64,000 nt of DNA from Vicinamibacterales bacterium. Its GTDB lineage: Bacteria; Acidobacteriota; Vicinamibacteria; Vicinamibacterales; UBA8438. The notes below the pieces were generated by a model. The model was given only the letters and a program-made list of their open reading frames with translations. It searched no databases and was not told the origin of the DNA. Of this stretch, positions 1 through 64,000 are shown piece after piece. Each line of letters starts with the position of its first letter. Position 1 is the stretch's first letter. Made by a program: the position numbers and the translations under genes. The stretch covers positions 5,714,592 to 5,778,591 of the forward strand of contig OZ220736.1 of the NCBI GenBank assembly GCA_965116825.1. Reading direction: 5' to 3'.

Positions 1-1363
1 CCACGGCCTGCTCGATGCCCCGCTCGAAGCCTCCCTCCCGGTATCCGGCCTCGTAGAACGGCAGCAGCACACCCAGGTCGTTGGCGTCGACCGGGCGGCG
101 AAACGCCCGCCGCGCCAGGGCGGCCAGAATCTCCTCGGCGCACGCGCGCTCGGCCGCGGCCCCCGCCTCGGGGCGGCAGGTGAAGATGCGGTCCCGGCTG
201 GGCGTGCTGACCGGCGCAGCAGGACGGTACGGCCCGGTGACGATCACCTCGCTGACGTACGGCAGGTCATGCGTCCGGTCGTGCTCCAACAGCGCGCGCA
301 GGAACGGACGGCGCACGCGCTCGACCTGTGCGGCGGGTCGTCTGAGGAAAGAGACGGCCAGCCGCCGCGGCCCCGCCTGCACCGGAACCCGGACCCGTAG
401 ATTGGCGTCGGCGGCCTCCAGCGGGCTCGCGCTCCAGTCGGAGTCTTCGGCCGCGAGATCCGCTCCGACAGTCAGCAATCCGGCCCGGGCCCCATCGACG
501 GCAATCTCCACCTGGTGCGGCTCGTTCAGCCCCACGATGTCGCCGCCGTTGCCGGACGCGCCGTTGCGGGCCAGGCGGACGCGGATCTCGTACTCGCCGT
601 CGACGGGGAAGAAATGCTCGACCAGCGTGCCCCCGCGGGTGCCGAACGGCAGCCCTTCCAGGCGATCGCGCTGCGTCAGCTCGGTCGACACCCGGTAGAC
701 GTCGGCGGTCACGGCGACGCCCGAATCGCTGGCGACGGCGAGCCGGCTGATGCGGTTCGCGGCGGCGAGGTAGCTCTCCAGAAGGAGCGGCGAGAGGCCG
801 AGCACATCGCCGATGTTGTCGAAGCCGTAGCTCGACGTATCCGGCGGCAGCACCGACGACACGTCGACGTCGAGCGCGAGCAGATCGCGTATCGCGTTGC
901 GGTACTCGGCGCGGTTCAGGCGATGGAGGACGGCGGGCCGGCCCGGATCCGGGTTGGCGTCGGCCGCGGCGTCGAGCCGCGTCTCCAGCCACGTCGCGAC
1001 TCGTTCGTAGGCCTCCGCGGCCGGCCGCGGCCGGCCCGCCGGCGGCATCGAGCCGTTGCGGAGCCGCCGGACGACGTGCTCCCAGCGCTCGGCATCGTCG
1101 GCGATCTCGCCGACGTCGAGCACGTCGAAAGCGAGCCCGGTCTCGCGCCCGACCGTCGAGCGCTGATTATGGCATGCCCGGCAGTAGCGGCTCAGAACGG
1201 CCCGGACCTCCGCGCTGCCGCCGGATTCACCGGCCGAAGCGGCGAGGTTCTCGGGCTGCGCGAAGCCGGGCCGCGCCGCCGCCGGCCCCATGACCGCGGC
1301 CAGCAACCCGACCAGGACGAGAAACCGCGGTCCCAGGAGCCCGCGGCACAATCCCCGCTGCAT
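1..1363 (-). CDS. DUF1592/DUF1588-family (PSCyt/PSD) c-type cytochrome domain protein, 3' part outside window
   Basis: Not in ORF track (runs off the edge). Manual translation from ATG 1363 gives MQRGLCRGLLGPRFLVLVGLLAAVMGPAAARPGFAQ..VLSRYCRACHNQR: signal peptide plus CxxCH. Downstream sequence parallels the 2803-5259 protein (MPPAGRPRP, YGFDNIGD, LPFGTRGG, HFFPVDGEY). Confidence 0.85.
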   Translation of the reverse strand, partial: MQRGLCRGLLGPRFLVLVGLLAAVMGPAAARPGFAQPENLAASAGESGGSAEVRAVLSRYCRACHNQRSTVGRETGLAFDVLDVGEIADDAERWEHVVRRLRNGSMPPAGRPRPAAEAYERVATWLETRLDAAADANPDPGRPAVLHRLNRAEYRNAIRDLLALDVDVSSVLPPDTSSYGFDNIGDVLGLSPLLLESYLAAANRISRLAVASDSGVAVTADVYRVSTELTQRDRLEGLPFGTRGGTLVEHFFPVDGEYEIRVRLARNGASGNGGDIVGLNEPHQVEIAVDGARAGLLTVGADLAAEDSDWSASPLEAADANLRVRVPVQAGPRRLAVSFLRRPAAQVERVRRPFLRALLEHDRTHDLPYVSEVIVTGPYRPAAPVSTPSRDRIFTCRPEAGAAAERACAEEILAALARRAFRRPVDANDLGVLLPFYEAGYREGGFERGIEQAV

Positions 1364-1419
1364 CACCCACTCTCCAGGCTTCGACCGGCCTCGATCCCTG
1401 TCAGACAGCTCAGCCCCCG

Positions 1420-1462
1420 CAGCGGACTCAGACCCCCGTCAGCGGACTCAGACCCCCGTCAG
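1420..1462. repeat. 20-bp tandem duplication (CAGCGGACTCAGACCCCCGT x2) covering the DUF1552 stop codon
   Basis: agcggactcagacccccgtc occurs at 1421-1440 and 1441-1460; two different minus-strand ORFs both end in LTGV*. Confidence 0.9.
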
Positions 1463-2806
1463 ATAACGCAGCTCGCCGGTGCTGTCGCCGAAGTTCTCGG
1501 TCGGCACGTCCATCATGCCGAGCAGCGTCAGGTACAGGTTCGTCAGCGGCGTCTCGTCCGCGTAGGTCAGATGGCGGTTGCCCTCGAGCTGACCGGCGGC
1601 GCCGCCCGCGACCAGGATCGGCAGCTTCTGAATGTTGTGCAGGTTGCTGTTGCTCATCCCGCTGCCGTAGAGGATCGCCACCTGATCCAGCAGCGTGCCG
1701 TCGCCGTCGGGCGTCGCCCGCAGCCTGTCCAGGTAGTAGGAGAGCAGCGCCGTGTGGTATGTGCCGACCTTGGTCAACTTCTCCAGGCTCTCCGGCCGGT
1801 TCTCGTGGTGCGACAGCGCGTGGTGCGGATCGGGCACTCCGATCTGCGGGTACGTCTGCGCCGTCAGCTCCGGCGTCATCAGGAAGGAGATGACGCGGGT
1901 GAGGTCGGCCTGGTAGGCGAGCACCTGCAGGTCGAACATCACCTTGACGTACTCGTCGAACGAGGCCGGAATGCTCCCGGACGGCCGGTCCACGACCGGC
2001 AGCTCGCGGTCGGCATCCGCCTCGGCGCGCTGAATGCGGCGCTCGACGTCGCGCACCGCGGCGAGATAGTCGGTCAGCTTGGCCCGGTCCGCCGCGCCCA
2101 GCCCGTCCTGCAGTCGGGCCACCTTGCGGGTCACCGCGTCGAGGATGCTGCGGTCCTTGCGCATCCGCTCGCGCCGCGCCTGCGGGTCGGTGCTGGTGCC
2201 GTCGCCGAACAGCCGCTCGAAGAGCGCGCGCGGGTTGCTCTCCATCGGCAGCGGCGTCGTCGGCGTGCTCCAGCTCAGGGTGGAGATGTAGGCGCAACTG
2301 AAGCCGGCATCGCAGGCGCCGCCGAACTCCGGCAGCCCGATGCCCACCTCCAGGGAGGCGAGCTGCGTCTGCTGGCCGAGCTGCGCCGCCGCGATCTGGT
2401 CGACCGAGACACCCGCCTCGAAGTCGGCGCCCTCGGTCGGCTTGGCGTGCACGCCGGTCAGGAAGGCGCCGGTGATCCGCCCGTGGCCCCCGGCCGGGTC
2501 CCCCGGCATCTGCGCCGCCGGCGCGTGATCGAGGTTGGACAGCACGACCAGGTTGTCGCGGAACGGCTCCAGCGGCTTCAGGATGGGCGTGAACTCGAGC
2601 CCGGCACCCTCGGTGGGCGGCGTCCAGTTCTTCATCACGGCGCCGTGCGGCACGTACACGAAGCCCAGGCGCGGCTTCGGCCGGGCGGCCGTCCGGCCGA
2701 GCGCGGTCAGCGCCGGCACCATCCCGTCGAGCAGCGGAAGCGCCACTGCGGTGCCCAATCCGCGGAGCACGGTGCGCCGGGGCAGCGTCTTCTTCGTGAT
2801 GATCAT
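1448..2806 (-). CDS. DUF1552 (HXXSHH) family protein with twin-arginine-like leader
   Basis: C-terminal part of ORF 1448..5083. Real start MIITKKTLPRRTVLRG at 2806 overlaps the upstream stop (ATGA). Motifs PHHALSHH and YGSGMSNSNLH. Confidence 0.88.
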   Translation of the reverse strand: MIITKKTLPRRTVLRGLGTAVALPLLDGMVPALTALGRTAARPKPRLGFVYVPHGAVMKNWTPPTEGAGLEFTPILKPLEPFRDNLVVLSNLDHAPAAQMPGDPAGGHGRITGAFLTGVHAKPTEGADFEAGVSVDQIAAAQLGQQTQLASLEVGIGLPEFGGACDAGFSCAYISTLSWSTPTTPLPMESNPRALFERLFGDGTSTDPQARRERMRKDRSILDAVTRKVARLQDGLGAADRAKLTDYLAAVRDVERRIQRAEADADRELPVVDRPSGSIPASFDEYVKVMFDLQVLAYQADLTRVISFLMTPELTAQTYPQIGVPDPHHALSHHENRPESLEKLTKVGTYHTALLSYYLDRLRATPDGDGTLLDQVAILYGSGMSNSNLHNIQKLPILVAGGAAGQLEGNRHLTYADETPLTNLYLTLLGMMDVPTENFGDSTGELRYLTGV

Positions 2807-5259
2807 GAGTCCGATCTCCTCATCTGGAACGGAAGGCTCCGGGCGACGCCGAGAATCAGCGACGACCAGCGGTAGTCGTTCGCCGCGGCCTCGCGCACGA
2901 TGGCGCGGATGGCCGGGCGGTCGTAGTACTCCACGCCGCGGCCGAGGGCGTAGGTCAGCAGCTTTTCGGCAACGGTGGTGACGAACTCCTCGCGACGCTC
3001 CAGCAGGATGTCCCGCAGGTCCGGAAATCCCTCGAAAGCCGTCCCGTCCGGCAACGTGCCGGAAGGATCGATGGGTGTGCCGGCAACGCCCGTGTCGCGC
3101 CACTTGCCGACAGCGTCGAAGTTCTCGAGCGCGAAACCGAGCGGATCCATCCGGGCGTGACAGTTCGAGCACACGGGGTTCGCGCGATGCGCCTCCAGGC
3201 GGGCGCGCAGGGACGTGACCGTGCCGTCGTCGGCCCGCTCCGGCAGGTCCGGGACATCCGGCGGGGGCGGGGGCGGCGGCGTGCCGAGGATGTTCTCCAG
3301 CACCCACTTGCCGCGCACGACCGGTGAGGTCCGTGTGGCCAGCGACGTCACGGTCAGCACGCTGCCGTGGCCGAGCAGGCCGCGGCGCTCCTCGCCCCGC
3401 AGGGCGACGCGCCGGAAGCGCGAGCCGTAAACGTTCGGAATCCCGTAGTGCCGGGCGAGGCGCTCGTTGACGAAGGTGTAGTCCGCGCTCAGCAGGTCGA
3501 CCACGCTCCGGTCTTCCCGCATCTGGCTCTCGACGAACAGCTCCGTCTCGCGCACCAGGGCGTCCCGCAGGTTCTCGTCGAACCCCGGAAAGGCATTGAC
3601 GTCGGGAGTCACCGTGCGCATGCGGCGCAGGTGCAGCCACTGCGCGGCGAAGCTCGACACGAGCACGCCCGCCTTCTCGTCGGCGAGCATCCGCCCCACC
3701 TGCCGCTCCAGCACCGCCGGGTCCCTGAGCCTGCGGGCCGCCGCCGCGTCCAGGAGCTCGTCGTCCGGAATGCTGCTCCACAGGAAGAACGACAGCCGCG
3801 ACGCGAGCTCGAGGTCGCTGAGGCGGTAGGGGGAGGCAGGCTCGACGCCCGCCGGATCCCGCTCGATGCGGAACAGGAACTCGGGATCGACCAGGATGCT
3901 CTCCAGGGCCCGCTGAATGCCGGCGTCGAAAGAGCCCTCGGCGCGTCCTTCGCCGTAGAAGCCGCGCAGCAGATCGAGGTCGAGGTCGTCGACCGGCCGG
4001 CGGAACGCCCGCCGGGCCAGCGTCCCCAGGATCTCGTCGGCGCACGGCCCCTCTTGCGCGGCCGTCTCCGGACGGCAGACGAAGATGCGCCGGCGGCTGG
4101 CCGCCTCGCCTTCCCCTTCGGGTCCGCGGCCGATCGTGTCGGGACTGAAGGGACCTTCGACCGCCACGCTCTCGAGCGCCATCCGCTGCACGTAGCCGCG
4201 GCCCGTGGAGAACGTCCAGATCGGCAGCCGGCTCGGCGCCATCCCCTCGGTCACCGCCGTCCGCTTCGTGAACGACACGCTCACCACGTGCGTGCCCGCG
4301 CGCGCCGGGAAGCGGACCAGCAACGGCTCGCCGGGATCCACGACCCGCGCCGCTCCGGGATCGGCGCCCTCCGGCCAATTCCCGACCCGCAGCAGCGCGC
4401 GCCGGACGCCGTCCACCCGCACGTCGATCTCCTGCGGCTCCCGCCTGCCGCTGCCCTGCAGCCCGATGCGGACCAGGTACTCCCCGTCGAGCGGGAAATG
4501 GTGCCGCACCGCGGCGCCGCCGCGCGAGCCGAACGGCAGGTCCTCCCCCATGCGGTCGTCCTGCACCAGCAGCGAGGAGAGCGGGTAGCGCACCGCGTCG
4601 GCCTCGATGCTCGGGTCGCCGACAGCCAGACGCGCAATTCTGCGGGCCGACGACATGTAGCGCTCCAGCAGCCCGGGCGCCACGGTCAGGATGTCGGCGT
4701 TGTTGTCGAAGCCGAACGCCAGGTCGTCGCCCGGGAGCATCGTCGCCGTGTCGATCTCCAGATCGAGCAGATCGCGAATGGCGTTCGTGTACTCCAGCCG
4801 GTTGAGGCGATGGATAGTCGGCCGGCCGGGATTCGGCTCGGCGGCGGCGGCCCGGTCGAGGGCGGTTTCCAACCACGTCGCAAACGCACCGTAGGTCTCC
4901 GCGTCCGGCCGCGGGCGGCGCGGCGGCGGCATCGCCTGCGTGCGCAGCTTCTGGAGTACCTTCTCCCAGACCTCCGCATCCGCGCCGACGTGCTCCATGC
5001 CGATATCGTCGAGGGCGAGGTTCCCCGTCAGCAGGCGCTCGTTGTGGCAGGTCACGCAGTAGCGGTCCAGCACCGCGCGCCACATCGAGGCGTCGGTCCC
5101 CGCCGGGGGCTCGGTCGGAGCCTGCGCGGCTGGCTGCACGGATACGGCAGCCGCGGAGGGCGCCTGGGCTGCCGCGGGCGCGGCGGAGGCGTACAGGGCG
5201 AGCGCGAGTCCCGTCACGAAGGCCGCAGCCGGTCTGGTTCCCCTCGCCCAGCTCGTCAT
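2803..5259 (-). CDS. DUF1592/DUF1588/DUF1585/DUF1587/DUF1595 multidomain di-heme cytochrome c-like protein
   Basis: Signal peptide; CVTCH and CSNCH heme motifs; RLNRLEYTNAIRDLL, ELASRLSFFLWSSIPD, TSPVVRGKWVLENILG, DPLGFALENFD. RBS GGGAGA before ATG 5259. Confidence 0.9.
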   Translation of the reverse strand: MTSWARGTRPAAAFVTGLALALYASAAPAAAQAPSAAAVSVQPAAQAPTEPPAGTDASMWRAVLDRYCVTCHNERLLTGNLALDDIGMEHVGADAEVWEKVLQKLRTQAMPPPRRPRPDAETYGAFATWLETALDRAAAAEPNPGRPTIHRLNRLEYTNAIRDLLDLEIDTATMLPGDDLAFGFDNNADILTVAPGLLERYMSSARRIARLAVGDPSIEADAVRYPLSSLLVQDDRMGEDLPFGSRGGAAVRHHFPLDGEYLVRIGLQGSGRREPQEIDVRVDGVRRALLRVGNWPEGADPGAARVVDPGEPLLVRFPARAGTHVVSVSFTKRTAVTEGMAPSRLPIWTFSTGRGYVQRMALESVAVEGPFSPDTIGRGPEGEGEAASRRRIFVCRPETAAQEGPCADEILGTLARRAFRRPVDDLDLDLLRGFYGEGRAEGSFDAGIQRALESILVDPEFLFRIERDPAGVEPASPYRLSDLELASRLSFFLWSSIPDDELLDAAAARRLRDPAVLERQVGRMLADEKAGVLVSSFAAQWLHLRRMRTVTPDVNAFPGFDENLRDALVRETELFVESQMREDRSVVDLLSADYTFVNERLARHYGIPNVYGSRFRRVALRGEERRGLLGHGSVLTVTSLATRTSPVVRGKWVLENILGTPPPPPPPDVPDLPERADDGTVTSLRARLEAHRANPVCSNCHARMDPLGFALENFDAVGKWRDTGVAGTPIDPSGTLPDGTAFEGFPDLRDILLERREEFVTTVAEKLLTYALGRGVEYYDRPAIRAIVREAAANDYRWSSLILGVARSLPFQMRRSDS

Positions 5260-5336
5260 CGTCGTCTCCCGCGTGTTGGCGCCGTCCACCGGCGCGCCGT
5301 CATTTCAGCCACCAGCCCGAAACTCGTCCGCCTGAC

Positions 5337-5400
5337 GGCTCCCGCTATCCGCCAACGAACTCTCTCCGCGAATCTACGCCATGCTACGGCGCAGGCGCCC
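5337..5400 (+). repeat. Dispersed intergenic palindromic repeat, copy 1 (degenerate)
   Basis: ggctcccgctatccgccaacgaactctctccgcgaatctacgccatgctacggcgcagg aligns with the copies at 6973, 28845 and 62771. Confidence 0.6.
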
Positions 5401-5417
5401 GGCAGTTGTCCCCACCG

Positions 5418-6908
5418 TCACCGAATCGGTCCCTCGTTGAAGATGTCGATGAAGCTCTCGGTCGTCTCCGCGCTGCCGAGCGCCCGCAGCAGATCGGCGG
5501 TGCTTCCCCCGCCGAGCCCCGGCAGCAGGATGTGCCCGCCCCCCTCGGCGATCATCAGCGGCGTGATGCCGCGCCGATCCGGGACCTCGACCGTCGCCCC
5601 GTGCTCGAAGAGAAGCTGCACGGCCGCGTCCGAGCGGATGTGCGCCGCCCCGTGCAACGCCGAGCGGCCGACCGCGTTGGTCGCGTTCACGTCGGCGCCG
5701 AGATCCAACACCAACTGCACGGCGTCGAGGGTCTCCGCCTCGGTCACCCGCGTCTCGGCCGGCACCCGCCCCAGACCCGACGCCACCATCAGCGGCGTGG
5801 TCCCTTCGTCGGTCGCGAGCCGCGTGTCGGCGCCGGCGGCGACCAGCGCGTCCATCACCGGCACGTTGGCGTCCATCGCGGCGAGCAGGAACGGCGTGGC
5901 GCCGACCATGCTCACGCGGAAGCGCTGGCTCGCGAACCCGAACTGCGGCGGGTGATTGACCAGTCGCACGTCGGGATCCGCCCCGTGAGCCAGCAGCGCC
6001 TCGACCAGCGCCAACCTCCCCTCTTGCACCCCGTTCATCGAACGCCATTCCTCGTCGCGCCCCGTCTCGATGCCGCGCAAACTGCCGGTCAGCTCGGTGT
6101 GCCAGGAGCCGGCCGCCCAGTGCAGCGGCGTGTAGCCGCCCTCGCCGGCGTTCGGGTCGGCCCCCTGCTCCAGCAGGAACGTCGCCAGCCGGGTGTGCCC
6201 GCGGACCGCCGCGACCACCAGCGGCGTGGCGCCGCCCGGGGCGGTCGCGTTCACGTCGGCCCCCGCGTCCAGCAGCAACGCCGCCAGCTCCGGCTCGTTC
6301 TCCCGCGCCGCGATCGCCAGCGCCGTGAACCCGCCGGCGGTGCGGGCGTGGACGTCGGCGCCGTTCTCGACCAGCGCGCGCACGATCTCGGTGTGACCCT
6401 CGGCCGCCGCCCACATCAGTGCGGTCTGGCCCTGCCAGGTCTCCGCCGCGGAGGGGTTCGCGCCGGCATCCAGCAGCGCGCGCACCGCATCGACGCTGCC
6501 CGTCCGGGCGCACGTCATCAGCGGGGTCTCGCCGGTCGAGCGGGCCGCGTCGGCATCCGCCCCTGCCTCCAGCAGGCGCATCACCATGCGCGCGGACCCG
6601 TTGTCGCACGCCAGCGACAGCGGCGTCACGCCGTAGTCGTTCGCCGCCTCTACATCGGCGGCCGCCGCGAGCAGCCGCTCCGCCAGCCCCGCCGCGTCGT
6701 GGTAGGCGGCCCAGTGCAGCGCGGTCGCCCCGTCGGCGGCAGGCGCGTTCACGTCGGCGGACGCCCGCAGAAGCGCCTCGACCGCCGCCGTGTCCCGCGC
6801 CTTGACCGCATCGATCAGCGAGCCTTCGTTCGCACCGGCGGAAACGCTGCCTGCGGTCAGCGCCAGAATCAACGCCAGCCCGCACCGATACTCGAAGATT
6901 CGCATCAT
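5418..6908 (-). CDS. Secreted ankyrin-repeat protein
   Basis: Signal peptide; about ten or more G-x-T-[PA]-L-[HM]-x-A ankyrin repeats (DGATALHWAA, GETPLMTCA, GQTALMWAA, GYTPLHWAA); RBS GAGAGG. Confidence 0.92.
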   Translation of the reverse strand: MMRIFEYRCGLALILALTAGSVSAGANEGSLIDAVKARDTAAVEALLRASADVNAPAADGATALHWAAYHDAAGLAERLLAAAADVEAANDYGVTPLSLACDNGSARMVMRLLEAGADADAARSTGETPLMTCARTGSVDAVRALLDAGANPSAAETWQGQTALMWAAAEGHTEIVRALVENGADVHARTAGGFTALAIAARENEPELAALLLDAGADVNATAPGGATPLVVAAVRGHTRLATFLLEQGADPNAGEGGYTPLHWAAGSWHTELTGSLRGIETGRDEEWRSMNGVQEGRLALVEALLAHGADPDVRLVNHPPQFGFASQRFRVSMVGATPFLLAAMDANVPVMDALVAAGADTRLATDEGTTPLMVASGLGRVPAETRVTEAETLDAVQLVLDLGADVNATNAVGRSALHGAAHIRSDAAVQLLFEHGATVEVPDRRGITPLMIAEGGGHILLPGLGGGSTADLLRALGSAETTESFIDIFNEGPIR

Positions 6909-6972
6909 CACCTCTCGACGCCTTCCGCAGCGCCTGCTCATCGACTCCCTGGCCCGGAAACCGTCGCCCTAA

Positions 6973-7036
6973 GGCTCCGTTTTCCGCCCAACCAACCCTC
7001 TCCGGAAGTCTGCACCGTTCTACGGCGCAGACTTCC
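6973..7036 (+). repeat. Dispersed intergenic palindromic repeat, copy 2
   Basis: ggctccgttttccgcccaaccaaccctctcc followed by hairpin GGAAGTCTGCACCG-ttcta-CGGCGCAGACTTCC. Confidence 0.75.
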
Positions 7037-7060
7037 CCGGCGCCCGGATCGAGCAGACCG

Positions 7061-9259
7061 TCAGTTGGCCAACGGATGCGGCCGGATCTGGAACCGCACG
7101 ATCTCGCTCGTCGCCCCCTTGCCCCCTTCGAGGTGGAACGGCGATCCGGTGTTGAAGCTCGACCAGACGCCGCGCCCCTTCCAGCCGGCGTCCGGATCGT
7201 CGATCCGGCCGTCGAGGCCGCGGCTGTAGAAGCCGAGCGGATACGGCACGCGCATGATCACCCACTCGCCGCTGTCCGGATCGAGTGCGAGCAGCGCGTC
7301 GGACGTCGTGCCGGTGGCGATCGGCACGTTCGCGCCAAGCCCCAGCGTGTCGAACTGGTCGACCCAGTTGTAATAGTGGTAGTCGGCGTTCGCCGATCCG
7401 TCGACGCCCTTCAGCTTCGGCCCGGGGGACGGATACAGCGTCCATCCCTCGCGGCAATGCTGGCCGGTCGCCGCCGGTCCGTTCAGCACCGTGCACTTGT
7501 CGCGGTCGAAGCTGGCGAGGTGGCCGCTGCCGCCCAGCGCCGTCCAGATCAGCCCGTTGCGGTCGACGTCGATGCCCCGGGGACCGAAGCCCCACTCGCT
7601 CGGATCGCCGCTGGGGTCGTAGGGCGGCTCGTACACCTCCGAGATGCAGGTCTCGGGCGGGTTGTCGCCGAGGTCGAGCCGGATCAGCCGTCCCGGCACG
7701 TCGAAGCGCCGCGTGATCCAGACCGACCCATCCGGATGCGGAATCACGCCGTAGGCGCGCTTGAACTTGTCGAGGCTCCCGATGCGCGTATCGCGCGCCG
7801 GGTCGATCTCGACGTCGCCGTTGTAGTCCGGCTCGTTCCACGGCTTCGTGATCTGGCCGTCGCCGTTGGTGTCGATGACGGTCGGGCACCAGCCCTGCGA
7901 CGCCCGTTCGTCCCCGGTCTCGTCGTAGAGCCGCGTGTTGAGCCAGCCGATGGCCTCGGTCGAGCCGCTCAGCCAGAGCGTGTCGTCCTCGTCGTCGGCG
8001 AACTGCAGGTGGTGCGTGAAGTAGCAGGTGTCGATGAGCTCGAACTCGCCGGTCTCCGGGTCGTAGTACGACACCTGCCGCGACTCGGCGCGGTGCTGGA
8101 TCGGGTAGTACTGCGCGAACGGATGATCCGACCCCTCGAGGCACCAGTCGGGCACGTCGTTGGGCCGCACCGCCTGCGTGATCCAGAGGCGCCCCTTGTC
8201 GTCCAGCATCGGGTTGTGGGCGCTCCGGCTCTGCAGGCCGGCGGGTGGTTCATCGGCCCAATAGAGCGACGGGACCGCCGTGGACGAACCCTGGTAGGAG
8301 TCGGCGCGCCGCGGCCGCTCGATGCGCGTGGGCAGGTCCATGCGGACCGATGTGTGGGTGCGCGGATCGGTGATCACGAGCCCCGCCCCGCCGACCCCGT
8401 AGATCGGCCCGTTCGCATTGAGCGTCGGGTTGCGCTTGTCGGTCGTGATCTCGTCGTGGACCATGCCGCGCGGATGTCCCCACTCCCACATGCTGAGGAC
8501 GAGGTTGCGCTCGCGCCCCTGCGGGCGCGGGGGCACCGGCGGGAGCTCGCCGGCGGCAATCCGGTCGCTCCAGTCGGCGTACAACTGCAGGGCCCGAGGC
8601 CGGCCCATGCGGTTGATCTCGACCGCCATCGCCGGCCCGGCCCCGCCGGCCCGGATGCGGTACTCCCACGCGGCGACGGCCGAGTCGAAGTCGTCGAGGT
8701 CGAGCATCGGCATCTCGCGCGTCGCCTTGTTGCCGAGCTGGTGGCAGAGCTGGCAGCCGTCCTTCAGCCGGTCGACCCAGTCGGCCTGCGTCCGCATGGC
8801 GACGCCGATGCCGTTGCCCCGCGGGCCGGTGCCCGGAAAGTCGCTGGCCGGCGGCACCTCCAGAAGCGAGTACCAGTAGTTGGCGGGATAGATCTCCGCC
8901 GCCGCGTGCGGCGAGGCGGCCGCGGTCGCGATCAGGGCGATGTCGTCGCCGGGCCGTGCAGCCGTCTTGTCGGAGTCGGTCAGGCCGTAGCCGCGCACCC
9001 ACACTTCGTAAGCGGCTTCCGGAAGGTCCGGCACCAGGAACCGTCCGTCGTCGCCGGTCACGACGATCTTCCGGAAGCCGGTGTCGAAGTCCTGCGTCTC
9101 GGCGATGACCCAGACGCCCGCCTCCGGGCCGGCCGCACTGGTCACGACGCCACTGATGTCGTCGTCCTGGGCCGCGACAGGGGGGCCGAGCACCACGAGA
9201 CCCGCCGCCAGGAACGCCGCCGCTGCGTACATGCTCACCGCACGAAGTCGTTCGATCAT
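7061..9259 (-). CDS. Exported protein: carboxypeptidase-regulatory-like N-domain, single CxxCH heme motif, probable beta-propeller
   Basis: Signal peptide ending VAAQ; ISGVVTSAAGPEAGVWV..GRFLVPDLP..YEVWVRGYG; CQLCH; Trp/Asp-rich propeller-like C-terminus; RBS GGAGGG before ATG 9259. Confidence 0.8.
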   Translation of the reverse strand: MIERLRAVSMYAAAAFLAAGLVVLGPPVAAQDDDISGVVTSAAGPEAGVWVIAETQDFDTGFRKIVVTGDDGRFLVPDLPEAAYEVWVRGYGLTDSDKTAARPGDDIALIATAAASPHAAAEIYPANYWYSLLEVPPASDFPGTGPRGNGIGVAMRTQADWVDRLKDGCQLCHQLGNKATREMPMLDLDDFDSAVAAWEYRIRAGGAGPAMAVEINRMGRPRALQLYADWSDRIAAGELPPVPPRPQGRERNLVLSMWEWGHPRGMVHDEITTDKRNPTLNANGPIYGVGGAGLVITDPRTHTSVRMDLPTRIERPRRADSYQGSSTAVPSLYWADEPPAGLQSRSAHNPMLDDKGRLWITQAVRPNDVPDWCLEGSDHPFAQYYPIQHRAESRQVSYYDPETGEFELIDTCYFTHHLQFADDEDDTLWLSGSTEAIGWLNTRLYDETGDERASQGWCPTVIDTNGDGQITKPWNEPDYNGDVEIDPARDTRIGSLDKFKRAYGVIPHPDGSVWITRRFDVPGRLIRLDLGDNPPETCISEVYEPPYDPSGDPSEWGFGPRGIDVDRNGLIWTALGGSGHLASFDRDKCTVLNGPAATGQHCREGWTLYPSPGPKLKGVDGSANADYHYYNWVDQFDTLGLGANVPIATGTTSDALLALDPDSGEWVIMRVPYPLGFYSRGLDGRIDDPDAGWKGRGVWSSFNTGSPFHLEGGKGATSEIVRFQIRPHPLAN

Positions 9260-9466
9260 ATCGTCCCTCCTCGCGTGCTCGGCGACGTCTTCCGGCCTGC
9301 AGCCGGCAGCGGATACACGCCGCCCCACTCCGGTGACCGCGCCGTCGTCACCGGTCCGGCGTGCCAGGATCAACTGTCCCGTATACTAGCCCAGCAACTG
9401 GTCCGTCACAATGCCCGCCATCAGCCGGCGGTGGTCTGTCGCGTGAAGTGCTGCAGCACGCGCGGG

Positions 9467-11338
9467 ATGCGGCGAACGGTCCGGGAACCACTCCTGCGCG
9501 CAGGTACCCCCTCGGGACGCCGATCGGGTGCGCCGATCCCGCCCGTACTTCTTGCGTGCGCACTTGTGGCGGGTTGCGGCGCCGATGCGCCGGGAAACCG
9601 CGGAGCGGGCCGGTCGGACGAGGCCGGCCCCGCGTCTCCCCCGGCCGCTGCCGCAAGTCGCCGACCCGGCGCCGCGTCCGACTGGTTCATCGACGCCGCG
9701 GCCACGAGCGGCCTCGACTTCGTCCACTTCAACGGCGCGGCGGGCGCGTTTCACATTCCCGAGATCATGGCGCCGGGCGCCGGACTGCTCGACTACGACA
9801 ACGACGGCGACCTCGACGTCTACCTCGTCCAGGGACAGATGATCCAACCGGACGCGACGATGAGTCAGGCCCTGTTCCCTCCGCGAGGACCGCTGGGGCC
9901 CGCGGGGCGCCTGTACCGCAACGACCTGCTCTTGCAGGCCGATGGAACCCGCGCTGTGCGGTTCAGGGATGTCACGGAGGAGAGCGGCATCGACGCGCGC
10001 GGGTACGGCATGGGCATCGCCACGGGGGACGTGGACAACGACGGGTGGATCGACCTCTACCTGACGAACTTCGGGCGCAACCAGCTCTTCCGGAACAACG
10101 GCGACGGCACGTTCGTCGAGCGCTCGCGAGAGAGCGGAACGGACGACGACGGATGGGGCGTGTCCGCCTCCTTCGTGGACTACGACCGCGACGGGTGGCT
10201 GGACTTGTACGTGGGCAACTATCTGCACTACGACGTCGCGACGGCGACGGCCTGTCCGGGCCGAACGGGCGGCCGCGACTACTGCGCTCCGCATCACGGG
10301 GGACCGGCCGATGCGGGCGCCTTTCGGCCTCAGCCGGACCGGCTGTATCGCAACCGAGGCGACGGGCGGTTCGACGACGTCACCGCCACCGGCCTTTCGG
10401 AGCAGTCCCATGGCGCGGCGCTCGGTGTGGTGACGGCCGACTTCGACGGCGACGGCTGGCCCGACATCTACGTCGCGAACGACGGCCACGAGAACCAGCT
10501 CTGGATGAACCGGCGCAACGGCGCGTTCACCAACGCCGGATTGCTGTCCGGAACGGCCCTGAATGCCGACGGGAACCCCGAAGCGAGCATGGGCGTGGAC
10601 GCCGGCGACTTCGACAACGATGGCGACGAGGATCTGTTCATGACCCATCTGACGAGTCAGACGAACACGATCTACGTCAACGACGGGACGGGCCTGTTCG
10701 ACGACCGTAGCGCGACGTCCGGACTCGGTCCATCCAGCTTCGGCTACACCGGCTTCGGGACCGCGTGGTTCGATTTCGACAACGACGGATGGCTCGACGT
10801 TCTCGCCGTCAACGGCACGGTGCAGGACGTCGGACAGGCCCCCCGGGGGCCCTTTCCCTACGCACAGCGCAACCAGTTGTTCCGCAATCTCGCCAACGGG
10901 CGTTTCGAAGAGGTGACCGATCGGGCCGGCGCCGTCTTCGAGCGGTCCGCGGTGAGCCGTGGGGCGGCGTTCGGCGATATCGACAACGACGGCGACGTGG
11001 ACGTGCTGATCGCCAACGACAACGGCCGGGCGCAGATGCTCGTCAACCAGAGCGCCGGCCGCCATCACTGGCTCGGACTGCGGCTCGTGGGCACCGCGCC
11101 CCGCGACATGCTCGGCGCGCGGGTCGAGATCTGGCGTAACAACGGGCCGACGCTCTGGCGGCGGGCCAGGACCGACGGGAGCTACGCGTCCGCCAACGAC
11201 CCGCGCGTGCACGCAGGGCTCGGCGATGCGGAGGAGGTGCACCGCGTGCGGGTCCACTGGCCGGATGGAACCCTGGAGGAGTGGCCCGGCATGGCCGTCG
11301 ATCGGTGGACGACGTTGACCAGGGGAACGGCGCCGTGA
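9467..11338 (+). CDS. CRTAC1/ASPIC-UnbV family FG-GAP repeat lipoprotein
   Basis: C-terminal part of ORF 7076..11338. Lipobox LVAGC; seven DxDxDG repeats (DYDNDGDLD ... DIDNDGDVD); C-terminal GSYASANDPRVHAGLG..RVHWPDG ASPIC/UnbV motif. Start approximate. Confidence 0.88.
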   Translation: MRRTVREPLLRAGTPSGRRSGAPIPPVLLACALVAGCGADAPGNRGAGRSDEAGPASPPAAAASRRPGAASDWFIDAAATSGLDFVHFNGAAGAFHIPEIMAPGAGLLDYDNDGDLDVYLVQGQMIQPDATMSQALFPPRGPLGPAGRLYRNDLLLQADGTRAVRFRDVTEESGIDARGYGMGIATGDVDNDGWIDLYLTNFGRNQLFRNNGDGTFVERSRESGTDDDGWGVSASFVDYDRDGWLDLYVGNYLHYDVATATACPGRTGGRDYCAPHHGGPADAGAFRPQPDRLYRNRGDGRFDDVTATGLSEQSHGAALGVVTADFDGDGWPDIYVANDGHENQLWMNRRNGAFTNAGLLSGTALNADGNPEASMGVDAGDFDNDGDEDLFMTHLTSQTNTIYVNDGTGLFDDRSATSGLGPSSFGYTGFGTAWFDFDNDGWLDVLAVNGTVQDVGQAPRGPFPYAQRNQLFRNLANGRFEEVTDRAGAVFERSAVSRGAAFGDIDNDGDVDVLIANDNGRAQMLVNQSAGRHHWLGLRLVGTAPRDMLGARVEIWRNNGPTLWRRARTDGSYASANDPRVHAGLGDAEEVHRVRVHWPDGTLEEWPGMAVDRWTTLTRGTAP

Positions 11339-13002
11339 GGCGCCGCGCCGGACGGCCGGGCACGCTCGCCGCGGCGGCATGGGTAGCGGCCGTCCTGGCC
11401 GCCGCGTGCACGTCTGACGATCGCGCCTCGGTCACGGGCGCCACCGGGGCGTCCACGGCCGGCCGGCCGGACGCGGCGCGGCTGCCGCCTGTCGCATTGC
11501 CCGATCTCTCCGCGGTGGAACCGTCCGTCCGGGCGCAGATCGAAGAGCAGTACGCCGCGTTGACGTCGGCCGTCGAACATCCGGACAGCGCCCCCGGCGA
11601 ACTCAGCCGCGCCTACGGCGAGATGGGACATCTCCTCATGGCCACCCGGCATCGCGAGACGGCCGAGGCATGCTATCTCCATGCGTGGGCGCTCGCCCCG
11701 GACGAGCGCCGCTGGCCCTACTACCTGGGACACGTATCCCGGACCACCGGCGCGTTCGCGCGCGCGGCGACGTTCTTCGCGGAGACCCTTGCCATCAGCC
11801 CGGACGACGTTCCGACGCTGCTCTGGCTCGGAGAGGTCCACCTCGCACAGGGCCGGCCGGAAGCGGCCGTTCCGCCGTTCGAACAGGCGCTCGCTCTGGA
11901 GCCCCGCTCGGTCCTCGCCAGGTTCGGCCTCGGACGCGCGGCGCTGGCGAGACGGGACCATGCGCGCGCCGCGGGACACCTGGAGGCGGCGCTGGCGCTC
12001 GATCCACGCGCCACCAGCCTGCACTACCCGCTCGCAATGGCGTTCCGCGGACTGGGCGATCTGGACAAGGCGGAAGCGCACCTCCGGCAGCGCGGCAACC
12101 GGCCGATCGAGCGGGCGGATCCGCTGCTGGAAGAAACGGACGTCGTACTTCGGAGCACGCTGGCGTACGACGGCCGTGGAACCCGCGCCCTCGAACGCGG
12201 CGACTGGGCGGGCGCGGCCGCGTACTTCCGCCGGGGCGTCGAGCTGGCCCCCGCCAACTCGTCACTCCGCCAGAAGCTGGGCATCGCCCTGTTCATGGTG
12301 GACGACACGCGCGGGGCCGGCCAGCAGCTCGCGGAAGCGGCGCGGCTGGCCCCGAACTCCGCCAGGACGCAATACAGCCTCGGCGTGCTCCTGCAGGCGC
12401 GCGGTCGCGATCGCGACGCCGTCGAACGCTTCGCGGCTGCTCTACGGTTCGATCCCGCGTTCGTGGACGCGCGCGTCTGGCTGGCCGGCGTACTGCGGAG
12501 AACCGGTCGTCCGGGCGAGGCACTGGCGCAGTACGCACAGGTCGTCGACACGGACTCGCGGTCCGGCGGCGCAGCGTTCGGGTACGCGGCGGCGCTCGTC
12601 GATCTCGGGCGTTACCGGGAGGCCCGCGCCCGGTTGGCCGACTTGGCGTCTCGCTACCCCGAGCGGCCGATCTTCAGCCACGCGCTGGCACGCCTGTTGG
12701 TCGCCGCGCCGGATGCCCGCGTCCGTGACGGCCTGGCGGCCATGGCGGTGCTGGATGCGCTGCCCGCGGCGCAACGGGTTACCGACTTCGGCGAGACCCT
12801 CGCCATGGCGCTCGCCGAGCTCGAATACTACGAGGACGCCGCCCGGTGGCAGCGCGAGGGAATGGCCGCCGCGACGCGCGCCGGCCGCGAGGACCTCGTG
12901 CCGCGAATGGCCGAAAAGCTCGGGCAGTACGAGCGCGGGAGACCCTGGAGGAATGACGCTCCCCTGGGGCTCGACCCGCTGTCGGTGCTCACGCCTTTCT
13001 GA
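11335..13002 (+). CDS. Tetratricopeptide-repeat lipoprotein
   Basis: GTG overlaps the upstream TGA; lipobox LAAAC; many TPR-like repeats (AYGEMGHLL, WPYYLGHV, LLWLGEVHL, YSLGVLL). Confidence 0.88.
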   Translation: MRRRAGRPGTLAAAAWVAAVLAAACTSDDRASVTGATGASTAGRPDAARLPPVALPDLSAVEPSVRAQIEEQYAALTSAVEHPDSAPGELSRAYGEMGHLLMATRHRETAEACYLHAWALAPDERRWPYYLGHVSRTTGAFARAATFFAETLAISPDDVPTLLWLGEVHLAQGRPEAAVPPFEQALALEPRSVLARFGLGRAALARRDHARAAGHLEAALALDPRATSLHYPLAMAFRGLGDLDKAEAHLRQRGNRPIERADPLLEETDVVLRSTLAYDGRGTRALERGDWAGAAAYFRRGVELAPANSSLRQKLGIALFMVDDTRGAGQQLAEAARLAPNSARTQYSLGVLLQARGRDRDAVERFAAALRFDPAFVDARVWLAGVLRRTGRPGEALAQYAQVVDTDSRSGGAAFGYAAALVDLGRYREARARLADLASRYPERPIFSHALARLLVAAPDARVRDGLAAMAVLDALPAAQRVTDFGETLAMALAELEYYEDAARWQREGMAAATRAGREDLVPRMAEKLGQYERGRPWRNDAPLGLDPLSVLTPF

Positions 13003-13032
13003 CCATCGTCCCCGGAGCGTGCCGCGAACGAG

Positions 13033-13068
13033 AAGCCCTGCTCCCGCCACGCGGCGAAAGCAGGGGCA
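13033..13068. terminator. Imperfect GC-rich hairpin between convergent genes
   Basis: ccctgct...cgcc acgc ggcg...agcaggg stem in the gap between the TPR gene and the TonB receptor gene; no U-tract. Confidence 0.35.
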
Positions 13069-13092
13069 GCGGCTGCGTCTCGGCGTCCTGCC

Positions 13093-15942
13093 TCAGAAGT
13101 CGACGTTCAGCCCGAACTTGACGAGGCGACCCCGCTGAATGTCCCGCACCCGCTGGTAGGCCGATCCCAGCGTCGTCACGCGCGCCGCTATGGCGGCGCT
13201 GTTGAACAGGTTGAAGACGTCGAGAACCGGGGTGACCTGATAGCGGCCGTTCGCGAAGCTCCGCCGCAGACTGATATCGACCATGTTGACGGTCCCGCTG
13301 CGCGTCGTCCCTCGCGGATCGACCGTCACGGTCTGGGCCACCTGGGTGAGGGCCACGGTGTTGCCGCTGACGCGGACCGTGGTCAGCTCGGGGAAGCCGG
13401 TGAAGTGCTGGGCGCTCGCGCTGAGCTGGAGCTGATACGGCAGCTCGTAGAGCCCGAAGGCCTTGAAGGACACCGGGATGTCGTACGTGTTCACGCCGCG
13501 TCTGAACTGGTAGTTGGGATTGTTCAGATCGGCGCGCGCGCCGTAGATGTCCCCGACCGTGTCGCCGAGGCTCAGGCCTCCCATCAGCATCCAGCGGTTG
13601 CTCATCCGCTTGTTGAACGTCACATCGACGCCGTTGAACACGGCGTCATGCTCGGGCTCGTTGGCGTAGACCACGTCGAACACGCCTCTGAGCATCGGAT
13701 CCAGGTTGTAGACGGTCACCTGCCGGCCGGTGACCGCCTCCGTCACGTCGATCGGCGTGTAGCTCGAGGCCGGAACCGCGGCGTTCCGCGACCCGATCTC
13801 GTTCGTGCGCCGGCGATGGATGTAGGTCGCCCCGAGGACGATGTCGCCCGGAAGCTGATGCTCGAATCCGACGGAGTACTCCGTCGCCGCCGGCCAGCGG
13901 AGATCGTCCGCGAACCGGTTGGTCGTGCCGAGATTGAAGCCGGTCGACGGCCCGAGCTCGTCGAGCTGCGGGAACAGATCGCCGTTCGCGTCGGTCCACG
14001 TCCGGGTGTCGGTGGTGCGGCGCACCGGGTTCAGATAGGACCGTATGTAGCTGACGCCGATCGGCTGGTTGTAGCGGTTGACGGTAACCTTCAGCGCGGT
14101 CCGTCCGTCGCCGGCGAAGTCGTAGATCAGGCCGAACCGCGGCGACGGCGAGAAGAAGTTCGGCGCGCCGTCGATGGCGGAAAAGCACTCCGCGGCGATG
14201 AAGAGCGTCTCTTCCTGGCAGACCGCCGGCTGCCAGGCATTGAGCTTCTCCAGCCGCAACCCGAGATTCAAAGTGAGCTTCCGGGTCGGCCGCCACCTGT
14301 CCTGAATGTAGGCCGCGTGATCGCGCGCGAACATCTCGAACGTGGTCGGCGTGTTGTACGTGTTGACCGAATCGGGTATCCCGTCGCGAAAGACGGCGCG
14401 AATACCGTTCTGGAAACCCCCGAATGCATACGGCGATATGAACGAGAAGTGCGTGTCTCCGTGCTTGCGCCACTGCACCTGGTAGCCGACCTTGATGTCG
14501 TGCTCCCCGACCAGGAAGGTCAGTCCGGACAGAGCGTGGACCCGGGTCGCCGGCCGGTTCAGGTAGCTCGGGACGGCCCCCCGGTGCTCCAGGCGGACGG
14601 CGTCGAACGTCGGCAGGTCGCCCGGCTGCACGCCCGGTACGGGGCGACCGTGCTCCTCACCGGTCAGCAGGCTGGCCGACGCCTCCAGCAACATGTTCCG
14701 GCGTGGGACCGACGTCCACTTCGTCTGGTACAGCGGACTGCTGATCCGCTGGCTCGTCATCGCGTTGGATTCGATGAAGTGGCTGCTCGGTCCGGTGTTC
14801 TGAGGCCGGAAATACACGCGCTTCTCGTTGAAGTTGAACATGAAGTGAAGCTGGCTGGCCTCGGCCGCCTGCCACGACAGCTTGCCCTGCACGTTCCGCA
14901 TCCGATTGCTCTCCAGGACCCGCGTGCCGTCGATGTTGTAGGACCCGAGGCGGTTCTGCCGCAGGTAGACCAGCGACGTCGTGACCGTGTACCACAGGTT
15001 GTCCCGGACGATCGGTCCCCCGAACGTCATCGAGTTGTCGTAGACGCCGAGCATCTTGGCGCTCGGCACGAGATCGGGATTCGCCTGGAGCGCCCGCGCC
15101 GGAACCGCCGCCAGCAAGTCGTCGAAGTGCCGGGCGGGGAGATTGTCGAAGGCGGTGGGGCCGCCGCCCCCCGTAAACGAGTACTGGCCCGCGAATTCGT
15201 TGGTGCCCGTCCTGGTAATCATGTTGATGACGGGACCGCCCTTGCCGTACTCCGCGGAGCCGCCCGACGTCTGGAAGTTCACCTCCTCGAAGCTGTGGGC
15301 GTCGAAGTAGCTGATCACCCAGCCCTCGCCGCCGCCCCACGTGACCTCCATGCCGTCGATCATGTGGGTTCGCTCCTCGAACGCGCTGCCGTGCACCACG
15401 GAGGCGGTCTGCGCGAACATCTCCGACCCCCCCACGTCGTACTTCGTCATGACGACCGCGGGGGCGGTGCGCGCCATCGCCCAGATGTCCTGCCGCGCCG
15501 GCAGCGTATCGATCACGTCGCGCGACATCACCGTCTGGCGCAGGGTGGACGCCGTGTCGAGCAGCGGCGTTTCACCGGTCACCGTTACGGTCTCCTCGAG
15601 AGCGCCGACCGAGAGCTGCAGATCCGCGCGGGCCGTCACGTCGGCGTTGACCACGACGCCTTCCTGGATGCGGGTGCTGAAGCCGATCAGCGTGGCCGTG
15701 ACGGTGTAGGTCCCGGGCACGAGCCGGGGAAACTGGTAGGCGCCCCGGGCATCGGATACCGTTTCCTGATCGCCGCCGATCACGCCGGGGTTCGACAGGG
15801 TGACCGTAACGCCGGGCAGCACGAAACCCGCCTCGTCGAGCACGCTCCCGCCGATTGCGCCGAAACCCTGCGCCGAGACCGACAGGGCCGAAGAGACGAC
15901 AAGCACCGCCGCGGCGCCGCCGACGAACGCGGCCTTCCTCAT
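13093..15942 (-). CDS. TonB-dependent receptor (Oar-like, N-terminal carboxypeptidase-regulatory domain)
   Basis: Signal peptide; GSVLDEAGFVLPGVTVTL N-domain; ETVTVTG TonB-box-like; AEYGKGGPVINMITRTGTNEF plug end; LTLNLGLRLE, SPRFGLIYD; C-terminal Phe; RBS AGGAGG. Confidence 0.93.
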   Translation of the reverse strand: MRKAAFVGGAAAVLVVSSALSVSAQGFGAIGGSVLDEAGFVLPGVTVTLSNPGVIGGDQETVSDARGAYQFPRLVPGTYTVTATLIGFSTRIQEGVVVNADVTARADLQLSVGALEETVTVTGETPLLDTASTLRQTVMSRDVIDTLPARQDIWAMARTAPAVVMTKYDVGGSEMFAQTASVVHGSAFEERTHMIDGMEVTWGGGEGWVISYFDAHSFEEVNFQTSGGSAEYGKGGPVINMITRTGTNEFAGQYSFTGGGGPTAFDNLPARHFDDLLAAVPARALQANPDLVPSAKMLGVYDNSMTFGGPIVRDNLWYTVTTSLVYLRQNRLGSYNIDGTRVLESNRMRNVQGKLSWQAAEASQLHFMFNFNEKRVYFRPQNTGPSSHFIESNAMTSQRISSPLYQTKWTSVPRRNMLLEASASLLTGEEHGRPVPGVQPGDLPTFDAVRLEHRGAVPSYLNRPATRVHALSGLTFLVGEHDIKVGYQVQWRKHGDTHFSFISPYAFGGFQNGIRAVFRDGIPDSVNTYNTPTTFEMFARDHAAYIQDRWRPTRKLTLNLGLRLEKLNAWQPAVCQEETLFIAAECFSAIDGAPNFFSPSPRFGLIYDFAGDGRTALKVTVNRYNQPIGVSYIRSYLNPVRRTTDTRTWTDANGDLFPQLDELGPSTGFNLGTTNRFADDLRWPAATEYSVGFEHQLPGDIVLGATYIHRRRTNEIGSRNAAVPASSYTPIDVTEAVTGRQVTVYNLDPMLRGVFDVVYANEPEHDAVFNGVDVTFNKRMSNRWMLMGGLSLGDTVGDIYGARADLNNPNYQFRRGVNTYDIPVSFKAFGLYELPYQLQLSASAQHFTGFPELTTVRVSGNTVALTQVAQTVTVDPRGTTRSGTVNMVDISLRRSFANGRYQVTPVLDVFNLFNSAAIAARVTTLGSAYQRVRDIQRGRLVKFGLNVDF

Positions 15943-16249
15943 GACGTTACCTCCTGGGAAGTGCGTGTTGACTGGCGGGCCACGGCGCGGTCGTCGCTCC
16001 TCCTTTCCCTGGATGCGCCGGCATCGACGACACGGGACCTGACGAGGTGGCTCGCACGGGCGGGGCGGAAGGATCGCCGGCGGCCGACAGCCGCGGGCGG
16101 AAGCGGTGGCAAGGAGGGTGAAGCGAGCTGCACGTACGAATCGTGCCGCGCCGGACGGCGACGCGATCCCCGAACGCGTATGGGCGCCTGTGGTTGACAG
16201 TCATCATCCACCGGGCGACACCGACGTACGCGCGACCTGATTTGCCAGT

Positions 16250-16486
16250 CTAGGAGTCTGCGCCGCAGAACGCAACCGAGCAAATGCTGTGGCGCAAGCT
16301 CCTGAGGGCCGGCATGTCTGGAGTCAGACGCCCCTTCTCCACCAGGAGCAGAAACTCCCAGATGCTGATGGGCGACAACCAGATCTCGTTCTCCGATGAT
16401 TCCAACGCATCGCGGACTCGCGACGACAGACGCTCCGGCTCTGCAACGCTCCAGATCCAGATGTGCGTATCCAGCAGGAGCTTCAC
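16250..16486 (-). pseudogene. Truncated PIN-domain (VapC-like) toxin
   Basis: GTG 16486 overlaps the antitoxin stop. VKLLLDTHIWIW..SPISIWEFLLLVEKGRL is a PIN N-terminal half; similarity is lost at about codon 60, where a palindromic element begins. 78 aa versus roughly 130 aa typical. Confidence 0.8.
16251..16303. repeat. Short palindromic element related to the dispersed repeat
   Basis: aggagtctgcgccgcag ... ctgtggcgcaagctcct imperfect inverted repeat; shares agtctgcgccgcagaac exactly with 62774-62790. Confidence 0.6.
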
Positions 16487-16658
16487 GAGCGCAGGACCTC
16501 CCATTCCTTTTCGTCCAGCGCGGGCGAGACGATGTCGCCGTTGATGCGGAGCGTGGAGCGCATGCAGCCCAGCCACCGCTCCGGACGTTCGGGGGGCGAA
16601 GGGGGCACCACGTCCGCCACGGGCTTGCCGAACCGGGTGATCAGGACCGGCTGCCCCG

Positions 16659-17988
16659 CTCATGTATCCCCTCATTCTGCAAGCGTCAGATCACGCCGAA
16701 GACCTCTCGATACACCCGCTGTTCCATCAGCATGCTCCCGAACGTCTCCATCAACGGACGAATCCGATCCTCGGGCCAATTGGGAAGATGGTGGTACAGC
16801 ATCAACCCCTGCCGAAACAACGAATGCGTCCGCCGTTTCACCGTGTTCGCCTTCAACCACCGGTCATAGCCGATCCGCTCGCCCGCCGCACCCAGCAACG
16901 ACAGCACAGCAATCGCCAACGCGCTGAGCAGCAGCAAGCGGTCCCGCCGGTCCGGGCGCGACACATGCATCGATGACAGCCCCATCCCGAAGCGCATGTC
17001 CTTGATGTCTCGGAAGCCCGCCTCGATCCCCCAGCGCTTGCCGTAGTGGCGAATCAACACCCGCGTCGGGACCGACGCTTCGCTGGCCACCAGACACCAC
17101 GGTTCGTCCATCTTCTTATCGTGTACGCACACGACCGCGCCCACTGGCCACTCGTGCACGTCGGTCACCCGAGCCCCCACCAGCCGCCGCGCACGCCCAC
17201 CGGCGCCAACCCACGCGGCGGCCACGCGCCGTTCGCCGCGTGCGTTCGTCACATAGACGTCCCCACGCAGCCGAATCACGTATTCGAAGCCCAACTCCGT
17301 CGTCAACGCGTAGAACAGCTTGCAGTCGGCAAAGCCCCGATCGGCCACGATGGTGACTTTCACCCCGTCGGGCAGCACTTCGCGCAACCGGCACAGCACC
17401 TCGTACTCGTAGCGCCGCTGATTGTCCTTCAGCGTCGACGACGCCACCGTCTTCCATAGCAGGGGCGTTGCGCGCCCGTGCCCGGTCAACATCGACAGCA
17501 CGATCGTCTCCTGCTCGTCGGCCGCAAAACTCGTCCAATCCAGCGCGACGACCACTTCGGTGCGGGCGCCGATGAGGTACGGCGTCCAGTGGGCGAAGAA
17601 TGTCCAGACGTTGATGCCTCGATTGCTCAGGAGCCGGTCCACCTGCTTGACGCCATGTTTGGTCAACGTACCCATGGCTTGCGCCAGGCCGCGCCCCACC
17701 GCATGGATTGCCAGCGACGCACTCGTCAGCACGCCCAGGGTGGCGTTGGCCAGTGACAGCACCCGCTTGGCATGCAGGTCGCCTTCGTACAAGGTGTTGA
17801 TGAATTTCAGGAGGTCGTGTCTCCGAAGCCATCGCCCGGATGACATCTGCCGGTTTCCCTGTGGATGCATAGGAACCACATTCTAATTCAGGTGCGCTAT
17901 TCTGCCAACCTTTAGAATGCCAGACGTTCTATCTCGATAGGACTGGCGTCTTATTCGGTTCACATAGCAAAATGAGGGGATCTCTGAG
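16659..17988 (-). mobile_element. Complete IS4-family (IS10-like) insertion sequence, 1330 bp
   Basis: Terminal IRs CTCATGTATCCCCTCATTCTGC (16659-16680) and reverse complement CTCAGAGATCCCCTCATTTTGC (17967-17988) resemble IS10 ends. Perfect 9-bp target duplication GCTGCCCCG at 16650-16658 and 17989-17997. Confidence 0.95.
16686..17879 (-). CDS. IS4-family DDE transposase
   Basis: VALDWT, VADRGF and YGKRWGIEAGFRDIK (Y-x2-R-x3-E-x6-K signature); lies between the IRs. Start may be the ATG near 17846. Confidence 0.93.
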   Translation of the reverse strand: MVPMHPQGNRQMSSGRWLRRHDLLKFINTLYEGDLHAKRVLSLANATLGVLTSASLAIHAVGRGLAQAMGTLTKHGVKQVDRLLSNRGINVWTFFAHWTPYLIGARTEVVVALDWTSFAADEQETIVLSMLTGHGRATPLLWKTVASSTLKDNQRRYEYEVLCRLREVLPDGVKVTIVADRGFADCKLFYALTTELGFEYVIRLRGDVYVTNARGERRVAAAWVGAGGRARRLVGARVTDVHEWPVGAVVCVHDKKMDEPWCLVASEASVPTRVLIRHYGKRWGIEAGFRDIKDMRFGMGLSSMHVSRPDRRDRLLLLSALAIAVLSLLGAAGERIGYDRWLKANTVKRRTHSLFRQGLMLYHHLPNWPEDRIRPLMETFGSMLMEQRVYREVFGVI

Positions 17989-18079
17989 GCTGCCCCGTTC
18001 GGTTCACACGATCGAGAACGGCCAGGCAGGTTGCCTTGAACTTCGAGATGGCGAGCTGTTCCACGCAAGCCTCCGCTAC

Positions 18080-18120
18080 TCATGAATAGACCATGGTCTG
18101 AGACCATGGTCTATTCATGA
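18080..18120. promoter_or_regulatory. Perfect 20+1+20 bp palindrome, putative TA autorepression operator
   Basis: TCATGAATAGACCATGGTCT-G-AGACCATGGTCTATTCATGA; each arm contains the self-palindrome AGACCATGGTCT; lies just upstream of the antitoxin RBS. Confidence 0.75.
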
Positions 18121-18130
18121 CACTTCCCCT

Positions 18131-20872
<2,742 letters not shown>

Positions 20873-20900
20873 TCACCGGCCGGCCGGATGCCGGCCGGCA

Positions 20901-21989
20901 TCAACGATCGCGCGCCAGCACGTAGTCCGGCAGGGCGAGCAGCGCATCGCGCTCGACGGAGGGAGAAAACGCCGCCAGGCAGTCGCGGGCCGCCGTCGCG
21001 TGCTCGACGGCCTTGTCGTAGGCGTAGTCCGTCGCGCGGTGCTCGCGCAGCAGGATTCCCAGCTCACGCCAATCGCTCGTGCCGATCTCGCCGGTCTCCA
21101 CCGTGGCGCTGGCGATCTGGCGCGCACGACAATTCTTCGCCTCGCGGCCGAGCAGGTGAATCAGGGCCAGCGTCACCTTTCCTTCGCGAAGATCCTGGCC
21201 CACGGGCTTCCCCAGCTTGCTCTGGTCCGCCGTGAAGTCGAGCAGATCGTCGACGAGCTGAAAGGCGACGCCTAGATTGAACCCGTAGTCGCGGAGCGCC
21301 GAACGCTGCGCGTCGGTCGTGGCTCCGAGCATGCTGCCGATCTCGGCGGAGCCGCCGAACAGGTACGCCGTCTTGCGCCGGATGATCTCGAGGTGCTCCT
21401 CCTCCGAGATGTCCACGTCGCCGGTCTTCGTCAACTGGTACAGCTCACCCTCGATCATCCGTCGGGTGACGTCGCACAAGAGGCGCACGATGGGGATGGC
21501 GTCGTCGTAGGTGAGGGCCAGCTTCATCGAGCTGATGTACAGGTAGTCGCCCAGCAGGACCGTCTTGTCGTTTCCCCAGCGCGAGTGCGCCGCCAACCGG
21601 CCGCGCCGGAGCTCGGACTCGTCGATGATGTCGTCGTGAACCAACGTCGCAGTGTGGATGAACTCGACCGCGGAGGCGTAGACGACCGCGCGCTCCCCGG
21701 TGTAGCCGGCCAGTCGCGCGGCCAAGAGCAACAACGCCGGACGAACACGCTTGCCACCGCTGGCCTGGATGTAACGGGCCATGCGCGGAATCACCTCGTC
21801 CACCACGTGCATGGCTTTCGGTCCCGGCAGGGCGCCCTCTCCGGCGACCTCGAATGCCGCCGCGTCGGCCACCGCAGCAGGTCGGACGTAGGTGGCGTAC
21901 GCCTGCTCGACCGCCTCGAGCGCCGAGCGGATCGGCTCGAAGATCTGCTCCAGGTCGGCCGGGGCCGACGACTTGAGTGCCACGTTCAC
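20901..21989 (-). CDS. ispB: Polyprenyl (octaprenyl-type) diphosphate synthase
   Basis: GGKRVRP, EFIHTATLVHDDIID..RRG, KTAYLF, FQLVDDLLD..LGKP..DLREGK. Start approximate. Confidence 0.9.
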   Translation of the reverse strand: MNVALKSSAPADLEQIFEPIRSALEAVEQAYATYVRPAAVADAAAFEVAGEGALPGPKAMHVVDEVIPRMARYIQASGGKRVRPALLLLAARLAGYTGERAVVYASAVEFIHTATLVHDDIIDESELRRGRLAAHSRWGNDKTVLLGDYLYISSMKLALTYDDAIPIVRLLCDVTRRMIEGELYQLTKTGDVDISEEEHLEIIRRKTAYLFGGSAEIGSMLGATTDAQRSALRDYGFNLGVAFQLVDDLLDFTADQSKLGKPVGQDLREGKVTLALIHLLGREAKNCRARQIASATVETGEIGTSDWRELGILLREHRATDYAYDKAVEHATAARDCLAAFSPSVERDALLALPDYVLARDR

Positions 21990-22095
21990 GCAACGAGAAT
22001 CAGACCACACCTCCGCGGCACGCGTCAACGCGACCACCCGCTGGCCGTCGTCAACAGGAAACCGCGGCATCGACGGAGCGTCCGGACCAGCGGTG

Positions 22096-22896
22096 TCATC
22101 CTGTCGAGCGCCCTGTGAACAGCCGGCTGTATGCCTGCCGCGTCGCCTCGACAATCTGGTCCCGGCTCGCGCCACGCACCTCCGCGAGCGTGTCGACGAC
22201 CTGCGAAACCCGCGCCGGTTCGTTGCGTCGCCCACGGAAAGGAACCGGTGACAAATACGGCGCATCGGTCTCGACGAGCAGGCGATCCGCGGGCACGATC
22301 GCGGCCGCCTCGCGAATCGCCGCCGCGTTGCGGAACGTGACGATGCCGGAGAACGACACGTGAAAGTCGAGGTCGAGCGCCTGGCGTGCGAACGCGGCAT
22401 CCCCGGTGAAGCAGTGGAAGACTCCCTTCACGTCACCGCCCCCCTCCGCACGAACGGCGTCGAGCGTGTCCGCGTCAGCCTCCCGCGTGTGGATCACGAT
22501 CGGCAACGCCAGATCGCGCGCCATTGCTATCTGCCGCCGGAAGACCTCGATCTGCGTGTGGGGCGGCGCGAAGTCGTAGTGGTAGTCGAGTCCGATCTCG
22601 CCGACCGCGCACGCCCCGCCCCGCGTAGCGAGTAGCCGGCGCACGAAAGGCGCGACGCCATCGAGTCCCCCCGCCGCCTCGTCGACCGCTCCCGCCTGGT
22701 GCGGATGCACGCCGACCGCGAAAGCAGCGTCCGGCCAGATCTCGGCAACGCCGTCCGCGCGGCGCGCCTCGTCTTCGTTCAGCGCGTCGAGGATGCACAG
22801 GGCGCCGTCCACACCGGCGGTGCGCGCGCGCTCGACCACCGCACCGAGGTCCGCGGCGAACTGCTCGTCGGCCAGATGGCAATGCGAATCGATCAT
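22096..22896 (-). CDS. tatD: TatD-family hydrolase
   Basis: IDSHCHL, GVHPH, VGEIGLDY, IHTREA, HCFTG, ETDAPY. Confidence 0.93.
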   Translation of the reverse strand: MIDSHCHLADEQFAADLGAVVERARTAGVDGALCILDALNEDEARRADGVAEIWPDAAFAVGVHPHQAGAVDEAAGGLDGVAPFVRRLLATRGGACAVGEIGLDYHYDFAPPHTQIEVFRRQIAMARDLALPIVIHTREADADTLDAVRAEGGGDVKGVFHCFTGDAAFARQALDLDFHVSFSGIVTFRNAAAIREAAAIVPADRLLVETDAPYLSPVPFRGRRNEPARVSQVVDTLAEVRGASRDQIVEATRQAYSRLFTGRSTG

Positions 22897-25013
22897 CGGA
22901 TCGCCGATCCCGCGGGGGCGCGCTCCGGATCGTCCGGGATCAGGAGCACCGGCTGCCCGGCCGCGTCGAGGGCCGCGAGGACCATGCCGTTCGACTCGAT
23001 CCCCATCAGCTTCGCCGGCTGCAGGTTCGCCACGAACACGACGTGCCGTCCCACGAGCGTCTCCGGCTCGTAGGCCTTCGCGATGCCGGCGACGACCTGT
23101 CGCACGCCGGCGCCGTCGTCGATCTCCAGGCGCACGAGCTTCTTCGACTTCCGCACCGCCTCGGCCGTCACGACGCGTCCGACGCGGAGCTCGACCTTCG
23201 CGAACTCGTCTATCGAAATGCGCGGCGTTTCCGGCGCCTGGGGCGCAGCCGCCTCCCCGGTCGCGGCACCCTCGCCGACTGGCGCCGAACCGCCGGTCTC
23301 CGGCTGGGGCGGGGCCGCGGCAGGTGCCGCTTCGCCCGCGCCCGGTTGTTCACTGTCGTTCATCGTCCGCTGCTCCCTCCGTTGCGCGCCGGCGCCGGCA
23401 TCGGCCGCCACCCGCACCTTCCGCCCGACCGCCCCCCTCGGCGGTGGGGCCTTCCGTTGCACTCCGGTCTCTACGTTCGACGCGGCACGGTCGGGATCGA
23501 GCCGCGGCCAGAGCGGATCGCCCTTCACGACCTGCCGTTCCGCACCCGGCGGCGTAGTCCAGACCGCGTCGCGGTCGAGGTTCAGGCCGGGATCGACGAC
23601 CGGCGCCCCGACCCGCGCCAGCACTTCCCGGCACGAGCTGGGCATCACCGGCGCGAGCAGCACCGCTGCAATCCGCACCGCTTCGCTCACGTCGCACAAC
23701 TGCCGGTCGAGCTCCGCCGCACGCGCCGGATCCCGCGCCGTCGCCCACGGCTCGACCGCCGCGATGTACTCGTTCGCGGCGTCGACGAGCTGAAACGCCG
23801 CCGCCACGCCGCCGTGGAGCGCGAAGGCGTCCATCGCGTCACGGTAGGCTGTCACGACCGCGCCCGCCGTCTCGGCCAGCGGGCCCGGCGCGCTCGACGG
23901 GGCCACCAGCCGCCCCTTGCGGTAGCGGTGGGCCATCGACGCCAGCCGCGACACGAGATTGCCGAAGTTGTTCGCCAGATCGACGTTGTAGCGCTCCTCG
24001 AACCGATCCCAGGTGAAGTCTCCGTCCTGGCCGAACGCGATCTCCTTGGTCAGATACAGCCGCAACGGATCCGGTCCCAAGCGATCCGCCGCCTCCAGCG
24101 GATCGACCACTGTCCCCAGGGACTTGCTCATCTTCTGCCCCTGCCAGTGCACCCAGCCGTGGCCGAAGACGCGGCGCGGCAGCGGCAGCCCCGCGCTCAT
24201 CAGCATCGCGGGCCAGAACACGCAGTGGAAGCGGGTGATGTCCTTGCCGATGACGTGCAGATCGGCCGGCCACCAGGTCTCGAACAGCGCGTCGTCGGCG
24301 CCGTACCCAACCCCCGAGACATAGTTGATGAGCGCATCGACCCAGACGTAGATCACGCTGTCGGGATCCGCCGGCACCGGGATGCCCCACGCCTGGCCGG
24401 TGCGGCTCATCGAGATGTCGTCGAGCCCCGACTCGAGCAGCCGGAGCATCTCGTTGCGGCGGATCTCCGGCTGCAGGAACTCCGGGTGCGCGGCGTAGTG
24501 ATCCAGCAGGGGTTGCCGGTACTTCGACAGGCGGAAGAAGTGGTTCTTCTCCTTGATCCACTGCGGCGGCTTCCCGTGCACGGGGCAGTTGCCGTCCTCG
24601 AGGTCCTTCTCCGGCTTGAACGCCTCGCACGAGACGCAGTACCAGCCCTCGTAGTAGCCGTCGTAGATGTCACCGGCTTCGGCGAGCCGCGACACCAGGG
24701 TCGTCACGCTGGTCCGGTGGCGCGCTTCCGTCGTGCGGATGAAGTCGTCGAACGAGATGTCGAGCCGCGCCCAGACGTCGCGGAACGCCGTCTCCATGCC
24801 GTCGCAGAAGGCGAGCGGCTCGACGCCGAGCTCGCGCGCGCGCTGGAAGACGTTCTGCGAGTGCTCGTCGTTGCCCATCATGAAGCGGGTCTCGACGCCG
24901 CACAACCGCTTGTAGCGGGCGATGACGTCGGCCGCAATCTTCTCGTAGGCCGTCCCCAGGTGCGGGCGGCTGTTGACGTAGTCGATCGCCGTGGTGAGAT
25001 AGAACTTCGCCAT
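22893..25013 (-). CDS. metG: Methionine--tRNA ligase with C-terminal Trbp111-like domain
   Basis: YLTTAIDYVNSRPHLG (HIGH variant HLGT), FIRTT, CVSCE..CPVH knuckle, IGKDITRFH, KMSKS, C-terminal VVFVANLQPAKLMGIESNGM. Confidence 0.96.
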   Translation of the reverse strand: MAKFYLTTAIDYVNSRPHLGTAYEKIAADVIARYKRLCGVETRFMMGNDEHSQNVFQRARELGVEPLAFCDGMETAFRDVWARLDISFDDFIRTTEARHRTSVTTLVSRLAEAGDIYDGYYEGWYCVSCEAFKPEKDLEDGNCPVHGKPPQWIKEKNHFFRLSKYRQPLLDHYAAHPEFLQPEIRRNEMLRLLESGLDDISMSRTGQAWGIPVPADPDSVIYVWVDALINYVSGVGYGADDALFETWWPADLHVIGKDITRFHCVFWPAMLMSAGLPLPRRVFGHGWVHWQGQKMSKSLGTVVDPLEAADRLGPDPLRLYLTKEIAFGQDGDFTWDRFEERYNVDLANNFGNLVSRLASMAHRYRKGRLVAPSSAPGPLAETAGAVVTAYRDAMDAFALHGGVAAAFQLVDAANEYIAAVEPWATARDPARAAELDRQLCDVSEAVRIAAVLLAPVMPSSCREVLARVGAPVVDPGLNLDRDAVWTTPPGAERQVVKGDPLWPRLDPDRAASNVETGVQRKAPPPRGAVGRKVRVAADAGAGAQRREQRTMNDSEQPGAGEAAPAAAPPQPETGGSAPVGEGAATGEAAAPQAPETPRISIDEFAKVELRVGRVVTAEAVRKSKKLVRLEIDDGAGVRQVVAGIAKAYEPETLVGRHVVFVANLQPAKLMGIESNGMVLAALDAAGQPVLLIPDDPERAPAGSAIR

Positions 25014-25017
25014 CGCG

Positions 25018-26328
25018 TCAGGGAGCGGTTTCCGGGTTGCCGTCGAGCCACGCCTTGACGGCGATGGCCTGCACTTCCTTGATGGAGAGCCGGCGCTCTG
25101 CGGCCAGCCGCGCGCAGTCCTCGAACTCCGGCGCCGCGTTGCGAATCGCGCCGTCGCGCCGCGCCACCTTGATGCGGACCGGGCCCACCGGCGTCTCGAC
25201 GGCTACCGCCTCCCGGTCGAGCCGCTCGCGCTCGGTCTCGGTCACCCGCAGGCCGATGGTGGTCGACTCGCGGAACAGGATGTCGGACAGCGCCTCGCGG
25301 CGCCCCGGCGGCGCCACCACGGTAACCAGCGTGCCGGGGCGGTTCTTCTTCATCTGGATCGGCGCGTAGAAGACGTCGAGGGCACCGGCGGCGGCCAGAC
25401 GATCCATCAGCACGCCGTAAATCTGCGGGTTCATGTCGTCGATCTGGCACTCGAGAACGACGACGCGCTCGCACGCGCCGGTCCCGGCGCCCTCCCCCAG
25501 CAGCGCGCGCAGCACGTTGGGGCGCCCGGCCGGATTCCGGTCGCCCGCACCGTAGCCTATCCGTTCGACGCGCATCGGCGGCGCCGGGCCGTAGGCGTCT
25601 GCGTATTCCGTCACGATGAGCGCGCCGGTCGGCGTGACCAGCTCGACCGGCGGTCCTTGCGCGTAGGTCGGAACTCCCAGCAGGAGCTCGGCCGTCGCCG
25701 GAGCCGGCACGGGCAGCTCGCCGTGCTCGCACTGCACCGTGCCCGAGCCGACGTTGAGCGGCGATGCGACGACGCGGTCGGGCGCGAGCCACTCCAGGGC
25801 GCGGACCGCCGCCACCACGTCCACGATGGAATCGACCGCTCCCACCTCGTGCAGGTGCACCGTCTCGACCGGCACCTGGTGAATGCCCGCTTCGACCTCG
25901 GCCAGACGGCGAAACAGCCTCGACGCGCGCTTCTTGCCGGCCGGCGACAGCGACGAGCGGTCGACGATGCCGTGGATCTCCGCGAGGCCGCGGTGGTGAT
26001 CGCGATCGTGGTCGTGCGAGTGCTCGTGGTCGTGCGAGTGCTCGTGGTCGTGCGAGTGCTCGTGGTCGTGCGAGTGCTCGTGGTCGTGCGAGTGCGGGCG
26101 GACGGGCGGCCGGGCGTCGGCTACCTCGCGGCCGATCGTCACGCGGAACTTCGCCGCACCGATCCCGCTCCGGTCGACGCGGTCGTTGCTCACACCGACG
26201 CCGTCGAGCCCCAGCGAGTCGACAGCCCTCTCCAGCACGCCGAACGGAACGCCCGCGTCGACGAGCGCGCCGGCAATCATGTCGCCGGATGCTCCGGAGA
26301 AGCAGTCGAGGTAGAGAATTCTGGACAT
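25018..26328 (-). CDS. larC: Nickel pincer cofactor biosynthesis protein LarC
   Basis: LYLDCFSGASGDM, His-rich tract, HLHEVGAVDSIVD, PVPAPAT, TPTGA, QIDDMNPQ, MKKNRPG, PEFEDC. Confidence 0.93.
   Translation of the reverse strand: MSRILYLDCFSGASGDMIAGALVDAGVPFGVLERAVDSLGLDGVGVSNDRVDRSGIGAAKFRVTIGREVADARPPVRPHSHDHEHSHDHEHSHDHEHSHDHEHSHDHDRDHHRGLAEIHGIVDRSSLSPAGKKRASRLFRRLAEVEAGIHQVPVETVHLHEVGAVDSIVDVVAAVRALEWLAPDRVVASPLNVGSGTVQCEHGELPVPAPATAELLLGVPTYAQGPPVELVTPTGALIVTEYADAYGPAPPMRVERIGYGAGDRNPAGRPNVLRALLGEGAGTGACERVVVLECQIDDMNPQIYGVLMDRLAAAGALDVFYAPIQMKKNRPGTLVTVVAPPGRREALSDILFRESTTIGLRVTETERERLDREAVAVETPVGPVRIKVARRDGAIRNAAPEFEDCARLAAERRLSIKEVQAIAVKAWLDGNPETAP
26006..26095. repeat. 5 x 18-bp perfect tandem repeat encoding the (HSHDHE)n tract of LarC
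   Basis: tcgtggtcgtgcgagtgc repeated five times, in frame. Confidence 0.95.
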
Positions 26329-26390
26329 CGCCCCGGGTCCGCTCGTCGCGCCGAATCGGCGACCGGTTTGTCGGTAGCCGGTCCCGCCGG

Positions 26391-27062
26391 CTACAGGCGG
26401 CCATGCTCCTTGAAACTGTAGTAGCGGGCATCGGCCAGCACCATGTGGTCCAGCACGTCGATGCCCATGATGGCCCCCGCCTCCACCAGGCGCGCCGTCA
26501 GGGCCACGTCGTCCTCGCTCGGCGTGGGGTCCCCCGACGGATGATTGTGAAACACGACGATCGCCGCCGCGCCCCCGGCGGTCGCCATCCGGAAGACCTC
26601 CCGCGGATGCGCCAGCGTCTCATCCAGCGTGCCCACCGACAGCAGCGCCGTGAGCAACACGCGGTGCCGCGCGTCGAGCTGCACCACGCCGAACTGCTCC
26701 ACCGACCGCGCCCCGTAGCGGGGCAGCAGGTAGCGCGCCATGTCGCGCGGCCCGCCCAGCCGGGTCCGCTCGTCGGGCAACGCGAGGGTGCGGCGCCCCA
26801 GCTCGATCGCCGCCATGATGCGGGCGGACATCGCCGGTCCGACGCCGGGAACCCCCTGCAGTTGCCCCTCGAGCGCGCGCGTCAACCCGTGTACTCCCCC
26901 GGCGTGGAAGAGCACCCGGTTCGCGATGTCGAGCGCGCTCTCGTGCTGGGAGCCGTGACCGAGAACCGCCGCGAGCAACTCGTTGTCCCCGAGCCCGGCC
27001 GGACCCAGTCGCCTCAGCTTCTCGCGCGGCCGATCGTGCAGAGCCAGTTGTCGTACGCTCAC
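26391..27062 (-). CDS. radC: RadC (JAB domain) protein
   Basis: RPREKL..ELLAAVL, GVGPA HhH, HPREVF, HNHPSGDPTPSEDD, LDH. Confidence 0.93.
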   Translation of the reverse strand: MSVRQLALHDRPREKLRRLGPAGLGDNELLAAVLGHGSQHESALDIANRVLFHAGGVHGLTRALEGQLQGVPGVGPAMSARIMAAIELGRRTLALPDERTRLGGPRDMARYLLPRYGARSVEQFGVVQLDARHRVLLTALLSVGTLDETLAHPREVFRMATAGGAAAIVVFHNHPSGDPTPSEDDVALTARLVEAGAIMGIDVLDHMVLADARYYSFKEHGRL

Positions 27063-27106
27063 GCGGCAAGCACATTCAATCCGCGTGCCGCATGCGTTCG
27101 ATCGTA

Positions 27107-27961
27107 CTACACACCCGCCGGCGGAAGCGGCGGGACCCAGCGGCCGCGGGCGACGATGTCAGCCCACCCGGTCAGCCGGATCTCCTGCTCCGTCCAGTCG
27201 ACGCGCTGCGCGCCGCCCGGCGATATTACGTCGGCGCTCCGGGCCGCGCCGCCGTAGCGGGCCGCCGCCACCGCCGCCGCGCACGCTCCCGTGCCCGAGG
27301 CGAGCGTCGGCCCGACTCCCCGCTCCCAGATGCGTATCCGAATCCGATCCGGACGCTCGACGGTCGCGAACTCCACGTTGGTCCCTTCGGGAAACCGATC
27401 GTGCGTCGCCAGCAGCCGCCCCAGACGCCGGAATCGGCTCTCGGCCTCTTCCATCGAAGGCGACAGCACGACGCACTGCGGGTTGCCGACGGACAGCACC
27501 ACGACGCGCACGCGCTCGCCGCCGACGGCCAGCTCTTCCTCGCGCAACCCGCGTGGCCGCCCCATGCCGGCGCGAAAGGTATAGCGGGGCGGCTCCGCGC
27601 GCAGCAGCGCCAGGGTCTTGAGCCCTCCTTCCGTTTCGATCTCGAGGGAACCCGCGGTCGCGCCGGCCGCGTCGCCGGAAACGGAATCGACCAGCAGCGC
27701 ACCCAGGCAACGCACGCCGTTGCCGGACACCTCGGCCCGGCTCCCGTCGGCGTTGAGCAGCCGCATCGTCGCTCCGGCGGGCGTCGGACGGTAGACGATC
27801 AGGCCGTCCGCGCCGACCCCGTGCTGCCGCCGGCAGATGTCCCGCGCCAGGCCGTCGAGCGCCGCGTCGCCGACCTCTCCCTCCTCGACGAAGAGGAAGT
27901 CGTTGCCGTAGGCGTGCGCCTTGACGAATCCCACCGCCGCGCGGGGCTGTCGTGCGTTCAA
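27107..27961 (-). CDS. dapF: Diaminopimelate epimerase-like protein, Ser/Ser active-site variant
   Basis: KAHAYGNDF, GVGADG, NADGSRAEVSGNGVRC, GNPQ, NVEF, WERGVGPTLASGTGACA. TTG start overlaps the upstream stop (approximate). Confidence 0.85.
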   Translation of the reverse strand: MNARQPRAAVGFVKAHAYGNDFLFVEEGEVGDAALDGLARDICRRQHGVGADGLIVYRPTPAGATMRLLNADGSRAEVSGNGVRCLGALLVDSVSGDAAGATAGSLEIETEGGLKTLALLRAEPPRYTFRAGMGRPRGLREEELAVGGERVRVVVLSVGNPQCVVLSPSMEEAESRFRRLGRLLATHDRFPEGTNVEFATVERPDRIRIRIWERGVGPTLASGTGACAAAVAAARYGGAARSADVISPGGAQRVDWTEQEIRLTGWADIVARGRWVPPLPPAGV

Positions 27962-28812
27962 GGCAGCTCCAGCGCGCGGAAGACCCACGTCAGCCCCGTG
28001 GTCACCCCGAGTCCGGCGTCCCGTGCCGTGAGGCCGGCCACCAGCGCCGCGTCCACCCGGACTAGGCCGCGTGTGAAGCGCGCGCCGAAACGGACGTAGC
28101 CGGAGCTGTCCGTCCCGGGCGGCGGCGTGCCGGACCGCGTATTCGCGCGACCGTTCACCTCACCGACGATTTCCGCGCCTTCCGCGAACGCCCGGGCGAA
28201 GGAAACGCCGTAGGTCAGCACGTCGTTCTGCCGATCCCCGCGGGTCGGGTCGCTCAGAATCCCCAGCCCGACGTTCCCCACCACGCGGAGCGACCGAATC
28301 GTCTTGCCGACCAGCAGCGAGTTGTAGAAGTCCATCGTATCGAGCCCGATCCCCTCCTCGTTGCCGGCGTTCGGCAGCTTGGTGGCGAATCGGAGCGCGA
28401 TCCCCGGTCGCACCGCCCCCTCGGACAAGAGACGGGTCTTGGCGCCGACGACCGTATCGGACCAGCTCGACGTGCGGTCGCCGCTGACGCGCAACAGGTG
28501 CGAGAGCGGCGCATCCGCCCGGCCGGTGATGTTCAGCATGTCGTAGGACACGTTGTCGATCTGCACCTCGGCGATCGAGCTCACGCCGATGCTGACGCCG
28601 AAGCGGGGGACGCTCCGGAGATCGCCGGTCAGGCCCGACACGGGAAAGTGCTGATCCTTCTGGTAGTCGAACCCGGCCTCGACCAGCACGAGGCCGCTGC
28701 CGATGGACTCCGGATCCTCGGTCACGAGCGGCCGTTGCTGGGCGGCCGCCGGCGCAGTACAGATGAGCAGGGCGAGCACGACGATTGCGGGAGCCACGGG
28801 TCGAAGACGCAT
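27958..28812 (-). CDS. Exported protein, probable outer-membrane beta-barrel
   Basis: Signal peptide AAA|QQRPLVTEDP; alternating amphipathic beta-strand pattern; C-terminal GLTWVF. Confidence 0.65.
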   Translation of the reverse strand: MRLRPVAPAIVVLALLICTAPAAAQQRPLVTEDPESIGSGLVLVEAGFDYQKDQHFPVSGLTGDLRSVPRFGVSIGVSSIAEVQIDNVSYDMLNITGRADAPLSHLLRVSGDRTSSWSDTVVGAKTRLLSEGAVRPGIALRFATKLPNAGNEEGIGLDTMDFYNSLLVGKTIRSLRVVGNVGLGILSDPTRGDRQNDVLTYGVSFARAFAEGAEIVGEVNGRANTRSGTPPPGTDSSGYVRFGARFTRGLVRVDAALVAGLTARDAGLGVTTGLTWVFRALELP

Positions 28813-28844
28813 CCGGTGATTCTAGCCCGGCACTCGTCGCCTCC

Positions 28845-28908
28845 GGCTCCGGTTGCCGCCCAGCCAGGCCTGTCCAGGAGTCTGCACCGTCGCTACGGCG
28901 CAGCCCCC
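28845..28908 (+). repeat. Dispersed intergenic palindromic repeat, copy 3
   Basis: ggctccggttgccgcccagccaggcctgtccaggagtctgcaccgtcgctacggcgcag; supplies the stop codon of the CPBP ORF. Confidence 0.7.
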
Positions 28909-29504
28909 CGGCCTCTCGGCCTGCTCTCCCGCCCCGCGACGGCCGCGCACTCGCCTCCCCCTCGGATGTACGCCAGCGCCGCGGCATCGTAGAGCGCGTG
29001 CGCGACGATCGGCGCCAGCAGACCGCCCGTCGCCGCCGCCAGCCACCCGAGCGCCGCGCCCATCAACGCCACCCAGCAACCGAAGGCCAGCGTGCCGCGC
29101 CCGCCCGTGTGCAGCACGCCGAAGATCAGGCTGGCAGGAATCAGCCCGAGCTCCGGCTGCAGCACACCGCGGAACAGCAGTTCCTCGCCAATGCCGGCGG
29201 CGAGGGATATCACGACGACCTCGCGCGTGCCGATGCCGGCGAAAGCCGGCTTCAGCAGGTCGCGGTACACGCGGCGGATGGCGCGCACGGGCCGGATCGC
29301 CGGCGCGCGGCACAACAGGGCGTGATTGACGATGGCGAGGGCGGCGGCGGCAGCCGTCCCGGCGGCCAGGTCACGGGGCCACGGACCGCCTGCCAGGTTC
29401 AGCGGAAGGCCCCGGTAGCGCGCCCAGCCCACGGCCACCACGACCAGCAGCAGCTCGCCGGCCAGAGCCATCCGCAGCAGGGAGATCGACGACGAGCGCT
29501 CCAT
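28893..29504 (-). CDS. CPBP (Abi/CAAX-like) intramembrane metalloprotease
   Basis: GEELLFRG, FGVLH, HALYD motifs; multiple TM helices. Confidence 0.9.
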   Translation of the reverse strand: MERSSSISLLRMALAGELLLVVVAVGWARYRGLPLNLAGGPWPRDLAAGTAAAAALAIVNHALLCRAPAIRPVRAIRRVYRDLLKPAFAGIGTREVVVISLAAGIGEELLFRGVLQPELGLIPASLIFGVLHTGGRGTLAFGCWVALMGAALGWLAAATGGLLAPIVAHALYDAAALAYIRGGGECAAVAGRESRPRGRGAAP

Positions 29505-29542
29505 CAGAGTACCGTCAGGCTCCCGGCTTCTTCAGCGGGGGT

Positions 29543-29992
29543 TCAGAAGACTCGTTCACTGTCGAGAAGCACGGTGACCGGCCCGTCGTTGACCAGATCG
29601 ACCTCCATCATCGCCCGGAACTCGCCGGTCTGCACCGGCAGACCATCCTGCCGGAGCCGCTCGACGACGGCCTCGTACAGGGCGCTGGCCCGCTCGGGGG
29701 CAGCCGCCTCGGTGTACGAAGGCCGCCGACCGCGCCGGCAGTCACCCAGAAGCGTGAACTGCGATACGACGAGCACGGCGCCGCCGACCTCGGCCACCGA
29801 GAGATTCATCTTTCCGGCCGTGTCGGTGAACAGGCGCAAATTCCCGATCTTGCCGGCAACGTAGGCCACGTCCTCTTCCGTATCCGCGCGGCCTACTCCG
29901 AGCAGTACGAGGAGCCCCTGCCCCACCGTGCCGACGACCCGCCGGTCGACGGTCACCGAGGCGCGCCGCACGCGCTGCACTACCGCCCGCAT
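29543..29992 (-). CDS. dtd: D-aminoacyl-tRNA deacylase
   Basis: [26 protein letters not shown]. Confidence 0.96.
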
Positions 29993-30029
29993 GACGCTGC
30001 TCGACGCGCGGCGCGGGGCCGCCCGGAGG

Positions 30030-30860
30030 TCACGACGTCGCCGCACCCTCCCGAACCGGCGCAGGCATGTCGACCGGAAGACCGTTCGTGGCGCGCAACT
30101 CGCCGGGGGGGTTCAGACGCGTGTCCAGCAGATGCCGTGGAGCGACGTTGCCAAGCGCCTTCAGCATCGAGCTCTTCACGCCCGGATGCTCGCGCTCGAG
30201 GTCCAGCAGCCAGCGCTTGATGCGCTGCCGCTTCAGACTGAGGTCGCCGCAGACCGGACAGCAGCAGCCGATGACCTCCAGCTTGCATTCACGCGTATAC
30301 GCGCGCGCCTCGTCCTCCGTCACGTAGACCAGCGGCCGGATGACGACGTGCCGCCCGTCGTCGGAGACCAGCCGCGCCGGCATCGCCTTCAGCGAGCCAG
30401 CGAAGAGCAGATTCAGCAGCAACGTCTCGACGAAGTCGTCGGCGTGGTGTCCCAGGGCGATCTTCGTCGCGCCCACCTCGGCCGCGATCCGGTACAGCAC
30501 CCCCCGCCGCAGTCGTGCGCAGAGCGAGCACGGAGTCGCGTCGGCATCGAGCACGTCGTCCATGATGTCGCCGATCGACGTATGCTCGATGCGATACTCC
30601 CAGCCGCGCGCCGCACAGGTGCGGGCGATGACCTCGTGCTTGTACGCGGCGTAGCCCGAATCGACGTTGACGGCCACCAGCGAGAAGTCGACCGGGGCGC
30701 GGCGGCGCAGCACGTCGAGCAGGTTCATCAGCGCCCAACTGTCCTTGCCGCCGGACAGGCCGACCATCACGCGGTCGCCCTCCTCGACGAGGTCGAACGT
30801 CTTGATCGCACGGGTAGCCTTGCGGGCGAGCCGGGCTTCGAGGTTGCTCCGATAGGGCAT
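30030..30860 (-). CDS. ttcA: tRNA 2-thiocytidine(32) synthetase
   Basis: PP-loop [31 protein letters not shown]. Confidence 0.93.
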
Positions 30861-31011
30861 GCGACGACCGCCGTCCAGTCTACCACCGGCCCGCCGCCAA
30901 TACTCGACCGAGGAGCAACGCCGTCCCGGCGGGGTGCATCGCCGCTCGAATGCGGCGCGGATCTCGCCACGGCTGTTGAATTAAGCTCTGCCAGAAGGCA
31001 CGGGAGATACC

Positions 31012-31809
31012 TTGAACGAACCGACTTCCCCGCCGGACGGGCGCCGCGCCACGACGCCCTCCGAGCGCGAGATCACCGTCATCCAGAAGGAGCTGTTCGA
31101 GCCGGGTCGTTCCAAGGCCGCACGGTACGCCCAGCTCGTCATCGGTCGGCCGGGGCTGTGGGCCCTGTTCAAGTACGAGGCGATCGTGACCCTCTGCGGC
31201 GTCCTTCCCGGCGCGCTCGGGCTTCTGCTGCGCTCGAAGCTGTACCCGCTGTTGCTCGGCCGCGCCGGCCGCAACGTCACGTTCGGCGTCAACGTGGTGC
31301 TTCGACATCCCCACAAGATCCGGATCGGGGACGACGTGGTGATCGACGACGGCTGCTGCCTCGACGCGAAGGGGGCCGACAACCGCGGCATCGACATCGG
31401 AACCGGCGTCTTCATCGGGCGGGGAACCATTCTGAGCTGCAAGAACGGCGACATCGTGATCGACGACCATGCGAGCATCGGCTTCAACTGCGAGATCTTC
31501 TCGGGCGGTCGCGTCCGACTCGGCAAGCACACCCTGGTGGCGGCGTATACGTATCTCGTCGGTGGAGACCATACCCACGATCGAACCGACACGCCCGTGC
31601 TCTACCAGGAAAGGGTCGCCAGGGGGATCGAAGTGGACGACAACGTCTGGCTCGGCGCGCACGTCGTCGTCGCCGACGGGGTGGCCATCGGACGGGACGC
31701 GATCGTCGGGGCCGGAGCCGTCGTGCGCCATCGGATCCCGCCGTTTGCCGTCGCCGCCGGCGTGCCCGCCCGGGTCGTCAGGGACCGGCGGGACGACTCG
31801 CGGGCGTGA
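31012..31809 (+). CDS. Hexapeptide-repeat (left-handed beta-helix) acyltransferase
   Basis: IGDDVVID, IGTGVFIG, VDDNVWLGA, IGRDAIVGAGAVV, AGVPARVV. Confidence 0.9.
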   Translation: MNEPTSPPDGRRATTPSEREITVIQKELFEPGRSKAARYAQLVIGRPGLWALFKYEAIVTLCGVLPGALGLLLRSKLYPLLLGRAGRNVTFGVNVVLRHPHKIRIGDDVVIDDGCCLDAKGADNRGIDIGTGVFIGRGTILSCKNGDIVIDDHASIGFNCEIFSGGRVRLGKHTLVAAYTYLVGGDHTHDRTDTPVLYQERVARGIEVDDNVWLGAHVVVADGVAIGRDAIVGAGAVVRHRIPPFAVAAGVPARVVRDRRDDSRA

Positions 31810-31935
31810 AACGGGCCTCACCGAACGGCCCTGGAACCGGCGTCGTGTAGGATATTCGGGCGGGATCACGATTCAGCCCAAACGTCCGTCCCCGCCGAAG
31901 GAAACCATCGTTCGAAACCTTGCGTCGGACACGAA

Positions 31936-33129
31936 ATGGCCGTACCCGCGCGCCCCCTCAACATCGTTCAGATTTGCGACCACCTCGGTTGGCCCGGCTC
32001 GCGGATGCACGGTGTCAAGCGCCTGTTCACGTGGATGATCCCGCGCTTCGACGCCGAGCGGTTCAACGTGAGCCTGATCAGCCTGCGCTCCACCGATACG
32101 TCGCAGGAGCGCCTGGAGGACTACGGTATCGACGTCACGTATCTCTCGCGGTCGAAGTTCGATCCGTGGACCCTCCCCGCGCTCCTGACCGAGCTCGACC
32201 GGCGCAAGGCCGATGTCCTTCACATGCACGGGTACGGCGCGACGACGTTCGGGCGTCTCGCCGCCGCACGCCGGGGCCTGCCGACCGTGCTGCACGAGCA
32301 TGCGAACCTGACGGACACTCCATGGTTCCAGAAGGTGGCGGACCGACTGCTCGCGCCGTACACCGACCTCGCGATCGCCGTGTCGCGCTCGACTGCCGCA
32401 TTCGTGAACGGGCCGCGGCAAATTCCACGCACGAGAACGAGAATCGTCTATCTCGGCGCCCCGCTGGAGGAGTTCACCGCATCGCACTCACCCGAGCGAA
32501 AGCGGGAGACCCGATTGTCACTGGGGCTGCCGGCTACCGGTCCGCTGGTCGGCACAGTCACCAGACTGATGCCGGCGAAGGGCAATCGGTTTCTCGTCGA
32601 GGCGGCCAGGCTCGTGCTGGACCAGACTCCCGACGTGCATTTCTGCATCGTGGGAGAGGGAAAGCTGCGGGGCGACCTCGAGCGGCAGGCGCGCCACCTC
32701 GGGATCGCGGAGCGCATCCGCTTCGCCGGGTTCACGAGCGACGTGGCAGGGGCGTTCGCTGCCTTCGATGTGGTCGTCTTTCCTTCGCTCTGGGAAGGCA
32801 CTCCCCTGACGGCTTTCGAGGCGCTTGCGGCCGGACGCCCAATCGTCGCGACCGACGCCGATGGTCTCGCGGACATTCTGCACGATGGCCACGACTCGGT
32901 CATCGTGCCGAAGCGCGATGCAGGCGCCATAGCCGGCGCCGTGCTGGCGCTACTCGGCGATCCGGGTCGCCGCGAAGGACTCTCCGCCGCAGCCCGTCAC
33001 ACCGGCGCCGGCTATGACATCACGTCCTTCGTGAGAAAGATGGAACGCCTCTATCTTATAATGCACGAGTCTCGCAACAAGCTGGCGCGCGGCCTTGCCG
33101 AGGCGGACCTGAGCTTCCTTTCCGTCTAG
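31936..33129 (+). CDS. GT4 glycosyltransferase
   Basis: VTRLMPAKG, VFPSLWEGTPLTAFEALAAGRPIV (E-x7-E). Confidence 0.92.
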   Translation: MAVPARPLNIVQICDHLGWPGSRMHGVKRLFTWMIPRFDAERFNVSLISLRSTDTSQERLEDYGIDVTYLSRSKFDPWTLPALLTELDRRKADVLHMHGYGATTFGRLAAARRGLPTVLHEHANLTDTPWFQKVADRLLAPYTDLAIAVSRSTAAFVNGPRQIPRTRTRIVYLGAPLEEFTASHSPERKRETRLSLGLPATGPLVGTVTRLMPAKGNRFLVEAARLVLDQTPDVHFCIVGEGKLRGDLERQARHLGIAERIRFAGFTSDVAGAFAAFDVVVFPSLWEGTPLTAFEALAAGRPIVATDADGLADILHDGHDSVIVPKRDAGAIAGAVLALLGDPGRREGLSAAARHTGAGYDITSFVRKMERLYLIMHESRNKLARGLAEADLSFLSV

Positions 33130-33236
33130 CTGGCAACGACAAGGCATATGCAGACCTTGTTCGAACTGGGCTTGCGGATGTTCGATGCGTTCGTCGAGCC
33201 CCGGTCGGACTGACGCCAGGGCCGGCCCGTTGCCAA

Positions 33237-34163
33237 ATGGTCTCTCACCGTGAGTCTTGTCGTGCCGCCACGGGGGAAGGGGTCGCGGCCGGGACGGCGG
33301 GACGCCGGGCGGTCGGGAGCGACATCGTCGGCGGGCCGTTTCTCGTCGACGGGCACGTCCACTACTATCCGAACTTCGTTCGCGATCGTTTCTTCGACAG
33401 CGCGCTCGCCAATTTCCGGCGCGCCGCGTGCGCTTCCGGCACCGGGCCCGAGTACGCCGGTTGGCTGCTGTTCGCCGAATCGGCGGGCATGCACTACTTT
33501 CGTACCTTTCGCGACGCGGTCGGGCAGGCTGCCGCTGGCGGATGGACGTTCCAAAGGACCGACGAAGCGGAAAGCCTGGTGGCCCGGTGCGACGTCGGCG
33601 CCGAGCTGGTGCTGATCGCCGGACGCCAGATCATCACCGCCGAAGGGCTGGAAGTCCTCGCGCTCTGCTGCGACGCGGAGATCGAAGACGGCCAGCCGCT
33701 CGCGACGGTCGTCGGCGCCGCGAACAGGTTGGACGCGATCGTCGTGCTTCCCTGGGCCTTCGGGAAGTGGTGGTTTCGACGGGGCGCTCTGGTCGACCGA
33801 TTCGTGAGGTCGGCCGAACCGTCCCGCATCTTCCTTGGCGACAATGGCGGACGCGCGCGTCTTGGACCGCGGCCGCACCCCTTTCGCGCGGCGGAGTCGC
33901 GCGGCATCGCCATCCTGCCCGGCAGCGACCCGTTTCCACTGAGCTACGACGTGAAGCGCATCGGAGAATACGGCTTCATCATCGATGGGACCGTGGAGAG
34001 GTCACGGCCGGCCGCCGGCCTCAAGCACTTGCTCAGGAAGAGCGCCGGACCGCCGTCAGTCTATGGCTGTACAATCGGAATCATCGGATTCTGCCTGAAC
34101 CAGTTGCTGATCCGCCTCAGCCCGCAGCGCACCCTTGTCCGACGTGCGGCTTCAGGGCGATGA
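33237..34163 (+). CDS. PHP-like metal-dependent hydrolase (hypothetical)
   Basis: VDGHVHYY at the N-terminus, AGRQI..LEVLAL, GSDPFP near the C-terminus. Start uncertain. Confidence 0.55.
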   Translation: MVSHRESCRAATGEGVAAGTAGRRAVGSDIVGGPFLVDGHVHYYPNFVRDRFFDSALANFRRAACASGTGPEYAGWLLFAESAGMHYFRTFRDAVGQAAAGGWTFQRTDEAESLVARCDVGAELVLIAGRQIITAEGLEVLALCCDAEIEDGQPLATVVGAANRLDAIVVLPWAFGKWWFRRGALVDRFVRSAEPSRIFLGDNGGRARLGPRPHPFRAAESRGIAILPGSDPFPLSYDVKRIGEYGFIIDGTVERSRPAAGLKHLLRKSAGPPSVYGCTIGIIGFCLNQLLIRLSPQRTLVRRAASGR

Positions 34164-34263
34164 TCGCGCCGAGGAAGCGTCTGTCGCGCGAGCCGGGAAC
34201 ATGGATGCTCGGAACGAACCGTAGGCCGCGAGCCCACGCGAAGCAGCTTGTAGTATAGACCCC

Positions 34264-35895
34264 GTGAGACGCGACCTGGCGGCGCTGGCGGCCGGCACGT
34301 TCGACCTGCTGGTCATCGGCGGAGGCATCTACGGCGCGACCGCCGCCTGGGACGCGACTCTGCGCGGTCTGTCGGTGGGCATCATCGACCGCGGCGACTT
34401 CGGCGGCGGCACTTCTTTCAACAGCGCCAAGACCGTGCACGGCGGAGTGCGCGCCCTGCAGTCCGGCAACGTGGCGGCGTTGCGCCGCTTCGTCCGGGAG
34501 CGGCGGACCCTGTCGCGCATACTGCCGCACCTCGTGCAACCGCTGCCGTTCGTGATTCCGACCCGCCGTGGGATTGCTCGCAACAGGACCCTGCTGCGCC
34601 TCTACTTCGCGATCAACGACCTGCTGGCCCATGACCGCAACGACGAACTCGACGGCGCATTGCGCCTGCCGCCCAGTCGCCTGCTGTCGCGTGAAGAATG
34701 CCTGGAGTTGAATCCGCTCATCGATCCACACGGGGTAACGGGCGGCATCGAATGGCACGACTGCCAGATGTACAACTGTGATCGGGTTCACTTCTCGTTC
34801 ATCGCGTCCGCCGTCGAGGGCGGCGCCGTTGCGGCAAACTACGTGGAGGCCACGACGGCACTCATGCGCGGCTCCGCCGTCGAGGGCGTGCGTGCGTCCG
34901 ACCGGCTGAACGGCGAGTCCCTGGACATCCGAGCGCGCGTCGTGCTCAATGCCGCCGGGCCCTGGGCGCCCGAACTCGGCGGCCGGCTGGTTGCCGGCGC
35001 CGGGGGACGCCTGCGCGACCGCCTCTCGAAGGCCATGAACTTCGTCATCGCGTCGCCCCTGCCCGGCCCGCACGCAGTAGGCGGAGAGTACGACGGCCGG
35101 TTTCTCTTCGTGGCCCCTTGGCGCGAGTTCGCGATCCTCGGAACAAGCTATGACCGCCACGACGGAAACGCGGACGGACTGGCTCTCGTCCATCACGAGA
35201 TCGATCGGTTCGTTACCGCGGCGAACCGGGCCTTCCCGGGGCTTGCGCTCCATGCCGGAAACGTACGGCTGATCCATCGCGGTCTGATTCCCGTGACACG
35301 CGGCGGCAACGGCGTCAAGCGTGAATCGAACAGCAACATCGTGGACCATCGCCGCGACGGGATCCACGGACTAATCAGCGTGCTCGGCGTGCGTTACACG
35401 ACAGCCAGGAACGCCGCAGAACGCGCCGTGGACCTGACGGTCGACCAGTTGCAGCGCGCTGCGCTCCCTTGCCGGACGGCTGTCACGCCACTCGTCGGCG
35501 GCGATGTACCCGACGTCGACGCCTTTCTGCGCGCTGCCGCGGGCCCGTCGGACGGTACGATTCCCGTCGCGACCCGGCGGCGACTTGCCCGCACCTACGG
35601 CACCCGGCACCGAGCCGTTCTGGAACGATTGCGCCAATCGGAAGACGACCGCGCCGCGCTCGGCGCGACCTGCTCGGTCACCGCCGGCGAGGTCCGGTAC
35701 GCCGTGCGGGAGGAAATGGCAGTCAGACTCTCCGACGCCTTGCTGCGGCGCACGGAGGCGGGCTCGGCGGGATCCCCGGGGGAGGACGCACTGGCATCGG
35801 CCGCCCGGGTCATGGCCGGTGAGCTCGGCTGGACCCGGGAACGGATCGCTTCCGAGATCACCGCCGTGCGCCGCGCCTATCCGACTCCGGACTGA
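34264..35895 (+). CDS. GlpD-family FAD-dependent oxidoreductase
   Basis: DLLVIGGGIYG, DFGGGTSFNSAKTVHGG, NAAGPW, GVRYTTAR, EEMAVRLSDALLRRT. Confidence 0.88.
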   Translation: MRRDLAALAAGTFDLLVIGGGIYGATAAWDATLRGLSVGIIDRGDFGGGTSFNSAKTVHGGVRALQSGNVAALRRFVRERRTLSRILPHLVQPLPFVIPTRRGIARNRTLLRLYFAINDLLAHDRNDELDGALRLPPSRLLSREECLELNPLIDPHGVTGGIEWHDCQMYNCDRVHFSFIASAVEGGAVAANYVEATTALMRGSAVEGVRASDRLNGESLDIRARVVLNAAGPWAPELGGRLVAGAGGRLRDRLSKAMNFVIASPLPGPHAVGGEYDGRFLFVAPWREFAILGTSYDRHDGNADGLALVHHEIDRFVTAANRAFPGLALHAGNVRLIHRGLIPVTRGGNGVKRESNSNIVDHRRDGIHGLISVLGVRYTTARNAAERAVDLTVDQLQRAALPCRTAVTPLVGGDVPDVDAFLRAAAGPSDGTIPVATRRRLARTYGTRHRAVLERLRQSEDDRAALGATCSVTAGEVRYAVREEMAVRLSDALLRRTEAGSAGSPGEDALASAARVMAGELGWTRERIASEITAVRRAYPTPD

Positions 35896-37174
35896 TTCGC
35901 ACGGACGACGAGTCGACAGTGGTGGCGAGCGCCCCGGCGCCGACCGGACGCAGGTAGCGCCGAAGCCCCCACGCGAGCACGATCAGGCTCAACGTCTCGC
36001 CGGCCACTGTGGCCGCCGCCGCACCGTGCATCCCGAAGCGGGGGATCAGCACGAGATTCAGACCAATGTTCAGCGTGCATCCCACAACAGCGGTTCGCAG
36101 AAGCCAACCGGCGGCGCCCACCGAGAGGGCGACGGCGTGCAGGGCGCAGAGTGGGAAGACGGCGACCAGGCCAACGGCCAAGAGTTGCAGCACGCCGCTG
36201 GCAGCCCCGAATGTCGCTCCGAACAACAGGGTGACAATCGGTGCGGCTAACGCGACCCCCAGCGTGGCGGCCGGGAGCGCCAGCGCCCCCCCGACCACCA
36301 GGCCGCCTCGCGCCAAGCGGCCGTGAGCGACCCGGCTGGTCGCGTAATGGTGCGACAGCCTCGGAATCAGCACGGTCTGGAGCACCTGCCCGACGCTGGC
36401 CAGTCCCTCGTAGATCCGGTACGCCGCGTTGTAGAGGCCGGTCTCCGTGTCATCCCGGAGCACGCCCAGCATGACCGTGTCGGCGTAGCTGTAGAGGTAC
36501 AGCACGACGACGAAGGCCCCGAACGGCAGCGCCCGGTGTTGGAGCGCCAGCCAGCGCGACCGGTCGAACGCCGGGTGAAAGGTCCCGATCTGCCCGGCAG
36601 CCAGCACACAGGCGACGAGCAAGGAGATGACGCGTGCGCCGACGAACGCGATCGCCAACCCGAACAGTCCGAAGCCGCCGGCAAGAGCACCCACGCCCAG
36701 GACCAGCAGCAAGAGCCGATCCACGCCCACGACGATGCCGTCGAGGCCGAATCGTTCGATGCCCTGAAGGGTGTACCGCAGGGTGAGCAGGTAGGAGCGA
36801 AGAATCGACGCAGCCCCGAGCAGATAGCAGGCCAACCTCACGTCCGGCTCCGGACGCGACAGGTTCGCGGCTACCACCAGCCCGATCGACGCAACGGCCG
36901 CCAGCACCAGCTTCAAGCCGAACGTTTGGGCTACGAGCTCTCTCGCCGCCGACCTGTTGCGGGCCACCTCGCGTGTCGTGATCTCCTTGAGACCGAAGTC
37001 GATCACGGTCTCGAAGATCATCGCCAGAGCAAGCGCGAAAGTGAACTTCCCATACTCCGCGTCGCCGAGGAGGCGCCCGGCGATGACCAGCAGCACCGCC
37101 AGGAGCAGCGTGCTGAATCCGGCGACACTCGCGCGGGCAGCGTTTCCGACGAGCCCCGGCCGTCGCTCCGTCAT
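35858..37174 (-). CDS. Wzx/MATE-like polysaccharide flippase
   Basis: RLLGDAEYGKF, DFGL, DTVMLG..TGLYNAAYR, LNLVLIPRFGMHGAAAAT; about 12 TM helices. Confidence 0.9.
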   Translation of the reverse strand: MTERRPGLVGNAARASVAGFSTLLLAVLLVIAGRLLGDAEYGKFTFALALAMIFETVIDFGLKEITTREVARNRSAARELVAQTFGLKLVLAAVASIGLVVAANLSRPEPDVRLACYLLGAASILRSYLLTLRYTLQGIERFGLDGIVVGVDRLLLLVLGVGALAGGFGLFGLAIAFVGARVISLLVACVLAAGQIGTFHPAFDRSRWLALQHRALPFGAFVVVLYLYSYADTVMLGVLRDDTETGLYNAAYRIYEGLASVGQVLQTVLIPRLSHHYATSRVAHGRLARGGLVVGGALALPAATLGVALAAPIVTLLFGATFGAASGVLQLLAVGLVAVFPLCALHAVALSVGAAGWLLRTAVVGCTLNIGLNLVLIPRFGMHGAAAATVAGETLSLIVLAWGLRRYLRPVGAGALATTVDSSSVRISPESDRRGARR

Positions 37175-37379
37175 CGACCGTCGCCTCCCCGCGGCGGCGC
37201 ATGTACCGGAATCGGAACACGCCGCGAATTTCCCACGCCAACAGCCCCCACGCCCCTTGGATGAAGCATCCAGTGTAAGAGAATCGGGAGGGCCGAGGCG
37301 GCGAGGAGCCTGGCCGCGGTATTGTGCGCAGAGCCCGACCAGGAACCTGCGACGGGACCCGGCCGGCATCGGGCGGCGG

Positions 37380-38612
37380 TCAACGAGCCTCACCGAAACG
37401 CGGGTCTCCGACCTCACGAAGCACGTCTGCAATGCGCGCAGCCGAGGAATCGGCGTCGAAATGCCGCTCGGCGGTGACCCGCCCCGCCCGCCCGAGCGCG
37501 GCGCGCAGGGACGGGTCATCGATGACCTCCCGCAACAGGGCGGCGAGCTCCGCCGGGCGGCCCGGCTCGCACAGGAGCGCGTTCTCCCGATGAGTCAGAT
37601 ACTCGACCAGGCCGCCGACGCGCGACACAACCACCGGCAATCCGCTGGCCATCGCCTCGGCGCGCACCAGACCGAACTCCTCGCCGCGAGAGGGAGCGAC
37701 GAACACGTCCGCCGCCCGCATTGCGCGCGACGGCTGGTCGGTGCCGCCCTCGAACCGCACGCGGTCGGCCAGGCCGTGGCGGGCGGCGTACGCACGCGCC
37801 TCCGGCCCCGCATCCAGTCCGTGCCCGGTCATGTCGGGCCCCACCAGCACCAGGAACGCCCGTTCCGCATCGACACTGCGCCACGCATCGAGCACGTCCA
37901 GAACCCCCTTCTCCTTGGCAAGTCGGCCCAGGAACAGGCAGACGATCCGGTCGCCGGGCCAACCGAGCTCGACCCTGAGCCGCCGCGATTCATCCGGTTG
38001 TGCCGGACGGAACTCGTCGAGGGATACGCCGTGCGGCTGATAGACGATCCGGCGCCCCGGAATATCGAGGGTCCGCGCTTCGTGCACGGTCTCCCGCGAC
38101 GCGCAGACATATGCGTCCGCGCTCCCGTACAGGCGCTGGCCGATCCGCTTGAACGCGCGGCCGAGCATCCCGGAGGGCCCTATCCCGACCTGCTTCAACG
38201 GACCGTCCCACGTCGCGCACGACAGCGTGCCTTGCACCGCGGGTTGGACGACCAGCCGCTTGCCGAGCAGATACCGCGCGGCCATGGCGGCGATGCCGAC
38301 GATCCTGATGTCGGGGCAGTAGATGACGTCGTAGCTCGCGCGCTGGCGAAGCAGCATCGCAACAACGAACGGGAGCGCCAACCACTTGGCAGCCTGGCGG
38401 CGGGCCCCTCCGGGATGCACCCTGTGGACGGGAACGTCGTCCAGGGTCTCGTTCGATGCGTCGGCCGCGGGCATGCCCACCCGCGTCGCCACCACCAGTG
38501 TCCGGTACCCCCGGTCGTGCAGCCACCGAGCCATGGCGTGCGCATGCTTCTCCACGCCGCCGCGCACCGGCAGAAAATAGAGCGTCAGCACGAGCACGCG
38601 CGGGCGTCTCAC
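37380..38612 (-). CDS. GT4 glycosyltransferase
   Basis: PVRGGVE, LGRLAKEKG, PSRGEEFGLVRAEAMASGLPVV. Confidence 0.92.
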   Translation of the reverse strand: MRRPRVLVLTLYFLPVRGGVEKHAHAMARWLHDRGYRTLVVATRVGMPAADASNETLDDVPVHRVHPGGARRQAAKWLALPFVVAMLLRQRASYDVIYCPDIRIVGIAAMAARYLLGKRLVVQPAVQGTLSCATWDGPLKQVGIGPSGMLGRAFKRIGQRLYGSADAYVCASRETVHEARTLDIPGRRIVYQPHGVSLDEFRPAQPDESRRLRVELGWPGDRIVCLFLGRLAKEKGVLDVLDAWRSVDAERAFLVLVGPDMTGHGLDAGPEARAYAARHGLADRVRFEGGTDQPSRAMRAADVFVAPSRGEEFGLVRAEAMASGLPVVVSRVGGLVEYLTHRENALLCEPGRPAELAALLREVIDDPSLRAALGRAGRVTAERHFDADSSAARIADVLREVGDPRFGEAR

Positions 38613-38742
38613 GTGCTCCCCCCCGCCCAGCCTGCTTCCAGGTGTCTATCGCCCTGCGGCGGAACGGATGGACACCGGGAGGCTGGCTCCGCTCGACATG
38701 ACGACATCCTGCTATCATACGCGGCCAAGAGAGCGAACTCAG

Positions 38743-39951
38743 GTGTCTGTCTCCGCGAGAATACTCATGCTTGCCCCGGAGCCGTTCTTCGAGCCGCGGG
38801 GGACGCCGTTCAGCGAGTACCACAGGATCAAGGCGCTCGGCGAACTCGGCTACGCGGTCGACTTGGTGACGTACCCGTTCGGTCGCGACGTCAGGCTCCC
38901 GAATCTGCGCATCGTACGTTGCCTCAGGCCGCCGTTCGTTCGCGGCGTGCGCATCGGCCCCTCGGTCGTCAAGATTCTGCTCGACGTCCTGCTGGCCCTT
39001 ACCGCACTCAGGCTCGCCGTCAGGCATCGGTATCACGCTGTACATTCTCACGAAGAGGCTGGCGTTCTCGGTCTCTGGCTGGCCAAAAGGCTGGGGATAC
39101 CCCACTTGTACGACATGCACTCAAGCCTGCCGCAACAGTTGGTCAATTTCGGGTACAGCCGCTCGGCTCTGATCCGCCAGGTATTCGAACGCATCGAGAC
39201 GGCCCTGATCGACAAGTCTCGCGTCATCATCACGATCTGCCCGGATCTGCAGAACGCTGCCGTTGCGCGCGGCGCCGGCGCGCGGGCGTTCCTCATCGAG
39301 AACGTGATGGGCGGCGACGTGGAGGCCGCGCCACTGGTCCCGGCACACGAGATGCGTACGCGGTATGGGCTGGACGACCGGCACCCGGTGGTGCTGTATA
39401 CCGGGACCTTCGAAGCGTACCAAGGTCTCGACCTGCTGATGCAGGCGGCAACGATACTCTCCCAGACACATCCCGACGCGCGTGTACTCGTGGTTGGCGG
39501 AACAGAGGCGCAGGTAGACTTGGCACGCGAGCGAGCGCGGCAGGCGGGTAGTCCACTGGTATTCGCCGGCCAGCGACCGCCGCAGGAGATCCCGAGCTTC
39601 GTGGCGGCCTGCGACATCCTGGTGTCGCCCCGGGTCCGCGGCACGAACACGCCCTTGAAGATCTACTCGTACCTGCGCTCCGGGCGGCCGATCGTGGCGA
39701 CCGAACTCCAGACGCACACGCAGGTGCTCAGCGCGAAGACCGCTCTTCTGGTTCCACCCAATGCCTCCGGGCTTGCCTCCGGAATGGCGCGGCTGATCGA
39801 CTTCCCCGAGGAACGCGCTCGCCTGACGGAATCCGCGCTGGCGCTTGCCACTTCCCGCTACAGCCGGGAATCGTACCTGTCGCGCACGGCGGCCGCGTAC
39901 GAGTGCCTGCTGGGTAGACGCACGGCCGCCGGCGCGGATGCTCCCCGTTAG
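38743..39951 (+). CDS. GT4 glycosyltransferase
   Basis: ILMLAPEPFFEPRGTP, YTGTFEAYQGLDLL, SPRVRGTNTPLKIYSYLRSGRPIV; TATCAT -10-like box at 38713-38718. Confidence 0.9.
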   Translation: MSVSARILMLAPEPFFEPRGTPFSEYHRIKALGELGYAVDLVTYPFGRDVRLPNLRIVRCLRPPFVRGVRIGPSVVKILLDVLLALTALRLAVRHRYHAVHSHEEAGVLGLWLAKRLGIPHLYDMHSSLPQQLVNFGYSRSALIRQVFERIETALIDKSRVIITICPDLQNAAVARGAGARAFLIENVMGGDVEAAPLVPAHEMRTRYGLDDRHPVVLYTGTFEAYQGLDLLMQAATILSQTHPDARVLVVGGTEAQVDLARERARQAGSPLVFAGQRPPQEIPSFVAACDILVSPRVRGTNTPLKIYSYLRSGRPIVATELQTHTQVLSAKTALLVPPNASGLASGMARLIDFPEERARLTESALALATSRYSRESYLSRTAAAYECLLGRRTAAGADAPR

Positions 39952-40131
39952 GGTGCGACTCGAGGTCCTGGTCAGCAGCCTGACGGATTCGCGGGCGGGC
40001 GCTTGGCCACCCGCTGTCGCGATGCGGAACCCACGCTCTCCGCCTACTGCGCCCCGCCAGTCAAACACGAGCGGCTGCGCTCGCCGAACGCCGCCTTTAC
40101 ACGCCACGGTCGCGACGGTACCATCCGACCG

Positions 40132-41268
40132 ATGGCGCAGGCCTATGCGGCGAGGTACCTTGCTCGAGCGGTGGCCGGCTGGCCCCGGGACCTGCTCGAC
40201 TCCTGCCTGGCAAAGCTCACTCCGATTCCGCCGACCGTCCTGATCTTCAACTGCACCTTCGTCTGCGACGCCGAGTGCGAGATGTGCGGCAACTGGAAGC
40301 GGGGGCACCTGAAGCCGGACATGGATCTCGGAGAGATCGAACGTGCCTTCAGCTCGCCGCTCTGGCGGCGTCTGGAGAACGTCCACATCTCGGGCGGAGA
40401 ACCGACGACTCGTGACGACCTGCCCGAGCTCTGTCGAATCATTCTGGACAGGCTGCCCAACCTGCGCAAGCTCGGGCTGAGTACGACCGGGCTGACGCCC
40501 GAGCGGGCAGTGCCGATGCTAACCGACATCGTGGCGCTCTGTCATGCACGGAAAGTCAGTTGCAGCGTCCGGGTCGCCATCGACGGCATCGGTCCGCTGC
40601 ACGACGCGGTGCGGCGCGCGCCGCAGGGATTCGAAAGGGCACGCAGGACGATCCGCGCCATGCAGGCGTTGCGACAGCGATACCGCTTCAATATCGGCGT
40701 CTCGACCACCCTCTTCTCCAGGAATCTCGACGCCGCCGAGACAATTCTCAGTTGGGCGCGCCGCGAGAAGCTCGACATCGTGTTCAACATGGTCCGGTTC
40801 ACCGACCCGATGCTCGGAAACCGCGACTTGAGCAACGCCTACAGACCGATCGGCAACGAAGAGCGACGAATGCGGGAGTTCTTCCTCGACCGGGTCCGGC
40901 TCGATCCGCTGCTGGATGGCCAGAGCTACATCTATATGCACTACGCCGACATGATCGCCAACGGCTACCACCGGTCGGCGCCCTGCCCCTTCCAGACACA
41001 GGGACTCATGCTCAACCCCGACGGCGACCTCTTTTTCTGTGAGAACGGCAACCCGGTGGGCAACGTCCGGAAGGAGGACCCCGGCGAGCTCTACTTTCGC
41101 CGATCGAGTCAAGCGCACCGGGAGCGAATAAAACGCGAACAGTGCTCGGCCTGCCTCAGCCCCTGCCAGATAAACGTCTCGGCGATCAAGCAGGTCTTCC
41201 CCTACGCGAAGTTCCTGTTCCGTGCGTCATGGGAAAAGCGGAAGACCCGGGCGAGCGAAGCCACGTGA
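40132..41268 (+). CDS. Radical SAM protein with C-terminal SPASM/twitch-like Cys cluster
   Basis: CDAECEMC (CxxxCxxC), SGGEP, IDGIG..HD; C-terminal CPF..GDLFFC..CSACLSPC. Confidence 0.9.
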   Translation: MAQAYAARYLARAVAGWPRDLLDSCLAKLTPIPPTVLIFNCTFVCDAECEMCGNWKRGHLKPDMDLGEIERAFSSPLWRRLENVHISGGEPTTRDDLPELCRIILDRLPNLRKLGLSTTGLTPERAVPMLTDIVALCHARKVSCSVRVAIDGIGPLHDAVRRAPQGFERARRTIRAMQALRQRYRFNIGVSTTLFSRNLDAAETILSWARREKLDIVFNMVRFTDPMLGNRDLSNAYRPIGNEERRMREFFLDRVRLDPLLDGQSYIYMHYADMIANGYHRSAPCPFQTQGLMLNPDGDLFFCENGNPVGNVRKEDPGELYFRRSSQAHRERIKREQCSACLSPCQINVSAIKQVFPYAKFLFRASWEKRKTRASEAT

Positions 41269-41340
41269 TCAGGAACTGCAGGGACGCAGGCCACTATACC
41301 CTGGGGCACCCTCCGACGGCGAGACGTCTCGTCACAGCGG

Positions 41341-41449
41341 CATCCTGTTATCATAACGGGCAATAGTGAACCCAGGCGCCCGTATACGCCGGGATGCTCA
41401 GGCTCGCCCGGAGCCGTTCTTCGAGCCACGGGGGAGGCCGTTCAGCGAG
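41341..41449 (+). pseudogene. Degenerate copy of the promoter and 5' end of the GT4 gene at 38743
   Basis: catcctgttatcata...cccggagccgttcttcgagccacgggggaggccgttcagcgag aligns with 38705-38817. Confidence 0.8.
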
Positions 41450-41457
41450 GGTCTGGC

Positions 41458-42444
41458 TTGAAGGTGCTGGTTAGCGGTGTAACGGGATTCACGGGCGGCC
41501 ATCTGGCCCGCTCGCTGTTGCGGCGAGGAATCGACGTTCGCGGTTTGGTGCGCCCCACCAGCCAAGCACGGGCCGCGGCGCTCGCCGACGCAGGCGTGGA
41601 GGTCGTGCTGGGCGACTTGACGCACGGCGCCTCGCTGGCGCCGGCCTGCGAGGGAATCGACATCGTCTATCACATCGCCGCTACCTACCGCACCGCGGGG
41701 CAACCGGACCGGAACTACCGCGCGGTGAACGCCCACGGTACGCGCGCACTGCTTGACGCCGCGCAGCATGCCGGGGTTACGAGGTTCGTTCACTGCAGCA
41801 CGGTGGGCGTCCACGGACACATCGAGTTCCCCCCCGCCGACGAGAACGCTCCGCTCGCTCCCGGAGACATCTACCAGCAAACGAAACTCGAGGGAGAGGA
41901 AGTGGTCCGCGCCGCGGCTCGCGACGGCTCGCTGGAAGTGGTGGTAGTCCGCCCCGCGGGAATCTACGGCCCGGGCGACACCCGGTTTCTGAAGCTGTTT
42001 CGCGGCATCGCGCAACGGCGCTTTCCGATGCTGGGCAAGGGCACGGTCTGTTATCACCTGACGTACATCGACGATCTCGTCGAAGGCTTCCGACTGTGCG
42101 GCGAGAGCCCACACGCCGCCGGCCGCACCTACGTGCTGGCCGGCCCCCGATATACCTCGCTCAACGAGCTCTTGCGCGTGATTGCGGAAGAACTGCAGGT
42201 GGCGCCGCCGCGCTGGCGCTTTCCCGTGTGGCCGGTCTGGCTGGCCGGCGCGCTGTGCGAGGGATTGTGCGTGCCGCTGGATATCGAACCGCCACTCTAC
42301 CGCCGACGGGTCGACTTCTTCACCAAGAACCGGGCTTTCGATGCCGCGCGCGCAAGGCGCGAACTCGGATTCGCCCCAGCGGTCGACCTGGTCGAAGGCG
42401 TACGACGCACCGCGGCATGGTACCGGAAAGAGGGCTGGCTGTAG
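41458..42444 (+). CDS. NAD-dependent epimerase/dehydratase (extended SDR)
   Basis: SGVTGFTG, HCST, YQQTK (YxxxK), IYGPGD, TYIDD. Confidence 0.92.
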   Translation: MKVLVSGVTGFTGGHLARSLLRRGIDVRGLVRPTSQARAAALADAGVEVVLGDLTHGASLAPACEGIDIVYHIAATYRTAGQPDRNYRAVNAHGTRALLDAAQHAGVTRFVHCSTVGVHGHIEFPPADENAPLAPGDIYQQTKLEGEEVVRAAARDGSLEVVVVRPAGIYGPGDTRFLKLFRGIAQRRFPMLGKGTVCYHLTYIDDLVEGFRLCGESPHAAGRTYVLAGPRYTSLNELLRVIAEELQVAPPRWRFPVWPVWLAGALCEGLCVPLDIEPPLYRRRVDFFTKNRAFDAARARRELGFAPAVDLVEGVRRTAAWYRKEGWL

Positions 42445-42842
42445 CTTCAGCCTACAGTCTTAGTTGCGGGAGCTGCTCATTACACCCGACAGCTCAATGC
42501 CCCAATGGAACTGCACCATCGAAACCCATATAGACGAAAACGGAAGTTGTTCTTGCGCCGGCCCTTACGCCGCGAGAGACAACGCAAGTAATCACGTAAT
42601 CTTCCCCGAGCGAATTCTGTCCCCGCGGCCAGTATTGCAGAACATTCCAGGTCAGCAATAGCGCGCCCTGTCGGAGCTGGTGTTACAGCCGAATCGAAGC
42701 GGGCCACCAGCGGCTTGTCGAACAGCTTCGGGCACAAGACAGCCAGTGACACCCCATCGTTCGGTGCGCAAGAGCCTCCATGGTGCCAGAGGACGGGCCC
42801 CGGCGCTTGACGCTCCCGCCTTCTCCTTATAGAGTCTGCTCC

Positions 42843-44870
42843 ATGTTCTTGTCTTTCCTTCGAGGAGGCCGCCGCGGCGATGCCCCCGTGCAGTCAGCCT
42901 CCGATCACATGCGCCAGGTGCCCGACGGCCGGTTCTGGTGGGCGGCGGCGTTTTTCCTGCTCCTCGCCAGTTTTCATACTTGGCCCCTCGCGACCGGTAC
43001 AGTGTCACGGATTCACGACGATGTGTGGCTCAACGCTTGGGCCGTGTCCTGGATCGCTCGCCAGCTTTTCCGGGACCCATTGAATCTGTTCGATGCCAAC
43101 ATATTCTATCCGCACCATGACACGCTGGCTTACACCGAGCCACTTATCATTCCCGGACTGCTGGCTGCACCGATACATTGGCTGGGCGGCTCCGCGCTCC
43201 TTGCGCACAACACGCTCGTGCTGCTCGGCTATACGTTTACCGCACTGGCGATGTACGTTCTCGTGAGATCATGGACCGGCGATCATCGGGCCGGCTTGCT
43301 CTCGGGCGCACTATTCGCGTTCAGTACGGCATTGATGACGCGTACGGCACACCTGCAGGCGGTGCACATCTACTGGTTGCCACTGGCCTTTCTTGCGTTC
43401 CAGCATCTGTTGACGCACCGCCGAACGCGGGACGCGGCGTGGCTGGGGCTTTGCGTGCTCGGGGCGGCGCTGACTTCCGGATACCTCATCGTCTTCGTGT
43501 TCTTCGCGTTGGCTGCGGCGGCGCTGGTGCGGATCGGAGAGTTCGGCGGACGTGACGGTGCGCGCCTGTTGCTGCGCTTGGCAGCAGCGGCGGTGGTAAC
43601 CGTCGCCATCTTGCTCGTCGTGCTCCGGCCCTACGTGGAGGTGGGGCACCAACGGTCTCCCGCCAGGGAGTCGGCCGAGTTGGTGACGGCTCTGGAGAGC
43701 TACCTGGCATCTGCCGCAGTCCTGCACTACCGGAGTTGGAGCACCGGCTTCTACGACTCGGCGCCGGGAACGCTGTTTCCGGGCGTCGTAACGATCGCGC
43801 TGGCCGCCGTTGCCATCAGCCGGCGCCGCTCCATCACGCCCCGAGGCTGTCGCCGGATGTTGCTCGCGGCCGCCGGAGTCGGCCTGCTCCTCTCCCTTGG
43901 CACACACACACCCGTGTACACCTGGGCGTACGAGGCAGTCCCCCCGTTGCGAGGTCTCAGGGCGATCCATCGCTTCGGTATCCTGGTGGTATTCGCCCTG
44001 GCGGCGTTGGCCGGCATCGGCCTGAGCGGCTGCAGGTGGCCGGCATCGCAGCGCCGGAGGACGCTGGCCACGGCAGTCCTGCTCGTGTTGGCGACCGGGG
44101 AGAGCTTCCACGGATGGGGCTCCGATCCCTGGTTGGACCAGGCTGGACGGATCCACCGGTATCTGGGGGCATCATCGTGGCCCGGCGCGGTGGTTGAACT
44201 TCCCATCTACAGACGCCGTGAGTTTCACCGGAACGCGCGATATCTGCTCGCGTCGACCGTGCATTGGCGCCCGCTCGTGAACGGCTTTGGTGGATTCGCG
44301 CCACCGGGCTTCGACGACACGGTACGCTTGGCCAGGGCGTTTCCGTCGGTGCTGACGGTGGCCTGGCTTCAGGAAATCGGCGTCGGTTGGGTCATCGTAC
44401 ATCTGGACAGATACGATGACCCTCTCCGCACTCTACGGGTGTTGAGCGAACTGCAACGGCGACGGGATCTGGCGCTCAGTATCGTGGACGGTGCGACCCG
44501 GCTGTATCAGGTTCGACCCGAAAAGGCGCCCGCGATCGGGGCCCTTGTGCCCGCGCCGACGCTTTCGCAACTTCGGTTCGTGGACGGTCCCGCAGACGGC
44601 AGCATGCTGCGGAGCGCGGGAGGAGTCCGACGGGCCTTCGGGTTCCAGTCGCCGAGGCGCTTTATCGCGTACCTGGAGTCGACCACACCCGAGTCGTTCC
44701 TGACGCTGCGACTGCCCGTGCCGATGACCGGGCGGTTCGTTGACGCTGCGACCGGATCCGAGTTGCAGGAGGTTACGGTTCCGGCCAGCACGGACACGGA
44801 GCCCCCGGCGCGAGTGTACGCGCCGCCCGGACATGCGGCAGTGATTCTCGATCTGCAGGCGGAACAGTGA
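42843..44870 (+). CDS. Polytopic membrane protein, GT-C/YfhO-like glycosyltransferase
   Basis: HDD acidic motif after TM1; LFDANIFYP..LAYTE; more than 10 TM helices; LRAIHRF; HWRPLVNGFGGF; extracytoplasmic C-domain. Start uncertain. Confidence 0.7.
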   Translation: MFLSFLRGGRRGDAPVQSASDHMRQVPDGRFWWAAAFFLLLASFHTWPLATGTVSRIHDDVWLNAWAVSWIARQLFRDPLNLFDANIFYPHHDTLAYTEPLIIPGLLAAPIHWLGGSALLAHNTLVLLGYTFTALAMYVLVRSWTGDHRAGLLSGALFAFSTALMTRTAHLQAVHIYWLPLAFLAFQHLLTHRRTRDAAWLGLCVLGAALTSGYLIVFVFFALAAAALVRIGEFGGRDGARLLLRLAAAAVVTVAILLVVLRPYVEVGHQRSPARESAELVTALESYLASAAVLHYRSWSTGFYDSAPGTLFPGVVTIALAAVAISRRRSITPRGCRRMLLAAAGVGLLLSLGTHTPVYTWAYEAVPPLRGLRAIHRFGILVVFALAALAGIGLSGCRWPASQRRRTLATAVLLVLATGESFHGWGSDPWLDQAGRIHRYLGASSWPGAVVELPIYRRREFHRNARYLLASTVHWRPLVNGFGGFAPPGFDDTVRLARAFPSVLTVAWLQEIGVGWVIVHLDRYDDPLRTLRVLSELQRRRDLALSIVDGATRLYQVRPEKAPAIGALVPAPTLSQLRFVDGPADGSMLRSAGGVRRAFGFQSPRRFIAYLESTTPESFLTLRLPVPMTGRFVDAATGSELQEVTVPASTDTEPPARVYAPPGHAAVILDLQAEQ

Positions 44871-44876
44871 TTCGTA

Positions 44877-45080
44877 ATGACATGGATGCGCCGCGCGGCG
44901 ACGACGGCGCACCGCCGGCTGGCGCCGAGTCGGCATCGCCCCCCGGATCGGTGTACATTACGCGAGTCGCGTGAGAGACACGTCGAAACTATGCGCATGC
45001 ACGGGCACGGAGCGACGACTTTCGGCCGGCTGGCCGCGGTTGCCGCATCCCGTTCGACGGCCGAATTCGTCGTCGCGCCG
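44877..45080 (+). pseudogene. Decayed relic of a GT4 gene paralogous to 31936..33129
   Basis: MHGHGATTFGRLAA and ASRSTAEFV match MHGYGATTFGRLAA and VSRSTAAFV, with the intervening region deleted. Confidence 0.7.
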
Positions 45081-45143
45081 CATTCGCCGCCCCGCCAGCC
45101 GCAAACTCGTTCAGCGAAGTTCACCACCATGAGGCGATCCTCC

Positions 45144-46058
45144 ATGCCGACGTCACTCGATTCGAATGCCCGGCGCGCCTTCCTGACGGCAGCCGCCGTC
45201 ATATCGTTAACCCTGTCCGCGCTCGTTGCCGGCTGCGCCTCGCCGCCGGAGCCCGTCGCCGTCGTCCGGCTTGCGACCAACCGCACGCAGGTTCCGGTCG
45301 GCGGCTCGGTCGACGTGACCATACAGTTCGACGTCGCCCCTGGCATCGGTCCGTTGACAGAGAACTACCGCGTCGAACTTCAGGTGCTCGACGGCGAGGA
45401 ACGCATCCTGTGGTCGACCGAACACGACCCACCCATCCCGACATCATCGTGGCAGCCTGGCCAGTCGATCAGGTACACGGAACGGGTCCGATTCCCACCG
45501 TATCCTTATATTGGCCCGGCGCTGCTTGCGATAGGCCTTCGCTCGCCTGCAGCCGGGTCACGCGTGCCGCTCGCAGGCGACGACCTGGGCGACTTCATCT
45601 ACCGCGCCGTCACCCTCACTCTCGAACCGATACACGAGAGCAGTTTCGTAATTCATGAGGATGGCTGGCATCAGATCGAGTTCGACGTGTTCACCCGCGA
45701 CGAGTGGCGGTGGACCACCGAGCGAGCGGTAGTCTCGTTCGTCAATCCGCGCCAGAACGCTCGACTCCTCCTGAACGTCCAGGGGCGTCCGAACCTGTTC
45801 GAACAACCGCAACGGCTCTCGCTGGCGGTCGGGGAACTCACGATCGCGGAGGTCGCGCTGGACACGAACGCGCCCGTCGATCTCGAGTACGAGGTCGCCG
45901 CCGCCGATTTCGGCAGCGACGATGTGGTTCGGTTGGAGCTGCTCGTGGACCAGACCTTTACGCCGTCCGAATCCGGCGGCAGCGCCGCGGATACCCGCTT
46001 GCTGGGCGTCCGCGTGTTCGACGTGTACCTCGAACCGCTGCCGCCGTCGAACCGCTGA
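45144..46058 (+). CDS. Hypothetical lipoprotein with two beta-sandwich-like domains
   Basis: Lipobox LVAGC; PTSSWQPGQ; GWHQIE..WRWT; DTRLLGVRV. Such motifs are typical of domains appended to GT-C-like proteins. Confidence 0.7.
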   Translation: MPTSLDSNARRAFLTAAAVISLTLSALVAGCASPPEPVAVVRLATNRTQVPVGGSVDVTIQFDVAPGIGPLTENYRVELQVLDGEERILWSTEHDPPIPTSSWQPGQSIRYTERVRFPPYPYIGPALLAIGLRSPAAGSRVPLAGDDLGDFIYRAVTLTLEPIHESSFVIHEDGWHQIEFDVFTRDEWRWTTERAVVSFVNPRQNARLLLNVQGRPNLFEQPQRLSLAVGELTIAEVALDTNAPVDLEYEVAAADFGSDDVVRLELLVDQTFTPSESGGSAADTRLLGVRVFDVYLEPLPPSNR

Positions 46059-46073
46059 TGCTGCCGGGCCGCA

Positions 46074-47912
46074 TCAGCCCGCAGCGCACCCGTGTTCGAC
46101 GCGCGGCTGCAGAGTGACGACCGCGCCGAGAAACCGCTCGTCACCCATGCCCGGCACGCGCAGGTTGGGAATGAATCCCGAACTGGTGCGAATCGACAGC
46201 AGGTAGACCCACCGGCCTCGCACGTAGATTCCCGACGGTTCCAACGATACCCGAGTCTCCACGCCCGGGTTCAGGTCGGCCGTCGCGGTGTCACCACCGA
46301 GATGCACTTCCACCTCATTTACGACCGGCGAGCGCAGCATTACTTCCAACGATGAGAGACACTCTCCGCTCCGGACAACTATATCCGTACGGGCGTTCCC
46401 GGCCACCCATAAGTCGGGCGATCCCGAACCATAGACGTTCCGGTCGAGCAGCGACACCAGGAGAGCAGGATCGGACCGATAGTTGATGCGGTGGCGACGG
46501 CGGTTGAGAGCAATCGGCAGGTCGTCAACCATCGTCAATTCGACCGGCAAGGCTCTGAGCAAGCCCCGTTCCGTATTGAGGTACGGCTGTTTCGCGGCGA
46601 CAAAGGGATTCATCACGATATGCGCCGTGAAGAGCGCACCGCCCACCCACGCGACGATGGCAGGAGCCGTCGATGCGAGCCGGGGCGTCAGGAACAGGAG
46701 CGCAGGATAAATGCTGAGAAAATAGCGGTTCCCCGGCGGGCCGCCACCGCCCGACCAGCTGTAGGGCATGGTGCCGCCGAGAATGACGACACTCGCCGCC
46801 ACGGCGCACAGCGTGCCCCACTGCCACAGGGTCCACTCGCGGCGCGCCATCAGGAATAGCGCGAGCACCACCGCGCCGGGAAAGAAAAACGGCAGGAAGC
46901 CGAAATGGCGGCCGACCAGGAAGTAACGCAGATTGGTCGGAAGCAGAGACAGGAAACCGATCCGCCAAGCCTCGTCGTCCACCTCGTTCGTCGTCATCGA
47001 GATGCCGCGGTTGTCGAACGTGGCTCCGGGATGCTCGAACGGATACGAGCCATAGAAGGTCTTTCTCACGCCTCCCTGGTAGTTGAGCTCACCCGATATC
47101 CCCGCGTTCACAGCGAAACCACCGGCCGCAACCACTACGAAGACAGTGCCGACAAGAAAGGCGCGGCCCAACCGCCGCCGTCCCGCCGCGAACACCACGG
47201 GAGGCAGAATCAACAGGGCGTGTGTAGGCTTCGAGAAGGTAGCCAAGCCGAGCAGGACAGCGCCGACAACGTCCGATGGCAATCCCCACAGCCAGCCTGT
47301 CCACCGCCCGTGCCGCGGGGGCGCGACCTCCTTGTAGAACCAGCAAAAAAACGCGAACGTCACGCAGGCGGCGTTGAATGTCTCGGAACTGAGGAATACC
47401 GCGTGCACCGGCACGATCGAGACCCCGAAGAAAGCCAGAGCGAAGAGAACGGCCACGTCCCGCGGCGCGCGGGACGCCACGAACAGGTAGGCCACCGAGA
47501 CCATACCGGCGAGCAGCACTACGTGAAACAGCAGCATGCCGTTGAGACCCGCAATGCGAACGAACGGCGCGGCCATGACGGAGTAGATGTACGCCTTCCC
47601 GAAATACAGTGGAGCGTACCGGTCCGGCGCGCCGGAGCCCTGCTTCAGGAATATTCCCGAGGGACCGCCCTCGTAGACCTCGTGCAGGCGGGCAATGTCA
47701 CGCGAGTCGTAGGCGAGATCGCCATCGTGAGCCACGCTGAGCGCCATCGCGACGTACGTGGCCTCGTCGGCCTTCACGCCGTAGGTCGTCCGTACGACAT
47801 CGACGGTCAGCGCAGCGGAGGCTCCCAGCAGGAGCAACAAACCGATCACCAACAACCCGGGATCGACGCCGCGCACCTTGACGGCGGCGGTAGCTTCGAA
47901 GCCGGCGCGCAT
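46074..47912 (-). CDS. Polytopic membrane protein, GT-C-like glycosyltransferase
   Basis: KADEATY acidic motif after TM1; SETFN, SKP, WSGGGGPPGNRYF; many TM helices; soluble C-domain. Confidence 0.7.
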   Translation of the reverse strand: MRAGFEATAAVKVRGVDPGLLVIGLLLLLGASAALTVDVVRTTYGVKADEATYVAMALSVAHDGDLAYDSRDIARLHEVYEGGPSGIFLKQGSGAPDRYAPLYFGKAYIYSVMAAPFVRIAGLNGMLLFHVVLLAGMVSVAYLFVASRAPRDVAVLFALAFFGVSIVPVHAVFLSSETFNAACVTFAFFCWFYKEVAPPRHGRWTGWLWGLPSDVVGAVLLGLATFSKPTHALLILPPVVFAAGRRRLGRAFLVGTVFVVVAAGGFAVNAGISGELNYQGGVRKTFYGSYPFEHPGATFDNRGISMTTNEVDDEAWRIGFLSLLPTNLRYFLVGRHFGFLPFFFPGAVVLALFLMARREWTLWQWGTLCAVAASVVILGGTMPYSWSGGGGPPGNRYFLSIYPALLFLTPRLASTAPAIVAWVGGALFTAHIVMNPFVAAKQPYLNTERGLLRALPVELTMVDDLPIALNRRRHRINYRSDPALLVSLLDRNVYGSGSPDLWVAGNARTDIVVRSGECLSSLEVMLRSPVVNEVEVHLGGDTATADLNPGVETRVSLEPSGIYVRGRWVYLLSIRTSSGFIPNLRVPGMGDERFLGAVVTLQPRVEHGCAAG

Positions 47913-48085
47913 TACACCACTTCCAGGGCGAAGGAACTAGCAACTGTCGGCCCGGATTTCCTATTTGCATCCACTCTTGGAATTCTGGCACCTCGGGAAG
48001 GTCGAAGTCAACGCTGCGCCTCCGTGGAAATCATTACGGGCCGCCGAGCCCGCGCCAAGGACGGGCATCGGGAGCCGGTGGAACG

Positions 48086-49255
48086 TCAGTCTCGCTGTGC
48101 AGTACGGCCGGTCGCGGAACGGCCCGCCGACCCAACGGCGATCGAGGCGCGCCGGCGCCTGGGCAGGGAGGGGATGAACTTGCCGTTGAGTCGCATGAGC
48201 CGCCACGGATCGTCGCCGGCGCGGACGGCTCGCAGACCGAAGAGACGGTCGGAGAAGGCAGTCCGAAAACCGAGCGCGCAGGCGGCGCCGCGAGCGATGG
48301 TGCCAGCGACCTCCCATGGGAAGCAGAGATGCCGGATTGTGTTCGTGCGCAGCCGGTCGCGGAGCATGGCCTGTCCGCGGTCGAGATCTTCGTATATCGC
48401 GGCGCGCCGAGCGTCCGCGGTCTCGAAGGAACCCGACCGCCCCCCGGCCGCGAGCGCCCGCAACTCGACCTCCCAGCCACGCCTGTCGAAGAAAGAGGGT
48501 CCGCCATTGCTCCGCACATGCGCCACGCATCGCTCGTGCGCACCGTCGTCGTCGACGTACCGCAGGGCATCGCTCAGACGCGACCGCTGCACGTAGAGCG
48601 GTGCCCCGAGGTCGTCCGGCTTCAGATACGCTCCGGCAGCCTCGCCGAACAGGAGCGGCCTGTCGAGCGGATGCCACCCGGCGACGCCCGGCGTGACAAA
48701 GCCGTGTGGAGCGTCGTGGCAGAAGATCTTCGAGTGCCCGTAGCCGTGACATTGAACGTCGATTACGCCGCCCGTGTCGAGTGCGCGCAACTCCGGCCAC
48801 GTCACGAAGTCACCGGGCGGGGTCGACGGCAGCGGCCCGGAATCGTCGATGGTCGGGCGAACGGATGCCGCGTCCCTGATGCGGCCCGCAATGGCAAACG
48901 TGACGGCACGGAAGCCATGCCGGCGGAGCAGCGGCGCGGCAACGGTCCAGAGGCTCGCGTGAGCATCGTCGAAGCAGAGCGCCACCGTGCGATCGCCAGG
49001 ATGGACGCCGTCGCGCACATAGCGCTCGATGACCTTCGAGGTCACGGTCCGGTAGCCGTGCTCGTCAAGGTGACGAAGCTTCGGCTCCAGCGACGTCACC
49101 GTAACCTCGTGCAGATGAAAGACCGGCAGCAGGCGACCGACCGGGCCGCCGAAGACGAATGCGGGATAACGGCAGGCCGCGAGATCGATCAACCCCCGCA
49201 ACAAGCCTCCACGCTCATTCAACGGTACGCGCGCCGTCGTACTCACCACGCTCAT
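48086..49255 (-). CDS. Polysaccharide deacetylase (CE4) family protein
   Basis: FHLH, ALCFDDA, VTWPEL, QCHGYGH, CFPW. Confidence 0.85.
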   Translation of the reverse strand: MSVVSTTARVPLNERGGLLRGLIDLAACRYPAFVFGGPVGRLLPVFHLHEVTVTSLEPKLRHLDEHGYRTVTSKVIERYVRDGVHPGDRTVALCFDDAHASLWTVAAPLLRRHGFRAVTFAIAGRIRDAASVRPTIDDSGPLPSTPPGDFVTWPELRALDTGGVIDVQCHGYGHSKIFCHDAPHGFVTPGVAGWHPLDRPLLFGEAAGAYLKPDDLGAPLYVQRSRLSDALRYVDDDGAHERCVAHVRSNGGPSFFDRRGWEVELRALAAGGRSGSFETADARRAAIYEDLDRGQAMLRDRLRTNTIRHLCFPWEVAGTIARGAACALGFRTAFSDRLFGLRAVRAGDDPWRLMRLNGKFIPSLPRRRRASIAVGSAGRSATGRTAQRD

Positions 49256-49656
49256 CGGACAGGGACCACGGGGCTTGGTGGATCTGACGTCCTCGCTCCA
49301 TCGTGCAAGATCCTATCATCGCAGGCCGCGGCGGCCGGATCAGACCGGTCACGCCGTCATGCATCGCGGTCGAGTCGCGTGCCCTTCACTTCGTATCACA
49401 CGGCCCCCATGGTCGGCGGCTCGCTTCCGGGAATCACGCCACCATCTGTGCTGATCTTCAGCACGCCGTCGCCGCGCGCGGCGCCGGCGCCCGTGCGTTC
49501 CCGAGCACCAGATTTCTGGAACGGTACGGTCGGACGCCGAACAAGTCCGGGTACCCTATACTGGGGCCTGCAATGTGCATACCAGGAGCTCGTTTCTGGC
49601 CGCCCGTCTCCATACGTACACGCAGGCGCTGCGGGCATCGACGGCGGAGGTAGACG

Positions 49657-51383
49657 ATGAGATGGTGGATCACGGCAGGCTTGGCGGGCGCACTGACACT
49701 GCTGCTCGTGCTGCCGTTCGCGCGCGGGCCCGAGAGCTGGTATGCGCCCGTCACCGACGCGCGGCTGGTCTCGCCCGACGCCTCGGACTGGCTGATGTAC
49801 CGCCGCACCTTCGACAGTTGGGGCCACAGCCCGCTCGATCAGATCACGACGGACAACGTGACCCACCTCGTACCGGTCTTCTCGATGCCAACCGGACTGA
49901 CCTCCGCTCACCAGTCGCCGCCGATCGTCAACAACGGCGTCCTGTTCGTGACGACGCCGGAGGATCAAGTGATTGCGTTGAGCATGCGAACCGGCGAACA
50001 ACTATGGCGGTATCGGCGGCAGTTTCCCCGGGACATGGCCCACCCCTATCGGACCAACCGAGGCGTCGGCCTGTACGGAGACAAGGTCTTCTATACCACG
50101 CACGATGCTGTCGTGGTCGCGCTGGACGCCAGGTCGGGAGAGGTTGCCTGGGAAACGCAGGTCGCCGACTACCGAGTCGGGTACTACATGAACATGGCCC
50201 CACTCGTGGCCGACGGCAAGGTGATGGTCGGCCCGTCGGGCGGCGAGCGAGGCATCCGCGGCTTCGTGGCCGCCCTCGATCCCGAGACCGGGCGCGAGAT
50301 CTGGCGGTCGCACACGATCCCCGGACCGGGCGAGTTGGGGCACGAAACCTGGCCCGGCGAGACGTGGCGCACGGGCGGCGCATCGATCTGGATGACCGGC
50401 TCGTACGACCCCGAGCTCAACCTCGCCTACTGGGGCACCGGCAACGCCGCACCCTGGACCGGCGACCAGCGCCCCGGCGACAATCTCTACGCCAACTCCG
50501 TCGTCGCGCTCGACACAGGCACCGGGAAGTTGAGGAGCTATCACCAATATCACCACAATGGCTCGTGGGACTGGGACGAAGCTTCGGCGCCGCTGCTGAT
50601 CGACGTGCCGCGAAACGGCCGGACCATCAGGACGCTGGTCCATCCCGGGCGCAGCGGCTACCTCTGGATGTTGGAGCGGACCACCGATGCGATCAACTTC
50701 GTCGACGCCTGGCCGTACGTGACCCAGAACGTGTTCACTGAGATCGACCTGGTGACCGGCCGGCCGGAGTACGACCCCGAGCGAAGGCCGGGGACCAACG
50801 AACCGGCCACGTTCTGCCCGTCGGTCTGGGGCGGCAAGAACTGGCCGCCGGCCGCCTACAGCCCGCGAACCGGGTACCTCTATCCTATATTCCGGCGAAC
50901 GAGAACCTCTGCTCGATCATGGTCGGTATAGAAACGGAACACGTCCCGGGGCGGGGCTTCGTCGGTGCGTCCTCGCGGGACTGGGTGGTGGAGGGCGCCG
51001 ATCATGTCGGCGAGCTCCAGGCCTGGAATCTCACCACCGGCGAGCGGGCCTGGACGCACGAGTTCGCCACCTCCCAGAACTGGGGACCGGTTCTCACTAC
51101 CGGCGGCGGCCTGGTCTTCGCTGGCGGGACCAACGACGGGTACTTCCGGGCTTTCGACGCCGAAACGGGCGACGTGCTGTGGAAGCAGCAAACCCTCTCC
51201 GGCGTCATGGGGGTGCCGTCGTCGTACGCGATCGACGGCGTACAGTACATCGCGGTCCAGTCCGGCTGGGGCACCAACGCGCAATCGATGCAGCGACCGC
51301 TGAACGCGTACTTCGGTACCGAGACGGTAACCCCGGTTGGGGGAGGCCTGTGGGTCTTTGCGCTGCCGCCGGATCGCCGTTGA
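49657..51383 (+). pseudogene. PQQ-dependent alcohol dehydrogenase-like gene, frameshifted
   Basis: HSPLDQIT, QSPPIV, TNRG, GGERGIRGFV, WGTGNAAPW, WDWDE, CPSVWGGKNW, GLVFAG..AFDAETG. An extra CCTAT at 50884-50888 splits YLY|IPANENLC into ORFs 49657..50931 and 50919..51383. Confidence 0.88.
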
Positions 51384-51695
51384 CCGCCCGGACAACGCTC
51401 TCCTGCCGCAACTGCCCCATGCTAGAATACTGCGCTCTTGCGTCAGGAACGCGCTGGGTTCTTCTATCGCCCCCGACGGCGTTCGCTGGTGCTCGGCGAT
51501 CGCACGTGGCGCGAGACACGGCTGAGCACGAACCGTCGCGTTCACCATCTCCAGCCGGACGACGTCCGTCTCGGCGAGAGCGGCCGCGGCCAACTTGCGG
51601 ACACTCGCCGCGGACGAGGCGTTCGTACCGTGTAGAGGGCGACCCCGGCAACCGGGGAGGGACGCGGACGTTGCAACTGTACGGGGGAGCCCGTC

Positions 51696-52679
51696 GTGAG
51701 ACTTCGTTCCTGGTTCACGCTTCTGAGCGTCACGCTGGCAGTTTTTCTGGTGTCGTGCAACAGCACGACGCCGACCACGCCCTCACCCGTGTTCGTCGTC
51801 GAAGGGCCCGACGCCTCGACCCCACTGCGTTGCCCCGCTGACGTCGAGCTCATCCAGAACCACAACCAACCGGTACCGGTCCTGTTCGCGCCACCGTCGA
51901 TTCCCGATATCGGGTCCGTCACCAAGAGCGCTTGTACACCTGAGTCTGGATCGCCCTTTCCTGTCGGCGCAACTTCCGTGACGTGCTCAGCCACCGAGGC
52001 CGAATTCACAAACAGCTGTTCCTTCTCGGTCACCGTCCTGTCGCGAACGCTGAGCCCGACCAGCTTTCTCGCATTCGGTGATAGCATAACTTCCGGTGCG
52101 ATGGCGAGTAACCGGTCCCGGTCGGCGGGGTCCGGAAGATCGACATCCTATCCTGCGCAGCTGGAGGCGACGCTCGGGGGCCGCTACCCCGACCAGACCC
52201 TCACGATCGTCAACGCCGGAGAGCCGGGAGAGCTGGCCGAGGAAGGAGCGGAACGCGCCCCCAGGGAGCTGGACCGGTACAGTCCGGAGGTAATGCTGCT
52301 TCTCGAAGGCGTCAACCAGTTGGCTCTTCGCACTCCGGCGCGGGTTGCCAGGGCGCTGGACTCGATCGTCCGATCGGCGCAGCGGCGTTCCGTGCAGGTA
52401 CTGATCGCGACCCTGACGCCGATCGGCGACGCCAAGGTGCGGGGCCGTCCCACAACCCGAGAGGCGATCGCCGACCTGAACCGGCAGATTCGGGAGATCG
52501 CGCGAACACGGAATCTCGGTCCCGTCGTGGATCTGTTCGCCGTAATGAAGAACCAGCCTCACCTTCTGGGAAACGACGGGCTCCATCCGACAACCGAGGG
52601 CTACCGCGTCATGGCGAACGAGTTTTTCCGCGAGATCGTTTCGCGGTACGAGCGGATCGAAGGCAACGAGAGTCCATGA
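51696..52679 (+). CDS. SGNH/GDSL hydrolase lipoprotein with HYR-like domain
   Basis: Lipobox LVSC; CTPESGSPFPVGATSVTCSAT (HYR-like); GDSIT, GVN, DGLHP. Confidence 0.88.
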   Translation: MRLRSWFTLLSVTLAVFLVSCNSTTPTTPSPVFVVEGPDASTPLRCPADVELIQNHNQPVPVLFAPPSIPDIGSVTKSACTPESGSPFPVGATSVTCSATEAEFTNSCSFSVTVLSRTLSPTSFLAFGDSITSGAMASNRSRSAGSGRSTSYPAQLEATLGGRYPDQTLTIVNAGEPGELAEEGAERAPRELDRYSPEVMLLLEGVNQLALRTPARVARALDSIVRSAQRRSVQVLIATLTPIGDAKVRGRPTTREAIADLNRQIREIARTRNLGPVVDLFAVMKNQPHLLGNDGLHPTTEGYRVMANEFFREIVSRYERIEGNESP

Positions 52680-52755
52680 CGGGGAACGTCGAAGACGTTG
52701 CGGGCGGGCCGGCGGACGTCGCCGAGCCGTCGTACCGTTCCCAGGAGAGACCCAT

Positions 52756-53505
52756 TTGTTGAACTCGGCTCCGGTCCCGCCGGCGGAACTTGCCGCCTCG
52801 CCACCCGCGAGCGACGAACAGTTGCCGTCCAGCCCGGATTTCGAGCTGAAGTTCGTGGGCGAGCAGTGGCGGGCGGAGGCCGTGCTGCGCTGGCTCCGTC
52901 TGGTTTGCCGCCCCGACCCGACCTTCCCCGAGAGCGTGATTTCCACCGTCTACTACGACACGCCGGGCTTCGACTGCCTTCGGGAGAAGCGCAACAGCGA
53001 CTACCTGAAGACGAAGATCCGCCTGCGATGGTATCTCGTTGGTAGCCACGTGACCGACTCCGCCTTCCTGGAGGTCAAGTCCCGATTCGGCTCGCGGCGC
53101 GAAAAGCGCCGCGTGGCGCTGCCGTTCCGACCCGACTGGTCGACACGCGGTTACCTCAACACCTCGTCGCTGCGCCGCATGCCGCGGCTCCTGCGCCCGG
53201 CGGGATTCGTCGCGCCGGACGACTATCGGCCGGTGCTCCTGGTCCGCTATCGCCGCCACCGGTTCATCGAGCCGCACACCGGGTTGCGCGCCAGCCTGGA
53301 CACCGGCATCCACGCGCCGGCGGTCAGCCGCACCGAAGGACTCACCCCAAATCCGCTCGCGTTGCCCGTGGCCGTGTTCGAGTTCAAGGGGCAGCGCGAT
53401 CACCTGCCGGAATCCTTGCGGCTGTTGACGACCGTGGGATTCCGGAAATCCTCGTTCTCCAAGTACGCCGCCTGCTATGATCACTCCTTTCCCCCGCTCG
53501 GCTAA
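52756..53505 (+). CDS. VTC (polyphosphate polymerase/TTM) domain protein
   Basis: FELKF, STVYYDT, KIRLRWY, FLEVK, YRR, RASLD, FEFK, FSKY. Confidence 0.88.
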   Translation: MLNSAPVPPAELAASPPASDEQLPSSPDFELKFVGEQWRAEAVLRWLRLVCRPDPTFPESVISTVYYDTPGFDCLREKRNSDYLKTKIRLRWYLVGSHVTDSAFLEVKSRFGSRREKRRVALPFRPDWSTRGYLNTSSLRRMPRLLRPAGFVAPDDYRPVLLVRYRRHRFIEPHTGLRASLDTGIHAPAVSRTEGLTPNPLALPVAVFEFKGQRDHLPESLRLLTTVGFRKSSFSKYAACYDHSFPPLG

Positions 53506-53529
53506 GCGGCGGCGTACGGGTGGAACCAC

Positions 53530-54240
53530 ATGGACCAGCAGTTGGACAACATCTTCAGGATCCTCTCGGGTACCGGCCCGCAGACGATGAACGAGATCGG
53601 GCTGGGCGCGTTTCTGTTCGTGCTGTCGCTCTCGCTGGCCAACTCCCTGCTCATAGCGCAGTTCTACGTGATCTTCTATGCGAATCGGGCGACCGGCAGC
53701 CAGGTGCACCGGGCATTTCCGCTTCTCGGTATCTCGATCACCGCGATCTTCATCGCCATTCAGTTCTCGCTTCCGCTCTCGCTGGGCTTGCTGGGAGCGC
53801 TGTCGATCGTCAGGTTCCGGACGCCGATCAAGGAGCCCGAAGAGGTCGGGTTCATCATGCTGGTCATCGCCGCGGCGCTGGCCTGCGCCACCTTGAAACT
53901 GGGGTTTCTCGGCATACTTCTTCTCGTCGCCCTCGCGGCGCTTGTCATCCAGCGGCTGGCGGCCCGGTACTTGATGGGCGTGCCTGGCGGCGGGCTGATC
54001 GTCGTCTCCTTGCCCGGGGACGACAACGCGATCGCAACGAAGGACGTAACCGACCTGCTGGCCTCCAGGCTGCGGCGCGGACGGGTCGAGAGCCTGTCGC
54101 GTAACGACGAGACGACGGTCATCTCGTACGCGTTCCGTACACGGTCGAACGAGGCGTTGCTCGAGTTGCAGTCCGAGTTGCAGCGCCGCTCCGCGCGCTC
54201 GACCGTCGACATCTTCCTGAACCGCACGGGCACACCCTGA
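53530..54240 (+). CDS. DUF4956 membrane protein
   Basis: SLPLSLGLLGALSIVRFRTPIKEPEE signature; TM N-domain and soluble C-domain. Confidence 0.88.
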   Translation: MDQQLDNIFRILSGTGPQTMNEIGLGAFLFVLSLSLANSLLIAQFYVIFYANRATGSQVHRAFPLLGISITAIFIAIQFSLPLSLGLLGALSIVRFRTPIKEPEEVGFIMLVIAAALACATLKLGFLGILLLVALAALVIQRLAARYLMGVPGGGLIVVSLPGDDNAIATKDVTDLLASRLRRGRVESLSRNDETTVISYAFRTRSNEALLELQSELQRRSARSTVDIFLNRTGTP

Positions 54241-54248
54241 TCGGACCG

Positions 54249-55730
54249 ATGCCACAGCGAGGTCTCCGGCTCTCCACGGTAACGGCGCTGGCCGTCGGCT
54301 TCCTGGCCGTCGGCTTCCTGGCCGATCAGGCCACGATGCTGTCTGGTCTCAGGACCGTCATCCAGCGCACGCCGTCCCAGTTCCCGAGCACCCTGGTCGT
54401 TCCGCCCGCCGAACTGTCTCGTCCGGGCGCCCTGCTGTCCGTCTACACCGAAGCCCGTTACCTTCACGACCCCGACTACGGGTTGCTGACCAACCCGACA
54501 CGGGTCGGCAGGGACTGGGAGCATCCCGCGACGGTGTCGTACTTCGAAAATGGGGACCTGCGCTTCGCATCGAACGTGGGGTTGCGGATCCACGGGGGCA
54601 AGAGCCGCACCGGATCACCGGTAAAGAGCTTTCGTCTGTACTTTCGCTCCGATTACGGATCGGCGCGGTTTCGTCCCGGAACACTCTTCCGCGGGAAGGG
54701 CGATCCGGTGACGCGGCTCGTCGCGCACAACGATCTGCGGCTCGGTCCGCGAGGCCGCTGGTGGCATCTTGTCAATCCGCTCGCGTTCGACATCGCACGC
54801 CGGGTCGGCGCCCTGGCGCCCGAAACCCAGCCGGCGGCCTTTCTGCTCAACGGAGCGCCGCAAGGCCTCTACGTGCTCACGGAGCACGTACGCAAACCGT
54901 TTCTCGTATCCCGATTCGGCCACGACAACTTCGACCGGGCCGATGCGCGGTTTCGGCAGGCAGCCATGCGCCAAGTTCTGTCAGCGCCGTCGTTCACGAT
55001 GGCCGACGCGGCGACCTGGCTGGACGTCGAGAGCCTGACGCGCTGGTTCGTATCCACTGTGTTCTGCGGAACCAGCGACCAGTTTCAGGCGGTCATGTTC
55101 CGGGATCGAACGCAGCCCGGCGCGCGCTGGTTCTGGGTCAACTGGGATATGGACCACAGCTTCATGGATTTCTATCGGCGCGCGGTAACGCCGTGGCGCC
55201 ATGACACGTTTCGCTCGACGATTCGGTTGCGGGCATTGGAGGGGCAGTTGGTCAGACGGCTGCTCGAGGAGGACCCCACGTATCGCGAGCACCTCGCCGG
55301 CGCTTTTCTTGACGCACTCAACTATCAGCTCACGCCTTCGTTCCTCGAGGAGCGGTTCCAGCACTACCGGTCAATCGTGCAGCAGTTCGGGCTGGAGAGC
55401 GAGGACTATCTCGATGGTCTCGCGGCATTTCTGGCGTATCGATCGACGTACATCCGCGAGGTATTGGTCCGTCATCTGAACCTGGGTCGTCTGCATCGGG
55501 TGCGAGTCGACGGTCCGCCCGGAACGGTCTTCCGGGTGAACGGTCATCGGGTGTCGTCAGGATTCTCGGGCTGGTACGCCAATGACGGGGCGGTGGCGGT
55601 GGAGCTGGCCGCCGCGTCGGACGAGTTCCTTCGCTGGAACGTCAACGGACAGCCGGTTCCCTCTCCCACGCTCCGCCTGAGCGTCGCCGAAGACGTGGAG
55701 ATCGAGGCCGAGTTCAGCCCGGCGACCTGA
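54249..55730 (+). CDS. CotH-family atypical kinase, N-terminally anchored
   Basis: N-terminal hydrophobic segment; GRDWEHPA, GLRIHGGKSR, KSFRLYFR..YG, LNG..QGLYVLTEH, NWDMD; C-terminal FLRW beta-domain. Confidence 0.82.
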   Translation: MPQRGLRLSTVTALAVGFLAVGFLADQATMLSGLRTVIQRTPSQFPSTLVVPPAELSRPGALLSVYTEARYLHDPDYGLLTNPTRVGRDWEHPATVSYFENGDLRFASNVGLRIHGGKSRTGSPVKSFRLYFRSDYGSARFRPGTLFRGKGDPVTRLVAHNDLRLGPRGRWWHLVNPLAFDIARRVGALAPETQPAAFLLNGAPQGLYVLTEHVRKPFLVSRFGHDNFDRADARFRQAAMRQVLSAPSFTMADAATWLDVESLTRWFVSTVFCGTSDQFQAVMFRDRTQPGARWFWVNWDMDHSFMDFYRRAVTPWRHDTFRSTIRLRALEGQLVRRLLEEDPTYREHLAGAFLDALNYQLTPSFLEERFQHYRSIVQQFGLESEDYLDGLAAFLAYRSTYIREVLVRHLNLGRLHRVRVDGPPGTVFRVNGHRVSSGFSGWYANDGAVAVELAAASDEFLRWNVNGQPVPSPTLRLSVAEDVEIEAEFSPAT

Positions 55731-55846
55731 TCGTGCAAGCCATCATTCCGAGCCGGCCACCGAAACCGACCCAGCGACGCCGTCGCAAGACGCGCCCTGG
55801 CCCCGGCCAGCCGCCAACGCAGCGACGTGGCGCGCACACCGCCCGG

Positions 55847-56674
55847 TCAGAACCGTACGCGCAACCCGAGGCCGTTCTGTATCCCGCCCACGTGGTACAC
55901 CTCCGGCGAGAACGGAGCGGGCCCGGCGTCCAAGGAGCCCAACGTAAGCCGTGTGAAGTAGCCGACGCCAAGCCGGCGCGTAAGCATCCATGTCACGTCG
56001 GCGCCGACATTGAATCCGAGCCCGTTCAGCGTCCGTTCCGCGGTACCGACGCGAGCATTGATGTCGGCGAACGGTCCACCGATCTCACGCGCGGTCACCC
56101 TGGTGATGATTCCCTGAAGCAGATTGAAGTAGGTAGGACCGGCGGAGAACGTCACGTCCAGGGTATCGCGCAACGCGAGGCGCCACGAGACATGCACGTG
56201 CGTGGCGCGCTGCCGATGCGACAACACGAGCGCCTGCAACGGAAGCGTCCGACCCAGCCCGAACTCCAGCGGGTGCGGGACGGTCCCGGTCGCCATGGCG
56301 ACGCCGCTCGTGCTCAGCTCGGTATAGCTTGCCCCCACCGACAACTCGCGCCAGACGCGCAACGAACCTCCCGTGTCGATGTGAGCTCCCCCGTCAAATT
56401 CCTGACGGGTGCTGAACAGCGCCTCTTCCCCATACACCGGGAATCCGCTCCGGGTCTCGTAAAGTGTGGATGTGGCCTGATGGGAGCCGTTCACGTGCAT
56501 CGAAAGGCGTCCGACGAGTCTCCACAGGATGCCGCCCCGGTCATTCTCCCGCGCGACTGCCGGCGGCGCTTCTTCACCATCGCTCTGTGCGTACGAGGGA
56601 CTGGCCGCCGCCAGCGCGGCTACGCCCCACAGAAGCCCGGTGACCATACAACGCATGTCGCACATCTTGCTCAT
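55847..56674 (-). CDS. Outer-membrane beta-barrel protein
   Basis: Signal peptide SYA|Q; amphipathic strands; C-terminal GLGLRVRF. Confidence 0.75.
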   Translation of the reverse strand: MSKMCDMRCMVTGLLWGVAALAAASPSYAQSDGEEAPPAVARENDRGGILWRLVGRLSMHVNGSHQATSTLYETRSGFPVYGEEALFSTRQEFDGGAHIDTGGSLRVWRELSVGASYTELSTSGVAMATGTVPHPLEFGLGRTLPLQALVLSHRQRATHVHVSWRLALRDTLDVTFSAGPTYFNLLQGIITRVTAREIGGPFADINARVGTAERTLNGLGFNVGADVTWMLTRRLGVGYFTRLTLGSLDAGPAPFSPEVYHVGGIQNGLGLRVRF

Positions 56675-56744
56675 AGCCTCCCGTCACACCCGACTTCCCT
56701 TCCGGCCGCGAGCGCGAGTTCCCGCGCTTCCCGACACATGCTGC

Positions 56745-56893
56745 CGATCTTGCACGCAAGTACATCGGCCGCTTCGCCGGTCCCGTCCGGCGAGTTGTCG
56801 TCGGCGACGAGCACCCCTGCCCGAGCACGTCGGGGATCAAACCGGTAGATTGTCACGCTCGTTGCAGATCGGGATGACGACGGTGACGTTCAT
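56745..56893 (-). pseudogene. Relic of a Dpm1-like GT2 (polyprenol-phosphate mannose synthase)
   Basis: MNVTVVIPICNERDNLPV* then, in another frame, VLVADDNSPDGTGEAADVLA. Confidence 0.75.
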
Positions 56894-56939
56894 GCCCTGC
56901 CACGGGTGATTCTAGTCCAAGTCCGGCGAGAATGGAGAA

Positions 56940-57230
56940 TACTGGTTCCCGCCCGCGTGGAGGAGATTCACACGCGTACCCGCGGCACGTACGGCGCGCC
57001 TCGGATCCAGGCCGAACGGTCGGCATCCGGCATAGCGGTCAGCCGCAAGCGGGTCGCACGAGCGATGCGCGCCGCGCGCATCGCTCGTGCGGAGCCGGCG
57101 CCACGGGCCGCGCACGACGCGCCGAGACACACCAGGCCCGGCCGGCCCCTCGCAAGGGCACGTTCATCGAGGACGTGTCATGATGCGAGTCCGCAAGCGT
57201 TGACCCGTCCACGGGATCGAGGCAGCCTCA
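56940..57230 (+). mobile_element. IS3-family remnant (OrfB HTH fragment plus right end)
   Basis: IHTRTRGTYGAPRI..VSRKRVARAMR; ends GTCCACGGGATCGAGGCAGCCTCA (57207-57230), nearly identical to 58983-59006. Confidence 0.7.
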
Positions 57231-57731
57231 GGGTAGGGGTTGTCCAAGTCCGGGCGTGGCCAGCAGCAGGCGTCTGCTGCGCACTTGGTGCGTCTGCTGC
57301 GTGCGGTCGGCCGCGCAGTAGAGGAACTGGCCGGCGAGCTTGTGGCGTGTCAGCCGCTCGTCAGCGACGAGTTTACGCAGCGCGTCCTGGGTGCCGACAC
57401 CGAGCAGGTTGTCCAACTCGTCGACGAAGTGTCCGGCTTCGGCGTGGTTGACGAACGACTCGGCGGTTGCGAGCAGGGTGCCGGCGCGGGAGAAGCGGAC
57501 TCCGGCGAAGGACCACAGGCCGCGCTCGTCGAAGTCGGCGAGTTGGTCGAGGGTGTAGTAGCCGCCACGATGCGAGTAGCTGGTGCGGGCGTCGATGTCC
57601 TTGAGCTTGCGGAACGCGGTGCGCCTGCTGGCGCCGGCACCGAGCGCGGCCATCACCTCGGCCAGCGAGGCGATGGTCTGGTTGCCGAGTAGGGCGCTGA
57701 TCGTGTCGGCGGAGAACTGGGTGGGTCTCAT
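57228..57731 (-). mobile_element. Truncated IS-associated ORF (probably ISAzo13-like N-terminal part)
   Basis: TSYSHRGGYYTL..FDERGLW..FSRAGTL recalled as typical of ORFs linked to ISAzo13-like transposases; cut off exactly at the IS3 end. Confidence 0.5.
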
Positions 57732-57895
57732 TATGGCACCATTACTGGTTTATATTACCGCAATGATGCCATAATCCAGACGGGGTTGCACCTCTCAGAA
57801 TCCAGAAAACCTCCGTCCTGACGAGACTGGTCGCCGATCACGAGAGTCGCGGCGCTGGTGTGCTCTACTGCAAGACTACAGGCACTTCTAGGAAC

Positions 57896-58248
57896 TTATT
57901 GTTGCGCGGACCCCAAGTACTCGAGCGGCATCGCCAGGTCGGCATCGCACATGAAGCGATATGCGCCTCTGGCGGACAGCATGCCATGCTTGACGGCGGC
58001 CCCCTTCCCCCTGTGGGATATCCGCTCCAGGCGAAAGCCTCTATTCCGCGCCGCCCATTCGTGGACGACTGGACCTGTCGCATCGCTGCTTCCGTCATCG
58101 ACGACTATCACTTCCCACGAGTAAGGCTGCTCATGCAGATAGCGGGTAAGCTCCGCCAGAGAGGCGAATATGCGAGCCTGTTCATTGTAGGCAGGAACGA
58201 CTACCGAGAGGAAAGGCTCCGTGCCGGCCGGTGGCTCCACGGTGACCA
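57896..58248 (-). pseudogene. Truncated dolichyl-phosphate glucosyltransferase-like GT2
   Basis: LSVVVPAYNEQ, VVDDGSSDAT, GKGAAVKHG, CDADLA, then a stop after about 115 aa. Confidence 0.82.
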
Positions 58249-58469
58249 CGCAGCGCGGCGGTGGTGGCGAAACGCTCAGTCTACCGCTCATCGTCGTTTT
58301 CGTCCGTGTAGCATAGTCCGTCCCGAGTGCGCGATCACCTCGGCGGCCGTGCGACGGGTACACGTTCGGATGGCGCTCGACCGGGTTCCCGGTCGAGCGT
58401 CACCACCGCCGCCCCGGCGTGAGTCTTCCGCGAGGATTCCTCGCGCCGTGCACGATAGGGTACCGGCAA

Positions 58470-58728
58470 CTCGAGGACGGCGATGACCTGACCCAGCGAC
58501 CGGCCGAGCCGGGGAGAGTTCGCTGAAGACCAAGCGGTCGCCGGGTTGGAGGACGCTCGTCAGCTCATCCTGCCGCCGGCGTTTCGCGAAAGCCTGTCCG
58601 GAGGCGGTCGCCTCGATGAAGTCGTCGATGTGGATGTCGGGCTCTTGCGCGTACTCGAGGATGGCGAGGCGCTGGCTGCTCGCGTCCTGCTGCCGGGCCG
58701 AGACCCGCGGATAGGCGATGGTCTTCAC
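58470..58728 (-). pseudogene. Serine recombinase (resolvase) N-terminal fragment
   Basis: VKTIAYPRVSARQQD..Q, ASG, GDRLVFSELS, then frameshift (RLGRSLGQ in an alternative frame). Confidence 0.8.
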
Positions 58729-58769
58729 GGCGTGTCCATGGAACGTGGCTTCGGGTAGTCTACCTGACA

Positions 58770-59006
58770 GATGCAGAGCATGGAACGCATCCAGTCGGAG
58801 CACGAGGCGACGTTGCGGGACCTGCACGCGAAGGAAGATCGGCGCGCTGACGGTGGAGCGGGGTTTTTCTGCGGGGGTTCCAACTCTCACGATCAATCTG
58901 GAAGACGAGAGCGTGACTTCGCAACCGGAATACACCTTAGCGAAGCCCTCGAACTGTCCAGACAACCGGGACCACTTCACCGGTCCACGGGATCGAGGCA
59001 ACTTCA
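58770..59006 (+). mobile_element. IS3-family remnant with two stacked right ends
   Basis: Broken LRDLHAK-IGALTVER (OrfA C-terminus-like); ends CTGTCCAGACAACCGGGACCACTTCA (58954-58979) and GTCCACGGGATCGAGGCAACTTCA (58983-59006). Confidence 0.65.
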
Positions 59007-59018
59007 AAGGAGCACTTG

Positions 59019-60002
59019 ATGTCCACCCTGGTGAGCACGTGGACCAAACGGGCGCTCATCCTGCCCATGTTCGTCGTCGCAGCCTGCACCGACCGCGCGG
59101 ACCCCGAACTCATCGAACGGTTTCGCGCCGCCTGCGCTCGGCTTGCCGCCGAGGCAGCGGCGAACGGCACACAGGTCGTGACCGGTAGTGATGGATGGTA
59201 CTTCGCCGCCGAGGAAGCCGCCGCGCTCGGCGCTACGTCACACGAGTCGGAGGCAGCCGTCACCGAGCTTGCGGCGGCTGCCGAACGGCTCCGCAAGGGC
59301 GGCATCGAGCTGATCGTGGTGCCCGTCCCGCCCAAGGGCATCATCTACCCCGACCGGCTCGCGCCCGAGCTCGACGTGCCGATTCCGGTGCGGCGACTCG
59401 ACCCATCACTGCGGGACGTCTACGAAGATCTGCAGGCCCACGGCGTTCGGGTCGTCGATCTGACCGACAGGTTCATTCGCGACCGATTTCATCACGAAGG
59501 CCCGCTCTACTGCCGACAGGACTCCCACTGGTCCGGCGTCGGCTGCGTCGTGGCGGCCGAGATCATCGGCGCGGCCGTCCGTGATCTGGCCGGATTCGAG
59601 ACGGCACCAGAGCAACCGTACGGCCTTTCCTGGTTCGTGACGCCGATCCGTGGGGATCTCTGGCAACGCCTGCCAGCGCCGCCGCCACGCGAGGAGGTTC
59701 GAGCGCGCGGCGTCATCAAGCCCGAGGCGCCGGCGCTCGCGCCGATGGCGCAGCAAGGCGATGCCGCGGTCACGATCATCGGAGGTACGCATGCACTGGT
59801 GTTCCACGGCGGCGAACCCTACCACGCGCGCGGCGCAGGGGTCGCCGACCAGCTCGCCTTCGAGTTTCGGCAGCCAGTGGCGCTTCATGGCGACACCGGC
59901 AGCGCAACCTCCGAGCACGACTGGAGTCTTCCCACATTCGGCGAGCGGACGAGGGTAGTGATCTGGATCTTCTCTGCGGCACGGCTGCTCGGCGGCGTGT
60001 GA
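59019..60002 (+). CDS. AlgX/AlgJ-like SGNH O-acetyltransferase-domain lipoprotein
   Basis: Lipobox VAAC; GSDGWYF, LIVVPVPPKGIIYP, YCRQDSHWSGVG, GDL. Confidence 0.8.
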   Translation: MSTLVSTWTKRALILPMFVVAACTDRADPELIERFRAACARLAAEAAANGTQVVTGSDGWYFAAEEAAALGATSHESEAAVTELAAAAERLRKGGIELIVVPVPPKGIIYPDRLAPELDVPIPVRRLDPSLRDVYEDLQAHGVRVVDLTDRFIRDRFHHEGPLYCRQDSHWSGVGCVVAAEIIGAAVRDLAGFETAPEQPYGLSWFVTPIRGDLWQRLPAPPPREEVRARGVIKPEAPALAPMAQQGDAAVTIIGGTHALVFHGGEPYHARGAGVADQLAFEFRQPVALHGDTGSATSEHDWSLPTFGERTRVVIWIFSAARLLGGV

Positions 60003-60065
60003 GGCGTCACGAAGGCGTGAACGTCGCAAGTCCAATGGCGGAAGTCTACGGCGGGCTTCCAGGAT

Positions 60066-61067
60066 TCAACCGCCGACCGTGATGGTGGACCTGTTGTTCT
60101 CCGCCGAGGCCGCTGGCGGCGCCTGGAGAATCTCTCGGACCGCGTAGATCGGCTTGTTCTGCGATTCGTGGTAGGTCCGCGCCTGCAGCTCGGCCAGCAG
60201 CCCGAGCGTCAGGAACTGCATGCCGGCGAAGATCAGCAGTATCCCCAGCAGCAGCAGCGGACGATCCCCAATCGCCTGGCCGCCGAAGAGCCGCACGTAC
60301 CCGAGGTAGCCGGTGATTGCCAGTCCGGCGCTGCCCATGAGCAGGCCGGGCGGACCGAAGATCTGGATCGGCTGCGTCGAGTAGCTCAGCAGGAACTTGA
60401 CCGTGAGCAGGTCGAGAATGACCCGCAGGGTGCGCGACAGGCCGTACTTCGAGCTACCGAAGCGGCGGGCGCGGTGGTTCACCTTCACCTCGGCGATGCG
60501 CACCCCCTGCTCGCTGGCGATGGCCGGAATGAACCGGTGCATCTCGCCGTAGAGTCGCAGAGACCGGACGACCTCGCCCCGGAACACCTTGAGCGAGCAA
60601 CCGTAGTCATGCAACCGCACGCCGGTGGTGCGCGAGATCAGCCAGTTGGCGAGGTTCGAGGGCAGCCGCCGGGTCAGCCAGGGATCGCGGCGCTTGCGGC
60701 GCCAGCCGCAGACGATGTCATGCCCTTCGTCAAGCACGTCCACCATCATCGGCAGGTCGCCGGGGTCGTTCTGCAGATCGCCGTCCGAGGTCGCGATCAG
60801 ACGCCCCCGGGCGTGCGCAAAACCGGCAGCGAACGCGGCCGTCTGCCCAAAGTTCCGCCGGAACGCAATAACGCGCACGTACGGATCGTCCGCCTGCAGC
60901 GCCTTCAGCGCCGCGAAGGTGCCGTCGGTACTGCCGTCGTCGATGAGCAGGATCTCGTAGGGCCGGCCCCAGGCGCCCAGCACCGCGGTCAGCTCGCGGT
61001 GCAGTTCGGCGACGTTGGGCTCCTCGTTGTAGAGAGGAATCACGACCGACAGATCGGGTGGGGCCAT
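60066..61067 (-). CDS. ArnC/GtrB-like undecaprenyl-phosphate GT2 glycosyltransferase
   Basis: SVVIPLYNEE, DDGSTDGT, RRNFGQTAA, DGDLQNDP, DYGCSLK, MHRFIP; two C-terminal TM helices. Confidence 0.92.
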   Translation of the reverse strand: MAPPDLSVVIPLYNEEPNVAELHRELTAVLGAWGRPYEILLIDDGSTDGTFAALKALQADDPYVRVIAFRRNFGQTAAFAAGFAHARGRLIATSDGDLQNDPGDLPMMVDVLDEGHDIVCGWRRKRRDPWLTRRLPSNLANWLISRTTGVRLHDYGCSLKVFRGEVVRSLRLYGEMHRFIPAIASEQGVRIAEVKVNHRARRFGSSKYGLSRTLRVILDLLTVKFLLSYSTQPIQIFGPPGLLMGSAGLAITGYLGYVRLFGGQAIGDRPLLLLGILLIFAGMQFLTLGLLAELQARTYHESQNKPIYAVREILQAPPAASAENNRSTITVGG

Positions 61068-61112
61068 GCCTCGATGACGCCGCCGCGGGAATCACCCCGG
61101 GGAAGCATTCGA

Positions 61113-61730
61113 TTATAGCTCGCCGGCGCGCGGCCGACCGCGCCGCCGCCAGAGGAGCCAGGCGATCCCCGCGACGACCATCAACCCCACCAGCACCAGA
61201 GTCACGACCCGACCGTTGGCCTCGATGAACGCGATGGCGTCGTCTCCGTAACGGACGGACAGCGCACCCACCGCAAAGTACCGGAATCCCCGCGCGAGGG
61301 CGATCGTCGTAGCGAACTGCCACACGGGCACGGCGGCCACTCCCGCCAGCAGCACGAAGATCTTGAACGGCGCCGGCGGCGGCAGGATGGCCGGCACGGC
61401 GATCGCCAGCACGCCGTAGCGCTCCGACAGCTCCAGCGCCCGCGCCATGCGGGGTCCGCCGAACCGCCGCCGAACCAGTGCATCGCCGCCGGTCCTGCCG
61501 ACCCAGTACAGCACCAGGCACCCGGCGAGCGAGCCCAGAGTCGCCATCAGCGCGTAGTACGGCATGCGCGCGTTGTGCTCGATCACCAGCATCACGACGA
61601 GCAGGTCGTTGATCTCGGGCAGGGACAGGAAGGACGAGTCGAGGAAGGCCACGACGAACAGCCCCGGCCCTCCGATGCCGAGGGCGAAAGCCTGAATCCA
61701 GGTAACGATGCGGGCCACGGACGCCGGCAT
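61113..61730 (-). CDS. DedA/VTT (YqaA-like) membrane protein
   Basis: AFLDSSFLSLPEIND, ATLGSLAG, PPPAPFKIFVLLAG, RGFRY. Confidence 0.88.
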   Translation of the reverse strand: MPASVARIVTWIQAFALGIGGPGLFVVAFLDSSFLSLPEINDLLVVMLVIEHNARMPYYALMATLGSLAGCLVLYWVGRTGGDALVRRRFGGPRMARALELSERYGVLAIAVPAILPPPAPFKIFVLLAGVAAVPVWQFATTIALARGFRYFAVGALSVRYGDDAIAFIEANGRVVTLVLVGLMVVAGIAWLLWRRRGRPRAGEL

Positions 61731-61778
61731 TATACCAACCGGCGGCTGCCGGCGTGTCCGTGAAGCCCGTTGTGGCCG

Positions 61779-62501
61779 TCAGAAGCCTACCTGGAAGGTC
61801 ACCTGCGAGGTCAGGCCGCCGAGGTCGATCTCTTCCTCGAGGAACCCGTTGTCGACGCCCACGATGCCGCTCACCTCGTGGTACTGGACCTCCAGTCCGA
61901 ACGCGTACCGATCGCCGAAGGGGAACCGCACCCCGCCGAGAACGATGCCGCCGGCGTCGGTTCCCTGGGCCACGAAGCGGTCGGTGAACGTGTCGAACGA
62001 GCCGAACCGGTCCACCGCGCCGAAGTCGATGAAGTTGCCGAACTCGGCGTAACGCCACGCGTAGAGGCCCAACCCACCTCCGAAGTAGGGCTGCACCGGC
62101 GTGTCTCCGAACGGCAGGAAGCGTACGGTCGCCGTTCCGGGAACGATCCGCAGGCGGAAGTCCTGGGTAATCTCGGTGCCGTCGACGTCCACGTAGTCGT
62201 TGTAGACGCTGGGCACCGTCCGCTGGTAGTAGCCGAGCCCGAGACTCACCTCGAAGTGGTTTCCGAGGTCGAGGTCCCACGATCCGCCCACTGCCCCGCC
62301 GTTGAAGTCGTCGAGCCGGAAGGCGAAGACGTTCAGGTTCTCGAGCAGGACGTCGCGGTCGATCCGGCTGTCGAAGCCCCTGACCGCGAACTGCCCGGCG
62401 GTGAGCGTGACGGCGTGCTGCGCGAGCGCCGGCCCGGCGACGAGGACGCCCGCCGCGGCGATCGCGGCGGCGGCGCCCGTTCTCCTGGTGATGCGTGACA
62501 T
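61779..62501 (-). CDS. Outer-membrane beta-barrel protein (OmpA/OmpW-like)
   Basis: Signal peptide ALA|Q; PYFGGGLG; C-terminal FQVGF; GGGGAGG RBS. Alternative start at 62531. Confidence 0.8.
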   Translation of the reverse strand: MSRITRRTGAAAAIAAAGVLVAGPALAQHAVTLTAGQFAVRGFDSRIDRDVLLENLNVFAFRLDDFNGGAVGGSWDLDLGNHFEVSLGLGYYQRTVPSVYNDYVDVDGTEITQDFRLRIVPGTATVRFLPFGDTPVQPYFGGGLGLYAWRYAEFGNFIDFGAVDRFGSFDTFTDRFVAQGTDAGGIVLGGVRFPFGDRYAFGLEVQYHEVSGIVGVDNGFLEEEIDLGGLTSQVTFQVGF

Positions 62502-62554
62502 GCTGGCCTCCCCTGTGTCGTTGACAGGCATCGATCTCTCCTGTCTCTGCAGCA

Positions 62555-62571
62555 TGCACGATGGATGCCAG
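62555..62571 (-). promoter_or_regulatory. Possible sigma-54 (-24/-12) promoter
   Basis: Minus strand CTGGCATCCATCGTGCA has correct GG-N10-GC spacing upstream of the OMP gene. Confidence 0.4.
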
Positions 62572-62770
62572 GGACGCCGGCGCGTGGGTACACGCGCGAG
62601 CATCGCTTGTCGCTCGGCCGGCGCCGCGTGGAAACAGCCGTCTGGCGGGCGGAAGACCTGTCGGGCTCGGTTGCGGCGCGCCGGCCGCAGGCCGCAGGAG
62701 ACCGGCGGGCGAGTCGGCGGCCGGTGTTGCGAATGGGTGTCGAACCGTCCCGTGCAGAGAACGCCGGCCC

Positions 62771-62832
62771 GGAAGTCTGCGCCGCAGAACCGCGCCGAGT
62801 CCGGGAGAGTTGGTTGGGCGGCAAGCGGAGCC
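62771..62832 (-). repeat. Dispersed intergenic palindromic repeat, copy 4 (inverted orientation)
   Basis: Reverse complement ggctccgcttgccgcccaaccaactctcccggactcggcgcggttctgcggcgcagacttcc aligns with 6973-7036. Confidence 0.75.
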
Positions 62833-62894
62833 ACCGGCGACGCCTTCCGGGGCGGGGCGAGGCTTCCGCCCCTCCGGGAGCAACCGCGGGTCCG

Positions 62895-63728
62895 CTACCG
62901 GGAACGGCCGCGGACGATCCCCAGCATGGCGTCGTGCAGCAGGCCGTTCGTCGCCAGGATGGAGCCCTCCCGGGAGTCGAAGGGATCGCCGGCCATCGTC
63001 GAGACCCTGCCGCCGGCCTCGGCCACGATCAACGCGCCAGCCGCCATGTCCCACGGATGCAGGCGCTGCTCCCAGAAGCCGTCGAACCGCCCGGCCGCCA
63101 CGTAGCACAGGTCGAGGGCGGCCGAGCCGAGCCGCCGCACGGCGCGCGCTTCGGCCACGAAAGCGCCGAACAGCCCGATCACCTCGTCCACCGTCTCGTG
63201 CACGTCGTACGGAAACCCGGTGCAGAGCATCCCGTCGACTAGCGTCGACGTCGTGGACACGCGCAACGGGACGCCGTTGAGCCGGGCGCCGGCGCCCGAC
63301 TCGGCCGTGTAGAGCTCTTCGCGCAGCGGGTCGTAGACGGCGGCGATAGTCGGAACGCCGTCGATCTCCAGCGCCAGCGACGCGCAGAAGATCGGCAGGC
63401 CGTGCGCATAGTTCACCGTGCCGTCGAGCGGGTCGAACACCCAGCAGTACGGCGGCCGGGCGGGCACGCCCGCGTGAGAACCGAGCTCCTCCGCGAGGAC
63501 GGTGTGGGACGGGAACCGCTCCCCGATCGTGCTGCGGAACCGGCGCTCGACCTCCAGATCGACCTGCGTGACGAGATCGATGACCCCCTTCTTGTCGACC
63601 TGCACGTCGGTTCCGAAGTGCGCGCGCTGAATGGCCCCGGCCTGCAGCACGGCCTCGGCCGCCGTGGCGACGAGGAGCGGATCGACCGCCTCGGCGGCGG
63701 CACGCAGATCCGGTCCGATCCGGGTCAT
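62895..63728 (-). CDS. suhB: Inositol monophosphatase family protein
   Basis: DLVTQVD, LAEE, DPLDGTVNYAHG, RRLGSAALDL, WDMAAG. Confidence 0.92.
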   Translation of the reverse strand: MTRIGPDLRAAAEAVDPLLVATAAEAVLQAGAIQRAHFGTDVQVDKKGVIDLVTQVDLEVERRFRSTIGERFPSHTVLAEELGSHAGVPARPPYCWVFDPLDGTVNYAHGLPIFCASLALEIDGVPTIAAVYDPLREELYTAESGAGARLNGVPLRVSTTSTLVDGMLCTGFPYDVHETVDEVIGLFGAFVAEARAVRRLGSAALDLCYVAAGRFDGFWEQRLHPWDMAAGALIVAEAGGRVSTMAGDPFDSREGSILATNGLLHDAMLGIVRGRSR

Positions 63729-64000
63729 TCCGCCGCGCCCAGCTTCTTGACCATGCGCACCTCCATCCCTCCGCCCGGGATCCGCTGCAGCCGGATGTCG
63801 TCCATGAAGCTGCGCATGAAGAAGATGCCCCGGCCGCTCGACCTGAGAAGGTTCTCGGGGGCCAGCGGATCGGCGACGGCGTCCGGGTCGAAGCCCGGTC
63901 CCTGATCGAGGACGCGAACGACGAGACGGACCGGCTCCGTCCTGGGCTCGAGCCGGATCTCGACGGTGACGCGCTTGTTGCGATCCTCGGCGTTGCCGTG
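63725..64000 (-). CDS. RsbW-like anti-sigma factor/HATPase, 5' part outside window
   Basis: Manual translation HGNAEDRNKRV..VLDQGPGFDP..ENLLRSSGRGIFFMRSFMD..MVKKLGAAE*; stop overlaps the suhB ATG. Confidence 0.85.
   Translation of the reverse strand, partial: HGNAEDRNKRVTVEIRLEPRTEPVRLVVRVLDQGPGFDPDAVADPLAPENLLRSSGRGIFFMRSFMDDIRLQRIPGGGMEVRMVKKLGAAE

Follow-up and report, generated by a model that had tools for sequence, protein, structure and literature searches.

dapF and its neighbouring genes

The window, the whole 64,000-nucleotide stretch of DNA that was analysed, carries a dapF gene for a putative diaminopimelate (DAP) epimerase with serine at both catalytic positions (Ser/Ser type; Table 1). 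The gene is a single uninterrupted frame, and an identical 284-aa product was present in the protein collection. The start codon, TTG, shares bases with the stop codon of the gene before it (TTGA), and GGAG lies 5 bases ahead of the TTG. The upstream gene encodes a protein with a signal-peptide-like start.

Table 1. Coordinates in the window of dapF, selected codons of dapF and adjacent genes
Feature	Position	Strand	Basis or remark
dapF, Ser/Ser-type diaminopimelate epimerase (putative), 284 aa	27107..27961	-	ORF translation, TIGR00652, HMMER alignments
Ser79 codon TCC, first catalytic position (Cys75 in Anabaena 9MRO)	27725..27727	-	HMMER alignment, model
Ser222 codon TCG, second catalytic position (Cys224 in Anabaena 9MRO)	27296..27298	-	HMMER alignment, model
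Gln162 codon CAG (GNPQ; His159 in H. influenzae numbering)	27476..27478	-	HMMER alignment, codon read
Cys85 (VRC), within helix 80-94	27707..27709	-	Model, alignment counts
Cys227 (GAC), within helix 223-237	27281..27283	-	Model, alignment counts
284-aa protein, stop overlaps dapF start by 4 bases	27958..28812	-	Without Pfam/NCBIfam match
radC-family gene, directly downstream of dapF	26391..27062	-	Profile match
larC (nickel pincer cofactor nickel insertion), second gene downstream of dapF	25018..26328	-	Profile match

The neighbourhood was compared across 29 loci of the same order. A homologue of the upstream gene lay within 1.5 kb of dapF in 10 of them, a radC-family gene at no more than 1.5 kb in 15, and larC partly inside the dapF flank in 11. 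The position of dapF between the upstream gene and radC-larC is a layout partly kept in the order, and it is uninformative on function. Other dap genes were near dapF in none of the 29 order loci (1.5 kb), in 1 of 30 phylum loci (a dapE-like gene) and in none of 80 short loci retrieved with the DNA pattern described below. In the genome carrying this dapF (G000), the gene is likewise not adjacent to the other dap genes.

Three further features of the window were recorded. LarC has a tandem His-rich insert in which HSHDHE occurs about five times, possibly a nickel store. An ORF at 18131-20854 (reverse strand, 907 aa) looks by eye like an NAD-dependent DNA ligase that is longer than usual, with an apparently duplicated helix-hairpin-helix region. 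A 397-aa ORF at 16686-17879 (reverse strand) resembles, again by eye, an IS4-type transposase.

The product belongs to the DAP epimerases and retains their substrate cage

The dapF product matched TIGR00652 over its full length with 189.4 bits (curated cut-off 114.65) and PF01678 with 132.7 bits (cut-off 34.7). It contains the motifs EVSGNG, TLASGTG, GNPQ, GNDF, NADGS, NVEF and ERG, and AY replaces GL of HGLGNDF. The original prediction had described EVSGNG, TLASGTG and GNPQ as altered and the substrate motifs as intact; when translation and codons were read again, every checked detail was exact.

DAP epimerases were the top-ranked matches by sequence and by fold. Placement in the HisR/CntK, DcsC, PhzF or proline racemase subfamilies was therefore rejected. 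DcsC (O-ureidoserine racemase, 7VDY), HisR (9CR1), PhzF and proline racemases share the two-domain fold with this protein. Profile scores were 223 bits for DcsC and about 30 bits for HisR, compared with 298 bits for DapF 9MRO, and PhzF and proline racemases were 13-18% identical to the product. G000 has separate PhzF-like and proline-racemase-like genes.

In HMMER alignments, Ser79 and Ser222 aligned with the catalytic cysteine pair of 9MRO, 3EJX, 2OTN and 8QZY. The canonical enzyme has two catalytic cysteines acting as a thiol-thiolate pair, and this protein has the two serines in their place. A structure was modelled using AlphaFold2 on a 143-row alignment (pLDDT 94.8, pTM 0.92). Helices were predicted at 80-94 and 223-237, each immediately preceded by one of the two serines, so Ser79 and Ser222 would sit directly at helix N-termini. 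PMC12039745 places the catalytic cysteines at helix N-termini as well. A Foldseek comparison of the model with the PDB ranked 9MRO first (TM 0.84, rmsd 2.2), and the top ranks were all DAP epimerases. None of these PDB matches had a title that marked it as a natural Ser/Ser structure.

Compared with canonical Cys/Cys DapF (EC 5.1.1.7; TIGR00652, PF01678; 9MRO, 3EJX, 1BWZ/2GKE), the structural alignment gave TM 0.84-0.85 and 32-36% identity. The two differ in both catalytic cysteines, which are serines here, and in His159, which is Gln. The DAP-binding residues are the same, and the Gln44 position holds Gly, as in Anabaena and plants. For the Anabaena enzyme, PMC12039745 names Asn13, Asn66, Gly76, Asn77, Asn164, Asn197, Glu215, Arg216, Gly225 and Thr226 as DAP binders. 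These residues map to N20, N70, G80, N81, N160, N195, E213, R214, G223 and T224 of this protein, and all are kept.

Serines at 221 and 226 were considered as helpers of the catalytic pair. They are Ser in 167 and 145, respectively, of 254 Ser/Ser sequences, and this protein has Ala at both, so for this protein they were rejected as required helpers.

The serine pair is conserved in the order and beyond

The nearest named relatives were Vicinamibacterales with 58-63% identity, which makes this order the likely source of the window. In a set of 120 nearest database proteins (the query counted in, 61-100% identity), Ser79 was found in 120, Ser222 in 119 and Gln162 in 116. The sole Ser222 exception reads like a local frameshift.

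A DapF match was present in 118 of the 121 order genomes searched, and nearly all were single-copy. From 68 of the 117 other matching genomes, 69 sequences were read, made up of the 29 best matches and 40 among the weakest; a second copy from genome G345 is included. All 69 were Ser/Ser, with Gln in 65 and His in 4 at the GNPH position. The first serine was encoded by TCG in 35, TCC in 28, TCT in 3, TCA in 2 and AGC in 1; the second by TCG in 35, TCC in 23, TCT in 8 and TCA in 3. In these sequences the serine residue is held at both sites across the order while its codon drifts. One way for the original prediction to fail was that the serines were unique to one sequence, and the two samples speak against this. 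Its proposal of selection for a serine pair gained support from the large conserved lineage and from synonymous codon changes at the two sites.

In the phylum, 241 of 251 genomes matched TIGR00652, a tally that takes in 3 unpublished genomes whose sequences were left unused. The listing comprised 150 matching places, with 108 further matches beyond it. From the listed matches, 90 were read (the 30 best and 60 hand-picked down the list), giving 57 Ser/Ser, 31 Cys/Cys and 2 Cys/Ser; these counts are biased to high scores and are not frequencies.

A DNA pattern in which the second serine, as a TCN codon, follows WERG matched at least 120 stretches, and about 2400 were estimated in the collection. 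Among the matches listed, 80 had long flanks, and their first site was Ser in 74, Cys in 4 and incomplete in 2. Titles of the pattern matches include Acidobacteriota, Actinomycetota, Blautia, Zixibacteria, Nitrospiria and Ignavibacteria; none of the 120 listed was cyanobacterial. A cluster look-up returned few organism names and no cyanobacterium, and a plasmid search returned distant matches only (at most 36% identity). Cluster representatives at 50% identity were also classed, and the best 150 comprised 63 Ser/Ser, 49 Cys/Cys and 3 Ser/Cys sequences and 35 that were fragments or frameshifted at one site. On an unrooted FastTree, Ser/Ser involved 2 changes, a provisional figure for the number of its origins.

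The genome requires an epimerase and has one recognisable DapF

G000 is a single contig of 7.39 Mb with 98.81% completeness. Profile searches found one recognisable DapF gene in it. Neither a second, canonical Cys/Cys dapF nor a match to ddh was found in G000, which answers a check named in the original prediction. A search of G000 for DapL matched 11 aminotransferases, all of which stayed below the TIGR03542 cut-off; partial stretches of 4 of them were then scanned again, and these too fell short of any DapL cut-off.

The DAP-route genes recognised were dapB, dapA, dapD, a dapE-like gene, dapF and lysA; a succinyl-DAP aminotransferase was not among them. dapB, dapA, dapD and the ArgE/DapE-family gene are adjacent, the last scoring below family cut-offs. 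dapD matched NF008808 with 262 bits (cut-off 204), and lysA was above its cut-off. MurE was above the DAP-ligase cut-off NF001126 and contains the DNPR motif, which we take to be a meso-DAP signature. A route of the dapB-dapA-dapD-dapE type ends in L,L-DAP, so this genome needs an epimerase. A literature search on meso-DAP in Luteitalea found nothing.

A possible route of the DapF2/Alr2 type was also looked for in G000, on the side of the PLP racemases. A single Alr scored above cut-off, and one further match, Orr-like, was partial. The latter (L301, G000:C1:1045859-1049347) is an Orr-like PLP-dependent racemase whose partial stretch scored 149 bits against a cut-off of 480, and an unrelated gene adjoins it. 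It may be a back-up source of meso-DAP. The GapMind preprint (bioRxiv 10.1101/2024.10.14.618325) describes DapF2 as non-homologous to DapF, and E. coli without dapF as growing normally while secreting DAP. Because E. coli grows without dapF, pathway need alone is no proof of DapF activity.

Relation to the published Ser/Ser class

The original prediction advised a search for earlier reports of Ser/Ser variants, and one exists. As described in PMC13728532, Lamer et al. (J Mol Biol 437:169375, 2025) identified DapF enzymes with two catalytic serines and the same fold. The same source states that a natural Ser/Ser DapF was active and that Ser-to-Cys replacement inactivated the enzyme of Anabaena sp. 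YBS01. In the genome of this strain a Cys/Cys DapF accompanies the Ser/Ser one, perhaps as a protection against oxidative stress. By that account, catalysis by paired serines and its link to oxidative stress had both been put forward in print in 2025. In the literature searched, PMC13728532 was the only paper found on this point.

The protein studied here shares the serine pair and the DapF fold with the Anabaena Ser/Ser enzyme, as far as the latter is described there. By these defining features of sequence and model, it is likely a member of the 2025 class, the Anabaena enzyme being known here by description alone. A difference is that Anabaena keeps a Cys/Cys DapF beside the Ser/Ser copy, whereas here no DapF other than the Ser/Ser one was found.

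According to the original prediction, double Cys-to-Ser mutants of canonical enzymes lose essentially all activity; the literature search found no paper with C73S/C217S double-mutant data. In Cys-type enzymes, Cys-to-Ser mutation is reported to hinder catalysis (PMC12039745) or to reduce it greatly (PMC11602996). A natural Cys/Thr racemase is described in PMC8142540.

His159 is replaced by Gln

His159 is one of the residues that PMC3581254 gives as catalytic in 1BWZ, and according to PMC12039745 no basic residue lies less than 4 Å from the catalytic sulfurs. The canonical enzyme has His159 in GNPH, and this protein has Gln162 at that position. His159 therefore cannot activate the serines in this DapF. 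Of 78 Cys/Cys sequences, 76 have His here, versus 114 of 254 Ser/Ser sequences. The remaining Ser/Ser sequences have Gln (125), Asn (9), Val (3) and others or gaps (3), in a set that is rich in the protein's own order.

A tree was built from the 299 rows left once fragments and duplicates had been removed and the order rows thinned to about one third. Gln, Asn and Val at position 159 occurred in separate Ser/Ser branches. The position changed 13 times among 210 Ser/Ser rows versus 2 times among 78 Cys/Cys rows. A statistical link of His159 loss to Ser/Ser was not found, with only 2 independent pairs (p = 1). The safe reading of these sequences is that His159 would be dispensable in many Ser/Ser enzymes.

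The literature search, which covered papers other than the text of Lamer et al. (2025), found no paper on a Ser/Ser variant with Gln at 159. A bolder proposal is that a whole acidobacterial order depends, for making lysine and its cell wall, on a thiol-free, His159-less DapF, with a Ser/Ser/Gln activation network unlike that of the canonical enzymes and of the Ser/Ser enzymes bearing His. We regard this as speculative and rather doubtful.

Proposed reaction and alternative explanations

Sequence, model, pathway context and analogy with the published class make it highly probable that the sole DapF of G000 is a working L,L- to meso-DAP epimerase of the Ser/Ser class, which would use serine hydroxyls for a two-base 1,1-proton transfer. 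The domains would close on free DAP. One of the helix-N-terminal serines would take the α-proton, and the other would donate a proton to the opposite face. By analogy, L,L-DAP would be the substrate of Ser79 and D,L-DAP that of Ser222. The serine hydroxyls may be tuned in the same way as the canonical thiols, by helix dipoles, backbone amides and the exclusion of water. The meso-DAP product would supply MurE and LysA. Since a natural Ser/Ser form was reported active in 2025, the protein is likely a further working member of the class and not a new activity.

The protein could instead use its serines to epimerise a different compound, for example lanthionine, a DAP analogue or a peptidoglycan-precursor residue, with meso-DAP coming from another enzyme. 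Gln at the His159 position and AY for GL in HGLGNDF would be in keeping with this. Gly-type DapF enzymes take lanthionine according to PMC12039745, and this protein has G53 at the corresponding position; PMC11602996 describes a predicted DapF that turned out to be a histidine racemase. However, the proximal and distal DAP-binding residues are all kept, and the Arg/Asn cage would leave no distal room for a peptide. The HisR profile score is far below that of DapF, G000 has neither ddh nor a second DapF, and the gene is single-copy in nearly all matching order genomes. We consider another substrate unlikely. The original prediction had raised a peptidoglycan-precursor residue as an example of a different substrate, and the retention of the residues binding both ends of DAP lends it no support.

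Even less probable is a DapF that is inactive or very slow and has been retained for structure or binding, as in the DapF-RppH complex, with meso-DAP supplied by a promiscuous PLP racemase. In E. coli and P. aeruginosa, DapF has a second role with RppH (PMC13728532), E. coli dispenses with dapF as described above, and G000 does have Alr and the Orr-like racemase. A dead enzyme, however, would not be expected to keep both serines through synonymous change in every order sequence read. The serine pair also recurs across phyla among the pattern matches listed, the whole substrate cage is kept, and activity of a natural Ser/Ser DapF has been reported (PMC13728532).

A takeover of catalysis by Cys85, Cys163 or Cys227 has a very low probability. 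The original prediction had named the cysteines of VRC and GAC as possible catalysts, and all three residues are Cys in 120 of the 120 nearest proteins. In the predicted secondary structure, Cys85 and Cys227 sit 5-6 residues into their helices and Cys163 lies on a strand. The Cys85 equivalent is Cys in 76 of 78 Cys/Cys enzymes, so Cys85 is probably ancestral, and in 190 of 254 Ser/Ser sequences. The Cys227 equivalent is Cys in 40 of 48 short-loop Cys/Cys enzymes and in 180 of the 254. Both Cys85 and Cys227 are missing from 9 of the 254 Ser/Ser sequences, and all three cysteines from 5. Because of their places in helices or on a strand, the ancestry of Cys85 and the absence of all three in those 5 sequences, the neighbouring cysteines are not expected to be substitute catalysts. 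On the alignments and the predicted structure, Cys85 and Cys227 are ancestral and not catalytic. Their exclusion, together with the status of this gene as sole DapF in a genome needing one, further supports selection for the serine pair.

Sequencing error or gene decay was rejected as having a negligible chance, because the frame is intact and the same residues recur in 119-120 of the 120 nearest proteins and, with varying synonymous codons, in all 69 order sequences.

Significance and other serine-containing active sites

Serines doing the work of the thiol pair are real but were published in 2025, and this locus adds modestly to that. Throughout an order abundant in soil and sea, the Ser/Ser form is apparently the sole DapF, which would make it a primary housekeeping enzyme there and not only a stress back-up. 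Thiol-directed DapF inhibitors may act differently on Ser/Ser enzymes.

The proton removed from the substrate has a pKa near 29. Natural variants, namely His to Gln at position 159 and Cys/Ser hybrids, help to ask how a serine removes it. Six natural Cys/Ser DapF sequences were seen, L038 and L280 in phylum genomes and L050, L065, L108 and L109 in named records, as well as three Ser/Cys sequences (P0168, P0257 and P0265). These mixed active sites are scattered over the tree and are possible intermediates or reversions.

A second Ser/Ser group has EKSGNGLRI or AISGNGVRI at the first site (L200 from G345:C255, L033, L060, L078, L079, L090 and L100). It spans Blautia, Zixibacteria, Nitrospiria and Ignavibacteria, is without the RC cysteine and often has AGY codons at the first site. 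G345 has a copy of this type besides the usual gene of the order. Finally, L294 (G205:C250) is Ser/Ser but has the longer ERGVEDET loop, which in other sequences of this phylum typifies the Cys/Cys type; it is possibly a separate origin of Ser/Ser.
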